A DNA stretch of 59,128 nucleotides from IMG/VR virus record IMGVR_UViG_3300048554_000481, positions 1 to 59,128 of that record. The stretch is one strand, 5' to 3'. A program made the position numbers and the translations under genes. The stretch's first letter is position 1, and each line of letters starts with the position of its first letter. The notes beneath the pieces were generated by a model. That model was given only the letters and a program-made list of their open reading frames with translations, did no database searches and was not told where the DNA came from. Below, one piece after another: positions 1-59,128 of the stretch. Source of the DNA: a virus (taxonomy: Duplodnaviria; Caudoviricetes).

Positions 1-530
1 CGGAAGTCATCGCAGAAGTCCTGTAGTTGGTCACCGCTTAGATAACGCACTAATTCATCAATTAAAATTTTATGTGGCATACTCGGACATTGTTCTCCAC
101 AGTACTCGTCTTGTAGATCATAAAAGCATTCAGCACTATCACCTACTGCTTCAGATCTCATAGGTCGTTTCATATAAAGATCAGGCTTATCTGGACCTTT
201 AGCAAAACCTGTTTCTGGATCAAAACCTGCACCTAAACTTGGATCTGCATTAGGATCGGCTTTTGCAAAACCTGTTTCTGGATCAAAACCTGCGCCTAAA
301 CTTGGATCCATTTCTGGCTTCGGAGGGAAAGTTCTATATGGACCACGATCTTTTAAGTCTCTTGTGTCTACATAATTTATTCCTTTTTTCATGTAATCAG
401 GTACTTGTTGACCAAGAGCTTTCTGCAGATCTATTTTACCCTTACCTCTGTCTTTAAACCGATCATAGTCTACATAACCGCCAGTTTCTTTTAACCCAGC
501 TAATTTTTTCATTCTATCTAAATCGCTCAT
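1..530 (-). CDS. Partial ORF running off the window; probable virion/head-associated protein with an internal repeat
   Basis: Not in the ORF track. ATG at 530 overlaps the stop of 530..1060 (TAATG) and reads MSDLDRMKKLAGLKE...DPSLGAGFDPETGFAK twice, open to the window edge. Confidence 0.75.
   Translation of the reverse strand, partial: MSDLDRMKKLAGLKETGGYVDYDRFKDRGKGKIDLQKALGQQVPDYMKKGINYVDTRDLKDRGPYRTFPPKPEMDPSLGAGFDPETGFAKADPNADPSLGAGFDPETGFAKGPDKPDLYMKRPMRSEAVGDSAECFYDLQDEYCGEQCPSMPHKILIDELVRYLSGDQLQDFCDDF
202..308. repeat. 44-bp direct repeat, 2 copies, 63-bp period, in-frame (DPSLGAGFDPETGFA)
   Basis: gcaaaacctgtttctggatcaaaacctgcRcctaaacttggatc at 202-245 and 265-308. Confidence 0.9.
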
Positions 531-1060
531 TATTCAATTCCTAAATCTTGTTTGTCTGGATTCATCTCATTATCATAATCTGAATCGTATGCACCCTCCA
601 CTTCACTCATGTCAATGTCCATACCGTTAATTGTAATTTTATTAGAATCGAATTCATTAACAAACTGTCTTGGCATTTCGATAGTCACTAACCAAATTGG
701 CTTCTTTAAACGTTTTGGTTTGCGTTTACCATTTTCATCTTCTGGCATTAAATCATCAGGACTGGTAATTTTTATAGGTTCTATGAATGTATCTTTACCA
801 TAGAATACTCTGGCACCATGTTTGATCAACCGCATTGCGGCATCAGGGTCTGGCATTAGTTTGTATGGATACATCAGTGTTACTGTTACCCAATATTTTG
901 TAACTTCTGGTCCGGCAATTACTTCGCCATATTCCCAATTCTTGTAACTGTATATGTTGAGATTATCCAATACTTCTTCAAAATCAATCAGCACATTCAA
1001 GTCACTGCTTGAGTCAACTAGATTATCCAGTGTGTCTTTTAATTCTTCGATCTCTTTCAT
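530..1060 (-). CDS. Hypothetical phage protein
   Basis: 176-aa ORF with a TAAATA late-type promoter immediately upstream (about 1065-1070). Confidence 0.7.
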   Translation of the reverse strand: MKEIEELKDTLDNLVDSSSDLNVLIDFEEVLDNLNIYSYKNWEYGEVIAGPEVTKYWVTVTLMYPYKLMPDPDAAMRLIKHGARVFYGKDTFIEPIKITSPDDLMPEDENGKRKPKRLKKPIWLVTIEMPRQFVNEFDSNKITINGMDIDMSEVEGAYDSDYDNEMNPDKQDLGIE

Positions 1061-1140
1061 GCTAGTATTTAGTCCTTTCCGATAAGTACTTATGTAGACA
1101 ACGTTGGGCTCGCAGACAACTTAATGGAGTTTACAACCGA

Positions 1141-1863
1141 ATGGCAAAAAGAGCAAGACAAAACAAACCGAAAGGTTCATTTAACGAGATGGTGATTGAA
1201 CTGCAAGATTATCGCAGAAAGAAACTACAAATAATCCCTCGAAACGTGCATCAAGAAGATTATCTTGAAATGCTACAAGATCCCAGCAGACATGTAATAT
1301 TTGCAACCGGCCCAGCTGGTACAGGTAAAACTATGATGGCTGTTCAAATGGGTATCAGAAGTTTAGAGGAAGGTACTGTAGACCGTATCGTAATTACAAG
1401 ACCCGCGGTGAGCGTTGACGAACAACATGGTTTCTTACCCGGTGACCTCAAAGCTAAAATGGCTCCCTGGACACAACCAATATTTGACTTCTTAGAAGAA
1501 CACTATAAACCCAAACAAGTGGAACAAATGATTATTGACAAAACTATTGAAATCAGCCCACTTGCATATATGAGAGGTAGAACATTTAAAAAATCTTGGA
1601 TAATTGCAGATGAAATGCAAAATGCAACACAAGAGCAAACTAAAATGTTACTTACTCGTATTGGCGAAGGTAGTAAAATAGTTGCTACAGGAGACCTTGC
1701 TCAACATGATAGGGGGTATGATAATAACGGGCTAAAAGATTTTTTAGCTAAATTCGCAAATACAGAATACAATACAATAGGACATGTACACTTTAACAAA
1801 AAGGATGTCGAAAGACACCCTGTTGTTATTGATGTATTAAAAATCTACGACGAAGCTAGTTAA
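1141..1863 (+). CDS. phoH: PhoH-family ATPase
   Basis: GPAGTGKT, ITRPAV, GFLPG, PLAYMRGRTF, DEMQN, GDLAQHD, DVERHP motifs. Confidence 0.95.
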   Translation: MAKRARQNKPKGSFNEMVIELQDYRRKKLQIIPRNVHQEDYLEMLQDPSRHVIFATGPAGTGKTMMAVQMGIRSLEEGTVDRIVITRPAVSVDEQHGFLPGDLKAKMAPWTQPIFDFLEEHYKPKQVEQMIIDKTIEISPLAYMRGRTFKKSWIIADEMQNATQEQTKMLLTRIGEGSKIVATGDLAQHDRGYDNNGLKDFLAKFANTEYNTIGHVHFNKKDVERHPVVIDVLKIYDEAS

Positions 1864-2431
1864 CGTAATTAACTAATTGAGCCCAGTTGTCTACAACTTT
1901 AACTCTAGCATCGTCAAAATAAGCGTTATGTTGATGCCTTAGCATTATAGCGTTTAATCCGAGATCAGCGCCAAGCTGTGCATTTTCAGGCTTGTCCTCG
2001 ATCCAATACAAATTACTATCTTTGTAAGGTAACAAAGATTGGTCCTTGTCTGCACCCGTATCGATACATTCCACAAACTCAAAAGTACTAGTAGGAAACA
2101 AGTTTGCTAAATTCATTTCTCGCATTTTCTTAGCATAAACATCTTCACTTAAACTGGTAACAGCACCAAACGTATAACCTTTAGCACTAAGTTGTTCCAT
2201 GCCATATACTGCATCTTTGTGTGGACCTAAAAAACCAATCCAAGCACTTTCGTTAAACTCTCTGATTAGTTCTTTAACTTTGGGTTTTTTCATTCCAAAC
2301 CGTTGAGCCATTTCATAACCAAATTCATTTGGATCAGGTTTAAATCCTTTTGTTCCCATCCATTCAATGAATTTGCTTTCCCAATCAAGGAGCACGCCAT
2401 CACAGTCTGTTAGTATTATATTCTTATTCAT
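1856..2431 (-). CDS. HAD-superfamily nucleotidase-like protein
   Basis: ILTDCDGVLLDW motif I and WIEDKPEN motif. Confidence 0.8.
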   Translation of the reverse strand: MNKNIILTDCDGVLLDWESKFIEWMGTKGFKPDPNEFGYEMAQRFGMKKPKVKELIREFNESAWIGFLGPHKDAVYGMEQLSAKGYTFGAVTSLSEDVYAKKMREMNLANLFPTSTFEFVECIDTGADKDQSLLPYKDSNLYWIEDKPENAQLGADLGLNAIMLRHQHNAYFDDARVKVVDNWAQLVNYVN

Positions 2432-2454
2432 AGTTTACTTTCTTTTCTTAACTT

Positions 2455-2491
2455 ATACTAGTACTATACTATAAGATGTCTTACTTGTCAA
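2455..2491 (-). promoter_or_regulatory. Early promoter (TTGACA) with AAGACATCTT spacer palindrome
   Basis: Member of the repeated promoter family; palindrome at 2473-2482. Confidence 0.75.
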
Positions 2492-2894
2492 GCATTAATT
2501 TCCAATTAGACGGTTCTTTTTCAATGTCTATTTTGGTTACTAGTATCTTTCTTATTTCTTTTAATTGAGCTTCTATCTCTGCAATCCGTTTAGATATAGA
2601 TTGTTTTTTCTTTAAATCCTCACAATTATATGTGGGAGGATTTGTCTGAACCACTGTACCTGGTTTTACATTGGGAGAACAGTTTGGTTCTTTGGGCTCT
2701 ACTACTTTGAAGCATTCTTCTGCACCAATGCCTTTTAAGCATAGATCATATGGCATAGCTAGAATATCACAACGACAAGGAACCTTTGTGCCTTCGGGCC
2801 AAGGTAATTCCAATGGATCCTCATGGGCTTGTGCTGATCCCACAACAAATAATAGCATTAACACTGAAAATAATTTAAGCATTTTACTCTCCAA
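2481..2894 (-). CDS. Secreted Cys-rich hypothetical protein
   Basis: Signal-peptide-like N-terminus (..AQA/HED) and several Cys. Confidence 0.55.
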   Translation of the reverse strand: MESKMLKLFSVLMLLFVVGSAQAHEDPLELPWPEGTKVPCRCDILAMPYDLCLKGIGAEECFKVVEPKEPNCSPNVKPGTVVQTNPPTYNCEDLKKKQSISKRIAEIEAQLKEIRKILVTKIDIEKEPSNWKLMLDK

Positions 2895-3344
2895 TTTAAT
2901 GTAAATTTTTAATTGTTTCTTTACTACTGTTTTTATTAGTGTAATTGTTTAGTTGTCTTAACAAAGATGCAACAACACCGCTCCAATAGTTGTCGCCCCA
3001 ACTGCCAGATTCACATCTGTCTCTAGCAGTCATTGCACTATCAATGCGTTTTTCCATTAGTTCAACTGGATGCATGTTGTCCATCCTGTTGCATTTTGTA
3101 ACAGTTATTAATTAACTGCTTTTCATCATCGTTGAAATCTCGTTCCCAACGAGTACCAAATAGTGCATCTAAATCACTGAGCTTGTCAGCTAGACGCATC
3201 AGGCGAACAGCCATGTCATGGTCTTCTTTTATTTTATAAGTTAGGCTCATCATAAACTCAGCTAACGAAGTAGCTTTGTGTTGCTGATCAGTAATTTCAA
3301 AAAAGTTCATAGCCATTGGCAACTCCTGTTGTTTAATGTTAAGT

Positions 3345-3376
3345 GTTATAGTAACATAAGATATCTTACTTGTCAA
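3345..3376 (-). promoter_or_regulatory. Early promoter with AAGATATCTT spacer palindrome
   Basis: TTGACA at 3376-3371, perfect palindrome at 3358-3367, TATAAC -10. Confidence 0.75.
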
Positions 3377-3746
3377 CCTTTTTATCTATTATAGTTAACA
3401 CATATCTTAATTCACTAATTAGACGCAAGTACCATTCTTTATCCATTTTGTCATGGGCCTTGCGTCTATCTTCAATTAGTTGTTTAATCCTAATTTCAAT
3501 ATACTCACGAGTGTCTGGTTTACGACCTCTTCTCATTAGTGAATAGTTGCTGAGTCTTCAGTGATATTCATACCATATACTTGAGATAGTATTTGTACGA
3601 TTTCTTCAGGAACAAAACCAAGTTCATTTTCGTCTGCTCCCTCTGGCATATACATGCCTTTTAATTCGCCTTTAGAACTTATAATTAATCCAAAATCTGT
3701 ATCGTCCAGGCTGTCTTCGAAACTTACTTTTTTCTTAGTCATTTGA

Positions 3747-4019
3747 TTAACCTTTCTTATTTGGGATTAAATCACTCCATTTTATTAATTTAGATTTTTT
3801 TACACTACTGCGTTTTGTGATGTCGTCCCATGTTAGATAACCATGTTGCACCATCAGATCCAACATGCAATATACGTCTCCTGCTTCTTCAAGCAGTTTG
3901 GCATTCCATTCATCATCAACTTGGGCCTTGCGTAGTATCTTCATGCAAACCTGTACAAGTTCGCCACATTCCTCTGCGGTTATGGCGAACAACTGTTGAT
4001 GGGTATCAAGCGTCTTCAT
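3747..4019 (-). CDS. MazG-like NTP pyrophosphohydrolase (short form)
   Basis: AEECGELVQ..K and LLEEAGDV motifs. Confidence 0.8.
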   Translation of the reverse strand: MKTLDTHQQLFAITAEECGELVQVCMKILRKAQVDDEWNAKLLEEAGDVYCMLDLMVQHGYLTWDDITKRSSVKKSKLIKWSDLIPNKKG

Positions 4020-4025
4020 AATTAC

Positions 4026-4319
4026 TTATGCCGCCACTTTGCCAATTATCATACTAGCCGGAACTCTGGTAACCGTTCTACCAAATGGTGTAGCACCTGT
4101 GTCCTGAACCTCTACAGTCTTTTGATTCATCTTAACAATAGTACCAACACGAACAACTCCACGTGATTCCCATTCAACGGTATCGCCTTTTTTAAGACCA
4201 CGTTTTGCTTTAGCACCGATATAATTCATTTGCAATTTCCAAACATTTGCCAACTCGTTCAAATCAGCTTGATTATCAATATCTCGCATTGCGGCGATTG
4301 CAGTTTCAAGTTTTGTCAT
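4026..4319 (-). CDS. Hypothetical early protein, SH3/KOW-like
   Basis: LKKGDTVEW..GTIVKMNQKTVEV. Confidence 0.55.
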   Translation of the reverse strand: MTKLETAIAAMRDIDNQADLNELANVWKLQMNYIGAKAKRGLKKGDTVEWESRGVVRVGTIVKMNQKTVEVQDTGATPFGRTVTRVPASMIIGKVAA

Positions 4320-5260
4320 ATCAGTCTCCTAATTGATTATTTTTTGACTTACTATATCCCAACTCACTTCTTTGGGGGTTCTCTGTGCATGTTGCACAAT
4401 TCTCATCAACAGTTTCATATCCACGGTGGGATGCATACTGTGTATAATTTCTAATTCCTTCGCTCCATATTTGCGATTATTATGGGCGGCTGTCCAAACA
4501 AATTCTGTAATTATATCTGACAGACTTTTAGTCATTGACCTAATCCTGGAATAAACAAATAAACAATAAAATTAAGTGCAAGTGTCGCTCCAAATATAAT
4601 TACCATTCCGAATATTAGTAATACAACTTCTGGGTCGACACCATTGGGCAGTTTCATTAGTCTGGATCCGATATTGCAGGTAGTGCCCATACCATAAGTG
4701 CGGCGCCCAATGCACCAAAAATAAATGTTAAGTGCCAAGCATTACCTTCGTGTCCTGTAGGGCCGTCAATCGCTCCTACTGCCAAAACCAAACAAACAAG
4801 TCCTAAACAAAATCTAAGCATAATCACTCCAATAATCATTCCACATTTCACCAACACCTTCTTCGATAGTGTCAGTATCCAAGTAGCCAATTAAATTTTC
4901 TCTTTTGAAGATATTAACTGCTTCGCTCATTGCTTCCGAAATATATTCACATTCGCCAATTATGCTAGAGACCTCGTCCCAACATTTTTCTTCTAAATCC
5001 AACATCATATTTTTAACTGCACCCATGTGCTCTACTCCTCTTATTTGTAAACTTCAACGCTGACGAACCAGTATGGATCTGCAGGTATAACCCAATCCAT
5101 ATTCTTAAATGTTTCTCGTTCATCTATTAAAGTTGGACCACTTACATAAACATCTGCACTTGGATCTCCGCCTGTACGCATATCAACGAACTCTTGTGCT
5201 TCTGCTTGTGTTGCAAACTGGTAGTTGTTTTTAGTATGCATTGTCTGTCCTTTTTGTTAA

Positions 5261-5300
5261 CTTATACATATACTATAACACCAAGACGTCATACTGTCAA
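5261..5300 (-). promoter_or_regulatory. Early promoter of the repeated family
   Basis: TTGACAgtATGACGTCTTggtgtTATAGT. Confidence 0.8.
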
Positions 5301-5400
5301 CCTTTTTTAGAATATTAAAATCAGTACAACAACTGGTGTGATACCTAACATACCAATTATTGCACAATGTATTGTTCTCCACAAAGCTACCTGATTCATG

Positions 5401-5739
5401 TTACACCAAGTAGTGTGGGCCAGTCCAAGCAACACTGAACTCTTCAAAAATGTTGCCTCGAGCTTTGTTAGTAGCTGGAGCATTAAAACCAGCGGCTTTT
5501 AAGATATCACCTTTTTTAAACTTAGGACCATCTTCTTTAACAATAAAGCCCCAAACACCGCCGCCTCGGACCAGTTTGATGTACTTCTTGCCTTCTCTAA
5601 CTTCAAAGCTATCTTCAAAATTAGCAAGCTCATTAGCAAAGTAGCTACCTGCTTCTGGTTCACCACGTCCGCCAGCAGTTGCAAATTTAACATAGTCTGC
5701 TTTGGCTTTTTGAATCAATGTGTCTATCTGTGTCTGCAT
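5401..5739 (-). CDS. Conserved T4-like/marine phage early protein
   Basis: GKKYIKLV..VWGFIVKED..FKKGDILKAAGFNAPA..ARGNIF..WTGPHYL pattern. Confidence 0.7.
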   Translation of the reverse strand: MQTQIDTLIQKAKADYVKFATAGGRGEPEAGSYFANELANFEDSFEVREGKKYIKLVRGGGVWGFIVKEDGPKFKKGDILKAAGFNAPATNKARGNIFEEFSVAWTGPHYLV

Positions 5740-5764
5740 TTTTAACTCCTTTGTTTCTCACTTT

Positions 5765-5801
5765 ATATATACATATTAGCACCAAGACGTCATACTGTCA
5801 A
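5765..5801 (-). promoter_or_regulatory. Early promoter of the repeated family
   Basis: TTGACAgtATGACGTCTTggtgcTAATAT. Confidence 0.8.
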
Positions 5802-5949
5802 CCTTTTTCTGCATCTTTTTTGTCTTTTTTTGTGGTTAATCTGCTACAAAATAACACACCATGAACTCTTACCAAAAGCTAATTTTCAGCGATTTCTTGT
5901 AAATAACTTTACGGGTGTACTACATCCGTATACAAAAGGAGATTATACA

Positions 5950-6180
5950 ATGGATATAATCAACAAAGTAAAAGGATGGGCCGGTGCTTTAGCTGAAGTA
6001 GGACTAAGTATCGCCGCTCTTATGATCGTAGTAGAAGTACTAGGACTGGGCAACATACCATTCTTTCCAGAAGTGAGTGTCGTAAGTAACGTGAGCGGTA
6101 TGCTCTCAACACTTGGCGCTGAAGGCCTAATGGGCTTGATTGCTATCTGGGTGCTATACGCAATATGGCAAAGAAAGTAA
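5950..6180 (+). CDS. Small two-helix membrane protein (start likely ATG 5950)
   Basis: AAGGAG SD before MDIINKVKGW, two hydrophobic segments, TAAATA at about 5900. Confidence 0.7.
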   Translation: MDIINKVKGWAGALAEVGLSIAALMIVVEVLGLGNIPFFPEVSVVSNVSGMLSTLGAEGLMGLIAIWVLYAIWQRK

Positions 6181-6215
6181 TCTAAGGACAATAGGTTGAA
6201 AACCACGCTAGGAAA

Positions 6216-6677
6216 TCAGCCAACCTTTTTGTTACTCTTAAAATCCCCCTCAATATAAGTTTTAGCCATATGACACAATACACACAATGTATTGATGTTG
6301 TCTTGTGTGTCTTTGCCACCTTGACTCTTCAAGTGAATATGGTCACCATGCATAACACCTCGCATAGCTCTGTTTCTAATAAACGGATCCTCTACATCAC
6401 CAAATCGCACTTCATCTTTGCGTGGATCATATCCGCATTTACTACAACACCAACCTCTGTAAAATGTGTGCGGACGTTCGGGCTTGCCCATTCCTCCATA
6501 TTCACTACATTCTAATTGGTGTTCTCTACACAATACATTACTGCCCGGGCCGTCAAATACACTTAGCTCGTTGCAACAATCTTCAAGCATACACTGTGGA
6601 GCTCTGCGGTATTGCTCCTTTAATACCGCATTGCTCTTTAGTTTATCCTTATTGGGATCTCTTAGTTTCATTTCCAC
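6216..6677 (-). CDS. Zn-binding HNH endonuclease-like protein
   Basis: CSKCG..HGDHIHLKSQGGKD..NINTLCVLCHMAKT. Confidence 0.85.
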   Translation of the reverse strand: MEMKLRDPNKDKLKSNAVLKEQYRRAPQCMLEDCCNELSVFDGPGSNVLCREHQLECSEYGGMGKPERPHTFYRGWCCSKCGYDPRKDEVRFGDVEDPFIRNRAMRGVMHGDHIHLKSQGGKDTQDNINTLCVLCHMAKTYIEGDFKSNKKVG

Positions 6678-7825
6678 AAGTCCGATGCAATAACAGTATA
6701 ACCATTATTGGGTGTGTACTTGGGTGTTTTAAGATCAGTACTCTGCTTCATTTGTGCAATCAAAAACGGAATACCTGTACGCATCTCTGTACTAAATCCT
6801 TTAAGCCCAAACTCTTCATAGCTTTCTGGATTAGCATGAGCATACCAACGAGTATAACTTAAACGTACCTTATCCCAGAATGTACCGTTCTCACCAAAGT
6901 TTGCTTCAAAGAAATCTTTAGTAAAGGCTACCATTTTAAGCAAGTATTCGTTGTCTACCTTTATACCTTGCTCATAACACAAGTTAAAGTATTCATACAA
7001 CTGCCTTGCTTCTTTAGCACGAACCGAACGTTCTTCATTTAGGTATACCCAGTACTGTGCAAACATTCTAGTTACTTCTGGGTGCTTACGAGTTTTGAGA
7101 CTTTTACTCATCAATGTGTCAGCCAACAATGTAAATGCACCAGGTTCATCTTCGTCACCAAATTTATTATTGGTAGCAAATAAACCTGCTTGTGCAAAGT
7201 AATCATTTTTCTGTGCAGTGTCTACCCATTCTGGATAATCAGCACCATCTACTTTAACACCATATACCTGTTGCTTGTAGATATCAATAAAGTCTAAACT
7301 TTCTTTTGCATCTCCATTAAGCATAATAAAGTTTCTACGGATTTCCAACTTCTGTTTGGAGTTGTACACAACAATCGGAACTGTTGCTCGTGCAGTACGT
7401 TCACCAAATACTTTTGTTAGAATAATAAACAATGCAATAATAGTGTGTTGTCCGTCCCATGCAATGTACTTGCCCGGACGTTGTGGATCTTCATACACTT
7501 GAATTGCCATTACCATACTTTCACTGAAGTATGTTAAGATTTTTAAAATGTGTCGTATGTTAAGTTCACGTTGCATGGTCTCGTCAATTAAGATAGCATC
7601 CATGCTAGCACTCATACCTTGACACAATTTAATATCTAAAAATTCTTTCCAACCACGTTCTGTGGGAGGACTACAGTTGCGTCGACGAAACTCGTCTACT
7701 ACTGCTTCTAATTGTGCTTTGAATTGAGGGGCTTTTGCGATTGCTTTTTCTAATCGCTCTTGCAGTGTTACAAAGTTACTCGTGTTCACTTCGTAAAGAC
7801 TGTTAATCTTTTGTGCGTAGTTCAT
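6668..7825 (-). CDS. ParB/Srx-like N-terminal domain protein (DGQH motif)
   Basis: IDETMQRELN..YIAWDGQHT motif. Confidence 0.65.
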   Translation of the reverse strand: MNYAQKINSLYEVNTSNFVTLQERLEKAIAKAPQFKAQLEAVVDEFRRRNCSPPTERGWKEFLDIKLCQGMSASMDAILIDETMQRELNIRHILKILTYFSESMVMAIQVYEDPQRPGKYIAWDGQHTIIALFIILTKVFGERTARATVPIVVYNSKQKLEIRRNFIMLNGDAKESLDFIDIYKQQVYGVKVDGADYPEWVDTAQKNDYFAQAGLFATNNKFGDEDEPGAFTLLADTLMSKSLKTRKHPEVTRMFAQYWVYLNEERSVRAKEARQLYEYFNLCYEQGIKVDNEYLLKMVAFTKDFFEANFGENGTFWDKVRLSYTRWYAHANPESYEEFGLKGFSTEMRTGIPFLIAQMKQSTDLKTPKYTPNNGYTVIASDLWK

Positions 7826-7920
7826 TTATATTTCCTTTTTAAGCGGACATCCTGTCCATAAAGTTAACGGTCATACTCGACCAATATAGTTAAAATAACA
7901 TATTTGTAGGATATGTCAAC

Positions 7921-8325
7921 CTAATAATGCAATTCAAAATTACCTAATAGTGATTGCAGAATTTCGTCATCTTTGTCACCAAACACATATGCACAAGTAT
8001 CCAGCGGAATAAAATGTGTGGTGTCACCATCTTGCAGTGGGTAAGTAGGATCATGTACAATGCCACTTATAAAGTCACATTCATATGCAATTTCAACAGC
8101 GGTTCGCATTTGACTTTCTGTTACACCTAATACCAACACAGTGCCAAAGCCTTGTGGTGTTTCATCATTCCATGCATGATATAAGTTATCGTTGTGCGAA
8201 GTCTCATTTATAGCAAAAACTTCAGCTACAAATGCATTGCTGGCATGACTAGCTTGTGCCATAGCTTTACCTGGATTCATACTGTCCAAATCAGTTCGCA
8301 TTAGTATATAAAGTACTGGTGTCAT
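7921..8325 (-). CDS. Peptidyl-tRNA hydrolase type 2 (Pth2)-like
   Basis: YILMRTDL.SMNPGKAMAQASHAS signature. Confidence 0.8.
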   Translation of the reverse strand: MTPVLYILMRTDLDSMNPGKAMAQASHASNAFVAEVFAINETSHNDNLYHAWNDETPQGFGTVLVLGVTESQMRTAVEIAYECDFISGIVHDPTYPLQDGDTTHFIPLDTCAYVFGDKDDEILQSLLGNFELHY

Positions 8326-8464
8326 TACATCGCCTTTTTGTAAATCTTATATGCTTGTTCAACTCGCATAATTTCATCCATATGGTTGTCCATAGCATCA
8401 ACTAACCATTCCAATGTTTTGCCGTAAAACTCTGCTCTACGTTCTAAAACTTTAATTGCGGTTT

Positions 8465-8650
8465 TTAATTGCATAATTTTTCCTCTACACTCTTTATGTG
8501 TTTACATTTACGATAAGCTGGACAGTCACATTCAAATCCTCGATCTGTCATCTCAACACTATACTCATCGCCTTTACTGCCCACAACGGGCCAAACAATT
8601 CCTACAAAAGGATGATTTTCAGTATTAATTACTTCGCTTGGGAACGCCAT
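8465..8650 (-). CDS. SWIM-type zinc finger protein
   Basis: GSKGDEYSV..CDCPAYRKCKHI. Confidence 0.75.
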   Translation of the reverse strand: MAFPSEVINTENHPFVGIVWPVVGSKGDEYSVEMTDRGFECDCPAYRKCKHIKSVEEKLCN

Positions 8651-9036
8651 TAAGCCGCCTCTAATTCTAACTTACCAGTTTCAGCATTAGGAACAAGTTC
8701 AACTTTAATGCTCTGTTCTTTAGCGGCATCTAGTATAACTTTTTCCATAGCAGGTTCAACAATCTCTTTAATTCGATCCCAATTACCAGGATAGTAACCG
8801 TTGTTTCCATAATACTCTGGAAGTGGGAGGTCATATTTTTTAAGTTTAAGGACTTTCAACTGTTTGCCTCGGTTACCAAGTCCGTTATTGAATATATCAT
8901 GTACAACATTTTGAGCAGTTCTAAATCGTTCTAAACACCTGTTTTTGTTAATGTTTGGAACTGATCCTTGCAACGGGATCATTTCATTTAAAGCGTCTAC
9001 AACTGTCTCTAAATTATTGTTGGTCCACATACTCAA
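8650..9036 (-). CDS. Hypothetical early phage protein
   Basis: 128-aa ORF downstream of an early promoter; HDIFNNGLGN motif. Confidence 0.55.
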   Translation of the reverse strand: MSMWTNNNLETVVDALNEMIPLQGSVPNINKNRCLERFRTAQNVVHDIFNNGLGNRGKQLKVLKLKKYDLPLPEYYGNNGYYPGNWDRIKEIVEPAMEKVILDAAKEQSIKVELVPNAETGKLELEAA

Positions 9037-9051
9037 CTCCTTGTTTGTTTA

Positions 9052-9092
9052 ACTTATACATACACTATAACACCAAGATGTCTTGTTGTCAA
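9052..9092 (-). promoter_or_regulatory. Early promoter of the repeated family
   Basis: TTGACAacAAGACATCTTggtgtTATAGT. Confidence 0.8.
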
Positions 9093-9200
9093 CCTTTATT
9101 TGCTTGTTTTTCAATTAAATACTCATTAAATTTTCTACCGATCCGCCATTAAATATGTATAGTACTCTTCATGAGTACGTTTGAGTGAGAGTGAACATAA

Positions 9201-9683
9201 ATGATTGATCCAATATCAGCGGTAGCGACAGCGTCAGCGGCTTTCTCTGTGATTAAAAAAGGTTTCCAAATGGGTCGTGATGTTGAGAGCATGGCGGGCG
9301 ATTTGGGCAGATGGATGGGTGCAGTATCAGATATTAAAAAAGCTGATGAGTATAGTAAAAATCCACCACTGTTTAAAAAACTATTCGCAAGTGGAAGTGT
9401 TGAAGAAGAAGCTATGAACGCCTTTATGGCGAAAAAGAAAGCTGAAGATATGCGAGAGGAACTCCGCAACATCATCAGTTTTACCCGAGGACCTAGTGCT
9501 TGGAATGAACTTCTACAGACAGAAGCTAACATTCGTAAAAAGCGGCAAGAAGCAATATATGCTCAGGAAGAGTATAGAAGAAAAGTTATTGAATGGATTG
9601 CTATAGGTTTTGCAATTTTAACAATATTAGGCATGATAGGTTTCTTTGGATATCTGGCATTATCTCATAGAGGCGTGATATAA
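9201..9683 (+). CDS. Conserved phage membrane protein (MIDPISA.. type)
   Basis: Coiled region plus C-terminal TM helix; TAAATA upstream. Confidence 0.65.
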   Translation: MIDPISAVATASAAFSVIKKGFQMGRDVESMAGDLGRWMGAVSDIKKADEYSKNPPLFKKLFASGSVEEEAMNAFMAKKKAEDMREELRNIISFTRGPSAWNELLQTEANIRKKRQEAIYAQEEYRRKVIEWIAIGFAILTILGMIGFFGYLALSHRGVI

Positions 9684-10401
9684 AATATGGGACATGTCTT
9701 CCTACTTGTATTATTAATAGGTGAACAAAAACAACCCAACCCAATGTATTTTGCCAGTATCAATACATGCAACTGGTATGCAAGTAGAATTGTAAAAAGG
9801 TACGGAGGTGTTCCGGCTGAACACAGAGCTACTGCATATTGCAAACCTGTTTATGTAAATAAAGATACTACACTAGTTTATGATTGGTAAAGATTATGAG
9901 CCTAAAACACAGGAATACAAGTTTAACTGATACGTTAGATGAAACTAGTCCATTGATACAAGCATGTAATGGTCCACAACTAATGCTTGCTAGGTTTCAT
10001 GGATTTAGTACCTTTTTTAAAAATAAAAAACGAAACAAGCAAGTACAAGACGATTGGATTCGTGCAAATCCTCACAGAGTAAGTAGACCAAGAGCAAATG
10101 GACAAGCTCTTAATACAGAAATGTCAAAAAACGAATACTACGAACAACAAAATAAAAAGTAGTAAATACCCACTTAATTGGCTTTAGAATTTTGTAAATA
10201 GACGTATGCTTTTTGATTGGAGTAAAAAGATTGAATCTCGACGTATTAATGCAGTTATGGCCTATTGCACTTGCTTTTGTTTCTCTTGTAATAGTATTAG
10301 CCAAAATGTATACAAGAATAGATGTTCTCGAAGAGAAGGTTCGCACCCTCTTTGATTTATATAATAAAAGGTAAATATTAGGGACAGAGGAGTACCCCTA
10401 A

Positions 10402-10599
10402 ATGATAAAAAATCTAAAAGACTTAATCATTGTGGTGCTAGTGGCTGGCGTTCTCGCCCTATTAGGTCTCATAATAGTAGGAGATTATTATGTAGCACTA
10501 CAAGAGAACAGACCAGTTGATGAAAGTGTAATTACACTTATGAAGATGGCACTCACCGGACTAATAGGAATTATTGCAGGCTACATTGGATCACGATAG
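10402..10599 (+). CDS. Small two-TM protein (holin-like topology)
   Basis: Two hydrophobic helices, GAGGAG SD, TAAATA upstream. Confidence 0.5.
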   Translation: MIKNLKDLIIVVLVAGVLALLGLIIVGDYYVALQENRPVDESVITLMKMALTGLIGIIAGYIGSR

Positions 10600-10817
10600 A
10601 TATAAACGTTTATTCGATAAAGTCTATGAGGAAGAATTTGTATGGAAACAAAAACCTCATTGCGATTGGGATAAAACAAAGCTAGCTAAAAGCCTACCGA
10701 TAGATATCTTTTATCAATTATATCCTATCACTGCTACATTGATATGGCGTAACAAACTAGCCACTGTATATAGTGGCTAACTTGTAAAAAACTAGCATTA
10801 AATTGCTACATATTGTG

Positions 10818-11732
10818 TTAGATAGTATTTAATTCGATAAGTGTTGCTGAGAGATTTATCTCTGGATCTGCAACTTGTGTATGCTTTACCATACCATTTC
10901 TTATAACAACGATAGCTTCGTCTTGCTTGTCCTCATTGTCACTGAACAGCTCAACATTTTTATACAACCAACGAAACATATCTTCATACTCATCAGTTCT
11001 ACAGTTTGCAATAATTAGTTTTCTTGCTTCACGCACCTGTTTGGCTTTAAACATCTCAACCATTTTAATACGCCAGCCTGTGTCCATATCACTAGATTCT
11101 GGCTGTGCTAGTACACCGTCAACAACTGCCATTTGTATACTGTTAATAGTTTTACGCAAGTCTGGATATGTTGCACGAACAAAACTGTCCAGTGTTTCTA
11201 GTTCAAACTTGACTTGATTTTCAATCAGTATCTCTGCAATCCTAGCAGTAAACTCATTAGTATCCAAACTTGTAATATGAAAGCCTTGACATCTACTGTG
11301 TAGTGCAGGAATAATCTTATTGGGATAGTTACAAGTAAGTATAAAACGCACACTCATATGATACTGTTCCATTACACCACGCAGAGCCGCTTGACCTTCT
11401 GCTGAGATATAATCAGCCTCATCAAGTAGTATTACTTTGTAATCACCCCAAGGCATAGTTTCACTGAAGTTTGTAATCTTTCGTCTAATTAGATCAACAC
11501 CGTTGTCTCGACTAGCATTAATTAATAGTACGTCAGCTTCCTGCACACCCAAATCATTTATCAATACTTTTGCCAGTGTTGTTTTGCCTGTGCCAGCACT
11601 GCCACTGAACAACAAGTGTGGAATGCCTCCATCAGCAATCCAACTTTTTACTTGATGTTTTTGTGCTTCATCTTTGAATACATATTCGTCAACTGTTTTC
11701 GGACGATATTTTTCTACCCAAATGTCTTTCAT
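10818..11732 (-). CDS. Clamp loader AAA+ subunit (T4 gp44/RFC-like)
   Basis: WVEKYRP, GSAGTGKTT, LLDEAD, FILTCN, HSRC. Confidence 0.92.
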   Translation of the reverse strand: MKDIWVEKYRPKTVDEYVFKDEAQKHQVKSWIADGGIPHLLFSGSAGTGKTTLAKVLINDLGVQEADVLLINASRDNGVDLIRRKITNFSETMPWGDYKVILLDEADYISAEGQAALRGVMEQYHMSVRFILTCNYPNKIIPALHSRCQGFHITSLDTNEFTARIAEILIENQVKFELETLDSFVRATYPDLRKTINSIQMAVVDGVLAQPESSDMDTGWRIKMVEMFKAKQVREARKLIIANCRTDEYEDMFRWLYKNVELFSDNEDKQDEAIVVIRNGMVKHTQVADPEINLSATLIELNTI

Positions 11733-11922
11733 TTTTTGTCCTTCAATTTCATATGTTGTTTAGTGAACCATACAGGAACTTCAGGATTTAAATCAATTAG
11801 TTCTTGCTCTGTATATGTTTCTGGAAGTCTTACACCATGCTTTTTAAATTGTTCATAAAATATATCAGCAATTTCATCTTTGTGTTTATTTCTATATGGA
11901 GAATTTTTAGTCCAGTTTTTCA

Positions 11923-12294
11923 TTAGTGCTTCCTCTTGCCATCAAATACGCACACAAAGTAAATGCCTTCGGCACCTGCGTGTACTCGATGAAACCATCC
12001 ATCTGGTATTAGAACGACATCACCTGCTTGAACATCTTTGTCATGATGTTTTCCGTTTAGATCAATCATTTCCATCTTGCCTGTGCCTCTAACAAAGTTA
12101 TAAACTTCTTCTTGTCCAACATGTGCATGTCCACTTGTATGTTTCTCTGCTTTTAAATCTGTTGAACTTACTACTAAGTTGTTTAATGTTGTGTTGTCAA
12201 TTACTGTGTATCTGTCGTCTTGTTTGGCTATTTCGCCGCCTATATCGTATATGCTTAATTTAATATCGATTTTATTCTCCATGGTGTGATGCAC
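11923..12294 (-). CDS. Cupin-domain protein
   Basis: GHAHVGQEEVY..GDVVLIPDGWFHRV. Confidence 0.85.
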   Translation of the reverse strand: MHHTMENKIDIKLSIYDIGGEIAKQDDRYTVIDNTTLNNLVVSSTDLKAEKHTSGHAHVGQEEVYNFVRGTGKMEMIDLNGKHHDKDVQAGDVVLIPDGWFHRVHAGAEGIYFVCVFDGKRKH

Positions 12295-12944
12295 ACTGTA
12301 CCTAAACTAATATGATCGGCTCCAGCATTGAGGTACCTATCAGCACTGGATTTATCCGTAACTCCTCCGCCTGCAATAACTTCAACATGAGGGTGTGTAC
12401 TTTTTATATACTCTAATATTCTCAAAGTATGTGGTACAATTACATCACCACTAAGTCCACCTTTCTCTGTTGGAACAGTATTGCTTGCATGTATTTGATT
12501 ATAGCCTAGTTTAACTATTTTGTCAAGTTGTTTGTTTGTTATATTTGGTGGCACTTTTACAATACACCACTTGCGTTCGTCTTTAGCAAAACTTTTTGTT
12601 AAGTTTGGATGTTCGTCTACATTTGGACAACTTATGTTAAGTTCTAAATTCATATGTTTGGGTACTATCTCATACAGTATCCGCCAGTCATTTGGTTGTA
12701 AACTAGCAATACTCATTACATTGCGTGGTGCAGTATTTTCTATTCCTTCAAATATTCCTGGGTTACGCAAACCCAATTTGTTGCGCCAGCCAGTTTTAGT
12801 ATATCTAAGTGTTTTGATAATTTGTTTTGCTAGTCCAGGACGTGGCTTCACCGTAAATGTTCCAGTAACACTGACTATTGGTTTACCACTTAAAAAATTT
12901 GTATACTGCAAATAATTTCCAAATGGCGCACTAATAAAATACAT
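12255..12944 (-). CDS. pyrD: Dihydroorotate dehydrogenase-like FMN enzyme
   Basis: NKLGLRNPG, ELNISCPN, SNT..GGLSG, IAGGGV. Confidence 0.75.
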   Translation of the reverse strand: MYFISAPFGNYLQYTNFLSGKPIVSVTGTFTVKPRPGLAKQIIKTLRYTKTGWRNKLGLRNPGIFEGIENTAPRNVMSIASLQPNDWRILYEIVPKHMNLELNISCPNVDEHPNLTKSFAKDERKWCIVKVPPNITNKQLDKIVKLGYNQIHASNTVPTEKGGLSGDVIVPHTLRILEYIKSTHPHVEVIAGGGVTDKSSADRYLNAGADHISLGTVCITPWRIKSILN

Positions 12945-13465
12945 TAGCCACCGCCTTGAAGGAAATGTGTGTCACGTGGACAGCTACTCACCAGTAAAGC
13001 GAACAACGGATCTGGTGCTTGTTTTGGATCTATGTTTTCTAGTTTTACAAACTTTTCTTGTATCATAAATGCATCTTTTTCTAACTGTCGTCTACATGTA
13101 ACTTCTAAATATGTACCGTCATGGTACTGTAGAAAATGTACCAGTTCATGTACTAGTACTACTTCAAAAAATCTATCTTCAACCATATGCTGTGTTGGTG
13201 TGCTTCGAATGTATATAGTATTAGTATCATCGTTGTAGTAACCTGCTATATCACATTGTGGTCTTGTATCTAAATATACACCCGCACATATTTCTTTTTG
13301 TTCATTGATTATGATGTCGGGATAATCCCATCCTCCATATACATGATCAGTATGCTCTTCTATAAATTCTACCATGCCAGGTACAAGTGCTTGTAGATGA
13401 CTTACTCGTGCATCTGCAAATACCAATGTAGGAAATAAAAGTATAAACAAAAATACTCTAATCAT
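12944..13465 (-). CDS. Secreted HExxH metalloprotease-like protein
   Basis: Signal peptide, AGYY, VLVHELVHFLQ, downstream E..A. Confidence 0.65.
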   Translation of the reverse strand: MIRVFLFILLFPTLVFADARVSHLQALVPGMVEFIEEHTDHVYGGWDYPDIIINEQKEICAGVYLDTRPQCDIAGYYNDDTNTIYIRSTPTQHMVEDRFFEVVLVHELVHFLQYHDGTYLEVTCRRQLEKDAFMIQEKFVKLENIDPKQAPDPLFALLVSSCPRDTHFLQGGG

Positions 13466-13661
13466 CTAATTCTTTTTCTACCTTAACTGATCCTTTTACA
13501 CCGCATCGAGGACAAAACCAGTGTCCTCTATCGATGCATTCTTTATCGTTCATTGTTGCGTATGTGAAGTAAGCCTTGCACTGAGAACACGTTATGTGAT
13601 AGATGTATTCTAAGTGTGCTTTAAACATCAGTGAATGGGCTCTACTTCTACGATTTCGCAT
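13458..13661 (-). CDS. Small zinc-ribbon protein
   Basis: CSQC..CPRC. Confidence 0.55.
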   Translation of the reverse strand: MRNRRSRAHSLMFKAHLEYIYHITCSQCKAYFTYATMNDKECIDRGHWFCPRCGVKGSVKVEKELDD

Positions 13662-13869
13662 GTTGGAAATACTTTTTGTATTTTGTTGGTTGCTCCAGTT
13701 TTACCACTCGCTGGTACAACTGCTTCTCCGTGTCCACCTGAAATTGTAACATCAAAATCATCAGTAGGACCTTTATTAATCTTTAATACTTTGCCTGTTG
13801 GCAAATTAAAAAGTACTTTGTACTTTAAGCCAGTAGGAAAGTCTACTACATTACTCATAGTTTTCTCCA

Positions 13870-14205
13870 TTAACGTGTTGTATACTCCAACACACTTCTA
13901 TCACCAGTCCATATTCCCATAATGTCCTTGGGATCAAGTGCATAGAGCTTTTTGCCTTGAGGATGATCTACATCAAATCCTCTACTCCAGCGACCATGTG
14001 CAACTGCAACTAGGTCACCTTCTTTGATATCATTTGTAACTTCATTGTCTGAACCTACGCTATGTATCTCAAAGAATCTTGTTTTAATTCCGCTTTGGTC
14101 ACCATCATCATCTAGTGTAATGATACCACCTTTTGTTTTTCCTTCTCCAGGAGGGTTGACAAAAAACCCTAATACACTGTGCTTAACTGCTCTAATGTTT
14201 TTCAT
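13870..14205 (-). CDS. GroES-like co-chaperonin
   Basis: KTKGGIITLDD mobile loop, VG..IKEGDLV. Confidence 0.8.
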   Translation of the reverse strand: MKNIRAVKHSVLGFFVNPPGEGKTKGGIITLDDDGDQSGIKTRFFEIHSVGSDNEVTNDIKEGDLVAVAHGRWSRGFDVDHPQGKKLYALDPKDIMGIWTGDRSVLEYTTR

Positions 14206-14206
14206 A

Positions 14207-15406
14207 CTATACTCCTTCTATGATTTGTTCGAGTGTTTGTAAAACTTGTTCGCTTGTATCTCGCATTGGATACTCTGTGAGTATCGCTTGTTTGATTGTG
14301 TTTCTAGTAAAGTCTAATGCAAAACGTTCTCCTGTTTCTGGATTCATTCCTGTGTTTACTAAAAATACATTACTTCCATGTTGTTCAACTTTGTCCATCA
14401 ACATATCACTATATGTTTGTACACTTCTGGGCATAAACGGTGATCCATAACAAGGACTAAGTGTACGTTTAATTTCTGTTACGCCATCTTCTGTTCCTGG
14501 CATAGTACTGGTATATCCCGTTTCAAAAAAGCGTCTCACTGCATCACCACTTATTCTACTGATAGCTGGAAACACACCTTCTGCGTCCATTGTTAAAAAG
14601 AATATGTTGTCTGCATGACTAAAGTTACTACGTTTGTGATAGGCATTTTCTACGCAACTAATTGGATAACTCAATCTAGCATTTGCCGCATCAGGATTTT
14701 CAATAACCAATGTTTCTCTTCGTCTCGCTTCTTCAACTGCATTAAAAATAGTAGGATGTGTCTCAGGTGTTAAGCCTTCGCTTTTGGCATAGCAACCTGT
14801 TTCGACCATTCTAATACCCATGTTGCTCCATACTACTTCGTCATCACTAATAAGTTTGTATTCGGGATCGCTCGACAATGTTGTTTTGCCTGTGCCACTT
14901 AATCCAAACATTAGGTTGGTTGTTTTACGATATGTAAATGCTCCGCAATGCATTGGCAGTCTATCAAACTTGGGTAATTCAAAACTTACAATACCAAATA
15001 CACCCTTTTTAATTTCACCTAAAAATGTTGTACCTGCAATTAGTAATATCTTCTTATCCAAATGCACATATATTTTAGGTTCCATTTCAATTTCAGTGTT
15101 GTGCCAAATAGTCCAATCACCTTCTTGGTCTTCAGCTGTAACCTTAAACATGTTCCAAACAAATTGTTTGTGACGTGCATCATTTGTGTGTAGTGTAAAA
15201 TTAGTTCCTACTGTTTCAAAGTTCATAGGATCTAAGTAATTCTTTTGACTTTGCAATAGTGCATAAAAATTAGCAAAGTCTTCACCTTTGCCTATCTTGT
15301 TAAACTTAGGTCGTGTCAAATCCAAGTCTTTTGTTTGTTCACCGAAAAAGTATTTTTTATCCGGTGAACGACCAGTGGGGCTGGTCGTTATGCTTATGTT
15401 GGTCAT
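14207..15406 (-). CDS. pckA: ATP-dependent PEP carboxykinase, compact form
   Basis: TGRSP, GEIKKG, MHCGA, FGLSGTGKTTLS, ISDDE, GCYAK, FLTMDAEGV, CYGSPFMP, LVNTG. Confidence 0.9.
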   Translation of the reverse strand: MTNISITTSPTGRSPDKKYFFGEQTKDLDLTRPKFNKIGKGEDFANFYALLQSQKNYLDPMNFETVGTNFTLHTNDARHKQFVWNMFKVTAEDQEGDWTIWHNTEIEMEPKIYVHLDKKILLIAGTTFLGEIKKGVFGIVSFELPKFDRLPMHCGAFTYRKTTNLMFGLSGTGKTTLSSDPEYKLISDDEVVWSNMGIRMVETGCYAKSEGLTPETHPTIFNAVEEARRRETLVIENPDAANARLSYPISCVENAYHKRSNFSHADNIFFLTMDAEGVFPAISRISGDAVRRFFETGYTSTMPGTEDGVTEIKRTLSPCYGSPFMPRSVQTYSDMLMDKVEQHGSNVFLVNTGMNPETGERFALDFTRNTIKQAILTEYPMRDTSEQVLQTLEQIIEGV

Positions 15407-15849
15407 TATTCCTCATCAATATTAATTTCGAGCGTTTCAATGCTTCCGTCGTCATATTCGATTTCAACGTATTTGGTTCCATCGTCTCTTGTGCGAGTAA
15501 TTTTACTTATTGCTTCTGGTTCTTCACTAAACTGTTCTTCTAAATTTACCACTTCAGGATCTTTAAAAGATTCAGTTGGTTCCGGAGTACTATCTGGTTT
15601 TACTGCGGTTTGTTTAATTTCTTGTTGAATAGGCTTGGGATCACTAATTGGCTGTTGTACTGGAGGTGTAACTGTGTTCTGATGTGCAACTGCAATATCT
15701 TCTGCCTTCATCTTAACAGATCCATCTTCGTTTAATCTGTCACCTCTTGCATTCATAGGAACATTGCCTACAGCTCTAGTAGTTTCATGTTGTGCCGCCA
15801 GTGCCGCCATATCAATCATGCCGCCTCTTGCTGTTTTGGTATTTCTCAT
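15406..15849 (-). CDS. Conserved large-phage hypothetical protein
   Basis: KTARGGMIDM..RAVGNVPMNARGDRL pattern. Confidence 0.6.
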   Translation of the reverse strand: MRNTKTARGGMIDMAALAAQHETTRAVGNVPMNARGDRLNEDGSVKMKAEDIAVAHQNTVTPPVQQPISDPKPIQQEIKQTAVKPDSTPEPTESFKDPEVVNLEEQFSEEPEAISKITRTRDDGTKYVEIEYDDGSIETLEINIDEE

Positions 15850-16355
15850 CTTAGAAACTCCTTGTAGTCTAAATTATATTTAATGCTGTCTACTTTGTGT
15901 ACACCTATCAAATATAATATGTAGCTGGATACGCTTGATCCTCTTCCTACACCCCACATGATATTATTACTTTTTAATTCATTTACCATGTATACTAGGA
16001 ATTTTAACATTGGAAACATATCTCGGCTTTCAAATTCTTGGAGTTCTGCAACTACACGTTGATACTGTTCTTCATTTTTTGTTTTACTTAGCAAGTGATC
16101 AATTATATTCAACTGTTTATATTCGTCGGGCATACACCAGTTTTCAGCGTTTTTGTAACTGTACTTATCATTTGAGTCTGCGGGTGTTTCATAATCTATA
16201 ACATCATTAAACTTAAACAAACTGCAAAAATGATTATAAGTATCAATTTTTTCTGTATCTTTAGTAACAATTCTACTAACTGCTTTGCCTTGTAGTAATC
16301 CTTCTACTAGGTCATTTTCATTAACAACCACTTCACTTAATGCTGTCATTTTCAT
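15846..16355 (-). CDS. DNA polymerase III alpha (DnaE)-like fragment
   Basis: WGVGRGSSVSSYILYLIGVHKVDSIKYNL matches DnaE G.GRGS..S...Y.LGIT..DP.KY.L; the ORF ends before the PDID motif. Confidence 0.8.
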   Translation of the reverse strand: MKMTALSEVVVNENDLVEGLLQGKAVSRIVTKDTEKIDTYNHFCSLFKFNDVIDYETPADSNDKYSYKNAENWCMPDEYKQLNIIDHLLSKTKNEEQYQRVVAELQEFESRDMFPMLKFLVYMVNELKSNNIMWGVGRGSSVSSYILYLIGVHKVDSIKYNLDYKEFLR

Positions 16356-16644
16356 CCTATATTTAATACATCATCGTCGGGATCTTTCCCTTCGTCGATT
16401 CTTTTGTCACGTTCTCTTTTTAATGCATCTTGTTCGCTTCTGGCTTTTATTTCGATACTGACCATTTCGATCATATTTTGTATCTGACCAGCTGGTCCTG
16501 ACATTCCCATACTATTAGCTTGTCCCAACTTTTGTCGCAATTCGATTTGCTTTTCCAATAGTTGTTCCATATTTAAATTTTCAATATCTAAAAACATAAC
16601 ACACTATAACACACTTCTTTGGTTGAGTCAACAACAAACTCATA

Positions 16645-17604
16645 TTATAATCCGTTGGGGACTATAATATAATGTATAGAAAGTACAACGCCTACTGACG
16701 CACCCAATCCTATCATCATTTTAATAAAGTCTTTGGTAATAAGTGGAAATACAGTTTTGAACTTGTGCTTGCCAGTAACAGTTGCCATAGCAAGTTCTCG
16801 TCCACATAGTAGTCCTACAAATACCCAAGTTGTTGACATTGGTATATCATTTAGTTCCTTAAAGAAGTACAGTATTACAAAATAAACACAATCAATAATT
16901 GTAGCACTACGCACATATCTTGTGTTGTGCTTTTCAATTACAATCTGTTGTATCTTGCCTCCACCTTCTCGAAACATATATCCTAATCCAAATACAAACA
17001 TTGCACTGATTAGAATCATTAGGTCCCATGGTATTTCTCTTGGTAAGAACACAGCAATGTTTGCCATGTCATGTGATAACCAAGTGAACCATAAGAAGCC
17101 TGTTGTAAACCATTGTGCAATACGCCAATAGTTTTTATGTTGTTCTTTAACAGGCTTTGCTTCGTCTAGCAGTTTGCTAACTACTAGCCATATAGCATAT
17201 GCCGCTACAGCCGCAACTGCATATCCCATCATGCTTTTAACAAGCATTTTTTCCAATACAAATGTACTAGCAAATGCACTCAGCACTAAGAAACTTGTGC
17301 TAACTGGTACACCTATTCTTGTTAACAATAACAAGAGTGCAGGTGCCATTGCGTGATACCATTGTATCTCCTGGAATGGTATTTTATTCAAACGTCCGTA
17401 ACTTATGTCACCTCCATTCATATACCAACCATACCACAAAGTATAAAGGAGAACTGCACTTGCCGCTCCCCACATAACTTTCCAATTAAATTTATCGTTG
17501 TTTGATGCAATCCATGTACCTAGTGTTTGTACACTATCGTTTGCTATTACTGAATAACCGGCGAATAAAAATCCGACGAACATCCATAACGTCAATGCGT
17601 CCAT
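16645..17604 (-). CDS. Multi-pass membrane protein, PiT/PHO4 phosphate-transporter-like
   Basis: About 9-10 TM; repeated ANDS../HDMAN and PVSTS/PMSTT motifs. Confidence 0.65.
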   Translation of the reverse strand: MDALTLWMFVGFLFAGYSVIANDSVQTLGTWIASNNDKFNWKVMWGAASAVLLYTLWYGWYMNGGDISYGRLNKIPFQEIQWYHAMAPALLLLLTRIGVPVSTSFLVLSAFASTFVLEKMLVKSMMGYAVAAVAAYAIWLVVSKLLDEAKPVKEQHKNYWRIAQWFTTGFLWFTWLSHDMANIAVFLPREIPWDLMILISAMFVFGLGYMFREGGGKIQQIVIEKHNTRYVRSATIIDCVYFVILYFFKELNDIPMSTTWVFVGLLCGRELAMATVTGKHKFKTVFPLITKDFIKMMIGLGASVGVVLSIHYIIVPNGL

Positions 17605-17695
17605 ATAATTTCTCCTATGCTTGATGGCTTTACCCCATCGCTCACATGTTGAGTTGTTGTTGACTCATGGTTATTTAACTGTTTATATTACTACA

Positions 17696-17956
17696 CTATC
17701 TAAAAGGTGTCAATTCTTTTGGATCAACATCAATAAATCTAACTATACTATTAATGTCGTTGACTTCTACATCTAGTTTTTTACAACTAAGTCTCATCGA
17801 ACCTTCATACGTTTTTTGTGTCGGTGATTTTACATTACGTTCAATTGTACGTTTGGCTTTAAGGCACTCGCTTAAACCATCTCTTACTGTGTATTCTTTT
17901 AGTTCCAATGGACTACCAAAGAACATTAGTAATACGATTGCTCCTTCTACTACCAT
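17696..17956 (-). CDS. Small exported Cys-containing protein
   Basis: Hydrophobic N-terminus, CLKAKR..SCKK; similar to the next ORF. Confidence 0.55.
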   Translation of the reverse strand: MVVEGAIVLLMFFGSPLELKEYTVRDGLSECLKAKRTIERNVKSPTQKTYEGSMRLSCKKLDVEVNDINSIVRFIDVDPKELTPFR

Positions 17957-17958
17957 GA

Positions 17959-18231
17959 CTAACCTCCAAGACTTTCTGTAACGCTACTAGCTTTGACTTG
18001 TGGGGCTTCGTCTGTGTCTAACAAACGAATAATATAGTCATTGCCATCTGCATCCTTACCAACTTCTACAAGTCTCTTTTGACAAGTATATCTGTAAGGT
18101 TCATCACCGTCGTGTGTTTTTTGTGCTATTCTTTTTTCTCTCAAACAATCTGCCATTTTGTGGTATCCAACGTGTGAGGCTACTTCACCGTTCACATACA
18201 ATAACAGTGTGATACATACCATTTCTATCAT
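17959..18231 (-). CDS. Small exported Cys-containing protein
   Basis: CLREKR..TCQKR. Confidence 0.55.
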   Translation of the reverse strand: MIEMVCITLLLYVNGEVASHVGYHKMADCLREKRIAQKTHDGDEPYRYTCQKRLVEVGKDADGNDYIIRLLDTDEAPQVKASSVTESLGG

Positions 18232-18232
18232 C

Positions 18233-18646
18233 TTAATTTCCGTTCTTTAACTCTAGTTGAGAATCTTTAATTTTCTCAATAGCTTCTTCCAACGAGTTTA
18301 TTCTTTTTTCATAAAACTCCATAGTCAATTTTTGTTGTTGGTCGAAGGGTGCTTGTCCAGTTTCTATCTCGGTAGTGAGTTTTTCAAGTTCGCCGGCAAG
18401 ATGTTCAATTAGCATGAACTGTTCAGAGTCAGCAGGCAAGGAACCCATTTCACCACGAGGCCATTTGATACGAAACTCTGTATTCTGTTCCAAATCACTT
18501 TCCATCATAGTGATACTGGTTTCAATTTGATTTAATCGTTCGATTATTCCGAAGTATGCCCATGTGCCAACCGCCGCGGCGGCTATCATTGATAGTATAT
18601 TACGCAAGGGCAATGATACTTCAGTATTCTCTGAGATCTTTGCCAT
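18233..18646 (-). CDS. Membrane-anchored coiled-coil phage protein
   Basis: One TM, NTEFRIKWPRG motif, late promoter at about 18678. Confidence 0.6.
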   Translation of the reverse strand: MAKISENTEVSLPLRNILSMIAAAAVGTWAYFGIIERLNQIETSITMMESDLEQNTEFRIKWPRGEMGSLPADSEQFMLIEHLAGELEKLTTEIETGQAPFDQQQKLTMEFYEKRINSLEEAIEKIKDSQLELKNGN

Positions 18647-18706
18647 CCTTTTACATCTTTCTGCTGTCTGTTCGTAGTATTTATGTTACATTTTAATAAA
18701 ATGCCT

Positions 18707-18770
18707 ATCCGTCAAAGTTTTGACCGGTGAATCAATTTGACGGACAGAAATCGACGGAATTTTGACGGAT
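18707..18770. repeat. Cluster of TTTGACGGA-type direct and inverted repeats
   Basis: atccgtcaaa 18707-16, tttgaccgg 18718, tttgacgga 18736, tcgacgga 18751, tttgacggat 18761-70. Confidence 0.8.
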
Positions 18771-19456
18771 TATTCTCTATTTCCAAGCAACATCAGTAGC
18801 ATTTGGAACAAGTTAATAAAGTTTAAGTACAAGCTAATTGCAAACTTAACTCCGTAACGTTCGTCTCTTGTTTCGATAAAGATCTGCTTTGCAGTCTGTG
18901 TATCATATGCAGTTAGTCCGGTAAAGATTAGTACACCAATAATACTAATAGCAAACATCAACGCACTGCTAGCCATAAAGATGTTTACAATACTTGCAAC
19001 AATGATACCAATTAATCCAATAAACAAAAAACTTCCCCATGAGGTTAAATCTCTATTGGTTGTGTATCCATATAAACTAGCACCTGCAAATGTAGCACTG
19101 GTTATAAAGAACACTTGTGTAATACTCATTGCTGTATACACTGCAAAAATGGTACTCAAGCTCACACCCATAAGTGTGACAAAAGCATAATAAAATAGTG
19201 TTAGTTTTTTAATATCCCAATTTTGTCCTGTAAAACTATACCAAAAAATCATTCCCAATGGTGCGAACATTGCTACATAAAGCAAACTGCCCATGGAGTA
19301 TAGTAGTCCACTGCTATAGGTTAACCATGCAACTGCACCACTTAGTGCTAGTCCGCTAGCAGTATGGTTGTACATTGACAACATCAGTTGCCTCAATCCC
19401 TGATCAAATTCAGCGTCTTGTCTTGCACCTAGTACAGCTCTTTCAAGTTGATTCAT
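18770..19456 (-). CDS. Bax inhibitor-1/YccA family membrane protein
   Basis: 7 TM; YGYTTNRDLT, GLTAYDTQ, ISLYLNFINLF. Confidence 0.9.
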   Translation of the reverse strand: MNQLERAVLGARQDAEFDQGLRQLMLSMYNHTASGLALSGAVAWLTYSSGLLYSMGSLLYVAMFAPLGMIFWYSFTGQNWDIKKLTLFYYAFVTLMGVSLSTIFAVYTAMSITQVFFITSATFAGASLYGYTTNRDLTSWGSFLFIGLIGIIVASIVNIFMASSALMFAISIIGVLIFTGLTAYDTQTAKQIFIETRDERYGVKFAISLYLNFINLFQMLLMLLGNRE

Positions 19457-19878
19457 TATAAATCTCCTTCTTTTCTATTTTCACTATAATGCACATCAAA
19501 CTCTCCTCCTGGATAACGTGCTTTTAGTTTATTTACATTTTCAGCAATAACATCATTTGGGTCAATGCCTAATGCACGACAACTGTTCATCCAGTACCAC
19601 ATGATATCACCCAGTTCACGTTTAGCATGAAACTGTGTATCAGCATCCAATGGCTTGCCTTGGAATATGCACTTCTTTACAATTTCCATAAACTCTCCGC
19701 CTTCGGCACTGATGCCTACTGCACCAGTTAATAGCAGTGCCATGTTAACACCACTTTGTTCTAAACTTTGTAGTTGGTTACACAGTTGTTCAGTTTGATT
19801 ACTCTGATCACTGGTTACGCCTTCCACAAATTCTTTGTACTTGTTTAAGTCTACATTATTCATAATTACCTCTTTCAT
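19456..19878 (-). CDS. mazG: MazG-like pyrophosphohydrolase
   Basis: AEGGEFMEIVKK..KRELGDIMWY..NVNKLKARYP. Confidence 0.9.
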   Translation of the reverse strand: MKEVIMNNVDLNKYKEFVEGVTSDQSNQTEQLCNQLQSLEQSGVNMALLLTGAVGISAEGGEFMEIVKKCIFQGKPLDADTQFHAKRELGDIMWYWMNSCRALGIDPNDVIAENVNKLKARYPGGEFDVHYSENRKEGDL

Positions 19879-19893
19879 TTTACTAATAATAAA

Positions 19894-20211
19894 CTAGATT
19901 GTATTGTCTGTCAAATCTAATTTTCTAAAAACATTTCTTTTAGAATTTCCATAGTAAGTCCAACTGTCTTTACTACATTCTTTCCTACATGTGGGTGTAT
20001 CAAAACTTTTTTGAAACTCTGTCATGAATTCGCTTTGTGTAATTTCTTTTGATGTATGCAATTTTAAATTTATACTATCCATCGAAAATCCATTACGACT
20101 CGCCCAATCATGCAAATCTTTTCTTCTTTCATATAACCAACAACAAGGCCACATTTCACCTGTAGCACTTATGTAGGCTTTACCTGCTGTTTGTAAACAT
20201 TTAGGAGACAT
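19894..20211 (-). CDS. Stand-alone SPASM/twitch Fe-S domain
   Basis: PKC..YISATGEMWPCCW..CRKEC; start overlaps the radical SAM stop. Confidence 0.65.
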   Translation of the reverse strand: MSPKCLQTAGKAYISATGEMWPCCWLYERRKDLHDWASRNGFSMDSINLKLHTSKEITQSEFMTEFQKSFDTPTCRKECSKDSWTYYGNSKRNVFRKLDLTDNTI

Positions 20212-20830
20212 TCCAGTCAATGCTTTTCCTTTCTTGTTCATTATCAAACCATGTCTGACCGTAGTTACGCAGACTTTTACTAGAATGAAATTCGTCAAAC
20301 CCAAGCTGTTTACTGAGTGTTTGAGCTTCTTCAACCTGATGTTCGTTGTATGGAAAGATCAACATTTGCCAAATCAATTTAGGTCTTTGTTTTGCATTTA
20401 CTAGTGTTTCAATGCCTTGCACAATATCTTTCCATCTTGAATTCTTTCTATAAATGTGATTTGTATCTTCTAATCCATCTATACTAAAATTAAAAGAAAT
20501 ATTATCTGTCCAAGGCAACTTGCTGAGTTGTTCCCACCACTTACGCTTTCTAAAACTTCCATTTGTTTCAACTTTAATTCTTTTGTTGAATTTGGTCGCT
20601 CTCTCCATTATTTCAATAAAGTCCGGATGATAAATTGGATCTCCATAAGCACCAGCAAATATTAGTTTGTGATAATCATTGGATTCGATTTGATCAAATA
20701 CAAACTGTTTATCTATGTGACCATAATCCCAAGTTGTATCATTTTCTTTCTTTTTATATGTCCTTGGGCAACCCGGACATTCAATGGTACACTTTGTTGT
20801 AAGTTCAATTTGCAGTAACAGTTCATTCAT
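20201..20830 (-). CDS. Radical SAM protein
   Basis: ELTTKCTIECPGCPR (CxxxCxxC), GDP, TNG, FSIDGL. Confidence 0.85.
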   Translation of the reverse strand: MNELLLQIELTTKCTIECPGCPRTYKKKENDTTWDYGHIDKQFVFDQIESNDYHKLIFAGAYGDPIYHPDFIEIMERATKFNKRIKVETNGSFRKRKWWEQLSKLPWTDNISFNFSIDGLEDTNHIYRKNSRWKDIVQGIETLVNAKQRPKLIWQMLIFPYNEHQVEEAQTLSKQLGFDEFHSSKSLRNYGQTWFDNEQERKSIDWNVS

Positions 20831-21518
20831 CCGATTCCCAATTCTCAAGTTTAGGAAGCTCCTGTATTTCTTTAAGATATATATCTTGGGGTGAATTCGG
20901 ACTGCCACATATTTCGTCTATTTTAACATCGCCAAATCCTGGTTTTGTTATAACTGTAATGCCACAATTACGTTCATTTGTTCCATAAGGGTAATCACTA
21001 ATATCTATACTACCATTATTTTTCTGTCGTAAATCTGCAATAAATTCTCTACAGCCATCTATTACTGCGGTATCATGAAATGCAACAATACCATTGGGAT
21101 TCATAAAAGGCCATACATTAAAGAAATCATTTTTAATTCCATCATAACTATGACAGCCGTCTATAAATGCAAAATCAATACCAAGTGTGAAACGAGTTTC
21201 TAGTTCTTTTCTAAATGTGTCTTGGTCTTTTTGTGTATTGATTCTTACAAGTGCAAAACGTTCTCCTATAACGGATAATTTTTCTTGTACATGTTCTAGT
21301 GACCCCATTTGTGCAAATTGACCATGTACACCATGTGTGTCCCACATATCAAATCCTGTGTACCAAGATTCAATACCTGTGTCTTGTGTGTTTTCATTTA
21401 ATGCACTGTATATTGCACAAGCCATACCGCCTCGAGCAACTCCTATTTCTACTGCTATTCTAGGACGTTGTAATTTAATTAAGCCGTTTATGAATGACCA
21501 TTCTTGTTTAGTACTCAT
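20823..21518 (-). CDS. Class I SAM-dependent methyltransferase
   Basis: VEIGVARG, FAFIDGCHSY, GIVAFHDT. Confidence 0.85.
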   Translation of the reverse strand: MSTKQEWSFINGLIKLQRPRIAVEIGVARGGMACAIYSALNENTQDTGIESWYTGFDMWDTHGVHGQFAQMGSLEHVQEKLSVIGERFALVRINTQKDQDTFRKELETRFTLGIDFAFIDGCHSYDGIKNDFFNVWPFMNPNGIVAFHDTAVIDGCREFIADLRQKNNGSIDISDYPYGTNERNCGITVITKPGFGDVKIDEICGSPNSPQDIYLKEIQELPKLENWESDE

Positions 21519-21787
21519 TTCACTTCAATATCCAAGTGTTTACCAATCTCTGCTTGAGCGTGTAATACTTGTGCATTCCTAGTATAAATTGATAGTGCTT
21601 CTAGTCTTGCATAATATGCTTCCAGCATTAGTTTGTCTAGTATTACTTTTTTATTATAGTGTTCTTGTGTACGATTCTTTTTATTATTAAAGGCTTCTAG
21701 TTTTTCCTGCGCCATTCTAGCATCAGCATTAAATGGCTGATGCATACTAGTACTTTGTAACATGGGTTGGTTGACTATTTCCGTCAT
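21515..21787 (-). CDS. Hypothetical protein with C-terminal GxxLDIxV motif
   Basis: Ends GKHLDIEVK. Confidence 0.5.
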   Translation of the reverse strand: MTEIVNQPMLQSTSMHQPFNADARMAQEKLEAFNNKKNRTQEHYNKKVILDKLMLEAYYARLEALSIYTRNAQVLHAQAEIGKHLDIEVK

Positions 21788-21990
21788 ACATAGATATCCA
21801 TTTTACTGCCTCTGCGCCATTCACCTTCACTTGATCGCATTTGTGTTCTATGTTCATCCACTATCTCTTTAACAGGTTTAACAGCATCTGGTAGTTCGTT
21901 ACGTCCTACTGGAATTTCTTGGTACACTGTTCTATCCACAGGCGGAACATAATAGTGTTGATAAAAACTAAGTGGACTTATAGCTGTCAT
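21784..21990 (-). CDS. Hypothetical protein with C-terminal GxxMDIxV motif
   Basis: Ends GSKMDIYV. Confidence 0.5.
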   Translation of the reverse strand: MTAISPLSFYQHYYVPPVDRTVYQEIPVGRNELPDAVKPVKEIVDEHRTQMRSSEGEWRRGSKMDIYV

Positions 21991-21991
21991 A

Positions 21992-22795
21992 TTAACCTCT
22001 CATACTTGCCTCTACGATATTACTTATGTTACTAGCAATTTGGGTTTCGAAGTAGGGGTCTTCATCAGCATAACATAATCCTTCACTCAATGCTCTGCTG
22101 AAACTGGCTTGCATATTTTTGTTAAGTGATAAACGCAGACATGCTTGTTCTAAACTATATCCACCGCTGAGTCCAACAATTCGCTTTACTTTATTATCTT
22201 CAAAGTCATTCAGTTCTAAATATGTATTGGGCGTATCAGGAAGTGTTAATTTTAATATACAAGAACCATTGAATCTATGCAAATGCCATACTAAATCTTT
22301 TGCCAATTGATCTTCAATAATTTGTTTATTCATACTGTTAATAGGAATTTCCGGCTCAACTATAGGCATCAAACCTGTTAACGAAATTTCCTCTGCTAGC
22401 TTAAATTGCTGTGTTAATACATCTTTAATTGTCTCTGTAGTATACACAATACTACGCATCTTAGTTCCATAACACTTGTTGGCTATTGCATACTCAATCA
22501 TTTCTTGAACGTCAAATTCTTTGAGCAATCCAGTATCTTCTGTACCGCTGTCTATTTTTAAAATAGCATTAATACTTTTCTTTTTAAGTTCCGGTACTGC
22601 GCCTCGCTCTACACTATCTCTGTACAGTATAGCGGCATCAATATTTCTAGAATTAAATGCTTCACTATTGATCATACGCATACGAAACGCATGGATTTTT
22701 TCCATTTTATCTTCTTCAGTCCATGGCTGTCCATAAGTGTCTAGTACACCTCCAGCACTGCCTCCACTGTTATCCATTGCGGCTATAAAAGTCAT
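21992..22795 (-). CDS. Fructose-bisphosphate aldolase class I (bacterial type)
   Basis: FIAAMDNSGGS, GTKMRS, PIVEPE, ILKLTLP, LSGGYS, ASFSRAL. Confidence 0.88.
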   Translation of the reverse strand: MTFIAAMDNSGGSAGGVLDTYGQPWTEEDKMEKIHAFRMRMINSEAFNSRNIDAAILYRDSVERGAVPELKKKSINAILKIDSGTEDTGLLKEFDVQEMIEYAIANKCYGTKMRSIVYTTETIKDVLTQQFKLAEEISLTGLMPIVEPEIPINSMNKQIIEDQLAKDLVWHLHRFNGSCILKLTLPDTPNTYLELNDFEDNKVKRIVGLSGGYSLEQACLRLSLNKNMQASFSRALSEGLCYADEDPYFETQIASNISNIVEASMRG

Positions 22796-22797
22796 GT

Positions 22798-23760
22798 TCA
22801 ATTTACTCCTATTTTTATAAGTTGATGTGATGTGTCTACCAACCGGCATGAAAAACTCCATTCATTATCATACCATGCTAACACACGAACACAGGTTTTG
22901 TCAACCACTCTTGTTTGTTCGCTAGCAAAGATACAACTTTGTTTAGTGTGATTAAAATCTACACTTACTAATCTCTCCTGAGAGTATTTTATAATACCTT
23001 CCATCTCGTGTCTTGAAGAATTCCATATACTAAGGTTTACCATACTTTCATCTACTTCACGTTCTACATTTAATGTAAGGTCAACTGCACTTACATTGGG
23101 TGTTGGTACTCTGATTGCACTGCCTCGTATTTTTCCTTGCATCTCAGGTATTACTAATCCAAGTGCATCTGCGGCTCCTGTGCTAGTGGGTATCATACTC
23201 ATAGCCCCTGCTCTAGCTCTATACAAGTCTTTGTGCCGTCTATCAACTGTTCCTTGGTCACCAGTATAACTGTGTATTGTAGTCATTTGTCCGTTGATAA
23301 TTTTAAGTTTATCATTTAATACTTTGACCAATGGTGCTAAACAATTTGTTGTACAACTGGCGTTACTAATAATACTATCGCTAGGCAAGATGTCTTGGTG
23401 ATTAACTCCATATACAACTGTTCTATCTACATTTTTTGCAGGAGCACTTATAACAACTTTTTTTGCTCCATTTTCAATATGCTTGTATGCTTTTTTACCG
23501 TCATTGAATGCACCAGTACATTCTAATACAACGTCACAACCAGTCCAATCAAGTTGATCTATATCTCTAGTGTGACTCCAATCGCAGTCTAAATCACCTT
23601 TCCAGCGACCATGTACACTATCATACTTTAGCAAGTGCATGTTTGTGTCCACATCACCACTTGCATTTATTTTAACTATTTCTATATCAGGTCTGTCTTC
23701 AATTATATGTCTTGTAACACATCTTCCTATTCTACCAAAACCGTTAATCCCTACCTTCAT
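22798..23760 (-). CDS. gap: Glyceraldehyde-3-phosphate dehydrogenase type I
   Basis: GINGFGRIGR, ISNASCTTNCLAP, WYDNE. Confidence 0.93.
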   Translation of the reverse strand: MKVGINGFGRIGRCVTRHIIEDRPDIEIVKINASGDVDTNMHLLKYDSVHGRWKGDLDCDWSHTRDIDQLDWTGCDVVLECTGAFNDGKKAYKHIENGAKKVVISAPAKNVDRTVVYGVNHQDILPSDSIISNASCTTNCLAPLVKVLNDKLKIINGQMTTIHSYTGDQGTVDRRHKDLYRARAGAMSMIPTSTGAADALGLVIPEMQGKIRGSAIRVPTPNVSAVDLTLNVEREVDESMVNLSIWNSSRHEMEGIIKYSQERLVSVDFNHTKQSCIFASEQTRVVDKTCVRVLAWYDNEWSFSCRLVDTSHQLIKIGVN

Positions 23761-24157
23761 CTCTAATTCTCTTTTTCTCTAAGCTGAGTTTTTCTTTAGC
23801 ACTCATTGCATATGCGGCTCCTGCCAAGAGAACAATAGCACCTGCTTCCGCTAAGAGTGTTAGTGGTTCTCCGTCTTTACTGTGTAGAATAATCAATCTA
23901 CATAACGCTGTCATTGCAATAATGATTGGCAGTGTAACTGGTATTCTGTTGCTGATATAGTAGGCACCCACCATGCCTACAATTTCTGTGTAAATGAATA
24001 ACAAAAATAAGTCTGCTAGTTCAATGTTTCGTAGTAACCACATATCCCATACTTCACAAGCGGCGGCTAGCACAGTTAGCCCGCCAATGCCGCCTAGCAT
24101 TAGTTTTTCGGTAATTGTTGTGGTCCAGTGTAATCTTTCGTTTAACTTATCTTTCAT
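23744..24157 (-). CDS. Phosphate-starvation-inducible PsiE family membrane protein
   Basis: LADLFLLFIYTE..RIPVTLPIIIAMTALCRLII. Confidence 0.8.
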   Translation of the reverse strand: MKDKLNERLHWTTTITEKLMLGGIGGLTVLAAACEVWDMWLLRNIELADLFLLFIYTEIVGMVGAYYISNRIPVTLPIIIAMTALCRLIILHSKDGEPLTLLAEAGAIVLLAGAAYAMSAKEKLSLEKKRIRDEGRD

Positions 24158-24926
24158 CTTGTTCTTTCAAATAAGGTATATAGTTTTTTGCAATTTTGTA
24201 ATGAAAATCATAATTATAATGCTCTTCATCAATTTTATATTCTTGTATAGTATTTGAGAACCATTGCTCTACATGCATTTTATTATCACTTTTGTAATTT
24301 GTCAATGGACCAAAGTAATCAAAATTTTCTGGTATAAAAACTCTATCATTCATACTAAACAAATACCAGGGTATGTTTCGTTGTTGACATAATCTATCTA
24401 TTATAAAAAGATCACTGCACACTTGTCTATATTTTAAATGTGTTAGTTGATTATGCCATAAGTTTGTGTAATAGAAATTTTCATTTTCTTCCGGGCCTCC
24501 CATTGTCCTACCTTTAAAAGGTTCATAGTGTTCTGTTTTAACATGCATATTGTATTCTGTATATAATGCATCAGTTTCAATGATAGTATCGTCCGTCCAC
24601 CTATCAGTTAAACTATACCTATTAGGACCAATGGCAAAATGATTTGTTTGTAAACCATTAATAAACCAATCTTCAGAAACATTTGTGGCTAGCAAGTATC
24701 TGGTCCAATATGTAAATTGAATAAAAACTTCGTCAACATCATCATAATAATCTAACAGTGTTTTTATAAAGGTAACATATTTTTGATTACTGCAACCAGG
24801 CATTGCGTATATTGCTACCGGTTTTTGATTTAGTTCGCTGTATATTTCAGCATAGTTGTTGGATTGCCAAAACTGTTTGTTGTCATAACCACATGTATGA
24901 CTATCTCCAACAAAAATACTTCTCAT
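24147..24926 (-). CDS. SGNH/GDSL-like hypothetical protein
   Basis: FVGDSHTCG, AMPGCSN, DEEH. Confidence 0.55.
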   Translation of the reverse strand: MRSIFVGDSHTCGYDNKQFWQSNNYAEIYSELNQKPVAIYAMPGCSNQKYVTFIKTLLDYYDDVDEVFIQFTYWTRYLLATNVSEDWFINGLQTNHFAIGPNRYSLTDRWTDDTIIETDALYTEYNMHVKTEHYEPFKGRTMGGPEENENFYYTNLWHNQLTHLKYRQVCSDLFIIDRLCQQRNIPWYLFSMNDRVFIPENFDYFGPLTNYKSDNKMHVEQWFSNTIQEYKIDEEHYNYDFHYKIAKNYIPYLKEQDER

Positions 24927-25255
24927 TCGTAAGTTTCGCCTGTACTTCGAAAGAAGTTTTCGCTCCAAAATGCTTTGTCATCAATCCAAACATCGTAATG
25001 TTCTTTTTTACCAACACTAAGTTCATGATGCTTTGCACCCCAACTGTCTAGTTGACTTTTAGTAAGGTCATAGTAGTCTACCATACTTACTGCGCCTCTG
25101 GCTGTCATATACTTGATTGTATGCCCTGCATCATATAGTGCATTTACTTTGGCAATACGATCCATCATAGGTTCATGTAGTGCATAATTTTTCTTACCAT
25201 CTGGTTCGAATACCTCGTTACAAATGGTTCCGTCAATGTCTATAATATATCTCAT
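24923..25255 (-). CDS. HAD-like phosphatase (capsule-biosynthesis type)
   Basis: IDIDGTIC, TARG, WIDDKA. Confidence 0.8.
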   Translation of the reverse strand: MRYIIDIDGTICNEVFEPDGKKNYALHEPMMDRIAKVNALYDAGHTIKYMTARGAVSMVDYYDLTKSQLDSWGAKHHELSVGKKEHYDVWIDDKAFWSENFFRSTGETYE

Positions 25256-26181
25256 TTGAATAAACTGCTTACACTTTCTTCGTTTGTGATTCTTCGCATA
25301 GCTTCTCCGAAAAGCTCTGCAACTGTTACTTGTCTAATTTTTTTACTTGTATTCTGCATAGGAATACTATCACTAATTACTAACTCTTCTAGCACACTAT
25401 TGTCAACCTTTTTAGTTGCACCATTACTAAGTACGCCATGTGTAATGTATGCTCTAACACTAAGAGCACCTGCATCCATAATTGCTTTAGCGGCATTACA
25501 CAATGTACCGCCACTGTCTACAATATCGTCTACTAGTATTGCATGTTTATCTTTAACTTCGCCAATTAGGTTCATAACTTCTGCTACACCTGCTTTGGGT
25601 CTACGTTTATCAACAATAGCAACATCACCATAAAACATTTCTGCAAACTTTCTTGCACGAACAACACCGCCAGCATCTGGGCTAACAAACACTGTGCCTT
25701 CTGTACAGTTTACGTTTCGTTTGATATCTTTGGCAAAGACCACCCTGCTGGTAAGATCATCCACAGGAATATCAAAGAAACCTTGTATCTGACCAGCATG
25801 AAGATCCATAGTCAAAACTCTATCTGCACCTGCTTTGGTAAGCAAATCTGCAACTAGTTTTGCAGTAATAGGAGTACGACTTGCACTTTTCCTATCCTGT
25901 CTTGCATATCCATAGTATGGCATAACTGCTGATATACGTTGGGCACTGCTACGTTTTGCAGTATCTATCATAACCAGCAACTCCATTAAACTTTCGTTTA
26001 CAGGCATGCATGTACTATTCACTAAAAAAACATCCTTGCCCCGGATGTTCTCTTTTATTTCTACTAATATTTCACCGTCACTAAATCGTGTGACATCTGT
26101 GGGAACTAATTCTGTAAAGCAGTGTTCGGCAACCTTTTGAGCAAACGTAGGGTTGCTACCGCCACTAATGATTTTCATCAT
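25252..26181 (-). CDS. prs: Ribose-phosphate pyrophosphokinase
   Basis: FSDGE, YARQDRK, DLHAGQIQGFF, VSPDAGG, LVDDIVDSGGT. Confidence 0.95.
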   Translation of the reverse strand: MMKIISGGSNPTFAQKVAEHCFTELVPTDVTRFSDGEILVEIKENIRGKDVFLVNSTCMPVNESLMELLVMIDTAKRSSAQRISAVMPYYGYARQDRKSASRTPITAKLVADLLTKAGADRVLTMDLHAGQIQGFFDIPVDDLTSRVVFAKDIKRNVNCTEGTVFVSPDAGGVVRARKFAEMFYGDVAIVDKRRPKAGVAEVMNLIGEVKDKHAILVDDIVDSGGTLCNAAKAIMDAGALSVRAYITHGVLSNGATKKVDNSVLEELVISDSIPMQNTSKKIRQVTVAELFGEAMRRITNEESVSSLFK

Positions 26182-26193
26182 AAGACCTCTCTT

Positions 26194-26505
26194 TTAGACG
26201 TTAAAACTTTCGCCACAGCCACATGAGGCTGTCGCGTTTGGATTTTTGACAACTAGATAGTTGCCGCCAAGTTCTCTTATATAATCAACTGTACAACCGA
26301 AAACAAACATTTCGCTCATTGGGTCAAGTTCTAGAATATCGTCTATTACTTTTCCTTCTGGCTCATCTGTAAAGTCCCAATCATACTTAAATCCACTACA
26401 ACCACCACCTTGTACTGCTAATCTTACATATTGCTTTTTGTGTTGTAGTAACATTTCTTGCAAGTAACTTTTAGCTGATTCGGTAACTGTTAATGGTATC
26501 TGCAT
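26194..26505 (-). CDS. iscA: HesB/IscA-type Fe-S carrier
   Basis: GGGCSGFKY..NPNATASCGCGESF. Confidence 0.92.
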   Translation of the reverse strand: MQIPLTVTESAKSYLQEMLLQHKKQYVRLAVQGGGCSGFKYDWDFTDEPEGKVIDDILELDPMSEMFVFGCTVDYIRELGGNYLVVKNPNATASCGCGESFNV

Positions 26506-26506
26506 T

Positions 26507-26950
26507 TTACTTCTCTATTGGTTCTGGTACAATACCACGCTCTGTTAGCATTGCTCTGTTATTTAAGTGTGCTTGTGCAATATCATCTTTTGACTGTCCA
26601 TGATATGCTGTTGCATGTCCTTCACTAATCATTTGTTCATTAATATTTGTACCGTCTACTAGTACTGTTCCTAGTATGCGTCCGAACTTGCCTTTTTCAT
26701 TATCAACTACAGTTTGCACAATAATCTCTTCACCTTTAATGTGTTTATATAGCCAATCTTTTGCAAGCAAGCCATATGCTTTTTCTTCTAAATCTCTTGT
26801 ACGGCTCTCTGGTGTATCTATTCCTAGCATACGCACTCTGCCTTCCAGCAGTACATCGAATCCTAAGTCCAGTATACAGTCAAATGTGTCTCCGTCAACC
26901 ACTTTTGTTATTTGTTTAACCCGAAAGTTATATAGTTCTACTTCACTCAT
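26507..26950 (-). CDS. Thermonuclease (SNase)-like protein
   Basis: VVDGDT, RMLGIDTPE, GKFGRILG. Confidence 0.85.
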   Translation of the reverse strand: MSEVELYNFRVKQITKVVDGDTFDCILDLGFDVLLEGRVRMLGIDTPESRTRDLEEKAYGLLAKDWLYKHIKGEEIIVQTVVDNEKGKFGRILGTVLVDGTNINEQMISEGHATAYHGQSKDDIAQAHLNNRAMLTERGIVPEPIEK

Positions 26951-26962
26951 TGCTCACTCCTC

Positions 26963-27667
26963 TTACAGAGTATTTATGAGTAACTCCTCTACTTTTCGGT
27001 ATCCAGCTAACAAGTCTCCCGTGTCGTTTCGAAATAGATCTTTGTCAAAACTTTCATTTTGTTTATTCCACAAACGCATTGTGTCAGGACAAATCTCATC
27101 TGCAAGTAACAGTCTTCCTTCCTTGTCTAATCCGTATTCTAATTTAAAATCTACCAGTTGTAGTTCTACCCTACGAAACAACTGTGTTAGTATATTATTA
27201 ATTTTCAAAGTGGTGTTTCGAATCTCAGACAATGTTACAGTATCTGTAATACCCAATGCTACAATAGCATCATCACATATAGGCGGATCAGCTAGTGCAT
27301 CATCTTTTACACACCATTCAACAATTACATTTTTTAGACTAGTGCCAACTTCTACACCATACCTTTTACAAAATGTTCCTGCCGCTCTATTGCGTACAAC
27401 AACTTCAATTGGAATGATATCCAACTTATGACAACGGTGTTCTCTTTTTCCATTTAATTCAATAAAATGTGTTTCAATTCCGTGTGTATGTAAATGACCT
27501 AATAATTTTGCACTAATACTTGCATTCAATACACCTTTACCTTGAAACACTGCTTCTTTAGCTCTGTTGCCTGCTGTAGCATCATCTTTAAAATACATCA
27601 TTACAGTATCTTGTGTATGCTTAAATACCTTTTTGGCTTTACCTTCGTAGAGTAATAAGTTATTCAT
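26963..27667 (-). CDS. purC: SAICAR synthetase
   Basis: LYEGKAK, IPIEVVVRN, LVDFKLEYG, LADEICPDTMRLW, DKDLFR. Confidence 0.95.
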   Translation of the reverse strand: MNNLLLYEGKAKKVFKHTQDTVMMYFKDDATAGNRAKEAVFQGKGVLNASISAKLLGHLHTHGIETHFIELNGKREHRCHKLDIIPIEVVVRNRAAGTFCKRYGVEVGTSLKNVIVEWCVKDDALADPPICDDAIVALGITDTVTLSEIRNTTLKINNILTQLFRRVELQLVDFKLEYGLDKEGRLLLADEICPDTMRLWNKQNESFDKDLFRNDTGDLLAGYRKVEELLINTL

Positions 27668-28314
27668 ATGCTTTCCCTAATTTGTTCAATAGTCTTAATA
27701 GGATCGTCACTTTCTGTAATAGTTCTACCAATAACTAGATAGTCGGCACCCATACTAATTGCTTGTTTAGGTGACACCGTTCTTATCTGTCCTTTGTTTG
27801 TTCCTATCCCAGGACAAACTTTTATCATATTTTGTGTGTAAGGCTTTACCACTGCCAAGTCTGCAGGGCTACATATCATACCACTAAAGCCGTACTTTTG
27901 TACTCGTTCAATGTTGTCTCTCCACATTGCGTCTGCACCCTTGGGCAAATAGTGCAATATGTTTAACAAGTCACTGCCACTCCAACTGGTGAGGTATGTA
28001 ACGCCTAGTAGTTTAATTTGATTTGAGAATTGTTCAAGTTCTTCAAATACTGCTTCATTATTGTGTGTGCATATAGTTGTCATTGTAGCGCCTTTGTCTA
28101 CAATTTTCTGTACAACTTGCTTTACAGTATTTGGTGTGTCCCACAGTTTACAGTCAACAAATAGTTCTTTGCCTTCTGTGTAATCTTTAATGTAAACACT
28201 TTGACTCCACAGTGTGTGATTAGTTTTAAATCCGTCTACGTGGTGTCTTAATTTTGCCGCCATTTCCAATGCATCCAGTGGATTAGTATAATCTAATGCG
28301 ACAATGATTTTCAT
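27664..28314 (-). CDS. pyrF: Orotidine-5'-phosphate decarboxylase
   Basis: [32 protein letters not shown]. Confidence 0.9.
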
Positions 28315-28652
28315 TCTTCCGGTCCTGGTTCTCTACTTACTAGTTCTGCTTTACCTTCTTTGCCGTTCCAGTCATCTGCATTTGGCAAGGGATCTATTTG
28401 TTCTGTTATGTTAGGCCATATCTCTGACATCTCTGTATTAAACTGTAACCACTTTGCGAGATCAGGTGTCATATCAGTATCCGGTACAATAGCATCTGCA
28501 GGACATTCTGGTTCACAAACACCACAGTCTATACATTCGTCTGGGTGTATAACAATCGTATTCTCGCCAATGTAGAAGCAATCCACAGGACATACTTCTA
28601 CACAATCTGTAAACCTACAATTTACACATTTTTCATTTACTATATACGTCAC
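28311..28652 (-). CDS. fdxA: 7Fe ferredoxin (FdxA type)
   Basis: [32 protein letters not shown]. Confidence 0.92.
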
Positions 28653-28917
28653 TGAGCATCAATAATTTCTATAATAAGTTCTTCTTTTTTCTTTCTTCTA
28701 TCTAGCTCTAACCCAAATTCACTTTTTGCTAATTCCTCTAACTGTACTTTAGTTTTTTTAGACAAGGTATTTTTTGTGTATGTTTTATGCTCACTTGAGT
28801 TTTGTATACTGCCTGTAATAACTAGTTCTTTTGTAGGAGTAGCATCAGTAAACCTAATGTCATTTGGCACATGCCATTCATCATCTGGTTTAATACCAAA
28901 TATTTGTTTAATCCATT

Positions 28918-29232
28918 TCATTCCCATATTCCTAATATCATCTTAGTTTCTTCGCTCATCATGTCAGGACCAAATGGCGGAGTAAAAGTTGTTATAATAT
29001 CTACTGCACTAACTCCGTCTACTCTAATTGTGGCTCCTTCAATGTCTGCAATTATTTGATCTGCAAATGGACAGAAAGCACTGGTTAATGTATGTGTGAC
29101 GGATACTTTAGGCAAGTGTTCTAAGTCAATATCATAAATTAATCCCAAGTCATAAACATTTATGTCAATCTCAGGATCATATACAGTTCTTAGGTTCTCG
29201 ACTATTTCTCCGCCAATTGCTTCTTTATCCAT
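28918..29232 (-). CDS. DUF59/SufT-like Fe-S assembly protein
   Basis: LRTVYDPEI.INVYDLGLIY..TLTSAFCP. Confidence 0.88.
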   Translation of the reverse strand: MDKEAIGGEIVENLRTVYDPEIDINVYDLGLIYDIDLEHLPKVSVTHTLTSAFCPFADQIIADIEGATIRVDGVSAVDIITTFTPPFGPDMMSEETKMILGIWE

Positions 29233-29450
29233 TGGTGTTTGCCATTAGTTTAAGTGTTAACATATCTTCTTTTTTACGAAACCAAACTTCGTATCCGTGT
29301 TGCGACTTTCGAAACCCTCCATACTTTGTACCAAACATGTTTTCTAATAGACTATGAAAACCTTTTGATCCTTTGGAGCTTCTGTTAAAGATAGAACAAT
29401 AGTATCTATCTTCCATTTGCCAATTTGCACACCATTCTAAATCTTGCATC

Positions 29451-29900
29451 TTAACCTTCATATATTGCTGAGTTAGCACCATGTTCTGCACATTCACAAC
29501 TTACAACCCAGCAACGTCCATCACTCATCTCATTAACAATTTCTTGTGCTTTGTTGTATGCATGTTCTGCAAACTTTTCTACACCAACACCATCTAAGAT
29601 GTTTAGCTCTGCAAGTCCTGCATCTTCTAAGGCACGAAAGTTATCCAATGCCCAATCTTTACTGTCCAGTACAACTTTATGATCAAAGTTATCTTCTAAC
29701 CACTTCTTGAGTGGTTTCAATCCGCCAAAGTCAACAACCCAATTTTTGTTGTCTAATTCGTTACAACTGAATGTAAATTTAAATTGCAAACTGTAACCGT
29801 GTAAGAAACGACAGTGTGAATGATCTGCATGTGGTTGTCTAAAACAAGCACTCAACCCAATGTTATGCCCGTATGTTTTTGTACTAAAATATTTTCCCAT
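29451..29900 (-). CDS. queD: QueD/6-pyruvoyl-tetrahydropterin synthase
   Basis: SHCRFLHGY, VVDFGGLK, FDH, EH.ANSAIY. Confidence 0.88.
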   Translation of the reverse strand: MGKYFSTKTYGHNIGLSACFRQPHADHSHCRFLHGYSLQFKFTFSCNELDNKNWVVDFGGLKPLKKWLEDNFDHKVVLDSKDWALDNFRALEDAGLAELNILDGVGVEKFAEHAYNKAQEIVNEMSDGRCWVVSCECAEHGANSAIYEG

Positions 29901-29909
29901 ATTGTTCTC

Positions 29910-30500
29910 CTATGTAATATGAGCGGCAGAATTAGAAGGGTTGACGCTAAGTCCTTGTGTATTATTTATATTAGCATATAATTTAGAATATGCAACCTGA
30001 ATTGCTTTGGCTTGATAGTAACTATCCTTGAGTGCATTGTGCAAATCTGTTTGCATATCTTTCCTTGGATCTCTTGGAAGTAAACTGATAAGTGTTCTAC
30101 CATCTCTCACTTGCCAAAAGTTCCAAGGGATTGGTAAGGACATTTGACGATACAGTGTTTCCACTATTGTAACATCAAAACCATATCCATGACCCCAAAG
30201 TACATCAACACCTACCATCCATTTGGTCATATGGTTTAGAAAGTGTACCAGCCCGACTCTGTCATCTTCTCCAAAGGCTTCTTCCATTATTGCGGGGTCT
30301 TGTTTAGTCCACCAATCTATAGTTCCTTGGTCTTGTGATCTACCAAGACGATCTTGTTCATCTACATCCAATCGATAATAGAAATCACTATGTGGCTCAC
30401 TGTTGTTATCTGGATTAAACTTTACGCCACCTATAGTTAATATAGTTGCGTATGGATCAGTTGCCAGTGTTTCTAAATCTATCATTGCATGAATAGCCAT
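29910..30500 (-). CDS. DEDDh 3'-5' exonuclease
   Basis: MIDLETL, FDV, RDGRT, HNALKD. Confidence 0.85.
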   Translation of the reverse strand: MAIHAMIDLETLATDPYATILTIGGVKFNPDNNSEPHSDFYYRLDVDEQDRLGRSQDQGTIDWWTKQDPAIMEEAFGEDDRVGLVHFLNHMTKWMVGVDVLWGHGYGFDVTIVETLYRQMSLPIPWNFWQVRDGRTLISLLPRDPRKDMQTDLHNALKDSYYQAKAIQVAYSKLYANINNTQGLSVNPSNSAAHIT

Positions 30501-30503
30501 ATG

Positions 30504-30878
30504 TTATCGCCTCATACTTGCAATATCTTTTGCATCTTCTTTCTTGTCTGCAAATATGGGTACCATATTGCTCTTGTGCATTGTAGCAATACCTAGTAGC
30601 TGACGTTCGCCACTGTATGTCATACTTTCTTTTGCAGGTCCATGTCCACAAATGTTGTCACTAGTAGGCAAGCCTCTAGCACCTTCTCTATAATCTGGAA
30701 TTGAATTGACCGATTTACCAGCATGTTTCTTTGCCGCAAGTTGATCAGGGTGAACACCTTTCTTACGCAACCATTTTTCATGCTCTGCATTTGCTTTTGC
30801 TTGCTTTGCGTTGGGCTTTTTCTTTTTACGATTGTACTGAGTAGTGGTCATATACGGACCAACCAAGTGCATACTCAT
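30504..30878 (-). CDS. Conserved T4-like basic hypothetical protein
   Basis: LGIATMHKSNMVPIF..AKDIASMRR. Confidence 0.65.
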   Translation of the reverse strand: MSMHLVGPYMTTTQYNRKKKKPNAKQAKANAEHEKWLRKKGVHPDQLAAKKHAGKSVNSIPDYREGARGLPTSDNICGHGPAKESMTYSGERQLLGIATMHKSNMVPIFADKKEDAKDIASMRR

Positions 30879-31123
30879 ACTTAACTCCTCGAATATTTTA
30901 CAGACTCTTTAGGGCCTGTAGTTGTGAATTCCATACCATGCATATTGCCAACATAAACTCTGCCATTCCATTTCATAGGAATCTTTTGTTTTGCTACAAA
31001 TGCATCCAAGTGTTTCTCAAATCTAAAGTTGTCTATTTCGGCAAGAACTTCTGTGCCTGTATTTGTGCTGGTAACGACAGCTTCTTCAGCATACACTACT
31101 TTGTTGTTCATTGTCAACTCCAA

Positions 31124-31657
31124 TTAGTTTAATAATTGATATCTTATACGAAATCTAACTTGTTGTCCTCTCCATGCATTAGCACCTTGTGCTTTGTTTA
31201 CTCGCATAGTTAGGATAGTTCCGTTTACATTATAACTTATATCGTATTCATTTACAACTGTTCTTGTTGAGCTTCTATATTCTGTATGACACTGTGTAGC
31301 ATTTTGGTACCCAACAATATTTCGAGTTTGTTGTCCAGTTTGAGAACCTTTAACAGCACCAATAGCGGCACCAATACCAGTCATTGCTTGTTTGCCACTG
31401 CCACTACCAAATTGGTTGCCAATTACACCGCCAATGATAGCACCAAGTACTGCATTACCATTATTGTTGCTTTGCCCACTATTGCCATAAATTGGAACTT
31501 GAACTTGTTTACATACATCTTTTGGTATTTGAGATGTCACTTGTGTATGCACTGGCTTTACTTGTGTTATAGTACCAAATACTATTTCACTGGTTGCATG
31601 TGCAGGCGCACACATTGCGGTTGTTAAAATTCCTATTAATACAAATAACTTTTTCAT
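31124..31657 (-). CDS. Glycine-zipper 2TM exported protein
   Basis: Signal peptide; GAIIGGVIGNQFGSGSGK. Confidence 0.85.
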   Translation of the reverse strand: MKKLFVLIGILTTAMCAPAHATSEIVFGTITQVKPVHTQVTSQIPKDVCKQVQVPIYGNSGQSNNNGNAVLGAIIGGVIGNQFGSGSGKQAMTGIGAAIGAVKGSQTGQQTRNIVGYQNATQCHTEYRSSTRTVVNEYDISYNVNGTILTMRVNKAQGANAWRGQQVRFRIRYQLLN

Positions 31658-31957
31658 AAGTCTTGACTCCGTTCAGGGATTTCTTCATACATATGGACAT
31701 TACCCTTGTTAATCCATACCTCAAAAAACTCTCTCGGCTTTAGAGCTTTATCATTATAGTGAAATCGTTCGTCTCTGTTTTCCCAGTAAGCATGCCAAAA
31801 CTCTGTAGTTTTTTTAGCTTTCTCAAAAGACATAACATTCAACTCCTTGATTTACTATTAGTATAGCACTATTTACTATGATGTCAACCTAATATATTGG
31901 TGGCAGACACCACATAATTTAGTGCTATAACCCAAATAACAAGTTCTACAATAAACA

Positions 31958-33073
31958 TTAATCTGATCTTTCTCCAACACCATAATCTATTGTTACAGGA
32001 AATCTAGGGATACCATCATTGCTCAATTCAAAGTATCTGCAAGTTGCCCAGTCTATATTTGGGTTTTCCAACAGTGTCTTTAACTGTGCTTGCGAACCTC
32101 TTAGTCCACTACTAAATGTTGTACCATCTTTCATTTTAAGAGTAAGTCTTTTAGCATATCCTGTCCAGGCACCTTGCCCTTCATGTACTTCAACTACTTC
32201 GTACTCTTCAGTAACAAACTCTTTTCTTTTAAGTAGACTCTTGCTACGTTTACACTGGTAAGGAGCATCCTGTCGTACCATCTGTCCTTCGTAACCAGCT
32301 TCTGTATACTCGCCATACAGCCTATCAATATCTGCACTGTTGTTTGCAACGTCTGTGTGTACAAGCACAATCATATTGCCCGACACATTATTAGCTAACC
32401 ATACCGAACGATCCATAAACAGTTTATCAGGATCATTTTTATCATACATATCGTAGATATGATATTCAACTAGTTCTGCACTTTCTGCAATCTCTTCTGG
32501 TCTGCACTTTACTTTACGAACCAAGCTAACAATCTTTTGAAAGTCTGCTTTAAGTTCATGATTGTAAAGTTCACCATCTAATACAACATTTGGGTTAGCT
32601 TCAATGATATGCTTTACACTTTCCCAAATATGTGGGCAACTGTTAATAGGCTTACCGCCTCTGGTGTGCATACCATGCTTGTCAATTACACAACGGATAC
32701 CATCTAATTTGGGTTGTGTAAATCCATCCTCAACTGGAGTTTTTGTAAAGTCGTGTGCTAACATAGGCTTGAACAGTTCGTAACTGTCAATATCATCTAT
32801 GTTTGCAAAATACTCTTTGTCAGCTTTTTTAGTCCATTCAGCTTGTGCTTCGAACTCAGCTTGACCTTTAGCAGTAGTAGCATTGCTTCTACCCACATTC
32901 TTTGCTATGCTCATATTCCAAACACTGGTGATCTTCTCACCATCAACTAGACCACTAATGCTACGGATACCAGCCATATCTTCATTGTCAAATCCAACTT
33001 CAACAGTCCATATTCTAACTTTACCTTTTGAATCTCTTTTGTAAAGTGGATCTAAACTAACTATATTCTGCAT
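31958..33073 (-). CDS. lig: ATP-dependent DNA ligase
   Basis: QPKLDGIRC, LDGELY, YEGQMVR, LLKRK, IPRFP. Confidence 0.92.
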   Translation of the reverse strand: MQNIVSLDPLYKRDSKGKVRIWTVEVGFDNEDMAGIRSISGLVDGEKITSVWNMSIAKNVGRSNATTAKGQAEFEAQAEWTKKADKEYFANIDDIDSYELFKPMLAHDFTKTPVEDGFTQPKLDGIRCVIDKHGMHTRGGKPINSCPHIWESVKHIIEANPNVVLDGELYNHELKADFQKIVSLVRKVKCRPEEIAESAELVEYHIYDMYDKNDPDKLFMDRSVWLANNVSGNMIVLVHTDVANNSADIDRLYGEYTEAGYEGQMVRQDAPYQCKRSKSLLKRKEFVTEEYEVVEVHEGQGAWTGYAKRLTLKMKDGTTFSSGLRGSQAQLKTLLENPNIDWATCRYFELSNDGIPRFPVTIDYGVGERSD

Positions 33074-33091
33074 ATATCACTCCTTAATTGT

Positions 33092-33127
33092 TATATACAG
33101 TATAGCACCAAGATGTCTTGTTGTCAA
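33092..33127 (-). promoter_or_regulatory. Early promoter of the repeated family (ligase)
   Basis: TTGACAacAAGACATCTTggtgcTATACT. Confidence 0.82.
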
Positions 33128-33213
33128 GCTCTTTTTGCTAATAAAAAGTTTATTTTTGCATTACGGATTTGTCTGATGGCACGTTTAAAGCACCAGAGCG
33201 TGTAATTGTTCAT
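33124..33213 (-). CDS. 29-aa basic peptide downstream of the glutamine riboswitch
   Basis: GGGAGA SD; MNNYTLWCFKRAIRQIRNAKINFLLAKRA. Confidence 0.6.
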   Translation of the reverse strand: MNNYTLWCFKRAIRQIRNAKINFLLAKRA

Positions 33214-33238
33214 AACACTTCTCCCTTTCGGTTAAAGT

Positions 33239-33284
33239 GCGTTCCTTCGCTAGTGCTACTTCCGTCCCTTACGGGATGAACGAT
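33239..33284 (-). ncRNA. Glutamine riboswitch (glnA RNA motif)
   Basis: AUCGUUCAUCCC-GUAA-GGGACGGAAGUAGC-ACUA-GCGAAGGAACGC fits the glnA consensus; TATAAATA at 33296-33303. Confidence 0.85.
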
Positions 33285-33298
33285 TTACTTAAAAATAT

Positions 33299-33451
33299 TT
33301 ATAACTGATGTACAAGATAGACTAATAACCAAATCAACAAACCTAGTGCGACACCTTTAGCCCAAGCTATCCAGGCTACTCCATACCAACTGATGTTTAA
33401 TGCTTCCTTGCCTCGTACTGTTTGTCTTTTATGCCACTCAATGAGCTTCAT
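33299..33451 (-). CDS. 50-aa membrane peptide
   Basis: MKLIEWHKRQ..WYGVAWIAWAKGVALGLLIWLL; AGGAG SD. Confidence 0.55.
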   Translation of the reverse strand: MKLIEWHKRQTVRGKEALNISWYGVAWIAWAKGVALGLLIWLLVYLVHQL

Positions 33452-33679
33452 ATCATACTCCTATGTCTGGATCCCTACCAAATCCCGGTCTTTTTGTGTT
33501 GGTTTGCTCTACTTCTATATGACAGTTTACATTACTAGTAGTATCTTTTAAAAAGTCAATAACAAGCCAACAGTCTTCTACACTTGGGAGACCGCCTTCT
33601 AATACATGGCCATTATCGTCAACTACATAAAACTTGTAGACTTTGCCGGGCCATGGTTTATGCTGGTCGATTGGAATTC

Positions 33680-33766
33680 TCATTTCATTAATCCTATCCA
33701 ATGTGTACAGTCGTCACAGGGATCATCATATTGATAAGAACGCCAATCTTCATTGGGATCTTCCAT
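33680..33766 (-). CDS. 28-aa acidic CxxC peptide
   Basis: MEDPNEDWRSYQYDDPCDDCTHWIGLMK directly after ATAAATA; stop overlaps the next ATG (ATGA). Confidence 0.5.
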   Translation of the reverse strand: MEDPNEDWRSYQYDDPCDDCTHWIGLMK

Positions 33767-34293
33767 GGTTATGTATTTATGGCTAAATATCGCAATAGAT
33801 AAGTACACATATAACAGTCAAGTACAGAAAGTGCTGACGTCAAACTCACAAGGAGAACGACATGTCCAAAGAAGATAACACTGGTAAAATGGAAGTAGCA
33901 GTAAGAATATTAGGCAACGAGTTAGTTGCACTAAAAATGGTAGTAGACGATTTTAAGATAAAATGGTTAATTTATGGTGTAGTAACTATTGTGGCACTAG
34001 GTTGGGCCGCTAGTAGTTTTGGACCAGCATTATTTGATATGGTAGGAACAGGAACCAATGGGTAAGAAAAAATCAAGAGCAACTCAAACAAGTAAAGGTG
34101 AAGTTGGATCACCTATGAAAACTAAATTAAGATCTAGCGATGAAGGCTATGCTTCACAACGTATGATGAATCAGCTGAACGCATTTAACAAGGGAAAACG
34201 TGTTATGGTAACTATTAAGAATCCAAACGGAGCAGAAACTAATAAACCATATATTCGTGTACCTGCTAAGGATGTATGGAAAAGTAGTAGGAG

Positions 34294-34656
34294 ATGAGTA
34301 CATTATTCTTATTTTTATTGTTAATCAAACACAGTATATGCGACTTAGCACTACAAAGTAGATTTGTTAACAAACACGGTGATAAGAAAAATCTTACAGA
34401 CCTTAAAGGTTATCTACATGCAGGTGACCACGCAATGGGAACATTTTTAGTAGCTCTACTCTTTGTAGGTATTTTGCCTGCATTGGGTGTTGCTATTGCA
34501 GACTTTGTACTGCATTTTATAATTGATTATACTAAACGCAGATACACACTTGCGAAAAACATTAAACAAAGTAATCGTAAATTTTGGTACATACAAAGTA
34601 TTGACCAAATGGCACACTATGGTTGCTATTTTATTTTTGTAATAATTCTTATATAG
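34294..34656 (+). CDS. DUF3307-like membrane protein
   Basis: KHSICDLALQ, H..IDY.K, DQMAH. Confidence 0.75.
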   Translation: MSTLFLFLLLIKHSICDLALQSRFVNKHGDKKNLTDLKGYLHAGDHAMGTFLVALLFVGILPALGVAIADFVLHFIIDYTKRRYTLAKNIKQSNRKFWYIQSIDQMAHYGCYFIFVIILI

Positions 34657-35815
34657 ATTCCAAATACTCTAAGGTCATCGGACCTATAACATCGACTGCT
34701 TTCATTTTACGCTGTGCAAGATAAAATTTAGTGTCATTTGCAATGTCTACCAAATCACGTTTAACACTTTTATTCATTCTTATTGAAGTCAACGTCGACG
34801 ATGTGTCAGGATTCTTTAATTGTCCGTGAACCTTATCGATTAACCAATTTGGTAAGTTCATACAGTTTAGTACACTATTGTCTGGTTTGATACCAAAAGT
34901 TAACATATATTTCCATTTTTTCTTATGAAAAAATTCTTCAATCTGAGGCAAATACTCGAAGTTGTACAAGTTTACTAGTAAGCTAATTTTTACATCCAAT
35001 ACTTTACTTCGGTGTGAAAATATAAAGTCTAAATTTTCTTCCATTTTCTTCCAAGTATGAGGCCAGCGTATGAATTCATAATTTTTATGTATTCCGTCTG
35101 TACTGATCCTAATTCTAGCCTGTTTGGTTTTAGATAATCTACGAATAATTTCATCATTCATTACGGTTCCGTTTGTAGTAATTTGTAATTCTAGTTGAGA
35201 ACAATCAATTTCATCTAATACTTTTTCAATGGGTTTCCAATTCTCTATTAACAAAGGTTCACCACCTTTTATATGAATGCTTTTTACCTTATAGTTTCTG
35301 AGAATATCAGCTGTAAGATTTGTTATATCTGCGTTTTTTGGTTGCTTGTCAATGTAGGTGTTCCAATGTTCAGGTAACTCTGCTTTTTGATACTTTGCTG
35401 ATACAGTTTCTATCAGACTACTCGTATTACCGTTACAAAACACACAAGCAAGATTGCATACATTACTTAAATCTAAATCTAGTCTTAGGAAATCAAAATC
35501 TGTTTTGTCATCTTTGCTTTGTCGGTTTATCACAGTTCTAGGACTGTCTACCATTGCCTTTTCTAAATTAGTGCAATTTATACATGAAGGATGTAAGTGT
35601 GAAGGATTTTCTTTAAACCATTTTTGATAATATTCTCTAGTAGGATGTTTTAAAATGCTTTGTACATCTACTTTGATATGCTTATATTGATCTTGTGGAA
35701 TCAGAGCCTTATGTGTATTACAACAAGGTCGGACATTAGTTAACAATTGATTATTTTGGTCAGGGTGAAAAGTAAGTCTGAGACCTTTATCAACATAGGC
35801 GCAGTAGTTATTCAT
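34649..35815 (-). CDS. Radical SAM protein with N-terminal twitch domain
   Basis: VRPCC..CINC; SNVCNLACVFC; GGEPLL; TTNGT. Confidence 0.85.
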   Translation of the reverse strand: MNNYCAYVDKGLRLTFHPDQNNQLLTNVRPCCNTHKALIPQDQYKHIKVDVQSILKHPTREYYQKWFKENPSHLHPSCINCTNLEKAMVDSPRTVINRQSKDDKTDFDFLRLDLDLSNVCNLACVFCNGNTSSLIETVSAKYQKAELPEHWNTYIDKQPKNADITNLTADILRNYKVKSIHIKGGEPLLIENWKPIEKVLDEIDCSQLELQITTNGTVMNDEIIRRLSKTKQARIRISTDGIHKNYEFIRWPHTWKKMEENLDFIFSHRSKVLDVKISLLVNLYNFEYLPQIEEFFHKKKWKYMLTFGIKPDNSVLNCMNLPNWLIDKVHGQLKNPDTSSTLTSIRMNKSVKRDLVDIANDTKFYLAQRKMKAVDVIGPMTLEYLESI

Positions 35816-36369
35816 ATAGATTCTAATTTTTGCTTTATCTTGTGTGCAAATGTAGGAGCATTTCCTTTATCATCGGGATCATCTCCTATTAATTTTTTCA
35901 TAAGCCAGATGCGTGATTTTACATTTTCTACTTTACGGTCATGGTCATCGGCTCTGATATCCATAAAGCTATTGTGTAACTGTTGAATTTTATTTTGTAA
36001 GTCCATATGCATATTTATGGCTTACTCATGACAACACCTCCGCAATGCAGAGGTGTGCCTAATTATTTCTTTTTCTTATTTTCTATCTTGTGTTCTTATC
36101 CATTCCTATCGTTTTGTTGTTATGTTAGTTTTGGTTAAGTTCGGATCCAGCAACTATCTCACCATTTGGTTTGACTCGTAAAAGTTTCATTGTAATCATA
36201 CCCTCAAGTGCTTTTTCAATTCCTTGACGTTTTCCTTGTGTATAACCTAACCATGTGCAAAATAAACAAATGACAACGGCTATATATGATTCATATCCTA
36301 CAAACATTGCTGACTCCTTTTTTTCGTTATATACTTAATATAGTATACTTATAGTAAAAAGTCAAGAGC

Positions 36370-37155
36370 TTAGAAGCTAAAACTTGCTCCAACTGCTGGT
36401 TTAATTTCTTCACTATCTAGATTGTATGCGCCTTCAGCAAATAGTGTTAAACCATTTACGTCTCTCTTCCAACCAAGACCAATGTTTTGTAATGCATCAT
36501 CTGCATCGCCATTGGTAAACGCTGTCATACCATTCATAGAAACATTTGCTTCGTATGCAACATCATCGCCATAGGTCATTACACCGCCAACTGCTACATC
36601 ACCCAAAGTATATCCACCGGCTACGCCAAATGTTGTGTCTTCTGAGTCTAAGTTAAAATCAATCACTGGATTGATAGAAGCTCCTGCTACTTCCATTGCA
36701 TAACCAACCTGTACATTGCTTAGGTCTGTGACATCATCTGTCATGTCAGTAAAGCCTAAATGTAGAGATAAGTCATTAGATGCAAATCGGATACTATCGT
36801 TGTCTGCTGGATCAGCAAGTGTGTCATCGCCAACTACTTCTAGTCCTGCTCCTGGAAAGATATCTCCTTGGTCACCAACAGAAACAGTACTTGCTCCCAT
36901 TGCCATTCCAAGCGTCCATCCATCAATGGCTAATCCGCCTTCGTTTGTGCTCAATAAGTTGATTGAAGCTGAAGCATTTCCTGCTACAGAAGCACCGAGG
37001 CTTAGTTCTGTTTTAGCACCAAAATCGCCGTCTGTTTGTTCAGTTACTTCAATACCAACACCGCCGGTAATTGCAACTGTAGGGGCTGAGTCTTGAGCAA
37101 AAACTGCGGTTGACATAGCTACTAGAGCTGTTGTCATTGCTAGTAAATTTTTCAT
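36370..37155 (-). CDS. Outer-membrane porin-like beta-barrel
   Basis: Signal peptide (AVFA/QD), alternating beta pattern, C-terminal ASFSF. Confidence 0.75.
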   Translation of the reverse strand: MKNLLAMTTALVAMSTAVFAQDSAPTVAITGGVGIEVTEQTDGDFGAKTELSLGASVAGNASASINLLSTNEGGLAIDGWTLGMAMGASTVSVGDQGDIFPGAGLEVVGDDTLADPADNDSIRFASNDLSLHLGFTDMTDDVTDLSNVQVGYAMEVAGASINPVIDFNLDSEDTTFGVAGGYTLGDVAVGGVMTYGDDVAYEANVSMNGMTAFTNGDADDALQNIGLGWKRDVNGLTLFAEGAYNLDSEEIKPAVGASFSF

Positions 37156-37308
37156 TATTCTTTTCCTTAAGGTTAAAAAAAAGACGTAAGAAAGCAAATA
37201 TTGTTGCTCTTCTTCGTCCAGTTATATTTAACTGTTTAAAATAAAAACCACAGTTAATAATACAATTAACTGCGGTTGTTATGTTATCTTTGTGGTTTTT
37301 ATGTTACA

Positions 37309-37752
37309 CTATTCATGCTCTCCGCCATTGCCTCTGCCATTGCGACTTTGGAAGGCGGCAAACACATGTGGCTTACGTTTGGCTGTTTCAAATGTTGCTA
37401 CAGTAATTACAATGGCGGCAATCAACATAACGTGAGCCATTGCACTAATAGCAAATACAGTCCAACTGCCAACTAGCATAGCGAATGTGATACACCACAT
37501 CCATGCTAGCACTTGCATAAGCAAGTGTCTTACTTGTAAGTCCGGAATGTTTTTAAGTGGACTAACATCGCTGTTCATAACACTGTTCCAGCTGTTTACT
37601 ACAAATGTTCTCATTGGTGCGTATCCTTTTTCAAATATTACTCTAAGTGGGTAGTGTGCATCAGCATCATCACGAAATTCGATTGCGTCATTTACGTCAT
37701 CAAACAACTTAGATACTTTGTGCGTTTTAAAGAAAGCAGTTACTCTGTACAT
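37309..37752 (-). CDS. Conserved membrane hypothetical protein
   Basis: PLKNIPDLQVRHLLMQVLAWMWC..GGEHE. Confidence 0.6.
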   Translation of the reverse strand: MYRVTAFFKTHKVSKLFDDVNDAIEFRDDADAHYPLRVIFEKGYAPMRTFVVNSWNSVMNSDVSPLKNIPDLQVRHLLMQVLAWMWCITFAMLVGSWTVFAISAMAHVMLIAAIVITVATFETAKRKPHVFAAFQSRNGRGNGGEHE

Positions 37753-37780
37753 ATTCTATCCCTTAGTTTACAATTAAAAA

Positions 37781-38133
37781 CGCAACTATTCTGTTGCCAG
37801 GTCAGTTGCCAACCCCGGAAACCTAATTAGGCTGCCATTGCCATTTCTGGCGCATAATTGTCATTTGCAATTATAGTTTTTGATCATTTTCGGAATCACC
37901 CGGCAAACTCCACTCAATTTTCATATCTGTCGATCCTAGTTCAGCCCCATCAAAAGCACACTGTATATTTTCAGCCACACGTTTATTTCTTGTTATAATC
38001 AGGATTTGTTGTTTTTCCCTAATGTATACCAAATGTCTAACTTGTGCCAACTGCCTCTCAATGTGTTTATGGTGGAGCTGTGGGGTACTGCCCCCCAGTC
38101 CAGTCTACTTCCACGTTGCTTCAACGTTTACAA
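37781..38133 (-). ncRNA. ssrA: Circularly permuted two-piece tmRNA, alphaproteobacterial type
   Basis: Acceptor piece has T-arm UGGGG-GGCAGUA-CCCCA and ends CAGCUCCACCA at 38070. Coding piece starts GGGGCUGAACUAGGAUCGAC at 37948. G3.U70 pair present. Tag ANDNYAPEMAMAA-stop at 37868-37827. Confidence 0.93.
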
Positions 38134-38136
38134 GTA

Positions 38137-38167
38137 TATTTATATACTATGTTTTAGGTATTGTCAA
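38137..38167 (-). promoter_or_regulatory. Overlapping sigma70-type and T4 late-type promoters for tmRNA
   Basis: TTGACA at 38167-38162 with an AT-rich -10 region; perfect TATAAATA at 38144-38137. Confidence 0.7.
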
Positions 38168-38406
38168 GTCTCAATGGCATCTTTTAATACACATTTATAT
38201 TCAACGGTATCCCATTTGCCATCTGGTGGTATTAGTTGGTATATTGGAAGCATGTCATGACATTCTTTCTTAGTATCAAACCACTGCACATCTTGTGTTA
38301 AACAAGATCCGTTCAAACATACTGTTAGCAATATATGCCATATTACTTCCATTAGTTACGACCCATGTGTTTAGGGCCAACGTCTCTTGCTATCCAGTCT
38401 AGTAGT

Positions 38407-39495
38407 TTAAACCAACGCTTGCTGATACGGATCAACATCTAAGTACTTCCCCCATTCGGTATAATAGTGACGCATACCAACTTCGTCGTGTATTGTTGAG
38501 TTTTCATGTCTACCATGCAGTATATGTCTATTCTCAGTACCCGGTGCCATTGATGCTCCTTGTCCTGTTACACCTAATAGATCTTCATGTAGATTACGTC
38601 CAAAAGGTCCCCAAATAGTATTGTGATGTTTGATACGAGTTTGTCTTTCTTCTGGTGTATCTTTGCGTAGTCCGTAGCCCCTAAATTCAATTAGCACACT
38701 ATTAGGCCCTAGTGGAGTAACACTATCACTACGATAAGCACTGCCACGCAAGTTAAAGTTAAAGCCCGGAAACAAGTCTACCATATACCATTGGTTAGGA
38801 GGTAGATTAGGAAAACTAAGTTCGCCTCTATCACCGTCTTTATCAAACTCAGTATAGTTAACTGTGAAGCTACTTACATTAACATGCCCATTGTCAAAAG
38901 GAACATTCTTTCTTGCAAAGTATTCGTCGTTAAATCCTGTTACACGATTGAAGTAGTGCATGAAGTCGTGATAGAATTCACTGTTGGTATCATGCCATAG
39001 TTTATAGTTGGTAGGAATAATTGCTTTATGGTAATGAAATATTTCTAGTTCTTCAGTATCGATAGCATCTGCAATACAATCAAATGCACCCGCTGTCCAT
39101 TCTTCTACACTTTGAGTTGGATTAGGATCAAGTGTTACCCATACCATACCTCCATGCTTTACTTCACAATGTAGTTGTGGTTCAACTGTTACAATAGGTG
39201 CTTGTAGTTTACCTGCTGGTGCCCACCTATCAAAGATGGTTGAGCAACTATCATAGTTACGATATGCTCGTACACCATCTCCGGTATTGTACATAATAAT
39301 ATTATATCCAGCAATTTGTGATGTACGATAATCTAGTTCATTATACATCTCACTAATATGGCATACTGGTACCCATACTTTGCTAAAGATACTTTCAATT
39401 TCTTCGTCAAATATCTTTTGACTAGAATATATCTCGCTACTAACTGATTCTACTTTTGGTTTTGCTAACCAATTTTTATGATTGCGTGGTGGCAT
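38407..39495 (-). CDS. Ring-hydroxylating (Rieske-family) oxygenase alpha-like subunit with degenerate Rieske domain
   Basis: IYSSQKIFDEE.ESIFSKVWVPVCH; NYKLWHDTNSEFYH.DFMH and HEDL mononuclear-Fe region; no CxH..CxxH pair. Confidence 0.8.
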   Translation of the reverse strand: MPPRNHKNWLAKPKVESVSSEIYSSQKIFDEEIESIFSKVWVPVCHISEMYNELDYRTSQIAGYNIIMYNTGDGVRAYRNYDSCSTIFDRWAPAGKLQAPIVTVEPQLHCEVKHGGMVWVTLDPNPTQSVEEWTAGAFDCIADAIDTEELEIFHYHKAIIPTNYKLWHDTNSEFYHDFMHYFNRVTGFNDEYFARKNVPFDNGHVNVSSFTVNYTEFDKDGDRGELSFPNLPPNQWYMVDLFPGFNFNLRGSAYRSDSVTPLGPNSVLIEFRGYGLRKDTPEERQTRIKHHNTIWGPFGRNLHEDLLGVTGQGASMAPGTENRHILHGRHENSTIHDEVGMRHYYTEWGKYLDVDPYQQALV

Positions 39496-39555
39496 AATAA
39501 TGCTCTCCTTATGCTATATTTAATTTATTATAGCATAATAAAATGGTACAATCTA

Positions 39556-39591
39556 ATACAAAGATAGTATTAACAAATAGGCAGTGCCTAT
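39556..39591. promoter_or_regulatory. Tandem LysR-type boxes
   Basis: ATAC-N7-GTAT (39556-70) and ATAG-N7-CTAT (39577-91) upstream of the oxygenase. Confidence 0.55.
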
Positions 39592-39847
39592 TAACGTTTT
39601 CTCAATACACCGTCGACTTTTATAAATGCGCCTTCCGGGCTATGAACAGCGGCTAACAATTCATCCCACTGCTTATGACTTATTCTAATATTTTGTTCTT
39701 CATCCATAATACTGCAATATTGTGAGATAAAAACGCCCTCGTCTTCTAGTTCAACTTTGAGATCTTCTTCTACACCTGTGTCGTCTAGTACTACTATTTC
39801 TATAACATCATCTTCAAATTCAACTGTATACATTTACATTTCCTAAT

Positions 39848-39922
39848 TGGCACCGGTTGGAGGAATCGAACCCCCGCCTTCAGTTTTGGAGACTGCCGTG
39901 CTACCACTAACACCAAACCGAT
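39848..39922 (-). tRNA. trnW: tRNA-Trp (CCA)
   Basis: Cloverleaf: ATCGGTT/AACCGGT acceptor, CTCCAAA anticodon loop, GGGGG-TTCGATT-CCTCC T-arm, encoded CCA. Confidence 0.92.
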
Positions 39923-40485
39923 TAAAAATTTAAATAGCTAGCAGTTTTTAATGTAGCTACTTTTTCAACTCCAGAGTCCCATTGATGAACAGGAGCCGTG
40001 TCCCACATCAATTCTCTACTATAAGGCAATATATTCCACATACTTAAACCATCTGTTCTACTACCTAACAATTCGCCTTCTAACTGTCCTGGTCCCCATG
40101 TACAATTACCTATCATAACTCTCCAATAGTTTGGAAACTCGTTATTGTTAAGCATCTGTATCATCTTCTTATCTCTAGTCATACACAAGTTATCATTTAA
40201 CTGAATAGTACTGTCTACTATTTGTACCTCAGAACTGTGTAGAACATATACCTGTGTCACATTTACAGGACCTCCGTAGTATATTGGACATACAACTCCT
40301 AATTGAATACTCTTTCTTAACTTTACTGCTACTCTCTGTTCCAGCTCTTTGTTTACTATCCAACCTTTAGCACCATCACCGTTTTGTTCGTGAATGTAAA
40401 CTACACTGCTACGAAAGTTTGTGTCGTGCATACTAGGTAAACTTAATAAAAAATTGTCATTAGCATTAAGTTCTGGGTTTTCCAA
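39922..40485 (-). CDS. YqgE/AlgH (DUF179) family protein
   Basis: LLSLPSM.D.NF..SVVYI, YYGGPV, WGPGQLEGE. Confidence 0.85.
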   Translation of the reverse strand: MENPELNANDNFLLSLPSMHDTNFRSSVVYIHEQNGDGAKGWIVNKELEQRVAVKLRKSIQLGVVCPIYYGGPVNVTQVYVLHSSEVQIVDSTIQLNDNLCMTRDKKMIQMLNNNEFPNYWRVMIGNCTWGPGQLEGELLGSRTDGLSMWNILPYSRELMWDTAPVHQWDSGVEKVATLKTASYLNF

Positions 40486-40731
40486 AGTCTCTATCCATAT
40501 CTATTTCTGACATTCTAACTAAGTCTGCCAGATATTTTATATCATCTACTAGTGCTTGGCATTTATGTTTATCATAACCGCCCGTTGTCTTATACCGCTC
40601 TCTATGTAATTCAAGAGCTCTTGAATGCAATACTTCTATCTTACGATAATAATCTTCTACACTGTGCATTGATCTAACCTATTTACTTTTTGTATTATAC
40701 ACATATTTAACCTGTTTGTCAATAAATAGTA

Positions 40732-41208
40732 TTGGAGAAAGACATGGACGCAGAAATAATGAGTGCCGGAGGTGTAGGCTTAGAAATCACCAACTTATTA
40801 ATGCCTTTTGTAAGTGCATTAATGTTATTAGTAATCACACTATGGTTCAAAGACTTTGCTACTAAGATAGCAAAAGGTATGGCTTTTAAAATGAACAAAA
40901 GTTTTAACGAAGGCGATAACGTAATACTCGACGGCTCAGATGCACTAATTGTAAAAATAGGATTAAGTGAAACTGTATTTGGTGTATACAGCGACAAGGG
41001 ATATACTTGGCGCTTTGTACCTAATGAGCGTATTCCCATGTTGAAACTAGAAAAAGTTATTAACAAAGATCTCCACCTAGATACTGAAGCTGAGAAAGCA
41101 GAGAAACTACAAGCGATGATTGATCGTACTCAAGATTCTCAAATCGGTGCAAACAGAAATGCTATTGAGGAGATCAAAAATGGCGTCAAACGACCTACAA
41201 AAGTTTAG
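40732..41208 (+). CDS. MscS-like small membrane protein
   Basis: TM helix then FNEGDNVILDG..IVKIGL..VPNERI. Confidence 0.6.
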   Translation: MEKDMDAEIMSAGGVGLEITNLLMPFVSALMLLVITLWFKDFATKIAKGMAFKMNKSFNEGDNVILDGSDALIVKIGLSETVFGVYSDKGYTWRFVPNERIPMLKLEKVINKDLHLDTEAEKAEKLQAMIDRTQDSQIGANRNAIEEIKNGVKRPTKV

Positions 41209-41959
41209 TTATGCTAGTGCATTACATTTCGCTGAACTAGCTAATCTTGCATACCAAGAAGAAAAACAATTTAAAAAAACTGCCTCTGCTATGGGATATA
41301 AGAGTGTCAAATACTTTGATGTAGACGGTGCCCAAGCATATGGTATGGCAAAAGAAGATTACATAGTGTTGGCATTTAGGGGTACGGAACCAACACAGTT
41401 CAACGATATAAAAGCAGACTTAAACGCACTACATGTACGCAACGAATTAGGAGCAGGTCGTGTACACAAAGGCTTTAAACGTGAAGTAGATGATATTTGG
41501 GAACAGATAGAAACTTGGTTAGCAAAACGCAAATACACACAAGCATATACTTGTGGACACAGTTTAGGTGGTGCTATGAGTACTATTGCATGTAGTAGAT
41601 TAGAAGAAGGTTCTATTTGTTATAGCTTTGGTTCACCAAGAGTTGGAACACCAGGTTGGGTTAGAGAGTTTGATAATAAATTTATACTACATAGATTTGT
41701 AAACAATAATGACATAGTGCCAAGAGTTCCATTTGCTATTATGTGGTATAAACATGCAGGGCATCTTAACTATATCAATACTTACGGCAACATCAGAAGT
41801 GCTACACTATGGCAAAGATTTAAAGATAGATTTAGAGGTTATCGGAGTGCATGGAAGAAACGCATGTGGTTTGATAGCATTTATGATCATTCAATGCCTA
41901 AGTATGTTAAACGTATTCATGATTTTGCTTACTATGATGACAAAATGAAATCCAAATAA
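41180..41959 (+). CDS. Class 3 lipase-like alpha/beta hydrolase
   Basis: LAFRGTE, VHKGF, GHSLGGA, FGSPRVG, NDIVPRVP, DHSM. Confidence 0.88.
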   Translation: MASNDLQKFSYASALHFAELANLAYQEEKQFKKTASAMGYKSVKYFDVDGAQAYGMAKEDYIVLAFRGTEPTQFNDIKADLNALHVRNELGAGRVHKGFKREVDDIWEQIETWLAKRKYTQAYTCGHSLGGAMSTIACSRLEEGSICYSFGSPRVGTPGWVREFDNKFILHRFVNNNDIVPRVPFAIMWYKHAGHLNYINTYGNIRSATLWQRFKDRFRGYRSAWKKRMWFDSIYDHSMPKYVKRIHDFAYYDDKMKSK

Positions 41960-42058
41960 TTAACTATAAACCTAAACTCCACATCCATATAGGTATAATT
42001 ATAAAATGTAAAAGCAAACAGATACCAAGCATTAGGTAAACTGTTCGCTTTTGTGGGT

Positions 42059-42274
42059 TCATTTGTTTACATTCAAGTTGCTTGGATTGTACTGCTCACC
42101 GTTATACTGTGAACCTGTTTTACCAGCGTCAGTTTCAACTCCAAAGTTACAACTAGCCACTGCTAATAAAAAAGCAAGAGAAGCATAAACTCCATACTTA
42201 CTGTATTTTATAAATGCTCCAAATGTACGTTCTGCTTCTTCCTGTGCGGCTTGCCTTACGTCTAACTCCCCCAT
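42059..42274 (-). CDS. aa3-type cytochrome c oxidase subunit IV-like protein
   Basis: MGELDV..AERTFGAFIK plus one TM, resembling Paracoccus/Rhodobacter subunit IV. Confidence 0.55.
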   Translation of the reverse strand: MGELDVRQAAQEEAERTFGAFIKYSKYGVYASLAFLLAVASCNFGVETDAGKTGSQYNGEQYNPSNLNVNK

Positions 42275-42610
42275 CCAGCAAACTCCTCTTTGTTTTGCAT
42301 TCTGACGTGACGAGTAGGCAAATAGTTTTCTGTAGGGCCTAAACACTCCCAACCTGTTTCAGCTAACCATTCCACTAACTGAGTTTTACTACCAAACCTC
42401 ATTGATGAAGTTTCTCCTGTTCGTGCATTGAGTATTGTATAATTCATCCGTTTGCTCCAAAACAAGGTAACAATGGAGTCATGTTACAATAACGTGCATA
42501 GTCTTCCGGCCCTACCATTGCATAAGTTGTAGCAATTGGTACTCCTGCCATTACGAATAGAATTATAAGAAAGGCCCAGCCTAGTCCTTTAGTTGTACAA
42601 TAGTTTTCAC

Positions 42611-43015
42611 TCATGTGCGATTTCCTCTTAGTGCAAAAAATAATCCACCTACCCATAACAGTACATGGAAGTTATCGTATAGTATGACATCCCAAAAACT
42701 TTCTGGTTGACCTACCCAAATAACACCTGTCATAATACTACAAATTGTAATACCACAAAAACGTGTTAGTACATCACCATAGTCTCTGAGCCATGCCCAA
42801 CTTGCTAATAGACCAGCCACAAGTAAACCTACGCCTGCTCCTAATTCTCCATATGCAACAACCCACCATACCAAGTATGGAAGTTCAAATGATTCAGCAT
42901 CTTCTAGTGTTACTGGAAATTTACTCAAACCCTGTTGTATGAACACAATAGCCAGCGGTATTCGCAGTAGCCAATGGCTCATACAGAACTCAGGTATACG
43001 CTTTACAAAACTCAT
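42611..43015 (-). CDS. DoxX-family membrane protein
   Basis: LLRIPLAIVFIQQGLSK..VAYGELGAG. Confidence 0.75.
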   Translation of the reverse strand: MSFVKRIPEFCMSHWLLRIPLAIVFIQQGLSKFPVTLEDAESFELPYLVWWVVAYGELGAGVGLLVAGLLASWAWLRDYGDVLTRFCGITICSIMTGVIWVGQPESFWDVILYDNFHVLLWVGGLFFALRGNRT

Positions 43016-43437
43016 AGATCAGCTAACAATGCCTTTAGTTTTTTCTTGCTTTTGCCACGCACTTTAGCTTTGGATATATCGTTATCACCATCACCCACAA
43101 CTACAAGAGCAATCATACCCATTGAAGCATGTGGTGTACACTGATATAGATATACGCCTGGTGTATCAAATGTAATAGCAACTTCTTTACCATTCTTTGA
43201 TTTCTTGGGTGCATCCCATCCATCTGGACCTGCAATGAATTCTACATTGTGACCTTTTGAAGTTGGTACCCAAGTAATTGTATCGCCTACGTCAATACGA
43301 GCAATGTCTTCTGAGTAAACCATTTTGGCTCCGTCATCACGCTTGTTTAACATATCGATAGTTAAGTCTTCTCCAAATGCTGGAGTTAATGCAAACACTG
43401 CAAAAAACAGTGTGAGATATGATGTCAATACTTTCAT
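43012..43437 (-). CDS. Pseudoazurin (type-1 copper protein)
   Basis: Signal peptide; KGHNVE; YQCTPHASMGM. Confidence 0.9.
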   Translation of the reverse strand: MKVLTSYLTLFFAVFALTPAFGEDLTIDMLNKRDDGAKMVYSEDIARIDVGDTITWVPTSKGHNVEFIAGPDGWDAPKKSKNGKEVAITFDTPGVYLYQCTPHASMGMIALVVVGDGDNDISKAKVRGKSKKKLKALLADL

Positions 43438-43524
43438 TTAAGTTTCCCTTTTAATATGTTTGTATAATACTATATAGTACAGGTTGACCCGAAAATCAAC
43501 CTGTATTTGCACTTTATAAGTGTG

Positions 43525-43584
43525 TTATTTTGTAGCAGGCTTAGGGTTTAAAAAGTCTGCTTCTTCATCTGTATAGGGCCACAT
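43525..43584 (-). CDS. 19-aa peptide MWPYTDEEADFLNPKPATK
   Basis: TAATG-coupled to the upstream ORF; AGGA SD. Confidence 0.5.
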   Translation of the reverse strand: MWPYTDEEADFLNPKPATK

Positions 43585-43628
43585 TATTTTCCTACCCTTT
43601 TTCTATATGAATGATCTGGATCTAACAT
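43584..43628 (-). CDS. 14-aa peptide MLDPDHSYRKRVGK
   Basis: TAATG overlaps at both ends. Confidence 0.45.
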   Translation of the reverse strand: MLDPDHSYRKRVGK

Positions 43629-43816
43629 TATTTTTCGCCTCTGATTTCTTTAACTTCCATCATTAACTTTCTTGCTTCTTTGTGCATACCCATTCTAGTT
43701 AATTCTGCCGCGGCTCTTGATCTACCCGCAACTTCAAAAAATGTTCTAAATCCATTTAAGAAGTTCATTAGTAAGTCTCCTGTAGTTGCTGTGTATTCCA
43801 TTAGTAGTGTAGTCAT
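43628..43816 (-). CDS. 62-aa small protein
   Basis: GRSRAAAELTRMG motif; TAATG-coupled. Confidence 0.6.
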   Translation of the reverse strand: MTTLLMEYTATTGDLLMNFLNGFRTFFEVAGRSRAAAELTRMGMHKEARKLMMEVKEIRGEK

Positions 43817-44082
43817 TACACCCATCCTCTCAAGTTATCGTTAGCTTGTGTTTTAGTGTTCATTCCGTCTCTTCTCCAGTTACCTCTTGCAATACTTTCG
43901 ATATCACTACGACCAATTCCTAAGTCTTTTAGTTCATAGTCTGTAAGTTGTGAAAGTTCGTTTCTTGTTTGTCTAACCAGTTGTCTGTGTCTTGCTTTTG
44001 CTTTCATATCATGTACAAGTTCAAATAGTCCTTGAAATGCTTCTGAAAAAATGTTACCTACTGTTAAAATTGCTTGTGTCAT
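43816..44082 (-). CDS. DUF1127 (YjiS-like) small protein
   Basis: RQTRNELSQLTDYELKDLGIGRSDI. Confidence 0.88.
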   Translation of the reverse strand: MTQAILTVGNIFSEAFQGLFELVHDMKAKARHRQLVRQTRNELSQLTDYELKDLGIGRSDIESIARGNWRRDGMNTKTQANDNLRGWV

Positions 44083-44249
44083 TAGTTGTGTACTCCCATT
44101 CTTGGGCCTTTGCCCGTTGCTTTAATATGTTCATATGCGAATTTCCAATCTTTCCCATATTCTGTTCTTGCCCATGTGTGTATGTCGTTATCTTTGAGTG
44201 TCTTACGCTCAAACATGCTCACAAGGCTTCCTAATAGCTTTCTTGCCAT
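44082..44249 (-). CDS. 55-aa small protein, first gene of the DUF1127 operon
   Basis: AAGGAG SD; MARKLLGSLVSMF..WARTEYGKDWKFAY; TAATG overlap. Confidence 0.7.
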   Translation of the reverse strand: MARKLLGSLVSMFERKTLKDNDIHTWARTEYGKDWKFAYEHIKATGKGPRMGVHN

Positions 44250-44271
44250 TTTAGTCTCCTTTAAGTTTTAT

Positions 44272-44360
44272 GATGCTTGAGGGAAGCAATACCCCGGTCT
44301 GTTTCCGGCGTCACTTGTCTTTCCAAGTGCCACTCATTTTTTCTGAGCTGAGGTCGCTCG
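44272..44360 (-). ncRNA. Candidate structured leader RNA (multi-hairpin junction)
   Basis: GC-rich island with helices GCUCA/UGAGU, CACUUG/CAAGUG, CCGG/CCGG and UGCUU-CCCUC-AAGCA. Confidence 0.65.
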
Positions 44361-44475
44361 TAACATAAACACAGTTGTATTTTTATTACAACTATATTTA
44401 TATTATAGTACAGTCATTCTGTCCTATTTACTACTGCTTATGCAGTATACTCGTCATGCACTGAGTGCATAGCTT

Positions 44476-45531
44476 TTATTTACGGGTTGGATTTGGTTGG
44501 AAAAATACTTCCGGTGCTTGTGATGGTATCAAACTAGGAATGCCCGAATACAATGCACCTGACTTTCTAAGTTGATTTAAATTTTTACCATTAGAGCAAG
44601 TAATCATTGATGCGGCACCAATAGCTAAACTACACATTATTTCCCATTGACCGCCCATGTCTGGATTAGCTTTATACCAATCAAAATTAGCGGCAATATA
44701 TGCATCTAATACTGCATCAGGATTTGCATTAGGATTATCAAATGCTTGTACAATAGGACCTGCCATCTTATCAAATACTTGACCAAATATTGCATCACCT
44801 ACTGCTTTTCTTCTGCCTTGTCCGAATTCTATTTTGTTACACATATCAACAAACAATTTAAGATTCATAGTTTTCTTGCCACTGCCAAAGTAACCTTCTA
44901 GTGGTTGTTGAAATTCTGGGAACTTATTGAGTACAGCTAATACTCTTTCTTTGCTTACTCCGCCTTCACCCATTCGACCACTACCAGCTCCAACTTTAGC
45001 ACTGCTGGCAACTTTAAGTTCAACTGCTTTTCCCATTACATCGATATCACCTGTGCCTTTTTGCGAAATATCAGTACTAAGTATTGCTAGTGCATGTTCG
45101 CCTTTACCTGCACGTTGTTGTCCTGCTCCGAAGTCCATAAACTCCAAAAACATTTGTTCTACAAGCGGTCCGTTAAATATATCACTAATACTGTAATGTC
45201 CATCAGTTAAAAATGTACGAGTATTAACACATTTATTTGCTTGTAGTAAATCTAAGAACTCATTCTTTTGTTGTATATTAAGTCTATCACTAGCAACAAT
45301 CTTTTCAGCTATTGTTTTAATAGCGGCATCATTATATTCGCCTTGTAGTTTACTACTTACTACAGGTAAAAATCTATCAACTACACCGTTCTTTTGAACA
45401 ATGCTGTAGACTCTGTCAATTAGCTTTGCTTGTTCTTCGTCATTAGGATCGTAACTACCAACAGTTGCTAAGATTTCCTGTTTGGCTTGATTCGGATCTT
45501 CATACTCATTTAAAAATTGTGTTGCTCTCAT
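44476..45531 (-). CDS. Late protein with possible PD-(D/E)xK-like domain
   Basis: GKGEHALAIL..GDIDVMGKAVELK; ATAAATA immediately upstream. Confidence 0.55.
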   Translation of the reverse strand: MRATQFLNEYEDPNQAKQEILATVGSYDPNDEEQAKLIDRVYSIVQKNGVVDRFLPVVSSKLQGEYNDAAIKTIAEKIVASDRLNIQQKNEFLDLLQANKCVNTRTFLTDGHYSISDIFNGPLVEQMFLEFMDFGAGQQRAGKGEHALAILSTDISQKGTGDIDVMGKAVELKVASSAKVGAGSGRMGEGGVSKERVLAVLNKFPEFQQPLEGYFGSGKKTMNLKLFVDMCNKIEFGQGRRKAVGDAIFGQVFDKMAGPIVQAFDNPNANPDAVLDAYIAANFDWYKANPDMGGQWEIMCSLAIGAASMITCSNGKNLNQLRKSGALYSGIPSLIPSQAPEVFFQPNPTRK

Positions 45532-45542
45532 GTAATTATTTA

Positions 45543-46670
45543 TCAGTTACCTGTGGTGGTCGCTTCGTAGGTTTTGTTGAACTGATTGTTTACTTTGATA
45601 AATGTTGTACACTTGGCTAATTGTTTTAGTTTAATAGCACCCACATATGTGAGTGTACTGCGAACACCTCCTAGTACGTCTTGGAGTGTTACTGCAACAG
45701 GACCTCTGTAAGGAACAAGTACTGTACGTCCTTCACTGCTACGATAGTCTTTGAGCCCATCAAAATGTTTGTCATTTGCAGTTGTACTACTCATACCATA
45801 GAACTGTACAAACTGTTTCTCTTCAAATACTCTACTACCAGCACGGTCACATTCATTTGTCATATACTTTTTAGTAATTACTTCGCCGCCACCTTCATCG
45901 TGTCCGGCAAGCATACCACCCAGCATTACAAAATCGGCGCCGCCAGCGAAAGCCTTAGCCACATCACCAGGACAAGTACAGCCACCGTCAGCGATAATAT
46001 GTCCGCCAAGTCCATGCGCCGCATCGGCGCACTCAATAACTGCACTAAGTTGGGGATAGCCCACCCCAGTTTGTATGCGAGTCGTACAAACCGACCCTGG
46101 TCCAATTCCGACTTTGACGATGTCTGCTCCATTTAGTATTAACTCCTGTGTTTGATCTGCGGTAACTACATTACCTGCAATAATTACCAAGTTAGGATAA
46201 TTTTGTCTAAAGTCTCTAACATATTCAATAAAACGTTGACTGTATCCATTTGCAACATCAATACAAACATACTTTAGTTTATCGCCTACTTGTTCGTATA
46301 CATTTCTAAACTTTTGTTCATCTTCTTCTTTTACACCAATACTCATAGCTACATGTTCTTTACGCCAAGCGGGTGCATCCTGTTTATCAAAATAATCTAC
46401 TAGTTCGCCTACACTATATGTTTTAACTAAGCAAGTGAAAATACTTTTCTCACCTAGTGTGTCAGCCATTTCGAATGTACCAACACCATCCATGTTGCTA
46501 GCCATAATCGGAATGCCTTCATAATGGCAATCATCTTTTAAAGGAATATTGTAATGTCTAAATTCAAATTTGCGGTCCATCCGCACTTGTTTACGACTAC
46601 CTAGTGTGCTTCGCTTGGGTCTAATCAAGACATCACTGTAGTCAAGTTTAACTTCGTCTTCTATTCTCAT
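45543..46670 (-). CDS. guaC: GMP reductase
   Basis: KLDYSDVLIRPKRSTL.SR, DVANGYS, GIGPGSVCTTR, IIADGGC, SEG. Confidence 0.93.
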   Translation of the reverse strand: MRIEDEVKLDYSDVLIRPKRSTLGSRKQVRMDRKFEFRHYNIPLKDDCHYEGIPIMASNMDGVGTFEMADTLGEKSIFTCLVKTYSVGELVDYFDKQDAPAWRKEHVAMSIGVKEEDEQKFRNVYEQVGDKLKYVCIDVANGYSQRFIEYVRDFRQNYPNLVIIAGNVVTADQTQELILNGADIVKVGIGPGSVCTTRIQTGVGYPQLSAVIECADAAHGLGGHIIADGGCTCPGDVAKAFAGGADFVMLGGMLAGHDEGGGEVITKKYMTNECDRAGSRVFEEKQFVQFYGMSSTTANDKHFDGLKDYRSSEGRTVLVPYRGPVAVTLQDVLGGVRSTLTYVGAIKLKQLAKCTTFIKVNNQFNKTYEATTTGN

Positions 46671-46686
46671 TGGAACCTCTATATGT

Positions 46687-46989
46687 TTATAGTTCTTCTA
46701 AATCTAAAGCCAGTGGGTACCCCGCACTGCGACTTATTGAAACGCTTTCAGCTATTTTTTGTTCTGCTATTTCGTAATAATATACACCAGCGACACCTTT
46801 ACCGTCGTTGTGTATTTTTAATGTAATTTCACTTGAAGTATCTTGAGTATGTCCAAAGATAGTAATTAACAGTTCTATCACAAATTCCATTGGTGTACTG
46901 TCATCATTATATAGAATGACGCTATACTTCTTTGGCTTTGCCACATCAAGTCGTTCAGTTGATTCGATATCTGTTTCAGTTGCTTCCAT
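46687..46989 (-). CDS. clpS: ClpS adaptor
   Basis: YSVILYNDDSTPMEFV..IHNDGKGVAG..AEQK..YPL. Confidence 0.92.
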   Translation of the reverse strand: MEATETDIESTERLDVAKPKKYSVILYNDDSTPMEFVIELLITIFGHTQDTSSEITLKIHNDGKGVAGVYYYEIAEQKIAESVSISRSAGYPLALDLEEL

Positions 46990-47009
46990 AGTAGTATTTA
47001 CCCAAATAA

Positions 47010-47032
47010 GAGGGGGGAATTATCCCCCCACT
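47010..47032 (-). terminator. Intrinsic terminator-like hairpin after hsp20
   Basis: GGGGG(G)-loop-CCCCCC followed by UCUUAUUU on the minus strand. Confidence 0.65.
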
Positions 47033-47036
47033 ATTG

Positions 47037-47471
47037 TTATTTGATAGCGATTGTTTTAGGTTTCTTTTCCTCTGGAATGATTCGCTCTAGTTCAATATAA
47101 AGCATACCGTTTTCCATTCTAGAACCTTGCACTACAATATCGTCTGTAAGTGTGAAGTTACGTTTGAAAGTTCTTTGGGCAATGCCTTTGTGTAGCCATT
47201 CCCATCCTTTAGGCTCTACTTCGCCTTCTGGTTTGTGTTCAATAGTAAGTACACCTTCCGCGACTGTGATAGTCAAATCCTCTTTTGCAACGCCTGCTAG
47301 GGCAATCTCAATTTGGAATTTTTCACCGTCTTTTACAATGTTGTAGGGAGGGTATCCGCCTGTGCTATTTTGATTGTGTTCGATGTAGTTAAACATGTTG
47401 TCAAATACTCTATCGAAGCCTACTGCATAAGGCGTTAGTTTATTAATGTCGAGGGTTGTTAATCTATTCAT
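47037..47471 (-). CDS. Small heat-shock protein Hsp20 (IbpA-like)
   Basis: GFDR, YPPYNI, IEIALAG, HKGIAQRTF, NGML, PEEKKPKTIAI. Confidence 0.93.
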   Translation of the reverse strand: MNRLTTLDINKLTPYAVGFDRVFDNMFNYIEHNQNSTGGYPPYNIVKDGEKFQIEIALAGVAKEDLTITVAEGVLTIEHKPEGEVEPKGWEWLHKGIAQRTFKRNFTLTDDIVVQGSRMENGMLYIELERIIPEEKKPKTIAIK

Positions 47472-47529
47472 TTGCTATCTCCTTTATTAAGCAAGATTAT
47501 AAATGTAGACCCATCATTGGCATCTACAT
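47472..47529 (-). promoter_or_regulatory. ROSE-like RNA thermometer in the hsp20 leader
   Basis: UCUUGCUU-AAUA-AAGGAGA (U(U/C)GCU anti-SD, bulged G) preceded by hairpin AUGUAGA../..UCUACAU. Confidence 0.65.
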
Positions 47530-47677
47530 GTTTATTTATTAAACTAGGAACTAACCATGGTTCCTAACGAGCTTATTAAGTAGCTACCCTTTCTTATCTA
47601 TGTACTTGTATTTCTTCTAACGTCTTGTTCTTATCTGTTTCGCTCTGACTGTAATCCTATTACTGTCAAGTTATTAA

Positions 47678-47886
47678 GTGATAGGAGGGACTACTGATTA
47701 CCCTCAACCCCAAGTCCAGATCAGCTCTGTGTTACCCAGGGAGCCTAGCATAGGATAGTTAGTTCCTAAATCTGCATCTTCCTGTCTCCAGGCTCATGCA
47801 GTGCCACTATAGCTACTAGCCAAGTTAATGCCTCTGTAAGCATCGTTTCCTTGCACTATCTAGTAAAGACCGCTAAATCTTTGCTA
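47678..47886 (-). ncRNA. Unidentified large structured ncRNA candidate
   Basis: ORF-free GC-enriched block with at least 7 helices and an upstream TTGAC/TATATT promoter (about 47895-47922). Confidence 0.65.
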
Positions 47887-47929
47887 TGTACTTAATATAG
47901 TATAGGTCAACCCAAAAGTCAACCTTTTT

Positions 47930-48172
47930 TTACAAATTATCTTTATTCTTTTCTTGCTCTTTGATCCAACGTTTACGAGCTTGCTGTTTTTCTCTACGTT
48001 TAATTGCACTTGGTTTTTCATAGAATTCGTGTTTACGCATGTCTTTAATCATACCTTCACTATTCATTAATTTTTTTAATCTTCTAAGTGCTCGAGTAAC
48101 ATCATTGTTGCGTACTTCAACATACAATCCATGCCTATCGTTAATATCAGAGCTTACTTTGTTTCTCTTCAT
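47930..48172 (-). CDS. rpsU: Ribosomal protein bS21
   Basis: VEVRNNDVTRALRRLKK..EFYEKPS..RR; ATGA-coupled to infC. Confidence 0.9.
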   Translation of the reverse strand: MKRNKVSSDINDRHGLYVEVRNNDVTRALRRLKKLMNSEGMIKDMRKHEFYEKPSAIKRREKQQARKRWIKEQEKNKDNL

Positions 48173-48702
48173 TCTTTCCTCATCAATACACCGATCATAC
48201 GGTTTCCATTTATTGTAGGTTTGGTTTCCCAAATGCCAAAGCTAATATACTCAACTAGTCGATCCATTATATCAAAGCCAACTTGTTTGTTAGCATTTTC
48301 TCTGCCTTTATAACGTATCACACATTTTACTTTATTATTCTTTTCTAAAAATTTAATAATGCTTTTGCATTTAGTTTCGAAATCATGTACGTCTATTCCA
48401 AGTCTAAATTGTACTTCTTTGACTACTATCTGATTTTCTCTTTGTTTTTTAGCTGTCTCTTTTTGTTTGCGTTTTTGTTCGTAAAAATATTTATTAGCAT
48501 CTAATATTTTAGCAATGGGAGGTTCAGCATCCGCATTTATTACTACTAAATCTTTTTCTTCTTCTGTCGCAATAGCTAAAGCGTCATTCTTATTCATAAC
48601 GCCAAGTTGTCCAGATTCACTAACTACTCTAAGTTGATGAAATCTTATAGCATCATTGATCTGTCGATCATCTGATTGCCTTTTGTGTCTAAACTGTTTC
48701 AA
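48169..48702 (-). CDS. infC: Translation initiation factor IF3
   Basis: INDAIR..LRVV, PPIAKILD, KEVQFR..IDVHDFETK, YKGRE. Confidence 0.9.
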   Translation of the reverse strand: MKQFRHKRQSDDRQINDAIRFHQLRVVSESGQLGVMNKNDALAIATEEEKDLVVINADAEPPIAKILDANKYFYEQKRKQKETAKKQRENQIVVKEVQFRLGIDVHDFETKCKSIIKFLEKNNKVKCVIRYKGRENANKQVGFDIMDRLVEYISFGIWETKPTINGNRMIGVLMRKE

Positions 48703-49120
48703 GACTATCCAACATTATATCTGAGTAATCTTCGACACTTTCGTATATATTATATTTTCTCATCGTATTCAAAAGTTTTCGCATACCTTTCCTTTTATTT
48801 GTATTGCTAATTATAACAAAATTATCTGACTCTTGTGTTAATACACACGCAATACCTAGTTCAGTTATGTTATCTAAATCTACATAGACTGTATCACTGA
48901 ATCTCATCATACTTACGGTCCAAGCACAATTCTCATCAACGATATTACCATCTGTATGACATAATGTAATTGGAACTGTTTTAAATAAATTTTCATACAT
49001 TAATTCAACGTCATGTAGAAAGTTACTATCACTACTTAGCACAGATATAATTGGGCCAAATTCTGGCAACAGCATATCCGGCGGCGTCACTGTGTAGATT
49101 GGGTTTTCCCTCATTTGGGT

Positions 49121-50989
49121 TTACTCGTCCTCTTTTGTTTCAATTTTTTTTATTTTTATACTTTTAATAGTTTTTGGCATCGCCGCTAATTTACCATCTG
49201 GCGAATATAATTTTCTATTCTGTCTTTCAGCTAGTTCGCTATCAGTAAGTTCCTCATCAGTTCTAGTATCATTATATGGGTTATAAGGTTCATTGTCAAG
49301 TTCTTTTGCAACTTCTTCTAATACCTCAGGATCTGCTTTTTCTAATAGTTCTTCTAACATTGCATCTACTTCAGCAGTTTTTAATAAATGCGGACCTTTT
49401 ACTCCATCATCATCCGATATGTATTCTTCCTCGAGCACTTGGTCATCGACATCTTCGAACTTTTCTCCGTCGAGTGCTTCTTCCATTTGAACATCAGGAT
49501 CTTTGGTATCTTCTTCAATAGGCTTTGGATCATTTGGTTCGGCTTTTTCTTTATCATGTCTTCTCCATTCAAATGTGTACTGACTTGCAATTAGCAATAG
49601 TACTGCTAGTGGATCAAATACAAATATAATTGTAATAATAACCCAACGTACTGCCTGTTCAAGTATATCTCTATCTGCTTCTTCATATATAAATTCTGCA
49701 ATATATTTGATAGGACCTACTTCAGCTTCCAGCTTTCTATACTCTGCTTCAATACTATACTTTTCTTCTGTGAGTGTGTCAATCTCTGTGTTAGCAGTTT
49801 TAATTCTAGCATTCTGTTCATCAATAATTGTATCTACGTCTGCACCGCCATCAACTTTAATTTTCTCTCTTAACTGTTGAATAAGTGTTTGACTTGCTTT
49901 TACATTATCATCAGCACTCTTTCTAATACGGCTTATTTCATCTCTAGCAGTAGTTACAATAGGAGACTCAGCTGAACGTACTGTGTCTATCTTTTCTAAC
50001 ATTTGCACTTCTCTAGTTTTAAGTGCTGGTATTTGATTACTTCTAATGTCTTTTACAACACCGCTAAGTCTTGTTCTTTCTTCATCAACTGTGGTTTTTG
50101 CTTCTGCTCTAAGTTGACTTATTTGGTCATTGATTCCGTTTATAACTAATTTCTGTTGTTCAATCCATGCATTAGCACTGGCTCTTGTTCTTGGACCTAC
50201 ACTGCCATCTGCCACACTTCCTATTGTTGTTTGTGCTTGTTTTACTTGTTCACGTTCACCGCTTGCAATCTGACCTTCAACTTTAACTATAGTTGCTTGT
50301 ATATTAGAAACTTGATCCAACAGTGGTTGTACTGCACTGTTGTCTACTTTGAGTCCAGCTATTTTCTCTTCGTATTCTTTTGCACTTGTTTCTAATCTAA
50401 CTATCTCATCTTTAATGTTCGTTAGCTGGTCTTCGTAAGGCTTAGTTCTATCACTGTCTACACTTCTTGCATCAGCTATAATTTTTTGTTGTTCATCTAT
50501 TGCAGGCTGTATTCTAGTATAGGCTGTGTCAATACGAGCTTGTTCTTTTTCTATTTGTGCATTTATATCATCATTACGATTGCCTGTACTTGTTTCAGCT
50601 TTTACAATCTTTTCTTCTGCACGAACAATTTGTGATTCTAGTCGTGCTATCTCAGTTTCAATTCTACCTAAGTTTTCTACACTTTCAATACTAGCACTGG
50701 TCTGTTCAATGTGTGCTTTACTAAGGAAGCCAAATATACCCATGCTTGTAATAAACATTAATACTAGCACAGCCACACTCAGGTAGTATCTCAACCACCA
50801 AGCGGCTCGCTTCCAATGCTTGTGTAACCATACTGCGGTTACCAACTTGCCTATTTCTAATGCACCACCCATAACCATAATAGGTATGGCGGCGGCGGCA
50901 AAAATCGCCACAAGTCCAGCGATACTATAATATATTGCTACTGCTGAAATTGATAAGGCTGTTATAAAAACTAAGAAACCTAAAAACAT
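49121..50989 (-). CDS. Membrane-anchored long coiled-coil protein
   Basis: N-terminal TMs (LEIGKLV, ITSMGIFGFLSKAH), coiled coil, EVGPIKYIA, VFDPLAVLLL. Confidence 0.7.
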   Translation of the reverse strand: MFLGFLVFITALSISAVAIYYSIAGLVAIFAAAAIPIMVMGGALEIGKLVTAVWLHKHWKRAAWWLRYYLSVAVLVLMFITSMGIFGFLSKAHIEQTSASIESVENLGRIETEIARLESQIVRAEEKIVKAETSTGNRNDDINAQIEKEQARIDTAYTRIQPAIDEQQKIIADARSVDSDRTKPYEDQLTNIKDEIVRLETSAKEYEEKIAGLKVDNSAVQPLLDQVSNIQATIVKVEGQIASGEREQVKQAQTTIGSVADGSVGPRTRASANAWIEQQKLVINGINDQISQLRAEAKTTVDEERTRLSGVVKDIRSNQIPALKTREVQMLEKIDTVRSAESPIVTTARDEISRIRKSADDNVKASQTLIQQLREKIKVDGGADVDTIIDEQNARIKTANTEIDTLTEEKYSIEAEYRKLEAEVGPIKYIAEFIYEEADRDILEQAVRWVIITIIFVFDPLAVLLLIASQYTFEWRRHDKEKAEPNDPKPIEEDTKDPDVQMEEALDGEKFEDVDDQVLEEEYISDDDGVKGPHLLKTAEVDAMLEELLEKADPEVLEEVAKELDNEPYNPYNDTRTDEELTDSELAERQNRKLYSPDGKLAAMPKTIKSIKIKKIETKEDE

Positions 50990-51340
50990 TTATTCTCCAA
51001 AACGTTCAGCAAATCCAAGATCGATCAGTTGCTGATTGATATCGACTTTGCCATTCTGGTTATCGATAGTTAATTTACCCATAACTCTTCCCGCTTTGCC
51101 TCTTTTGTTTACTATTGTTTCACACACAAATTCATTACCTAATAGCTCAGTTAATTTTGTTTTACTCGCTATGGCTTGTTGTCTTACTGATTCTTCATTA
51201 CTTCGGATATCTTGTACATTAACACCATACAATTTTATCCGTTGTCTTATAGTCACATTGAAACCCAAATCAATTATGGCGTCAACTGTGTTTCCATCTA
51301 TCACTCTTAATGTATTGCATTGATATGTATACATATACAA
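50990..51340 (-). CDS. Degenerate SNase-like paralogue
   Basis: RVIDGNTVD..IDLGF, GKAGRVMG. Confidence 0.65.
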   Translation of the reverse strand: MYMYTYQCNTLRVIDGNTVDAIIDLGFNVTIRQRIKLYGVNVQDIRSNEESVRQQAIASKTKLTELLGNEFVCETIVNKRGKAGRVMGKLTIDNQNGKVDINQQLIDLGFAERFGE

Positions 51341-51358
51341 AATCCTTTATTGTTTATA

Positions 51359-52075
51359 CTATTTATCGGATTTTGCCCTGGACTGTTGCTGTTTTGCAAG
51401 CCAGTCTTTTGCTATACGACTACTAGGTGCTTGATTTGCGAAAGCTCTAATGGCTTTTTCTACATAATCAAAGTTTTCTTTGCGTTCTGGATCTTCTAAT
51501 CCACCGCTATTATCTATTACATGAAAGTTGCCTGCTCCAAATATTTGTTGGAACTTCATAATATTTGCTTGTACTTGAGCCCACATTTTACTAACAACTT
51601 TACTTGGTAGTTGTCTAGCTCTTTTTTTATTACGTTCTTGTGCTACATCTTCATTTGTATTTACAAACAACATCATTGTGTCATAACCTAAACTTTTTAA
51701 GTTATCACTTTGCTTTTTTACTTTTGCTGGGTCTTTGCCTGTGCCATCTATAATAACACCAAGTCTACCATCCAAGTGACTTGCTTCTTTACTCATAGTA
51801 ACTGCTTTGGCACGATTACGAATCTCTTGTCCTCTGTCACTGTACACTTGGTCAGGATCTTTTAGGTCAAGTTCTGGTTCTGCTTTTTTGGCTAGGTATT
51901 CATAAATGTCATCACTGTTGATCATTTTTAGACCATACTGTGATCCACCCAAAAGTGTGCGGGCCACATAGCTTTTTCCACTACCTGGACCGCCAGCAAG
52001 AAATATTGCTTTAAAAATTTGAGGATCATTAGGACCCTCATTTATATTAGATTGAATTACTTCATGTATTAACAT
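51359..52075 (-). CDS. Zeta-toxin-like P-loop kinase
   Basis: FLAGGPGSGKS, INSDD, IIDGTG, ERNKKRAR; ATAAATA upstream. Confidence 0.75.
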   Translation of the reverse strand: MLIHEVIQSNINEGPNDPQIFKAIFLAGGPGSGKSYVARTLLGGSQYGLKMINSDDIYEYLAKKAEPELDLKDPDQVYSDRGQEIRNRAKAVTMSKEASHLDGRLGVIIDGTGKDPAKVKKQSDNLKSLGYDTMMLFVNTNEDVAQERNKKRARQLPSKVVSKMWAQVQANIMKFQQIFGAGNFHVIDNSGGLEDPERKENFDYVEKAIRAFANQAPSSRIAKDWLAKQQQSRAKSDK

Positions 52076-52088
52076 GCATATATTTATG

Positions 52089-52736
52089 CTAATCCCATCT
52101 GTAAAAGATATGTGCTCCAATACGACCTATATGGTTCATTCCTCTGTCATTGGCCCATCGTGGCTTAACATATGTAGCATGATAGTGTGTTGCACCTTCT
52201 GTAATACCTCTATACTTGTCACTGTACAATATAGCACCAGCTACATATTGTGCTTGCACCCATCCTGTTTCATCTCTGGGATCGTCACTTTTACCATCAC
52301 AAAACCAGCTGAATTGACACTTGTGCCTAATAGGATTAAAGACCCGATCTTCGTCAGGTAACTCTGGATCCTGTTTTGTTTTCCAACTTTCTTTTGTAGG
52401 ACCTTCTTTGATTACTTCACATACTGTGTTAGGATATCTATCATCATGTACTCTATTCAACACTACATCTGCAACTGCATATTGTCCTGCTAGATTATCA
52501 CTACGACTTTCGTAATAGATATTCAGTGCCATGCACATTGCTTGTTCATCGTTGCCTATTAATTTTGGTTGTAAAGTTTCCATGTCTTGATTTATGTCTT
52601 GGAAACTAACTAGTGTTTCGGCGCCTGCCATGTTTCCTGCTTTACCGGGTTCGATTAGCGAAAACATAAAGAAAGCAAAAAACCCCACCATAAGTCCATT
52701 CAGGCTTATTGCCATTATCTTAAAAACTCTATACAT
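52089..52736 (-). CDS. Cell wall hydrolase SleB/Hydrolase_2
   Basis: CMALNIYYESR, VVLNRV, CQFSW, GATHYHA.YV.P.W, IGAHIFY. Confidence 0.9.
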   Translation of the reverse strand: MYRVFKIMAISLNGLMVGFFAFFMFSLIEPGKAGNMAGAETLVSFQDINQDMETLQPKLIGNDEQAMCMALNIYYESRSDNLAGQYAVADVVLNRVHDDRYPNTVCEVIKEGPTKESWKTKQDPELPDEDRVFNPIRHKCQFSWFCDGKSDDPRDETGWVQAQYVAGAILYSDKYRGITEGATHYHATYVKPRWANDRGMNHIGRIGAHIFYRWD

Positions 52737-53429
52737 ATATCTGCCTCACTTACTCATTATTATTTAAGTTAAAGTTCGCCAAAAATGATTCGTTCCTTTA
52801 CTTTACCTGCATCGTCTACGAAGTCAATGGAACCATCTTTAACATCTCCACGTTGCTTCAAACCATGTTTATTTTTTGTTAATTGTTTCATGTGTTTGAC
52901 AGCTTTATTTTTATCACCAAAGAGATCACAACTCTTGGATTTTATACCTCCGTAATTATTATAATAAACTGATTCAATTTCATATGTAGCCATAATATAT
53001 ACCTCATCCTTTGTATATAATATAATACTTCAACTACTATATGTCAAGTTCAAATTGATAGTCTGGAGCATTTTCTGCTTCAAACTGTTCTACGATTGCC
53101 TTTTTCTGAGCAATCATATTCTCCAGCGAATAAACTGCCATTCGCTTCTCATCACTTGCACCTTCTGTCAAGTTAATAATTGCACCTTCAAGTATTTCGA
53201 TATCTTGGATAAGATCGTTCATAGTAGACCTCCTAGTCTAAATCACATTGCCAATAAGTGCCGTCATACCAAGCACGGAGACCACCCAGTGGATAATCTT
53301 TATGCTCAAAGAATATATACGGACGACCATTGGTGTCCAGTTTTGTTTCTATAATACTGGCTTCATTTAAAGGTATTAAACGTTCTGCACCAGTTTCTGC
53401 ATAGTACGCACTGTTAAAAATTCTAAGCA

Positions 53430-53750
53430 TTAAGATACCTCTTCAAAGCCGCACATTGCAACTTCGTAAGTTTTACCATCAACTATCATTTGGTCACCCA
53501 TTGAAGTAGATCGAAGTCCCATACCATTTTTTAACGGAGCAAGTGTAGTAACAAAAGGATTGTAATCGCCGTTTTCCATACCGTCTTCAAAAGTTTTCTC
53601 AGGTCGGCTCCAACTGCCCATTACATTGTTAGTCCAACGATAAGCATACTCAAGTGCTTCTTCAACTACATTAAGAGTTGTTTCAACTTCTGCTACTGTA
53701 ACTGGTGCATCTTCAAATGCTTTGTGGATAACTGTTACATTCATTCCCAT
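53430..53750 (-). CDS. Conserved early phage protein
   Basis: RSTSMGD..YEVAMCGF; downstream of an early promoter. Confidence 0.6.
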   Translation of the reverse strand: MGMNVTVIHKAFEDAPVTVAEVETTLNVVEEALEYAYRWTNNVMGSWSRPEKTFEDGMENGDYNPFVTTLAPLKNGMGLRSTSMGDQMIVDGKTYEVAMCGFEEVS

Positions 53751-53771
53751 GTCTATCTCCTTATTAACTAC

Positions 53772-53804
53772 TTACAGTATACATTCAAGACGTCTTACTG
53801 TCAA
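53772..53804 (-). promoter_or_regulatory. Early promoter with perfect AAGACGTCTT palindrome
   Basis: TTGACAgtAAGACGTCTTgaatgTATACT. Confidence 0.82.
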
Positions 53805-54074
53805 CCTTTTTCTACTATATCCATTGCCCATTGATCCCAGGGCTCATTTTTTGTAGCTTTCAATAAGTTAAAATCAACGTCAAAGCCATCTGCTAAAACA
53901 TCTTCTAGCATTGCATCTTTAATAACATTTAGGTTAGCTTTGTCGTTTGTATCAATCCAAAGTGTTCCATACTCCCAAAACATATTTGGAGCAGATGCAC
54001 CTAATTCTGCAAACTGTTTTTCAATAGCGGTGATTGATTTTGATTCTAAACCCATTACAAGCTCCTTTGTTAAC

Positions 54075-54113
54075 TTATACATACACTATAACACCAAGAT
54101 GTCATACTGTCAA
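54075..54113 (-). promoter_or_regulatory. Early promoter of the repeated family
   Basis: TTGACAgtATGACATCTTggtgtTATAGT. Confidence 0.8.
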
Positions 54114-54885
54114 GTGTTTTTTGGAGGTTTTGTTGTAAAATCTAAATTAAAATCATCGCCAGCTATTAGATCATCTACACTATATTCTACTGTATATGTT
54201 TTAGTAGTATCTAAATTTTTAATGTCCGCGAACAGTCTATCCAACGCTTCATCTGTCCAATTACTACCAGTATCTACATCAGTGTATATAACATTTTGGA
54301 ACTTTTTCCATTCATAATAGTTCTGAATATCAATTGGATCGCAAGGATCATATCCTTCGGCTACCATATCTTCTAATAGTGCAGTATCGTGTAATCCACT
54401 TTTACGTTTAGCTCGTTCTACATCAAAATTAAATATTTCTGCCGTCATTAGTCACACTCCGGAAACTTTTTTCTTACCAGTTGATGAATTGGTTCAAAAT
54501 GCCCATTCATGTTTTCAGCTACATATGTTTTTGGTTCTTGTGTACCCCATTTAAATATAGCAATTTTTGCCATATTAAATATCTCTCGCTTGTTAGCATT
54601 TATTAGTGTATCAGCTGGGTTGTCATCATCTATTTCATCTAGATAACGTAAAGCGAATGTCGCTATATCTTCTACACTTAGTGGGACCTCTACTTTTGCC
54701 AAGATCTTTCTACCATCGCCAGTGTCTTTTGACCTCATTGTTTTGCCTTTCTTTTGCCTATGTTAGTATTCGATGTGCCATGACATCTCTCCATTCATTC
54801 TTACTATAGTAAGAGTTTATGGCAAGATGACTCGATTGTCAAGCGAAAAAGACAAAAAAGATTATCTTTCTTCTTGACACAGTAT

Positions 54886-57426
54886 TTATGCTTCAATAAA
54901 TGAGATTGCGGAACTCCAAGTAACACTTTTGCCTGTAGAACCTTTTGCTCTTACACGGAATTGGTTACCAATAATTTCTGCATTTACATTCCAACCTGTA
55001 TATGATACAGTCCAATCACTGTTTTGATCTGGACTTAATGCGCCGCCTGATATTGCTGTATTAGCTGTATAAGTGTTTAGTTCGTATTCAACTAGATCAC
55101 CTGAAAGATAACTAGCCATTGGATCCCAAACGTCTACGCCTAAATCTGATGTGCCGCCTCTTTGATAATCTATTTTAATAGGAGTACCAACTAGACTTAA
55201 ATTACCACTAGTGTTTGTTACTAGCCCTTCTACTTTAAAGGCTTGCTTTTCGCCACTAGCCGCAATTCCCAATGCTCTTACTTCAAAGAACCAAGTCTTA
55301 TCGCTAGCTGGTTCTGGTGTGCCACCATTAAATTGTAATACAGTTGCAGTACCATCTGTTGTGTTAAGAGGATCACTTGGTATGCCTCCCATGCTTGATA
55401 CATCTACAGTTGTTGCTGTTTGTGTTATTAATACTGTACCATCTGTACTTGTTAGACTTTTAAATTTAAAATTATCTGCTGTTCTAGCATCAAATAATCC
55501 AGTGCCACTACCAACATTACTCACAGTAATTGAGTCTGATAGTGTAAGTTCGTCTGTACCTTGTGCTACAGTAATACCTGCTCCGCCAACAACACTTCTA
55601 AATCTAAGATCTGGACCGCTTACATCTTTAAATACTTCGCTACCAGATCCTAAGTTTGTGGCTCCGTTAATACCTGTTTGACTAGAAGTTGTTAACAAAC
55701 TCTTCCAAGTAGTTGTGTCTCCAAAGTATCCTTCTATGCTATGATTATCTGAATTATATCTAATCTCACCTATTTCAGTATTTGGTCGCTGTGCAGTTGT
55801 ACCAACCGGAATTTTTATTGCGGCTGTGCCTGGTATTCTCGTATTTTCTTCTAGTTCAATTTTAATGTCGCCGCCAATGCCATCTGCATTAGTAACTTTA
55901 ATTTGACCAGCAGTTTGTTCAACTTTTCTTGCTCTACTTACTCCAGCACTTTTAACTACGAGACCGCTACCTTGCTCTTCGTTCAAACTGTTTATAAACT
56001 CTAGTGCAGTGAAACTTGCTTGTTCAAAGTCAGCTATTGTACCTGTGTCACTAACACCCGGATCTTTTCTAACAAAAATTGTTAAAATATCTGATCTAAC
56101 AACAATATCATTAGCATTGGCTGATATTGCATTTTGACCTGCTTCACTGCTAACAACAAATAGTGTATTTGAACCACCATTGAAGTTTTGAATTATAGTT
56201 GTTCCTGTAACAGATGTGCCAGTTCCTGCAATGTTACTAACGTCTGTTGTAAATCCGCCAGCATTATGTCCTGGTCTATCTGTCGGGACAACAGGTGTTG
56301 ACCCATCGCTTGTTTCTTGTTCTCTTTGTTGATGATTTTGAGTAAACCCAATTACATTGCCACAGTAATCATATACTGGTGTTTGACTATCAACATTAGG
56401 TTGTGGATCATCATCTCTTTGTAGTAAATCTAATAGCTCTTGATCCAATAATAGATGAAAAATATTAGGATATTCAATTACTTCACCTTGTAATACACGG
56501 TTTCCATTTGAATCATACTGGTGTCCAACATTTGTTTGACCTGTGCTAGAACCTTTGGAATACTGTACTGGATACCCGCCTAATCTGTCATAAAGTGATT
56601 TAAGCTGACTTGTAAGTCTTGCATTACCTGAAATGCCGCCACTGTTACTATTATGTAATACTCCAATTTGTGCATTACAACCAGGATCAGGAGTTGCAAA
56701 TTGACTACCGCCTTGACTATAACTTCCACCAATGGTATTTTCAAAATTAATTAGTCCTGTTATTTGATCACCGATACTCTTAATATCTTGTGTAATAGCA
56801 TCTAATTCAGACTGTACTAGTGTTCCACTTGTAATCTTACCAATGTTACTTGCTAAATTTCCTAGTACTCCGCCGTTAAAAATATTAGTATTGAAGCCGC
56901 CATCTGCACTAATACAAGCACACATATCAGCATCTGCAATAGCACCAATGCCGTCTGTGATTGCTTTACCTGCTCCTAAGAAACTGCCCATTGCACGTTC
57001 TAACATGTTGGGAATAGCAATAGGATCTACTGGAGCACTACAGAAGTTTATCATGTTAGCAACATTTTGTGCTTCTGCTAACACACCATTGAGTCTGCCT
57101 AGTACTTCGTCAAACTTTGTATGATCCATAAAACTTTCTAAGCTACCTTGTAGCTCGTTTAATGCATCGTTGAGTTCACCTTGTATATTTGGAATACCTA
57201 ATAGTGCGGCAATATTTGTATGCAAGCACAGTTGTACGTTGGGTAATTTTAGACCATTACCCGCTAGTAAGCCGCACAGTAGTTCTCTGAGTGTAAAACT
57301 ATATTCAGCACTAACAACACCGCGTAGTGCATCAGTACCAAGTCCTTGTGTACCACTTAGATGATGTCTAGTATCTAAATAATCGTTTGCACTAGACAAA
57401 CCATTTGTAAAATCTTTGTAACTCAT
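54886..57426 (-). CDS. Large virion structural protein (baseplate/tail-associated)
   Basis: IPVGTTAQRP..GEIRYN and NLGSGSEVF..LRFRSV tail-fibre-like motifs; adjacent to the PAAR-like gene. Confidence 0.65.
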   Translation of the reverse strand: MSYKDFTNGLSSANDYLDTRHHLSGTQGLGTDALRGVVSAEYSFTLRELLCGLLAGNGLKLPNVQLCLHTNIAALLGIPNIQGELNDALNELQGSLESFMDHTKFDEVLGRLNGVLAEAQNVANMINFCSAPVDPIAIPNMLERAMGSFLGAGKAITDGIGAIADADMCACISADGGFNTNIFNGGVLGNLASNIGKITSGTLVQSELDAITQDIKSIGDQITGLINFENTIGGSYSQGGSQFATPDPGCNAQIGVLHNSNSGGISGNARLTSQLKSLYDRLGGYPVQYSKGSSTGQTNVGHQYDSNGNRVLQGEVIEYPNIFHLLLDQELLDLLQRDDDPQPNVDSQTPVYDYCGNVIGFTQNHQQREQETSDGSTPVVPTDRPGHNAGGFTTDVSNIAGTGTSVTGTTIIQNFNGGSNTLFVVSSEAGQNAISANANDIVVRSDILTIFVRKDPGVSDTGTIADFEQASFTALEFINSLNEEQGSGLVVKSAGVSRARKVEQTAGQIKVTNADGIGGDIKIELEENTRIPGTAAIKIPVGTTAQRPNTEIGEIRYNSDNHSIEGYFGDTTTWKSLLTTSSQTGINGATNLGSGSEVFKDVSGPDLRFRSVVGGAGITVAQGTDELTLSDSITVSNVGSGTGLFDARTADNFKFKSLTSTDGTVLITQTATTVDVSSMGGIPSDPLNTTDGTATVLQFNGGTPEPASDKTWFFEVRALGIAASGEKQAFKVEGLVTNTSGNLSLVGTPIKIDYQRGGTSDLGVDVWDPMASYLSGDLVEYELNTYTANTAISGGALSPDQNSDWTVSYTGWNVNAEIIGNQFRVRAKGSTGKSVTWSSAISFIEA

Positions 57427-57728
57427 TGTACTGTTTGACCCCCACCTGCTCTAACATTTGGACTAGCACTACTAGCATTTGGTCCACAATGAGGTGGTAT
57501 AGGACATAAACCATCTGGGCCAGCAGGATCTCCATTGAGTATAACTGCACGATTTTCAACTCTAACTTTACCAACAGTGTCGGTTGCTTTTAATGGTCCA
57601 CCACCATGAGTGTTTGGATCAGCGTCTATACTGACAAATCTGCTGTTTGCTCTTACTGTATTTTGTTGAGCGACAGTTGTTGCACCGCAAATTCTACTAT
57701 CACCTTGTCTATGAACATATCTTGCCAT
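57423..57728 (-). CDS. PAAR-like baseplate spike tip protein
   Basis: VHRQGDSRICG..H....SASPNVRAG; TATAAATA upstream. Confidence 0.7.
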   Translation of the reverse strand: MARYVHRQGDSRICGATTVAQQNTVRANSRFVSIDADPNTHGGGPLKATDTVGKVRVENRAVILNGDPAGPDGLCPIPPHCGPNASSASPNVRAGGGQTVQ

Positions 57729-57736
57729 GCAAGTAT

Positions 57737-58087
57737 TTATAAAAGTCCTGTGAGCTTTTCTGTATCTGACCTATCTGGTAACTTAATACCACTTGAACCT
57801 TGCAGATAAACACTTGCAATACCTTGTGATGGCGTATACATTGCAACAATCTGATCCTGACTAACTGTTACTGGGTCACTTTTATGAACATCTAAACTCA
57901 TTAGCCAAGGAATAAGCATTGCTTGTCCGTTTTGTGGGTTTAGTGTTAGTACAGTTGGCTTTACAATATGTAGTGTTTTTTGCTTAGTTGCTGAATCAAA
58001 CTTTTCAAATCTTGCTACTACTTCTTCACCTGTACTTAATTTAATGCCTATAATATCATTCTTTTTATAATTGGATGTCACCAACAT
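57737..58087 (-). CDS. Conserved phage hypothetical protein (Sm-like fold possible)
   Basis: IKLSTGEEVVAR..LIPWL. Confidence 0.55.
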   Translation of the reverse strand: MLVTSNYKKNDIIGIKLSTGEEVVARFEKFDSATKQKTLHIVKPTVLTLNPQNGQAMLIPWLMSLDVHKSDPVTVSQDQIVAMYTPSQGIASVYLQGSSGIKLPDRSDTEKLTGLL

Positions 58088-58340
58088 CTATAACTTCTCC
58101 TATGAGTTTTCTTACCATGTCTGGATTCATACGAACAAGTGCTTGCCCTCCTCCTGCTACTAGTAGTTTTCCATTGTTGTAAATTTGAGGCATAGTTCTA
58201 TGCCCCTCACTTATCAAAAACTCTCTAGCTTCAGGATTGGTATCCACTCTGATTTCTTCGTATTCAAATCCGTTTGTATCTAAGTATTGTTTAGCCATTG
58301 TGCAATAATGACACAATGGCTTACTATATACCGTAATCAC
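58065..58340 (-). CDS. Glutaredoxin
   Basis: VYSKPLCHYC..RTMPQIY..GG. Confidence 0.9.
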   Translation of the reverse strand: MITVYSKPLCHYCTMAKQYLDTNGFEYEEIRVDTNPEAREFLISEGHRTMPQIYNNGKLLVAGGGQALVRMNPDMVRKLIGEVIDVGDIQL

Positions 58341-59128
58341 AATTTCATCCCTTGGAATGTGCTACCGTTAACATCTTGCTTAGTGCCTCCGATAACGTAA
58401 CTACTAATCTCAGTTTCTTGTGGCGCAACTTGCACTTCTGCACCTGCAATCCACTTTTGTGTCCAAGGTAAAGGATTACTTACACCTTTGTATGGGCTTT
58501 CAAGTCCAACTGCCGTCATACGTTTATTAGCAGTCCATTCAACATATTCACCCAATAGTTGTGCATTTAGTCCAATCATTGATCCGTCCTTGAACAAATA
58601 GTCTGCCCAGGCTTTCTCTTGGTCTACTGCATCAATAAACAGTTGAACCATTTCGTCCCGAGTTTCTTCTTGGATACGAGCAAAGTCGGGATCATCTTTG
58701 GGCATCAGTTTTAGTAATGTTTGGGTACTACCCAAATGTACATTCTCATCTCTACAAATAAGTTTAATAATCTTAGCATTGCCTTCCATCTTCTTAAGTT
58801 CAGCAAATGCCCAGCTACATGCAAACGATACATAAAAGCGAACACCTTCAAGAATGTTTACACTCATCATAGCTTTCCATATTAACTTTTTCAATTCGTA
58901 TTTGTCAACTACAATCTTCTTACCGTTGACAGTGTGTGTACCTTCACCTAGTAAATTGTACCATTGACCCATTTCAATTAGGTCATCATAGTGCTTGCTG
59001 ATATCACTTGCACAATCCATAATAGGTGCAATCTCCATCATCTCGTCAAATACAATACTTGGGTTTGAATACACATTTCTAATAATATGTGTGTAACTGC
59101 GACTGTGGATAGTTTCGTTAAACGTCCA
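58337..59128 (-). CDS. nrdB: Ribonucleotide reductase class Ia beta subunit (5' end outside the window)
   Basis: NETIHSRSYTHIIRN, LEGVRFYVSF, RDENVH, VAPQETEISSY. Confidence 0.95.
   Translation of the reverse strand, partial: WTFNETIHSRSYTHIIRNVYSNPSIVFDEMMEIAPIMDCASDISKHYDDLIEMGQWYNLLGEGTHTVNGKKIVVDKYELKKLIWKAMMSVNILEGVRFYVSFACSWAFAELKKMEGNAKIIKLICRDENVHLGSTQTLLKLMPKDDPDFARIQEETRDEMVQLFIDAVDQEKAWADYLFKDGSMIGLNAQLLGEYVEWTANKRMTAVGLESPYKGVSNPLPWTQKWIAGAEVQVAPQETEISSYVIGGTKQDVNGSTFQGMKL

What the first reader, a model, noticed from the sequence alone, without database searches (positions are those of the whole stretch)
33124..33303. Late-promoter glutamine riboswitch in front of an unknown 29-aa peptide
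Seen: TATAAATA, then a compact glnA-motif aptamer, then a CACUU/AAGUG stem enclosing the SD, then a basic peptide MNNYTLWCFKRAIRQIRNAKINFLLAKRA. Known: glnA-motif RNAs bind glutamine and in cyanobacteria control the glutamine synthetase inhibitor gene gifB. Inference: a nitrogen-status sensor in a phage of a heterotroph, producing a small effector that may act on glutamine synthetase or lysis timing.
Basis: partly seen in the sequence, partly recalled or inferred. Interest (0 to 1): 0.72.

Follow-up and report, generated by a model that had tools for sequence, protein, structure and literature searches.

The report
Glutamine riboswitch controlling a phage micropeptide
A marine phage carries a glutamine-sensing RNA switch in front of a tiny, conserved, strongly basic helical peptide that also occurs behind the same switch in other marine phages and some marine bacteria, which suggests an unrecognised nitrogen-status regulator outside cyanobacteria.

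Summary
On the minus strand, Rfam's Glutamine riboswitch model RF01739 hits 33284..33236 at 57.3 bits (cut-off 35). It is preceded by TATAAATA and followed by a CACUU/AAGUG helix around the Shine-Dalgarno (SD) sequence, then a 29-aa ORF (33213..33124).

The helix covaries across 37 related RNAs. The ORF belongs to a conserved, unnamed micropeptide family (M-x-x-aromatic-x-x-[W/Y]-C-…basic helix).

In 122 phage records, 118 of 122 aptamer units are followed directly by an SD plus an 18-78-aa ORF. The window's family is the largest of these groups (46 of 118). It includes an unannotated ORF in the cultured OM43 phage Melnitz, where the switch was published as "controlling ssrA".

The same cassette (promoter, tandem aptamers, 35-aa peptide, terminator) lies in marine Burkholderiales chromosomes. 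Those genomes have glutamine synthetase (GS) but no GlnE (0 of 6), against 137 of 151 genomes with GlnE in an order-wide sample.

Best reading: a translational ON switch that makes a glutamine-induced effector peptide. The target is unknown. A GS-inactivating factor analogous to cyanobacterial IF7/IF17 is the leading guess (about 35%), and it is not homologous to them.

Glutamine riboswitches in such phages are already published. The link to this peptide family and the bacterial cassette did not turn up in my literature searches.

The parts
33296..33303 (-). TATAAATA, a T4-late-promoter-like element. It overlaps the stop codon of the upstream 50-aa ORF and ends 11 nt before the aptamer.
   Evidence: exact match; all 5 window copies are on the minus strand, but the count is not enriched; a TAAATA core starts 8-22 nt before P1 in 54 of 119 related units against a 1.3% background, peaking at -12/-13; the window's copy is at -19. 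Use as a promoter and its timing are inferred, not shown.
33236..33284 (-). Glutamine-I riboswitch aptamer (glnA motif, RF01739): P1 CGUUC/GAACG, P2 UCCC/GGGA, P3 GC/GC, junction sequences ACGGAAGUA and GAAGGAACG.
   Evidence: 57.3 bits, cut-off 35. (P1 invariant; P2 and P3 covary in 37 sequences).
33215..33240 (-). Expression platform: a hairpin with GCACUUU (33240..33234) paired to GAAGUGU (33221..33215), plus an inner CC/GG pair. It encloses the SD and ends 1-2 nt before the AUG. Its first C (33239) is the nucleotide that follows P1, the 'linchpin' C of the solved aptamer.
   Evidence: in the MFE fold. (RNAalifold predicts the 5-bp core on its own). (91.4% of cells paired; one pair UA:18/CG:17; closing C-G 37 of 37). 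(hairpin -10.9 kcal/mol, -7.0 if G33240 and C33239 are withheld).
33221..33225 (-). Shine-Dalgarno GGGAG, 7 nt before the AUG.
   Evidence: Read from the sequence. A purine-rich SD is present at this place in all 37 aligned relatives.
33124..33213 (-). 29-aa micropeptide gene (MNNYTLWCFKRAIRQIRNAKINFLLAKRA): 7 K/R, no D/E. A family member is predicted to be a single alpha-helix.
   Evidence: ORF. (46-member cluster). (third-position excess 775 against 473/491; the other two frames are closed in 33 and 35 of 37). (ungapped alignment). (26 representative clusters; P0010 differs by one residue). (AF2 of a 35-aa family member: helix 3-34, pLDDT 91.9).
33099..33127 (-). Boundary of the unit: a sigma-70-like promoter (TTGACA, 17 nt, TG-n-TATACT, 11 of 12 matches). 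Its -35 box overlaps the peptide's TGA stop. It serves the ATP-dependent DNA ligase gene (33073..31958).
   Evidence: promoter scan; no terminator-like site in 32500..34000. (Pfam DNA_ligase_A_M and OB_2).

Best explanation
The region is a self-contained regulatory cassette on the minus strand.

A promoter-like TATAAATA would start an RNA whose 5' end is a glutamine-I riboswitch aptamer. Directly after P1, the sequence CACUU pairs with AAGUG. This forms a hairpin that holds the Shine-Dalgarno sequence and reaches to within 2 nt of the AUG of a 29-aa ORF.

Without glutamine the hairpin blocks initiation. When glutamine binds, the C that follows P1 (C33239) is recruited into the aptamer as the 'linchpin' pair. 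The hairpin loses its closing pairs and the peptide is translated, so this would be an ON switch.

The product is a strongly basic, probably all-helical micropeptide of a conserved, unnamed family. That family is the commonest cargo of glutamine riboswitches in the marine phage contigs I sampled. It is also the cargo of the only glutamine riboswitches detected in the two marine Burkholderiales genomes I scanned with the Rfam model.

Shown here: the aptamer, the covarying helix, the conserved coding ORF and the family's distribution.

Inferred: ligand binding, ON polarity (about 70%), promoter use and the peptide's target.

My leading guess for the target (about 35%) is glutamine synthetase. 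The peptide would be a functional analogue, not a homologue, of the cyanobacterial inactivating factors IF7/IF17. It would close a glutamine-to-GS feedback loop that the phage brings along.

The confidence given (0.75) is for the core claim: a functional glutamine riboswitch that controls translation of a real, conserved micropeptide. It does not cover the target.
For: Aptamer: 57.3 bits against 35, with all highly conserved consensus positions matched.

Platform helix:
- Predicted de novo by RNAalifold on 37 distinct relatives.
- 95.4% of cells are paired in the whole structure, against 87.5% in shuffles (0 of 500 reach it) and 32-53% when partners are slid.
- Helix 4 has a UA:18/CG:17 pair.
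- The closing C-G is invariant in 37 of 37. Its C is the nucleotide after P1, which the solved structure pairs with G23 on ligand binding (review PMC11477058, section 2.3 read).
- Klähn 2018 (PMC6212724, passages read) showed ON regulation for gifB. They proposed exactly this melting of an RBS-blocking duplex that starts at that C.

Peptide is real:
- 118 of 122 aptamer units (excluding the first copy of tandems) in 122 records have an SD plus an ORF of 18-78 aa.
- The window's cluster has 46 of 118.
- Codon-position pattern and closed alternative frames.
- 26 representative clusters among 1.84 billion proteins, nearly all 29-58 aa and stand-alone.
- The cultured phage Melnitz has the homologue MTLYQQWCY…, unannotated, right after its riboswitch. 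The cultured SAR11 phage Mosig has TAAATA, the aptamer and an annotated 51-aa ORF of another cargo family.

Bacterial cassette:
- 7 of 7 genome hits are marine Beta/Burkholderiales MAGs or SAGs with a sigma-70-like promoter and tandem aptamers. In the 6 loci that hold the whole ORF, a 35-48-aa peptide of the same family and a terminator-like hairpin with a T-run follow; in the seventh (L128) the locus ends inside the ORF.
- The context is chromosomal.

GS idea:
- Those genomes have GS (5 of 5, plus G120), PII (5 of 5) and GlnD (4 of 5).
- They have no GlnE (0 of 5; G120 also lacks it).
- GlnE is found in 137 of 151 genomes of an order-level sample.

RNA libraries: one contig (X1) matches 33122..33280 with no difference, that is aptamer to stop codon. 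This is weak evidence; see evidence against.
Against: - No ligand-binding, reporter or proteomic data exist for this RNA or peptide.
- In a simple energy model, withholding G33240 and C33239 only weakens the hairpin from -10.9 to -7.0 kcal/mol. The switch may need more than the linchpin, or it may work otherwise.
- TATAAATA is not enriched in the window. It sits 6-7 nt further from P1 than the family mode. Among cluster-0 loci only the window has the full TATAAAT (1 of 45).
- No late-transcription genes were seen in this 18% fragment.
- The covariation counts come from related sequences, so they are not independent events.
- The peptide matches no family: Pfam, PHROGs and NCBIfam each gave 0 of 46. 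It lacks the YRG/DUF4278 signature of IF17-like proteins.
- The GlnE absence concerns one lineage of incomplete MAGs or SAGs, which is effectively one evolutionary event. 12 other GlnE-less genomes in the sample have no riboswitch.
- Buchholz 2022 state that OM43 hosts lack glnA (passage read). However, Gifford 2016 (PMC5120137, table passage read) list a type I GS in OM43 strain NB0046. I could not test this myself.
- Contigs from RNA libraries cannot prove transcription, and DNA may be present in those libraries.
Confidence: 0.75

Rival explanations
1. The switch and peptide are as described, but the peptide's target is not glutamine synthetase. A 7+ charged amphipathic helix could bind RNA or the ribosome. 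It might be tied to trans-translation, since in many phage loci the cassette is fused to the 3' end of the two-piece tmRNA gene.
For: - In one search, cluster-0 cassettes lie directly after sequence resembling the tmRNA 3' end in at least 9 loci: L001, L026 and L084 (Melnitz-like) and L028, L064, L055, L082, L088 and L105. They lie directly after a tRNA-like 3' end in L049, L054 and L094.
- the 147-aa gene that follows the tmRNA in the window follows the peptide in L105 and L094.
- The peptide is arginine/lysine-rich and helical.
- It shows no similarity to IF7/IF17.
Against: - In the bacterial genomes the cassette stands alone beside a thioesterase gene, with its own promoter and terminator.
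- In the window it is 4.5 kb from the tmRNA.
- Adjacency to RNA genes may only reflect a common insertion hot-spot.
- It gives no reason why glutamine should be the signal.
Confidence: 0.3
2. The peptide is a membrane-active or lysis-timing factor. Glutamine accumulation at the end of infection would trigger lysis.
For: - Cationic amphipathic helices can perturb membranes (general knowledge).
- A late-promoter-like motif lies upstream.
- Buchholz 2022 (passages read) speculate on riboswitch-timed lysis.
Against: - The same cassette is a chromosomal gene of free-living bacteria, where a lysis trigger makes little sense.
- There is no hydrophobic segment long enough to span a membrane (sequence).
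- No lysis genes are adjacent in the window; the neighbours are DNA ligase, radical SAM and small ORFs.
Confidence: 0.08
3. The riboswitch regulates something other than the small ORF: the tmRNA (the published reading for Melnitz) or the downstream DNA ligase. The ORF would be incidental.
For: - Buchholz 2022 annotate the aptamer inside the 3' part of ssrA and call ssrA riboswitch-controlled.
- In the window no terminator separates the peptide ORF from the ligase gene.
Against: - In the window the tmRNA lies 4.5 kb upstream of the aptamer. In Melnitz it is also upstream, so a 5'-leader-type switch cannot act on it.
- The platform encloses the SD of the small ORF in 37 of 37 relatives.
- The ORF is conserved as protein while its neighbours differ between loci.
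- The ligase has its own 11-of-12 promoter and its own SD.
- In 6 of the 7 bacterial loci a terminator-like hairpin follows the ORF.
Confidence: 0.04
4. It is an OFF switch. Glutamine binding stabilises P1 and a coaxially stacked platform helix, which lowers peptide synthesis when glutamine is high.
For: - P1 and the platform helix are directly adjacent and share G33240, so stacking is conceivable.
- The computed loss on withholding the linchpin C is only about 4 kcal/mol.
- Weinberg 2010 (passage read) originally inferred down-regulation under nitrogen depletion only, which does not itself fix the mechanism.
Against: - Both glutamine riboswitch classes tested behaved as ON switches (Klähn 2018, passages; Huang 2019, PMC6698751, introduction and discussion passages).
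- The invariant C-G closing pair uses the very C that the ligand-bound aptamer takes (PMC11477058).
Confidence: 0.15

Closest known systems
Glutamine-I riboswitch of Synechocystis gifB (controls the GS-inactivating factor IF17; Klähn et al. 2018, PMC6212724)
   Same: - Same Rfam family, RF01739.
- The aptamer is followed at once by a short duplex that starts at the C after P1 and blocks the RBS.
- The cargo is a small regulatory protein.
- The expected logic is glutamine-ON.
   Different: - The cargo here is a 29-aa helical peptide with no DUF4278/YRG motif and no detectable similarity to IF17 or IF7.
- The element is in a phage, probably of a non-cyanobacterial host.
- The duplex pairs with the SD-AUG spacer and encloses the SD, rather than pairing mainly with the SD itself.
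- GS inhibition is unproven.
Glutamine riboswitch of Methylophilales phage Melnitz and related pelagimyophage genomes (Buchholz et al. 2022, PMC9004378)
   Same: - 85% identical over the aptamer plus platform.
- Homologous peptide ORF directly downstream.
- An alpha-type two-piece tmRNA is present in both phages.
   Different: - In Melnitz the aptamer abuts the 3' end of ssrA and was read as controlling ssrA. The peptide ORF is not annotated there; an opposite-strand ORF is.
- In the window the cassette is 4.5 kb from the tmRNA, behind its own TATAAATA.
- The window phage is not a close relative: no other blastn match in a 2.8-kb query, and its ligase is closest to those of alphaproteobacterial phages at about 43%.
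Downstream-peptide (glutamine-II, RF01704) motif before short DUF4278 ORFs in marine picocyanobacteria (Weinberg 2010; Klähn 2018)
   Same: - A glutamine aptamer sits immediately upstream of a conserved 17-100-aa ORF.
- It is abundant in marine sequence.
- Peptide coding is supported by substitution patterns.
   Different: - Different aptamer class: the window scores only for RF01739.
- Different peptide family.
- Host range is outside cyanobacteria.
Pelagibacter phage Mosig riboswitch locus
   Same: - TAAATA 6 nt before the aptamer.
- The aptamer is followed by an SD and a small basic ORF.
- The host is a cultured heterotroph (SAR11).
   Different: The cargo is a 51-aa peptide of another family (…DPRMQGI; cluster 3). 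P1 carries a compensatory CGUUU/AAACG change.

Membership tests
Glutamine riboswitch, class I (glnA motif, Rfam RF01739) | Score at or above the curated Rfam gathering threshold over the whole model | tested here: met
   57.3 bits against 35, model positions 1-53 of 53, E 5e-10. 1.2e-13 in the own-genome search.
Glutamine riboswitch, class I (glnA motif, Rfam RF01739) | Three-helix junction (P1, P2, P3) with conserved junction strands ACGGAAGUA and GAAGGAACG | tested here: met
   The alignment to the consensus shows all of them. In 37 relatives P1 is invariant while P2 and P3 keep pairing through changes on both sides.
Glutamine riboswitch, class I (glnA motif, Rfam RF01739) | A C directly 3' of P1 is available for the ligand-dependent 'linchpin' pair | tested here: met
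   C33239 is present and invariant in 37 of 37 relatives. Its role is taken from PMC11477058 section 2.3 and Klähn 2018, not tested here.
Glutamine riboswitch, class I (glnA motif, Rfam RF01739) | Selective binding of L-glutamine and ligand-dependent gene control | not testable with these tools
   Needs in-line probing or ITC, and a reporter assay.
GS-inactivating factors IF7/IF17 and IF17-like DUF4278 proteins | DUF4278 domain / YRG motif, or similarity to IF7 | tested here: not met
   Pfam: 0 of 46 family members match any family at E<=0.01. The window peptide has no hit at E<=1, whereas two YRG cargo peptides from other loci hit DUF4278 at 19.9 and 23.4 bits, under the 25.3 cut-off. No IF7 sequence was available to compare directly.
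GS-inactivating factors IF7/IF17 and IF17-like DUF4278 proteins | Expression placed under a glutamine riboswitch | tested here: met
GS-inactivating factors IF7/IF17 and IF17-like DUF4278 proteins | Binds and inhibits glutamine synthetase | not testable with these tools
   Needs biochemistry. Only context is available: the cassette-bearing bacteria have GS and lack GlnE.
T4-type late promoter | TATAAATA consensus just upstream of the transcribed unit | tested here: met
   33303..33296, 11 nt before the aptamer. A TAAATA core is positionally enriched in relatives.
T4-type late promoter | The phage encodes the late transcription machinery (gp55-type sigma, gp33 co-activator), and the motif is used late in infection | tested here: inconclusive
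   No window ORF matched Melnitz's annotated late-transcription co-activator in tblastn; only two window ORFs matched locus L001 at all. A gp44-like clamp loader is present. The window is only about 18% of the genome. Timing needs transcriptomics.
Glutamine-II riboswitch (Downstream-peptide motif, RF01704) | Match to RF01704 | tested here: not met
   The whole-window Rfam scan lists only RF01739 at this place.

The most novel reading that the evidence does not exclude
Glutamine-riboswitch-controlled micropeptides of this family are the missing post-translational brake on glutamine synthetase in marine proteobacteria that have lost the adenylyltransferase GlnE. This would be a convergent counterpart of cyanobacterial IF7/IF17. 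Large marine phages of heterotrophs (OM43 phages and this phage, with SAR11 phages carrying sister cargo families) would have captured the whole sensor-effector cassette. They would put it behind late-type promoters or tmRNA genes to throttle host nitrogen assimilation according to the infected cell's glutamine pool.
Probability: 0.3. Interest if true: 0.8.

Novelty: new variant of a known kind. Interest (0 to 1): 0.6.

Why it matters

This analysis shows the riboswitch is the standard leader of several micropeptide families in marine phage contigs. One of these families is shared between phages of heterotrophs and the chromosomes of a GlnE-less marine Burkholderiales lineage.

This has three consequences:
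- It corrects a published annotation. In Melnitz the switch most likely controls an unannotated 32-aa ORF, not ssrA.
- It defines a testable sensor-effector module in a culturable phage-host pair (Melnitz and OM43).
- If the GS link holds, riboswitch-plus-peptide control of nitrogen assimilation extends beyond cyanobacteria and makes it a phage auxiliary function.

Tried and rejected
- **Co-folding of peptide and GS.** Complex prediction with the cognate GS of a cassette-bearing bacterium (two copies) and the 35-aa peptide alignment scored 0.00, 'no answer'. It is neither for nor against binding.
- **ESM Atlas look-alikes.** No usable hit for L117's peptide; best score 0.89 for L127's, below the lead threshold.
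- **PDB profile search with the family.** Only E of about 0.5 noise.
- **Family libraries.** PHROGs, NCBIfam and Pfam each gave 0 of 46 members matched.
- **The search for homologous proteins.** It would not take a 35-aa query. I used the representative library instead.
- **Ren et al. 2015.** Not held. Its content is cited only through Klähn 2018 and PMC11477058.
- **An anti-P1 pairing, GUUCAU (33281..33276) with AUGAAC (33213..33208).** It appears in the window's MFE fold, but it is not conserved: a second codon able to pair occurs in only 34 of 112 distinct cargo ORFs, and in 16 of 41 in the window's cluster (the script's last background line crashed). I dropped it as a family mechanism.
- **Are the cassette-bearing bacteria OM43?** The RuMP marker HxlA was over cut-off in 0 of 5 and 0 of 5 genomes, so they are not OM43-like methylotrophs. 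I therefore could not check Buchholz's statement that OM43 lacks glnA. Gifford 2016 lists a type I GS in OM43 strain NB0046.
- **RNA-library runs.** They hold only 5-9% of the words of a 4-kb stretch. When laid, they give short contigs, and parts without cover mean nothing.
- **Whole-window TATAAATA enrichment.** None found.
Full report
**What is there**

Reading 5' to 3':
- A 50-aa ORF (33451..33299) ends with a TAA that lies inside TATAAATA (33303..33296).
- Eleven bases later the Rfam Glutamine riboswitch model RF01739 matches 33284..33236 over its whole length: 57.3 bits, gathering score 35, E 5e-10 (repeated).
- Directly after P1 comes GCACUUU. It pairs with GAAGUGU (33221..33215) in a hairpin whose loop holds the SD GGGAG (33225..33221). 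The single-sequence MFE fold contains this hairpin.
- ATG at 33213 opens a 29-codon ORF ending at 33124.
- Its TGA overlaps the -35 box of an 11-of-12 sigma-70-like promoter (33127..33099). That promoter precedes an ATP-dependent DNA ligase gene.
- No terminator-like site lies in 32500..34000.

**The phage**

The window is an IMG/VR virus record that CheckV rates 18% complete.
- It carries a gp44-like clamp loader, a PRPP synthetase and a radical SAM protein.
- It has an alpha-type two-piece tmRNA at 38178..37779 and a tRNA.
- Its ligase is closest, at about 43%, to ligases of phages of Alphaproteobacteria.
- The only blastn match of a 2.8-kb query to 50,697 phage records is the aptamer plus platform of the four Methylophilales phage Melnitz genomes, at 85%.

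The host is not known.

**Is the small ORF real?**

I scanned IMG/VR for the two invariant junction strands of the aptamer.

Together with the window and Melnitz, these 122 records hold 135 aptamers, 13 of which are the first copy of a tandem pair. Of the remaining 122 units, 118 are followed within 75 nt by an SD and an ORF of at least 15 codons. Complete ORFs are 18-78 aa long. Three of the four exceptions run off the end of the locus. The fourth, L102, has an ORF but no SD by my rule.

blastp clustering gives nine groups. The largest, 46 of 118, contains the window's peptide. Other groups:
- A 39-member group that merges YRG-repeat peptides with two other types. The two YRG peptides I tested hit DUF4278 just under its cut-off, at 19.9 and 23.4 bits against 25.3.
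- A 64-aa GTSGY family (15 members).
- A …DPRLQxI family (8 members).

Within the window's group the first 26 or so residues align without gaps: M-x-x-[W/Y/F]-x-x-[W/Y]-C-[R/F/Y/W]-[K/R], followed by a basic helix.

Coding evidence:
- Among 12 close relatives, pairwise differences at codon positions 1, 2 and 3 are 473, 491 and 775.
- The two other frames carry a stop within 27 codons in 33 and 35 of 37 distinct genes.
- A profile of the family finds 26 representative clusters (E<=1e-3) among 1.84 billion proteins. Nearly all are 29-58 aa and stand-alone.
- One of these, P0010, differs from the window peptide by one residue.
- Where sources name them at all, it is 'hypothetical protein'.
- Pfam, PHROGs and NCBIfam match 0 of 46 members.
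- AlphaFold2 of a 35-aa member with the family alignment gives a single helix, residues 3-34, pLDDT 91.9.
- The window peptide has 7 Lys/Arg and no acidic residue (sequence).

**The platform helix**

I aligned 37 distinct RNAs of this group from P1 to the AUG. RNAalifold, given no hint, returns P1, P2, P3 and a 5-bp helix between the five bases after P1 and the five bases ending 2-3 nt before the AUG.

Counting my own six-pair version:
- 95.4% of cells are standard pairs, against 87.5% after shuffling (0 of 500 shuffles reach it) and 32-53% with partners slid by 1-3 columns.
- In the platform helix one pair is UA in 18 and CG in 17 sequences. Another is UG 18, UA 14, CG 3. The closing C-G is invariant (37 of 37).

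These sequences are related, so the counts are not independent events. The helix is nonetheless clearly maintained.

**How it most likely works**

The invariant C is the base that follows P1. In the solved glutamine-I aptamer, ligand binding inserts G23 to pair with exactly this C (C60). I read this in section 2.3 of review PMC11477058. The primary paper, Ren 2015, is not held.

Klähn et al. 2018 (PMC6212724, passages read) showed that the Synechocystis gifB and a Prochlorococcus leader are glutamine-ON switches. They proposed that this C and the bases after it form an RBS-blocking duplex that glutamine binding melts. The window has the same arrangement.

In a simple model the hairpin is -10.9 kcal/mol, and -7.0 when G33240 and C33239 are withheld. 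I therefore read it as a translational ON switch, at about 70%. Ligand binding and polarity are inferred.

**Promoter**

TATAAATA is not over-represented in the window: 5 copies against 8.0 expected, although all five are on the coding strand.

In the related phage units a TAAATA core starts 8-22 nt before P1 in 54 of 119 units (46 of 104 distinct upstream sequences), against 1.3% at random positions. There is a sharp peak at -12/-13. The window's copy is at -19. The cultured SAR11 phage Mosig shows the same layout.

Other copies have no such motif. They sit directly behind sequence resembling the tmRNA 3' end (Melnitz-like and two other lineages) or behind a tRNA-like 3' end.

The closest relative of the window phage, L049 (65-77% protein identity), has the cassette behind a tRNA-like 3' end in a different neighbourhood. 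So the cassette moves as a unit. 'Late' timing rests on T4 knowledge and is untested.

**Published precedent and a correction**

Buchholz et al. 2022 (PMC9004378, passages read) reported the glutamine riboswitch of Melnitz, Mosig and pelagimyophage MAGs. They described the Melnitz ssrA as 'controlled by' it.

In the Melnitz record the aptamer overlaps the annotated 3' end of ssrA. An opposite-strand ORF is annotated over the next 100 nt. The plus strand there encodes MTLYQQWCYLKAQKEYRRRQKILMYFRIRLKG behind the same platform. The switch thus lies downstream of ssrA and upstream of an unannotated homologue of the window's peptide.

My literature searches found no paper that links phage glutamine riboswitches to these ORFs. 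Supplements were not visible.

**Bacterial counterpart**

A stricter pattern (aptamer + CAC + GUGUUAUG) run on one genome per species returned 7 loci. All are marine Beta/Burkholderiales MAGs or SAGs.

Each has a TTGACA-type promoter and two aptamers in tandem. In the six loci that hold the whole ORF, a 35-48-aa peptide of the same family (e.g. MNLWTQYCRRQAR…) and a stem-loop plus T-run follow; in the seventh (L128) the locus ends inside the ORF. The cassette lies next to a thioesterase gene in ordinary chromosomal context, with one contig of 198 kb.

In an order-level sample, RF01739 occurs in 2 of 151 genomes.

Five cassette-bearing genomes were checked:

| Feature | Result |
|---|---|
| GS | 5 of 5 |
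| NtrB-like kinase next to glnA | seen |
| PII | 5 of 5 |
| GlnD | 4 of 5 |
| GlnE | 0 of 5 |

GlnE is found in 137 of 151 genomes of the order sample, which includes one unpublished genome, G031. Both riboswitch genomes in that sample are among the 14 without it. One of them, G120, has GS.

So 6 of 6 cassette genomes examined lack GlnE. The genomes of L124 and L128 were not examined. This is one lineage of incomplete genomes, so it counts as one event. Still, it is the same situation as in cyanobacteria (no adenylylation, GS controlled by small proteins), and that makes GS the leading candidate target.

**Limits on function**

- The peptide is not a homologue of IF17-like proteins.
- Buchholz's argument that OM43 has no glnA conflicts with Gifford 2016 (PMC5120137, table passage), which lists a type I GS in OM43 NB0046. 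I could not test either claim, because the bacteria I reached are not RuMP methylotrophs.
- The recurrent fusion to tmRNA genes keeps an RNA- or ribosome-directed role open.
- A lysis role fits poorly with a chromosomal gene of free-living bacteria.

**Expression**

Ten listed runs from four studies, seven of them on record as RNA, hold small parts of a 4-kb stretch. I laid four runs from three studies.
- One 160-nt contig (run X1) equals 33122..33280 without a difference, that is aptamer through stop codon.
- A second run of the same study has a 94%-like variant across 33210..33359.
- A third study has a relative's aptamer continuing into another family member's start.

Contigs cannot show strand, ends or true transcription, so this is only a weak hint.

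**Verdict**

This is a genuine glutamine-I riboswitch with a conserved, covarying translational platform. It drives a real micropeptide gene of a widespread but unnamed family.

It is a new variant of a known kind:
- Known: the aptamer class, the riboswitch-small-protein logic, and its presence in these phages.
- New, as far as my searches show: the peptide family, its identification as the regulated gene, and its bacterial counterpart in GlnE-less marine Burkholderiales.

Noticed in passing
window 37779-38178 (-) and 39848-39922 (-): An alpha-type two-piece (permuted) tmRNA gene (Rfam, 128.6 bits) and a tRNA-Trp(CCA). ARAGORN reported the tRNA but not the tmRNA. A TATAAATA lies inside the tmRNA gene at 38137-38144.
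   Followed up: partly
L001 (Melnitz MZ577097) 4070-4168 (+): An unannotated 32-aa ORF homologous to the window peptide follows the riboswitch. The record instead annotates an opposite-strand ORF (gene 89) over it, and extends the ssrA feature into the aptamer.
   Followed up: yes
L123-L129 (marine Burkholderiales genomes); L008, L041, L061, L072, L075 (viral contigs): Tandem glutamine aptamers lie before one peptide gene. The phage copies L041 and L072 share the second aptamer almost letter for letter with the bacterial cassette, and their peptides are 49-55% identical to it. This suggests recent host-phage exchange.
   Followed up: partly
G001-G005, G120 (genomes of the bacterial loci): GlnE was not found in any of six riboswitch-bearing genomes, although GS, PII and mostly GlnD are present. 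GlnE is present in 137 of 151 genomes of an order-level sample.
   Followed up: partly
window 33099-33127 (-): A near-consensus sigma-70 promoter with an extended -10 (TTGACA, 17 nt, TGcTATACT). Its -35 box overlaps the stop codon of the peptide ORF. It lies in front of the DNA ligase gene.
   Followed up: no
window 33299-33451 (-): A 50-aa ORF with a hydrophobic C-terminal stretch (…WIAWAKGVALGLLIWLLVYLV…), a possible small membrane protein. It has no match in Pfam or PHROGs.
   Followed up: no
window 33276-33281 and 33208-33213 (-): The 5' strand of P1 plus the next bases (GUUCAU) is perfectly complementary to AUGAAC, the start codon plus codon 2. The two pair in the MFE fold. This is not conserved in the family.
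   Followed up: yes
P0001 (72 aa, protein library): One library protein is two copies of the peptide fused through a translated platform sequence. It looks like a tandem duplication of the cassette read as one ORF.
   Followed up: no
literature: Buchholz 2022 state that OM43 lacks glnA. Gifford 2016 (PMC5120137) list 'Glutamine synthetase, type I' (NB46_00305) next to ntrB in OM43 strain NB0046.
   Followed up: partly
window 34649-35815 (-), 38407-39495 (-), 25252-26181 (-): Auxiliary-type genes: a radical SAM protein, a Rieske-type ring-hydroxylating oxygenase alpha-subunit domain, and a ribose-phosphate pyrophosphokinase.
   Followed up: no
L105 13479-13565 with 13583 onward; L094: The homologue of window ORF 37309-37752 (147 aa, directly after the tmRNA in the window) directly follows the riboswitch peptide in these loci. 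This suggests the ancestral order tmRNA, riboswitch, peptide, 147-aa gene, with the cassette relocated in the window.
   Followed up: partly

Follow-up and report, generated by a model that had tools for sequence, protein, structure and literature searches.

An alpha-type two-piece tmRNA gene in a phage genome

We analyzed 59,128 nt of viral DNA (the window; IMG/VR record IMGVR_UViG_3300048554_000481, Duplodnaviria, Caudoviricetes) and found, on its minus strand at 38178-37779, a tmRNA gene of the alpha type in two pieces. The Rfam covariance model RF01849 (alpha_tmRNA) matches there with 128.6 bits over model positions 1-355, and RF04321 (tmRNA_permuted) matches at 38131-37827 on the same strand with 115.3 bits over model positions 1-213; both are above the curated Rfam thresholds (50 bits for RF01849 and 47 bits for RF04321). 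The gene was recognized through Rfam, and a run of ARAGORN on the window reported no tmRNA. The locus has the permuted order, with the T-arm, the acceptor 3' strand and the CCA upstream of G1, and its acceptor stem has 7 bp (GGGGCUG/CAGCUCC, with G3 opposite U) followed by ACCA; our locator for two-piece tmRNA loci demanded this permuted order and a 7-bp acceptor stem with G3-U.

The acceptor piece (38070-38131, minus strand) comprises, in the RF04321 alignment, a P2 strand, the T-arm, the acceptor 3' strand CAGCUCC and ACCA. The coding piece (37779-37948, minus strand, from Rfam) runs from G1 at 37948 to a terminator-like hairpin whose stem lies at 37797-37782 with a T run behind it. Sequence and Rfam together place the tag reading frame (GCA...GCC UAA) at 37827-37868 on the minus strand: the resume codon GCA is at 37868-37866, the stop is at 37829-37827 and the product, ANDNYAPEMAMAA, ends in hydrophobic AA.

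The ORF list and relatives place a gene for a 62-aa Cys-rich small protein (38164-38352, minus strand) directly upstream of the tmRNA and a gene for a 147-aa membrane protein (37309-37752, minus strand) directly downstream. Just 5' of the acceptor piece, the sequence reads as a promoter-like site (38139-38167, minus strand) with TTGACA (38167-38162), a 17-nt spacer and TATAAA (38144-38139). Our promoter scan missed this site because it demands T at hexamer position 6, and it gave just a weaker overlapping site (TTGAGA, 17 nt, CATAGT). A glutamine riboswitch lies 4.5 kb from the tmRNA gene.

The intervening segment and its optional insert

Between the CCA end (38070) and G1 (37948), sequence and Rfam delimit an intervening segment of 121 nt (IVS; 37949-38069, minus strand), which is removed from the precursor. 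In the minimum-energy and consensus folds it is closed by a stem of CACAUUG (5' arm, 38059-38065) and CAGUGUG (3' arm, 37957-37963), both on the minus strand; the minimum-energy fold pairs IVS positions 5-11 with 107-113. The two-piece tmRNA, the 121-nt segment and this stem were found by Rfam, sequence and fold exactly where the original prediction had put them.

Inside the closing stem we found an insert of ~98 nt (37962-38059, minus strand; contig joins, BLAST and folds), which forms an imperfect rod-like hairpin and occurs as a single copy in the window. The insert is optional; in an insert-less form, found in contigs of the DNA run X13, just 5-16 other letters separate 37962 from 38060, and the closest tmRNA relatives have IVS contents unrelated to those of the window. 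BLAST matches to the insert were confined to tmRNA IVSs, in the window's own record (the window and L001) and in three related contigs. We dropped the idea that it is a multicopy mobile element, since BLAST found it once in the window and in tmRNA IVSs only. We read the 121 nt as the intervening segment of an alpha-type two-piece tmRNA gene encoded by the phage, made up of the usual closing stem and an optional ~98-nt insert.

All four sequencing runs consist of contigs, which show neither expression level nor translation. One RNA-library contig ends exactly at 37948 (G1) with adapter-like letters behind, and these letters match what we take to be a template-switch oligo; this hints at a processed 5' end at G1. 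Two other RNA-library contigs, X17, which covers the acceptor piece through the IVS (37962-38167), and X20, which crosses G1 (37790-37975), could stem from precursor RNA or from carried-over DNA.

A UUG frame begins inside the intervening segment

The IVS holds an SD-like GAGAGG (38054-38059, minus strand, read from the sequence), then cag, then a UUG that opens a 59-codon frame (37871-38050, minus strand, from the ORF list). The UUG lies at 38050-38048 (IVS positions 20-22), shortly after the closing stem's 5' arm, and the frame covers 0.84 of the IVS; codons 1-34 are in the IVS, and codons 35-59 are the coding piece read as DGAELGST... to UAA. This stop (37873-37871) is at +75 beyond G1 and is followed by UU and the resume codon GCA. 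Motif, frame and peptide are present just as originally quoted, and the sequence likewise bears out that the frame crosses the 5' processing site and stops 2 nt ahead of the resume codon.

As a single sequence, the window frame is not beyond chance: an ORF over at least 84% of the IVS was found in 15/100 dinucleotide shuffles of the window IVS, and in the same test on the IVSs of three relatives 7-9/100 shuffles did as well. What support the ORF has comes from comparing it with relatives rather than from the window by itself. The SD-like motif is a weak one, with either GAGG at 3-nt spacing or GAG at 6-nt spacing from the UUG, and the short spacing that the original prediction had named as its own weak point is indeed one. 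The UAA ahead of the resume codon is part of the alpha-tmRNA consensus AUAAUUGCAAACGAC in the Rfam alignment. Hence, it is not a specially placed stop.

Protein searches with the window frame found no free-standing homologues and gave only IVS copies of its own family; a word-based search with the window peptide had five matches, all of this kind. An HMM search with the 34-aa IVS part, of the kind that the original prediction had suggested for the first 33 aa, brought little, with only two more IVS copies and two repeat proteins that matched over 14 residues and that we regard as spurious. Neither Pfam nor PHROGs had a family match for the window ORF, for either of its neighbour genes or for seven nested ORFs.

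Conservation within the family of the window

The family sample consisted of four DNA sequences (the window, L123, L149 and L150) and four further peptides (P0002, P0004, P0006 and P0007). Of the DNA relatives, two loci came from a peptide scan of viral contigs and one from a metagenome scan; a scan for more with a conserved 18-nt core gave eight matches, of which two were known contigs and six were unrelated. Compared with the window, the acceptor piece has 0/62 differences in L123 and L150 and 6/62 in L149. In the 3' arm of the closing stem, L150 has a one-sided G>A change that keeps the pairing, and one C-G pair is broken in L149.

The original prediction had called for an alignment of relatives, and this gave a divided answer. 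The frame is open, the IVS is exactly 121 nt long and the UUG start is kept in 4/4 DNA sequences, but GAGAGG is found in only three of them (L149 reads GAGAAAC and has lost the AGG) and variable sites show no excess at third codon positions. An AUG with a normally spaced SD was thus found in none of the four. The four further peptides also keep the frame, which is open in all eight known variants; a literal M stands at the start position in P0004 and P0006, and the aligned position reads K in P0007. Since protein-database matches come from gene calls, they are biased to open frames. Retention of the frame in this family argues only weakly for coding. The insert, the frame and the start position are conserved.

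Variable sites in the four DNA sequences are distributed 8/6/8 over the codon positions, with no third-position excess. Pairwise dN/dS for the six pairs was 1.19, 0.60, 0.64, 0.26, 0.68 and 0.36, with the synonymous sites themselves constrained, and hand parsimony gave 8 synonymous and 16 nonsynonymous changes, which is not significantly off neutral. We found that the 'synonymous' sites of the frame diverge by 0.09-0.34 vs 0.36-0.76 in the neighbour genes (1.5-6 times more conserved); in genuine nested families, pS is roughly on par with that of their neighbour genes. On these comparisons, the coding signature in the window's own family appears absent or weak, and its sequence is conserved at every codon position, as would be seen in an RNA. 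The insert is not neutral junk, in that the IVS is more alike between the window and L149 than the coding piece (85% vs 73% identity) and its nonsynonymous divergence (0.06-0.14) is below the pS of the neighbour genes.

Nested protein genes in the tmRNA genes of related phages

Among 80 unique phage IVSs of at least 90 nt, 56 have a sense ORF over 73% or more of their length and 17 an antisense ORF of that coverage; sense coverage is below 0.73 in 24/80. The ORF coverage was matched by at most 5/100 shuffles in 42/80. Cellular alphaproteobacterial IVSs, sampled as a control, have a median length of 30 nt, and 1/101 unique ones is at least 90 nt long. The G+C content of the window IVS is 0.34, and the medians are 0.33 for ORF-bearing and 0.43 for ORF-free phage IVSs.

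Several nested families show clear selection at the protein level, judged on their IVS-only codons. A 62-aa family nested in the IVS has dN/dS of 0.09-0.31 with variable sites of 25/11/45, the GNPYK family has 0.04-0.26 with 4/7/16, the WSICAD family has 0.07-0.42, and the family of phage Melnitz has 0.16-0.38 with 4/6/12 and an in-frame 24-nt insertion. The Rfam tmRNA match is full-length and spans the ORF in 15/15 tested loci. Three nested families have free-standing homologues, and two of these are the flanking genes of the window itself: its 62-aa gene is homologous to a nested ORF (E 3e-25) and sits inside the IVS in 15/25 related loci, and its 147-aa gene has a homologue inside the 499-nt IVS of L048 (E 1e-38).

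The ORFs of the class start with AUG in 45/60 cases and have an SD-like motif in 37/60. The start lies at IVS position 20 in Melnitz and L256 (AUG) and at position 19 in L177, L009 and L053. Of 60 ORF-bearing IVSs, 58 have an ORF that extends into the 3' arm of the closing stem, and in 28 (14/30 families) the stop codon comes only after the RNase P site. Other families stop at -4, +10, +27 or +39, and one variant (P0005) reads on past the UAA before the resume codon. Because frame 0 thus has no conserved stop, the position of the window's UAA is incidental.

These comparisons indicate that the nested protein genes in the tmRNA IVSs of the relatives are genuine and that the IVS in this group of marine phages is probably a cassette site, often with a small protein gene. 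A hidden ORF in the excised segment, the core of the original prediction, therefore stands as something real and common in phage relatives and falls short in the window's own family, where the coding signature is absent or weak.

ARAGORN listed no tRNA within the IVS in ten loci tested, and a tRNA inside the G+C-richer IVSs with T-arm-like motifs was rejected. In L089, a tRNA-Arg overlaps the 3' end of the tmRNA gene.

Comparison with known systems

The two-piece (circularly permuted) tmRNA of Alphaproteobacteria, e.g. Caulobacter, was reportedly described by Keiler, Shapiro and Williams in 2000. The window shares with it the order of acceptor piece, IVS and coding piece, the closing stem, the encoded CCA, a tag that begins ANDN and an IVS excised from a single precursor. 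It differs in that its phage-borne IVS has 121 nt with an optional open-frame insert, whereas the median of the sampled cellular IVSs is only a quarter of that length.

Small ORFs share a transcript with a structured RNA in SgrS/SgrT and RNAIII/hld, and mitochondrial transcripts have tRNA punctuation. The window resembles these in that a small ORF and a structured RNA would be co-transcribed and tRNA-processing enzymes could set the ends of the message. Unlike the dual-function RNAs, the phage class has its ORF in the discarded spacer of a ribosome-rescue RNA, with the stop often beyond the RNase P site.

The layout is paralleled in the ssrA gene of Methylophilales phage Melnitz (MZ577095), an alpha-type two-piece tmRNA in a related myophage with a syntenic 62-aa gene upstream. 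As in the window, the ORF in its IVS opens at position 20, keeps the same frame with respect to G1 and reads across it. The 22-nt leaders are identical at 16/22 positions by hand count, and the GAG of the window at 38059-38057 aligns with the GAG of the Melnitz GGAG. Melnitz differs from the window in having GGAG, 6 nt and AUG, an IVS of 142 nt, a stop at +39, the protein-level selection described above and a glutamine riboswitch directly behind the tmRNA. In Smith-Waterman comparisons, peptide homology between the window and Melnitz families was not significant (0.03-0.43 of shuffles score as well); with the L177 family included, 0.03-0.95 of shuffles were as good, and we claim no peptide homology to either. 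The window frame shares the layout of a 'frame-0' nested ORF class, with Melnitz as the example, and the likeness that we claim is in layout and leader rather than peptide.

The Melnitz record annotates only SsrA, with no CDS inside it, and in the Melnitz paper (Buchholz et al. 2022, PMC9004378) SsrA alone is annotated and the word 'intervening' occurs 0 times. Known tmRNA passengers, as far as the available part of a tmRNA database paper covers them (PMC11915505), are group I introns in the T-loop, some with homing-endonuclease genes, and, in the IVS, a tRNA-Ala gene or a repeat element, the tRNA being called a unique feature; a protein-coding ORF in the IVS is not mentioned in that part ('ORF' occurs 0 times). 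On this partial account, these passengers resemble the window in being extra genetic material inside a tmRNA gene that is absent from the mature RNA, and they differ from the phage nested ORFs in being self-splicing introns, a tRNA or a repeat element. The literature that we searched gave no description of protein genes within phage two-piece tmRNA IVSs. Nested IVS genes are overlooked by current annotation, as in the Melnitz record.

Competing explanations of the insert

Our preferred reading, to which we give about an even chance, is that the window frame is a translated nested mini-ORF under weak selection for its peptide, with further constraint on the RNA. We favor it because the nested genes of the relatives are real, the layout matches theirs, the feature is conserved, the insert is not neutral, the composition is A+T-rich and one contig end hints at processing at G1.

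A strong competitor, somewhat short of an even chance in our judgment, is that the insert is non-coding. It would then either lengthen the closing stem as a structured rod or hitchhike with the tmRNA gene as a cassette. After transcription it would be discarded or released as a small RNA, its open frame would be incidental, and it may be what is left of an earlier nested gene. The chance-level ORF, the flat distribution of substitutions with dN/dS of ~0.3-1.2, the loss of the AGG in L149 and the failure of protein searches to find homologues outside the tmRNA IVS context all agree with this, as does conservation of all codon positions well below the synonymous rate of the neighbours. Similar constraint is seen in L162/L181, a G+C-richer IVS with an accidental-looking ORF (pS 0.00 vs 0.54), and the long phage IVSs with low sense coverage demonstrate that a long IVS needs no ORF. 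The frame of the window is nevertheless open in all known variants with dN/dS <1 in 5/6 pairs, its A+T-rich composition fits the coding class, and a non-coding insert leaves unexplained the literal M in P0004 and P0006 and, as far as structure goes, the start codon position shared with the Melnitz class.

Folding speaks on both sides. The window IVS folds with z = -1.83 (9/200 shuffles equally stable), and the consensus fold of 30 pairs has one compensatory change, four one-sided changes that keep the pairing and one broken pair, with the variable sites clustered in the loops of the rod-like hairpin; the compensatory change turns A-U into C-G in L149, within a stem to which the first base of the UUG belongs. 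This is, however, a single covarying pair among four sequences, and the relative L123 has a z of only -0.02. Moreover, folding is no poorer in IVSs with an ORF (median z -1.04, n=56) than in those lacking one (median z -0.17, n=24), and we rejected folding energy as a discriminator of coding and non-coding IVSs since it does not separate the two classes.

It is highly improbable that the insert instead holds an internal promoter (TTGGCA, 18-nt spacer, TACATT; 38050-38021) that makes the two pieces separate transcription units: the consensus scan lists the site with 9/12 matches, TTGGCA is kept in 4/4 DNA sequences and the -10 of L150 is TATGAT, but 9/12 sites are common (eight in the region vs 3.7 expected from shuffles), the -10 hexamer is degraded to TACCTT in L123 and TACGAT in L149, short-IVS relatives have no room for a promoter, and contig X17, though perhaps DNA carry-over, runs from the acceptor piece through the IVS.

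Possible interplay of translation and tmRNA maturation

If the frame is a nested mini-ORF, an early promoter would give the acceptor piece, the IVS and the coding piece in one precursor. Ribosomes would have access to the IVS only as long as the closing stem has not formed, during transcription and before the 3' arm is made. Cleavage by RNase P at G1 and CCA trimming would then free the IVS; the cut at G1 would separate the frame from its stop, such that the full 59-aa product could come from the uncut precursor only and the released IVS would be a stop-less message. We infer translation of the window frame and everything downstream of it. The geometry of such a message fits the window, as the stop of its frame lies beyond G1. 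The stop-less excised piece of the original prediction thus holds on paper, with a geometry shared by nearly half of the ORF-bearing IVSs.

Since nearly all of the nested ORFs reach into the stem's 3' arm and many stop past the RNase P site, their translation and the maturation of the tmRNA must get in each other's way. A bolder model, which we think unlikely, is that phage two-piece tmRNA genes are expression cassettes in which small protein genes, many of them for hydrophobic peptides, ride in the IVS between the CCA end and the RNase P site; maturation would make the nested message stop-less, the same tmRNA would tag the product for degradation, and ribosomes on the nested ORF would delay maturation by holding the closing stem open, with the UUG frame of the window as a working member. 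The self-regulating circuit that was originally proposed is a conjecture. If it is true, maturation would make messages stop-less in about half of the families, namely those with the stop beyond the RNase P site.

The IVS of two-piece tmRNAs has so far been treated as a short, discarded spacer; its counterparts in marine phages are long and vary greatly, and most are filled by an ORF. The frame of the window is the least certain example of this class, yet it displays the layout. The cultured phage Melnitz on OM43 strain H5P1 allows a direct test of whether a ribosome-rescue RNA and a protein product are linked in this way.

The tmRNA gene and its intervening segment

We found a complete alpha-type tmRNA gene on the minus strand of the window, a 59-kb piece of a virus record, with Rfam (RF01849, 128.6 bits, 38178-37779), which the permuted-tmRNA model also matches (RF04321, 115.3 bits, 38131-37827, minus strand). 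The acceptor piece ends in ...CAGCUCCACCA at 38070, the coding piece starts with GGGGCUGAACUAGGAUCGAC at 37948 (G1), and the intervening segment (IVS) between them is 121 nt long (38069-37949), exactly as predicted. A promoter-like TTGACA-17-TATAAA lies 5' of the acceptor piece (38167-38139), and a sequence scan placed a terminator-like hairpin 3' of the coding piece (37797-37782), both on the minus strand. The proposed closing stem CACAUUG/CAGUGUG (38065-38059/37963-37957, minus strand) is paired in the predicted fold. ARAGORN did not report the window tmRNA (37779-38178, minus strand), although it does find permuted tmRNAs whose IVSs are different; phage tmRNAs may thus be under-annotated where the IVS is long or bears an ORF. 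A tRNA-Trp gene (CCA anticodon; 39848-39922, minus strand) lies 1.7 kb upstream.

The original prediction was a hidden frame opened by GAGAGG-cag-UUG, and we recovered it at 38059-38048 (GAGAGG, 38059-38054; UUG, 38050-38048), with the 59-aa peptide as quoted (38050..37871, minus strand). After its UAA stop (37873-37871) come UU and then the resume codon GCA (37868), at which the tag ANDNYAPEMAMAA begins. The stop therefore stands 2 nt before the resume codon, as claimed, but is not specially placed, because a UAA there is the alpha-tmRNA consensus. In short, tmRNA, IVS and frame all exist as described. By itself the window is no proof of anything, because 15 of 100 dinucleotide shuffles of its IVS give an ORF of equal coverage.

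Many phage tmRNAs carry long, ORF-filled intervening segments

Two scans of IMG/VR used the conserved motif at the 5' end of the coding piece, loci from neighbouring-gene matches were added, and an acceptor piece was counted only if it combined a 7-bp acceptor complement with NCCA and a T-arm. The sample comprises at least 241 loci with both pieces and at least 11 with the coding piece only, giving at least 187 unique phage IVSs (188 with the window). Among the matches listed, the median IVS is 79 nt and 80 unique IVSs reach 90 nt; a sense ORF starting in the IVS and covering at least 73% of it occurs in 56 of these 80, compared with 17 of 80 for antisense ORFs. Shuffling matched the ORF in at most 5 of 100 trials for 42 of the 80 listed long IVSs and in none of 100 for 18. 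Median G+C is 0.33 in the listed ORF-bearing IVSs, which are A+T-rich, and 0.43 in the remainder.

At a coverage of at least 0.70, the matches listed hold 60 nested ORFs, in 10 multi-member families and 20 singletons. Those at L036, L019, L118, L225 and L162/L181 are probably accidental, because shuffles equal them or they are G+C-rich; they were retained in the counts. The start is AUG in 45 of the 60 listed, and 37 have a Shine-Dalgarno (SD)-like motif 3-14 nt upstream, often UAAGGAG right after CCA.

As a cellular control, bacterial genomes were scanned with the same motif, which yielded at least 120 loci, at least 103 with both pieces and at least 101 unique IVSs. Among the matches listed, the cellular median is 30 nt and only 1 of 101 unique IVSs reaches 90 nt. 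Hence, long, ORF-filled IVSs are a phage feature in these samples. The single long cellular IVS listed, on a Hyphomicrobiales MAG contig (L336), is 132 nt long (G+C 0.45); 85% of it is covered by a UUG frame that lacks an SD-like motif. Separately, T-arm-like motifs (GGTTCRANTCC) occur in G+C-richer, ORF-free IVSs (L017, L026/L034, L036, L066, L089, L118), in which ARAGORN called no tRNA; these motifs may be remnants of tRNAs or serve as tRNA-like processing signals.

Several nested ORF families are under selection and some have free-standing homologues

We computed dN/dS on IVS-only codons and counted variable sites at codon positions 1/2/3. The 62-aa family gave dN/dS 0.09-0.31 (25/11/45), the ten-member WSICAD family 0.07-0.42 (37/31/47), the GNPYK family 0.04-0.26 (4/7/16), the EYICINNYS family 0.10-0.24 (10/11/25), and the family of the cultured Methylophilales phage Melnitz, which has an in-frame 24-nt insertion, 0.16-0.38 (4/6/12). 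In the two largest families, synonymous divergence of the nested ORF is about that of neighbouring genes. A full-length Rfam tmRNA match spans the nested ORF at all 15 representative loci.

Three nested families have free-standing homologues inside the window. The 62-aa gene directly upstream of the tmRNA (38164-38352, minus strand) matches a nested family at E 3e-25, and the 147-aa membrane-protein gene directly downstream (37309-37752, minus strand) matches at E 1e-38, with 50% identity, a 120-aa ORF (2123-2482, minus strand) in the 499-nt IVS of locus L048. A 67-aa protein whose C-terminal half is hydrophobic (33862-34062, plus strand) is a distant homologue of the L053/L175 nested family (28% over 40 aa, pairwise E 8e-8). 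Across 25 loci, the 62-aa gene, which encodes Cys-rich small proteins (MEVIWHILLTVC...), lies within the IVS in 15 and upstream of the acceptor piece in one (L123), as it also does in the window and Melnitz; no tmRNA was detected in the other 9 of the 25. The positions of the 62-aa gene and the tmRNA pieces with respect to one another have changed through rearrangement. The family was noted at the window, L056, L125, L127, L130-L133, L135-L138 and L143-L147. Many nested ORFs (L077/L191, L047, the L057 family, L053/L175, L217, L266, L071) encode short hydrophobic peptides that, judged by eye, look like single-pass or multi-pass membrane proteins.

Nested IVS genes are therefore well supported as a class in phage tmRNAs and are, as far as our searches reach, undescribed. 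A full-text literature search, in the portions of text it covered, found no report of protein-coding ORFs in a tmRNA IVS; the 2025 tmRNA database paper names, in the part available, only a tRNA-Ala gene and a repeat element as IVS passengers, with zero occurrences of 'ORF' (PMC11915505). In the Melnitz GenBank entry, no CDS is annotated within the tmRNA.

Geometry of the nested ORFs

Conserved letters of the tmRNA supply stops in two frames, UGA in AUGAU|G1 (-4) and UAG at +10 in GAAnUAGGAUCGAC; frame 0 reads DG(A/G)E(L/I)GST across G1 and continues to a chance stop. Among the matches listed, the stop codon of the 60 ORFs lies within the IVS in 32, at +10 in 15 and beyond +10 in 13 (16, 10 and 4 when counted by family). 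The 3' arm of the closing stem is entered by 58 of the 60 listed, and in 41 the start codon falls at least partly in the predicted 5' arm, the duplexfold arm limits being approximate. We infer that translation and closing-stem formation are mutually exclusive and that RNase P cleavage would leave a stop-less message whenever the stop codon is located past G1. From this geometry of nested ORF and RNase P site, the self-regulating circuit proposed for the window is a reasonable suggestion, if an unlikely one.

The window frame

DNA relatives of the window frame were found at L123 (= L148), L149 and L150, and related gene-call peptides are P0002, P0004, P0006 and P0007; a further partial peptide, P0005, continues beyond the UAA. 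The expected conservation held in that the IVS is exactly 121 nt long in each of the four DNA sequences, frame 0 stays open and the start is UUG throughout, but the AGG of GAGAGG is gone in L149. A literal M opens P0004 and P0006, the window's UUG is written as L in the same collection, and in P0007 the residue aligned with the start is K. Four Melnitz isolates are the nearest cultured relatives; UUG occupies IVS positions 20-22, as does AUG in Melnitz and L256, and the 22-nt leaders of window and Melnitz are identical at 16 of 22 positions by hand count, including the GAG of Melnitz's GGAG. Peptide similarity between the window family and Melnitz was not significant, and a protein search found no homologue of the window peptide outside IVSs.

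Among these four sequences no excess of third-position variation appeared: variable sites are spread 8/6/8 over the codon positions, without a clear coding signature, and the six pairwise dN/dS values are 1.19, 0.60, 0.64, 0.26, 0.68 and 0.36. The window IVS is constrained at the nucleotide level, with 85% identity to L149 vs 73% for the coding piece, and a synonymous divergence (pS) of 0.09-0.34 in the frame vs 0.36-0.76 in neighbouring genes. Judged from these comparisons, the frame fits the nested class in layout, conservation and composition, yet lacks a clear coding signature. We give even odds to a translated mini-ORF under dual constraint.

Somewhat less probable, and still a serious contender, is a non-coding insert that is a structured or hitchhiking spacer. 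The window IVS folds as a rod (z = -1.83; 9 of 200 shuffles equally stable), and the four-sequence consensus fold of 30 pairs has one compensatory change, four one-sided pairing-preserving changes and one broken pair, with variable sites clustered in apical and internal loops. The compensatory pair, A-U to C-G in L149, joins the base before UUG to a 'synonymous' GCU>GCG change. The L123 fold has z -0.02, and among the matches listed folding failed to separate 56 ORF-bearing IVSs (median z -1.04) from 24 others (-0.17). The single-copy insert is optional: DNA-run contigs join 37962 to 38060 via 5-16 other letters, and the closest tmRNAs (80-85% identity in mature parts) have unrelated IVSs of 30, 53, 113, 150 and 203 nt. 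Between L123 and L150, 1 of 78 positions differs in the 5' part of the coding piece and 14 of 121 differ in the IVS; window and L150 differ at 13 of 121 IVS positions, with pS 0.088 in the downstream gene. This mosaic divergence points to recombination in the tmRNA gene and its surroundings; recent exchange could therefore also account for the low divergence. An internal promoter in the insert is highly improbable.

RNA-library contigs and the neighbouring riboswitch

A contig from an oligo-dT RNA library covers 37905-37948 without differences and then has 21 further letters, presumably a template-switch oligo match, a hint of an RNA 5' end at G1. Further RNA-library contigs hold IVS and acceptor piece together or cross G1 and may be precursor RNA or DNA carry-over. 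None of these contigs speaks to translation.

In the part available, the Melnitz paper reports a glutamine riboswitch following a two-piece ssrA and is silent on the intervening segment ('intervening' occurs zero times; PMC9004378). The window has this aptamer at 33236-33284 (minus strand, 57.3 bits), 4.5 kb downstream of the tmRNA, whereas it abuts the tmRNA 3' end in Melnitz (locus L122, about 1690-1740) and L077 (1019-1072). Hence, the tmRNA-riboswitch linkage is not fixed in this phage group.

What the first reader, a model, noticed from the sequence alone, without database searches (positions are those of the whole stretch)
43525..44360. Structured leader ahead of five TAATG-coupled small ORFs centred on DUF1127
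Seen: ORFs of 55, 88 (DUF1127), 62, 14 and 19 aa are each joined by an exact TAATG stop/start overlap (44082, 43816, 43628, 43584). Three are missed by the ORF track. Upstream is a GC-rich leader of about 90 nt with three purine-loop hairpins and a CCCUC-loop hairpin near the SD. Known: alphaproteobacterial DUF1127 proteins bind RNA, and Rhodobacter CcaF1 is co-transcribed with CCUCC-loop CcsR sRNAs. Inference: a phage micro-protein and RNA module that rewires host post-transcriptional control.
Basis: partly seen in the sequence, partly recalled or inferred. Interest (0 to 1): 0.8.

Follow-up and report, generated by a model that had tools for sequence, protein, structure and literature searches.

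The report
Structured leader before phage micro-protein operon
An uncultured marine T4-like giant phage carries a small operon of five overlapping mini-genes (one a DUF1127 protein, two only 14 and 19 codons long) behind a folded RNA leader. Both the leader and the tiny genes are conserved in over a hundred related phage contigs, so this looks like a real, undescribed regulatory RNA and micro-protein module.

Summary
On the minus strand, ORFs of 55, 88 (DUF1127, Pfam E 1e-11), 62, 14 and 19 aa are chained by exact TAATG overlaps. Upstream lie three purine-loop hairpins and a CCCUC-loop hairpin.

The module is conserved. A covariance model of the leader hits once per locus in 79 of 82 related loci. 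Four helices show compensatory changes: 95.6% of cells paired against 77.7% in shuffles, and 24 of 28 pairs have double changes. The CCUC hairpin and its flanks, about 25 nt, are nearly invariant. Rfam 15 has no match.

The 19-aa peptide (MWPYT[DE][DE]E..) recurs in 46 of 68 loci and the 14-aa one (M[LI]DP[DN]H[ST]Y..) in 18 of 68, both with mostly third-codon-position variation. TAATG makes up 139 of 215 cassette junctions.

A T4-type late-promoter octamer precedes the leader, and a hairpin follows the last peptide. Contigs from four RNA-library studies cover this unit.

Best reading: a late-transcribed, translationally coupled micro-protein operon gated by a new cis-acting 5' leader RNA. Its effector is unknown.

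DUF1127 is frequent but not constant (45 of 57 loci). Rewiring of host post-transcriptional control is not shown. The leader is not a Cuckoo/CcsR RNA.

The parts
44395..44402 (-). TATAAATA, T4-type late-promoter-like octamer; predicted start of transcription about 6-12 nt downstream
   Evidence: One search gives the position. ATAAATA occurs once in the 300 nt upstream of ORF1 in 49 of 53 distinct loci, and the full octamer in 35 of 53. It is followed by N3-4 GTG in most. That this octamer is the T4 late-promoter consensus is recalled knowledge. None of the four RNA-library runs laid has contigs over 44372-44579, which is only a weak hint.
44373..44393 (-). 5'-proximal hairpin AGUUGUA/UACAACU at the predicted 5' end of the mRNA
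   Evidence: Read. Other loci have a different hairpin at the same place directly after the promoter (MFE of L066).
44327..44359 (-). 5' module GAGCGACCUCAGCUCAGAAAAAAUGAGUGGCAC with hairpin GCUCA/UGAGU (44348-44332)
   Evidence: MFE. The same module occurs in L003, L004, L006, L009-L011, L029, L033, L044 and L080. Most other loci have ACACAYAGACAC instead.
44312..44329 (-). Hairpin CACUUG/CAAGUG with loop GAAAGA (type 'NAWAGA loop closed by G-C')
   Evidence: MFE. Homologous hairpins show compensatory changes (helices 1 and 3; raw sequences).
44294..44308 (-). Hairpin CCGG/CCGG with loop AAACAGA
   Evidence: MFE. Helix 4 is 99.5% paired and all 4 pairs have double changes. Variant stems are CCCUG/CAGGG, CCGAG/CUCGG, CCUAG/CUAGG and CUGG/CCAG.
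44272..44297 (-). Nearly invariant core CCGGGGUAUUGCUUCCCUCAAGCAUC, including hairpin UGCUU/AAGCA with loop CCCUC (44288-44274)
   Evidence: MFE; alignment. Helix 5 hardly varies, so conservation and energy support it but covariation does not.
44256..44261 (-). Shine-Dalgarno AAGGAG of ORF1, 6 nt before the ATG
   Evidence: conserved AAGGAG in the alignment.
44082..44249 (-). ORF1, 55 aa, 'TEYGxDW' family; no Pfam match; predicted two-helix hairpin
   Evidence: The family has 187 clusters among 1.84 billion representatives, all small and unnamed. AlphaFold gives pLDDT 70 and two helices.
43816..44082 (-). ORF2, 88 aa, DUF1127 with a phage-type N-terminal extension and an NLRGWV tail; the tail codons carry the SD of ORF3
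   Evidence: PF06568, E 1.2e-11; alignment A9; 86 relatives, all from metagenomes.
43628..43816 (-). ORF3, 62 aa, family with the core AGR[AS]RAAxELxRxG..EA[KR]xLM; no Pfam match
   Evidence: Present in 44 of 57 distinct loci.
43584..43628 (-). ORF4, 14 aa, family M[LI]DP[DN]H[ST]Y... (usually 20 aa ending KKKGGK, whose codons form the SD of the next ORF)
   Evidence: Found in 18 of 68 loci with at least 1500 nt downstream. There are 13 distinct versions and all 13 start in TAATG. Ser codons switch between TCA and AGT. Pairwise differences by codon position are 0.19/0.055/0.39.
43525..43584 (-). ORF5, 19 aa, family MWPYT[DEN][DE]Ex[DE][WF][LIV]xG[KR]; usually the last ORF of the unit
   Evidence: Found in 46 of 68 loci. 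Of 32 distinct versions (one doubtful), 28 start in TAATG. Differences by codon position are 0.17/0.12/0.52 over codons 2-12.
43479..43504 (-). Terminator-like hairpin ACAGGUUGA(UU)/(GG)UCAACCUGU after ORF5, without a clear U tract
   Evidence: -16.0 kcal/mol. In 23 of 29 distinct contexts a hairpin of -12 kcal/mol or stronger lies within 85 nt after the G-family ORF. The mean is -15.5 against -7.6 for shuffles, and some are classic stem plus U-run terminators.

Best explanation
This is one transcription unit of about 900 nt in an uncultured marine T4-like giant phage.

A T4-type late promoter (TATAAATA, 44402-44395) drives an mRNA with a 5' UTR of about 140 nt. That UTR is a conserved, multi-hairpin RNA of a family not in Rfam. 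It has variable numbers of covarying hairpins with NAWAGA or AAA loops. It ends in a nearly invariant 25-nt element with a YCCUC-loop hairpin, then an A-rich spacer, then the SD of the first cistron.

Only the first cistron has a free-standing ribosome-binding region. The next four (DUF1127, the AGRARAA protein, a 14-aa peptide and a 19-aa peptide) start inside TAATG. The SD of each is encoded in the last codons of the preceding ORF, so their translation follows that of the first.

The leader therefore most likely acts in cis. It would set translation initiation, and perhaps the stability, of the whole micro-protein set in fixed proportions, in response to a factor that recognises the invariant core. 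That factor could be a protein, possibly one of the operon's own products, or a small molecule. A hairpin after the last peptide ends or punctuates the unit.

Shown: the anatomy, conservation, covariation, coding-type constraint on the tiny ORFs, and presence in RNA libraries.

Inferred: the late promoter, coupling as the mechanism, cis regulation, and the effector.

What the micro-proteins do is open. Their frequent neighbours suggest a link to host respiration or membrane energetics: pseudoazurin-like cupredoxin, DoxX, an alternative-oxidase-like protein (named from its sequence; no family search run), ATP synthase c and a weak cytochrome oxidase IV-like match. This link is weak.
For: Anatomy.

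Spread: 133 viral contigs encode an ORF1 relative, of which the best 80 were kept.

Leader model: R1 hits at E 2e-5 or better exactly once, directly upstream of the first cistron, in 79 of 82 loci with ORF1, the window included at E 6e-12. It hits nowhere else in the 59-kb window. It occurs once per record in five large related contigs, including one of 306 kb that is 87% complete.

Covariation on the model-fitted alignment (53 distinct rows): 95.6% of cells paired against 77.7% in shuffles (0 of 500 reach it). 24 of 28 pairs have double changes. The score is 0.333 against at most 0.061 when partners are slid.

Covariation on a structure-blind MAFFT alignment of 24 of the 31 'main-type' leaders: 97.1% paired, score 0.239 against at most 0.058 slid, 0 of 500 shuffles.

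Strand: G-U pairs in the helices place the structure on the sense RNA strand.

Not coding: the core lies in all three frames relative to ORF1.

The leader goes with the operon, not with one gene. Of 75 assessable contigs with the core 20-mer, 66 have ORF1 next, 3 have DUF1127, 3 have an ORF3-like gene, 2 have a hybrid and 1 is unresolved.

Coupling: TAATG makes 139 of 215 junctions against 12 of 79 in the window background.

Peptides.

Unit ends: promoter octamer and hairpin.

RNA: contigs of four RNA-library runs from four studies cover 43471-44371. One 808-nt contig spans 43471-44278, and a 299-nt contig with no mismatch spans 44035-44333, joining leader, ORF1 and the start of ORF2.

Initiation region: it is more folded than in other genes of the window. 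The predicted unpaired probability is SD 0.34 and AUG 0.16 over 51 leaders, against 0.48 and 0.45 for 31 other genes.
Against: - No effector is identified and no switch is demonstrated.
- In the MFE folds the SD is unpaired.
- Complementarity between the YCCUC loop and the SD is weak in the window (4 pairs by eye) and does not covary.
- Hairpins are gained and lost between loci: the window lacks two that most relatives have. That fits a loose scaffold or stabiliser better than a compact aptamer.
- TATAAATA is not enriched in the window (5 found, about 8 expected on both strands).
- The late sigma factor was not looked for.
- RNA-library contigs cannot show strand, ends or level, and DNA may be present in such libraries.
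- The model-fitted alignment leans towards the structure.
- The initiation-region comparison is a thermodynamic prediction with a small difference for the SD.
Confidence: 0.6

Rival explanations
1. The leader is above all a source of a stable, trans-acting small RNA. It would be cut from the 5' UTR, and its YCCUC loop would pair with Shine-Dalgarno regions of host or phage mRNAs. This is the way CcsR/Cuckoo RNAs next to DUF1127 genes are thought to work.
For: The loop is pyrimidine-rich and anti-SD-like, and it is almost invariant. In alphaproteobacteria Cuckoo RNAs lie in the 5' or the 3' UTR of DUF1127 genes, and CcaF1 binds and affects them (PMC8034643, passages seen). In one RNA run the summed contig depth over the leader is several-fold that over the ORFs. 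The tool warns that such depths cannot rank parts, and the conserved core pools reads from many relatives.
Against: Only one such loop is present, it has no CCUCCUCCC motif, and no Cuckoo-type family hits even at E up to 10. No terminator or U tract lies between the leader and ORF1. The leader also stands before operons without DUF1127. The depth excess is absent in the other three runs.
Confidence: 0.12
2. The leader has no switching role. It is a stack of protective and spacing hairpins that stabilises a late mRNA against 5'-end-dependent decay, and the invariant core is only a strong ribosome stand-by or enhancer site.
For: There is a hairpin at the very 5' end in most loci. Internal hairpins come and go in modules. 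The SD is free in the MFE structures.
Against: A 25-nt stretch is held invariant across loci whose ORF1 proteins are only 35-50% identical. Loop sequences are conserved (NAWAGA). The element is single-copy per genome although these phages have many late genes.
Confidence: 0.15
3. The invariant core acts at the DNA level. It would be an operator with the inverted repeat TGCTT..AAGCA, or an internal promoter, rather than an RNA element.
For: The core hardly covaries (helix 5), and it contains a short inverted repeat with a fixed spacer.
Against: It lies 110-200 nt downstream of the conserved promoter octamer and is embedded in helices that covary with G-U pairs on the sense strand. By eye the sigma-70-like hexamers inside it are poor, and the promoter scan listed nothing there.
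Confidence: 0.05
4. The 14- and 19-aa ORFs are not functional peptides. They would be translated only as relays that keep ribosomes on the mRNA up to the terminal hairpin, and their conservation would reflect RNA signals (SD, stop/start overlaps).
For: The C-terminal codons of the 14/20-aa family spell the SD of the next ORF (AAAGGAGGAAAATAATG in relatives). The 19-aa family is nearly always the last ORF before a hairpin.
Against: Variation is concentrated at third codon positions, including in codons that were not used to find the family. Ser codons switch between TCA and AGT in the 14-aa family. The MWPYT peptide is kept behind six different upstream genes: cupredoxin, the 80-84-aa family, the 44-aa family, the 20-aa family, a 34-aa membrane peptide and DUF1127.
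Confidence: 0.2

Closest known systems
CcaF1 (DUF1127) with CcsR/'Cuckoo' RNAs of Rhodobacter and relatives (CIN1 loci)
   Same: A small DUF1127 protein is co-transcribed with hairpin RNA that carries a pyrimidine-rich, anti-SD-like loop. According to PMC8034643 (passages) the RNAs can lie in the 5' or the 3' UTR.
   Different: Here only one hairpin has a YCCUC loop, without CCUCCUCCC. The other hairpins have purine-rich loops. No Rfam family matches. The RNA precedes a five-cistron operon whose first gene is usually not DUF1127, and it persists where DUF1127 is absent. The carrier is a phage, not an alphaproteobacterium.
uORF- and Rho-dependent attenuation of duf1127-1 in Sinorhizobium meliloti (PMC12218461; abstract and Discussion read)
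   Same: A DUF1127 gene lies behind an upstream ORF and a leader in which a C-rich element and the RBS can pair. Expression depends on translation of the upstream ORF.
   Different: Here the upstream ORF is a conserved 52-67-aa protein family that overlaps the DUF1127 start by TAATG. There is no intercistronic region where termination could occur. The pyrimidine element lies upstream of the RBS, in a hairpin loop.
Translationally coupled small-gene operons of phages and bacteria (stop/start overlaps such as TAATG and ATGA)
   Same: Stop and start codons overlap, with the SD embedded in the preceding ORF.
   Different: The regularity is unusual: 65% of junctions use the same pentamer over up to eight cistrons. 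So is the size of the conserved products, down to 13 aa.
freshwater-2 RNA (Rfam RF02980), a cis-regulatory motif from metagenomes
   Same: It has hairpins followed by an A/U-rich spacer, then AAGGAG and ATG (consensus shown). It occurs in the same group of phages: 48.4 and 49 bits against a gathering score of 49.9, one hit about 420 nt downstream of the gp23 capsid gene.
   Different: The leader studied here scores only 16.7-20.3 bits, and mostly through the SD region. It is a different motif. The paper's supplement that describes freshwater-2 could not be seen. The main text holds no mention of it.
Gene 32 translational operator of phage T4 (recalled knowledge, not tested)
   Same: A folded nucleation element at the 5' end is followed by an unstructured A/U-rich stretch that runs into the RBS. 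A nucleic-acid-binding product of the same mRNA can spread over this stretch.
   Different: There is no sequence or structural likeness. Autoregulation here is only a hypothesis.

Membership tests
DUF1127 (Pfam PF06568) | Profile match above the curated gathering score | tested here: met
   ORF2 scores 44.6 bits against a cut-off of 23.3, E 1.2e-11, residues 37-62. The genome-level search gives 46.1 bits.
DUF1127 (CcaF1-type RNA-binding protein) | Binds RNA and alters sRNA maturation or turnover | not testable with these tools
   Known for CcaF1 only (PMC8034643). Other DUF1127 proteins act on PhoR (PMC12501420, listing and abstract start only).
Cuckoo / CcsR RNAs (Rfam ar14 and relatives) | Two hairpins per RNA, each loop with the CCUCCUCCC motif (PMC8034643) | tested here: not met
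   There is one hairpin with loop CCCUC (UCCUC in most relatives). The other loops are GAAAAAA, GAAAGA and AAACAGA.
Cuckoo / CcsR RNAs (Rfam ar14 and relatives) | Match to the Rfam covariance model | tested here: not met
   No Rfam family matches at E up to 1 in 42000-46000. At E up to 10 on the leader alone only chance miRNA and other hits appear, far below their gathering scores.
freshwater-2 RNA (RF02980) | Score at or near the gathering score of 49.9 bits | tested here: not met
   16.7 bits on L066 and 20.3 bits on the leader of G003. Other places in G001 and G003 reach 48.4 and 49 bits.
T4-type late transcription unit | TATAAATA element about 10 nt upstream of the start of transcription | tested here: met
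   The octamer lies at 44402-44395. ATAAATA is present in 49 of 53 distinct loci and the full octamer in 35 of 53. That this is the late-promoter consensus is recalled.
T4-type late transcription unit | Dependence on the phage late sigma factor and late timing | not tested
   Only a gp23-type capsid gene was sought and found in a related contig. The window itself was not searched for T4 core genes.
Translational coupling by termination-reinitiation | Overlapping stop and start codons with an SD inside the upstream ORF | tested here: met
   Four TAATG overlaps. Purine-rich SD-like runs lie 5-10 nt before each ATG. The overlaps are conserved in relatives.
Translational coupling by termination-reinitiation | Downstream translation depends on upstream translation | not testable with these tools
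   Needs stop/start mutants in a translation assay.
Riboswitch | Covarying stems around invariant junctions or loops, joined to an expression platform at the RBS | tested here: inconclusive
   The stems covary and the core is invariant. But hairpins are modular, and no alternative pairing with the SD is conserved.
Riboswitch | Specific ligand binding | not testable with these tools
   Needs in-line probing or a similar assay.
S. meliloti duf1127-1 type uORF attenuator | A short uORF followed by an intercistronic terminator region before the DUF1127 gene | tested here: not met
   ORF1 overlaps ORF2 by one base, so there is no intercistronic region. ORF1 is a conserved protein family.

The most novel reading that the evidence does not exclude
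The leader is a new class of sensor RNA specific to giant marine T4-like phages. Its invariant 25-nt core would bind either a metabolite or one of the operon's own micro-proteins, for example the arginine-rich DUF1127 protein. That binding would gate, through one ribosome entry site, the fixed-ratio synthesis of a set of effectors. The set includes two of the smallest conserved phage-encoded peptides known (13-23 aa). These effectors would act on the host's respiratory or energy machinery late in infection.
Probability: 0.25. Interest if true: 0.85.

Novelty: new variant of a known kind. Interest (0 to 1): 0.68.

Why it matters
- It gives a concrete and widespread candidate for a new cis-regulatory RNA family in phages. 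It occurs in at least 120 viral contigs and in ocean RNA libraries of four studies. It already has enough natural variation for covariation statistics.
- It shows that ORFs of 13-23 codons, which gene callers skip, are under coding-type constraint in phage genomes.
- It places DUF1127, a domain whose function is still debated, in a phage operon with defined partners. That offers a compact system to test whether DUF1127 proteins recognise RNA leaders.
- I found no paper describing phage-encoded DUF1127. The searches 'DUF1127 + phage' gave 10 papers and 'DUF1127 + viral' gave 4, all unrelated by title or abstract start.

Tried and rejected
- **blastn against phage records.** The cassette (distant mode) against 50,697 deposited phage records gave no match. 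tblastn with ORF1 gave none. tblastn with DUF1127 gave one weak hit in a Sinorhizobium phage.
- **RNAalifold on the plain MAFFT alignment.** I used 48 of the 50 distinct leaders and dropped L022 and L059. It gave only 4 pairs, because loops of different length put the stems out of register. I therefore built a model from 12 in-register leaders of the 31 'main-type' ones.
- **Is the ORF3 family a diverged DUF1127?** hhalign gives probability 0.15%, so rejected.
- **Complex of DUF1127 with ORF3.** The predicted-complex job gave no answer.
- **Fold of ORF1.** Two helices, pLDDT 70. No PDB match at E 0.001 or better; the best is E 6.
- **Protein atlas.** Only viral hypothetical clusters, at score 0.75.
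- **Is the 19-base promoter-region word a repeated phage promoter?** It occurs once in the window, so rejected.
- **Is TATAAATA enriched in the window?** No: 5 found against about 8 expected, although all 5 lie on the coding strand.
- **Loop-SD, loop-loop and loop-flank pairings examined by eye.** None was consistent across variants.
- **A host copy of the leader.** The core 20-mer has 6 exact hits in 185,579 species genomes. Three are full cassettes on contigs binned into MAGs of unrelated phyla, one contig being 335 kb; these are probably phage DNA. Three are chance matches inside genes. So there is no host clue.
- **RNA runs.** Stretches without cover (44372-44579 and most of the upstream gene) and the higher depth over the leader in one run are not used as evidence.
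- **Weinberg 2017.** The main text has no mention of freshwater-2 and the supplements are closed.
Full report
**What is there**

The window is an IMG/VR virus record of 59,128 bases, estimated 18% complete. On the minus strand between 44249 and 43525 lie five ORFs of 55, 88, 62, 14 and 19 codons. Each is joined to the next by TAATG, with the stop TAA and the start ATG sharing one A at 44082, 43816, 43628 and 43584. The second ORF is a DUF1127 protein (PF06568, 44.6 bits against a cut-off of 23.3). The first and third match no Pfam family. A purine-rich SD-like run lies 5-10 nt before each internal ATG, inside the last codons of the preceding ORF.

- GCUCA/UGAGU at 44348-44332
- CACUUG/CAAGUG with loop GAAAGA at 44329-44312
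- CCGG/CCGG with loop AAACAGA at 44308-44294
- UGCUU/AAGCA with loop CCCUC at 44288-44274

The SD follows at 44261-44256. Further upstream are a hairpin at 44393-44373 and the octamer TATAAATA at 44402-44395. After ORF5 comes a 9-11-bp hairpin at 43504-43479. Then come a cupredoxin gene and a DoxX gene.

**Relatives**

A scan of viral contigs with the ORF1 pair found 133 contigs that encode a relative, and the best 80 were kept. One related contig of 306 kb, 87% complete, has a T4 gp23-type capsid gene (E 2e-99). So the carriers are giant T4-like phages.

None is cultured. ORF1 has no tblastn hit in 50,697 deposited phage records, and DUF1127 has one weak hit. The protein relatives of ORF1 and of this DUF1127 subfamily come from metagenomes and carry no functional name.

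The cassette is modular. In 57 distinct loci with at least 1500 nt downstream, these families occur within 2.4 kb:

| Family | Loci (of 57) |
|---|---|
| DUF1127 | 45 |
| ORF3 family | 44 |
| MWPYT peptide | at least 36 |
| 44-aa family | 22 |
| cupredoxin | 17 |
| MLDPDH peptide | 14 |

The usual order is ORF1, DUF1127, ORF3 family, optional extras, MLDPDH peptide, MWPYT peptide, hairpin. TAATG accounts for 139 of the first 215 junctions. In the window, 12 of 79 minus-strand ORFs of 80 aa or more end that way.

**The tiny ORFs**

A pattern search in all forward frames found the MWPYT family in 49 of 82 loci, or 46 of the 68 with enough downstream sequence. It found the MLDPDH family in 21 of 82, or 18 of 68.

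The MWPYT family has 32 distinct nucleotide versions, one of them doubtful; 28 start in TAATG. All 13 versions of the MLDPDH family do.

Pairwise differences by codon position are 0.17/0.12/0.52 for MWPYT (codons 2-12) and 0.19/0.055/0.39 for MLDPDH. The first four codons after ATG were part of the search pattern, so their invariance is circular. The remaining codons still show the third-position excess: about 0.27/0.19/0.57 by my arithmetic. Ser is encoded by TCA in the window and by AGT in L022, L065 and L068.

The MWPYT peptide is kept behind six different upstream genes. These ORFs therefore behave as coding sequence. The C-terminal KKKGGK of the longer MLDPDH versions spells the SD of the next ORF, so part of its conservation is an RNA signal.

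**The leader**

The 190 nt upstream of ORF1 give 53 distinct sequences. All but a few end in the same core, CCGGGGUAUUGCUUYCCUCAAGCAUC. Upstream of it are one to four hairpins whose stems differ between loci while staying complementary. Examples are CCGG/CCGG, CCCUG/CAGGG, CCGAG/CUCGG and CCUAG/CUAGG in one helix, and GCUGCC/GGCAGU, ACACCC/GGGUGU and AGUACC/GGUACU in another.

I built a covariance model from 12 in-register leaders of the 31 'main-type' ones, with 28 pairs in five helices. It finds one strong match, at E 2e-5 or better, directly upstream of the first cistron in 79 of the 82 ORF1 loci. The exceptions are L059 and L063, which lack the leader, and L024, which is cut. The window matches at 44247-44384 with E 6e-12, and nothing else matches in the window. 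The model is single-copy in five large related contigs.

On the model-fitted alignment, 95.6% of cells are paired against 77.7% in shuffles (0 of 500 reach it). 24 of 28 pairs have changes on both sides. The covariation score is 0.333 against at most 0.061 when partners are slid. Such an alignment leans towards its structure, so I repeated the count on a plain MAFFT alignment of 24 of the 31 main-type leaders; the seven with indels were left out. There, 97.1% are paired, the score is 0.239 against at most 0.058, and 0 of 500 shuffles reach it. The compensatory changes fall in two helices, and the other two are invariant in that subset.

G-U pairs place the structure on the sense strand. The core lies in all three frames relative to ORF1, so it is not coding.

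The helix with the YCCUC loop hardly varies. It rests on conservation and folding energy, not on covariation.

The window's leader is a short version. It has the alternative 5' module (also in L003, L004, L006, L009-L011, L029, L033, L044 and L080), one NAWAGA hairpin, the CCGG hairpin and the core. It lacks two hairpins that most relatives have.

**What the leader goes with**

Of the 80 loci returned, 75 are assessable:
- 66 have an ORF1-family gene next (60 by pattern, 6 divergent ones by eye)
- 3 have DUF1127 directly
- 3 have an ORF3-like gene
- 2 have a hybrid
- 1 is unresolved

The leader also stands before operons that have no DUF1127 within 2.4 kb. It belongs to the operon, not to DUF1127.

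**Known RNA families**

Rfam 15 gives no match at E up to 1 over 42000-46000. On the leader alone, only chance hits appear at E up to 10.

The nearest is freshwater-2 (RF02980), at 16.7-20.3 bits, mostly through the SD region. The same phage group has near-threshold freshwater-2 matches elsewhere (48.4 and 49 bits), one about 420 nt downstream of the capsid gene. So that is another motif.

Cuckoo/CcsR RNAs are defined by two hairpins, each with a CCUCCUCCC loop (PMC8034643, passages). That definition is not met.

**Unit boundaries and expression**

ATAAATA occurs exactly once in the 300 nt upstream of ORF1 in 49 of 53 distinct loci, and the full octamer in 35. It lies 69-235 nt before the ATG and is usually followed by N3-4 GTG and a hairpin. 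I recall this octamer as the T4 late-promoter consensus. Late timing is therefore an inference.

A hairpin of -12 kcal/mol or stronger lies within 85 nt after the MWPYT ORF in 23 of 29 distinct contexts. Some are classic terminators.

Contigs of four RNA-library runs from four studies cover 43471-44371. One 808-nt contig runs from the terminal hairpin to the leader core. A 299-nt contig without mismatch joins the leader, ORF1 and the start of ORF2. Contigs cannot show strand, ends or level, and DNA can be present in such libraries, so I count this only as a hint of transcription.

**How it most likely works**

One ribosome entry site lies behind a dedicated, conserved, folded leader. Four overlapping cistrons follow. 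The simplest reading is that the leader sets the output of the whole set in fixed proportions.

The initiation region of ORF1 is predicted to be more folded than that of other genes in the window. Unpaired probability is SD 0.34 and AUG 0.16 over 51 leaders, against 0.48 and 0.45 for 31 other genes. This is a modest, purely thermodynamic difference.

The invariance of the 25-nt core, beside freely covarying stems, points to sequence-specific recognition by a protein or a ligand. Which one is unknown. Autoregulation by an operon product such as the arginine-rich DUF1127 protein is attractive, but the leader's presence in operons without DUF1127 weakens it.

The rivals are a processed trans-acting RNA, a plain stabiliser, and a DNA-level site. 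They are listed with their tests in the Rival explanations section.

**What the proteins do**

Nothing here shows it. ORF1 is predicted as a two-helix hairpin without a structural relative.

The frequent neighbours are a pseudoazurin-like cupredoxin, DoxX, an alternative-oxidase-like protein (recognised by eye in L064, no family search), ATP synthase subunit c, and a weak cytochrome oxidase IV-like match. They suggest a link to respiration and membrane energetics, but this is weak.

Published DUF1127 proteins bind RNA (CcaF1, PMC8034643) or the kinase PhoR (PMC12501420, abstract start only), or are induced during intracellular infection (YjiS, PMC11707872, abstract start only). So the domain alone does not predict a mechanism.

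**Verdict**

The leader is a candidate new cis-regulatory RNA family. It occurs in uncultured marine T4-like giant phages and is tied to an unusually regular operon of micro-proteins.

Noticed in passing
G001:C1:231966-232036 (-) and G003:C1:859-924 (-); weak match at window 47469-47545 (-): Near-threshold matches to the Rfam motif freshwater-2 (48.4 and 49 bits; gathering score 49.9) in related giant-phage contigs. In G001 the match lies about 420 nt downstream of the gp23-type capsid gene. The window has only a 16.9-bit match, upstream of the 144-aa ORF that starts at 47471.
   Followed up: partly
window 42611-43437 (-); L064:3329-3907; L076:3101-3322; L012:3427-3627: The cassette sits beside small respiratory-type genes. 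In the window these are a pseudoazurin-like cupredoxin (PF00127) and DoxX (PF07681). In relatives they are an alternative-oxidase-like 192-aa protein (by eye), ATP synthase subunit c (PF00137) and a 66-aa protein with a sub-threshold match to cytochrome oxidase subunit IV (PF07835, 19.5 bits against a cut-off of 22).
   Followed up: partly
window 44405-44427 (-): The inverted repeat ATAGGACAG..CTGTACTAT lies just upstream of the TATAAATA octamer here and in L001, L006 and L025. In many other loci (L027, L049, L057, L066, L068, L082) the same repeat lies just downstream of the octamer, as the first hairpin of the leader. So promoter and hairpin have swapped order between lineages.
   Followed up: no
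L018:3149-3388, L049:3149-3391, L001:3445-3696, L080:2898-3149, L082:1839-2054: Micro-proteins show domain shuffling. The tail YE[PA]GDHY..WKG[KH]A is fused either to a DUF1127 head or to an AGYGRAAN head. An N-terminal CxxC module is shared by the ORF3 family and by some DUF1127 proteins.
   Followed up: partly
L017:2480-2653; L080:2474-2674: Some ORF1 proteins end in NLKGWV or NLTGWI, the tail that normally ends the DUF1127 protein. It looks as if DUF1127 had been deleted in frame and its last codons, which carry the next SD, were kept.
   Followed up: no
L223, L225, L227 (genome contigs): Full copies of the leader and cassette lie on contigs binned into MAGs labelled Neomarinimicrobiota (one contig of 335 kb) and Flavobacteriales. 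These are probably phage contigs swept into the bins, so they are not usable as host evidence.
   Followed up: partly
L013:1524-1691; also L011 and L014: In some loci a 52-62-aa protein with a borderline DUF3563 match (27.1 bits against a cut-off of 26.9) takes the place of DUF1127 as second cistron.
   Followed up: no
window 31958-33073, 34649-35815, 45543-46670 (all -): The larger genes in the window match PHROGs for ATP-dependent DNA ligase (E 4e-63), a radical SAM protein (E 5e-15) and a dehydrogenase (E 6.5e-118). Six of the ten large ORFs tested match no PHROG.
   Followed up: no
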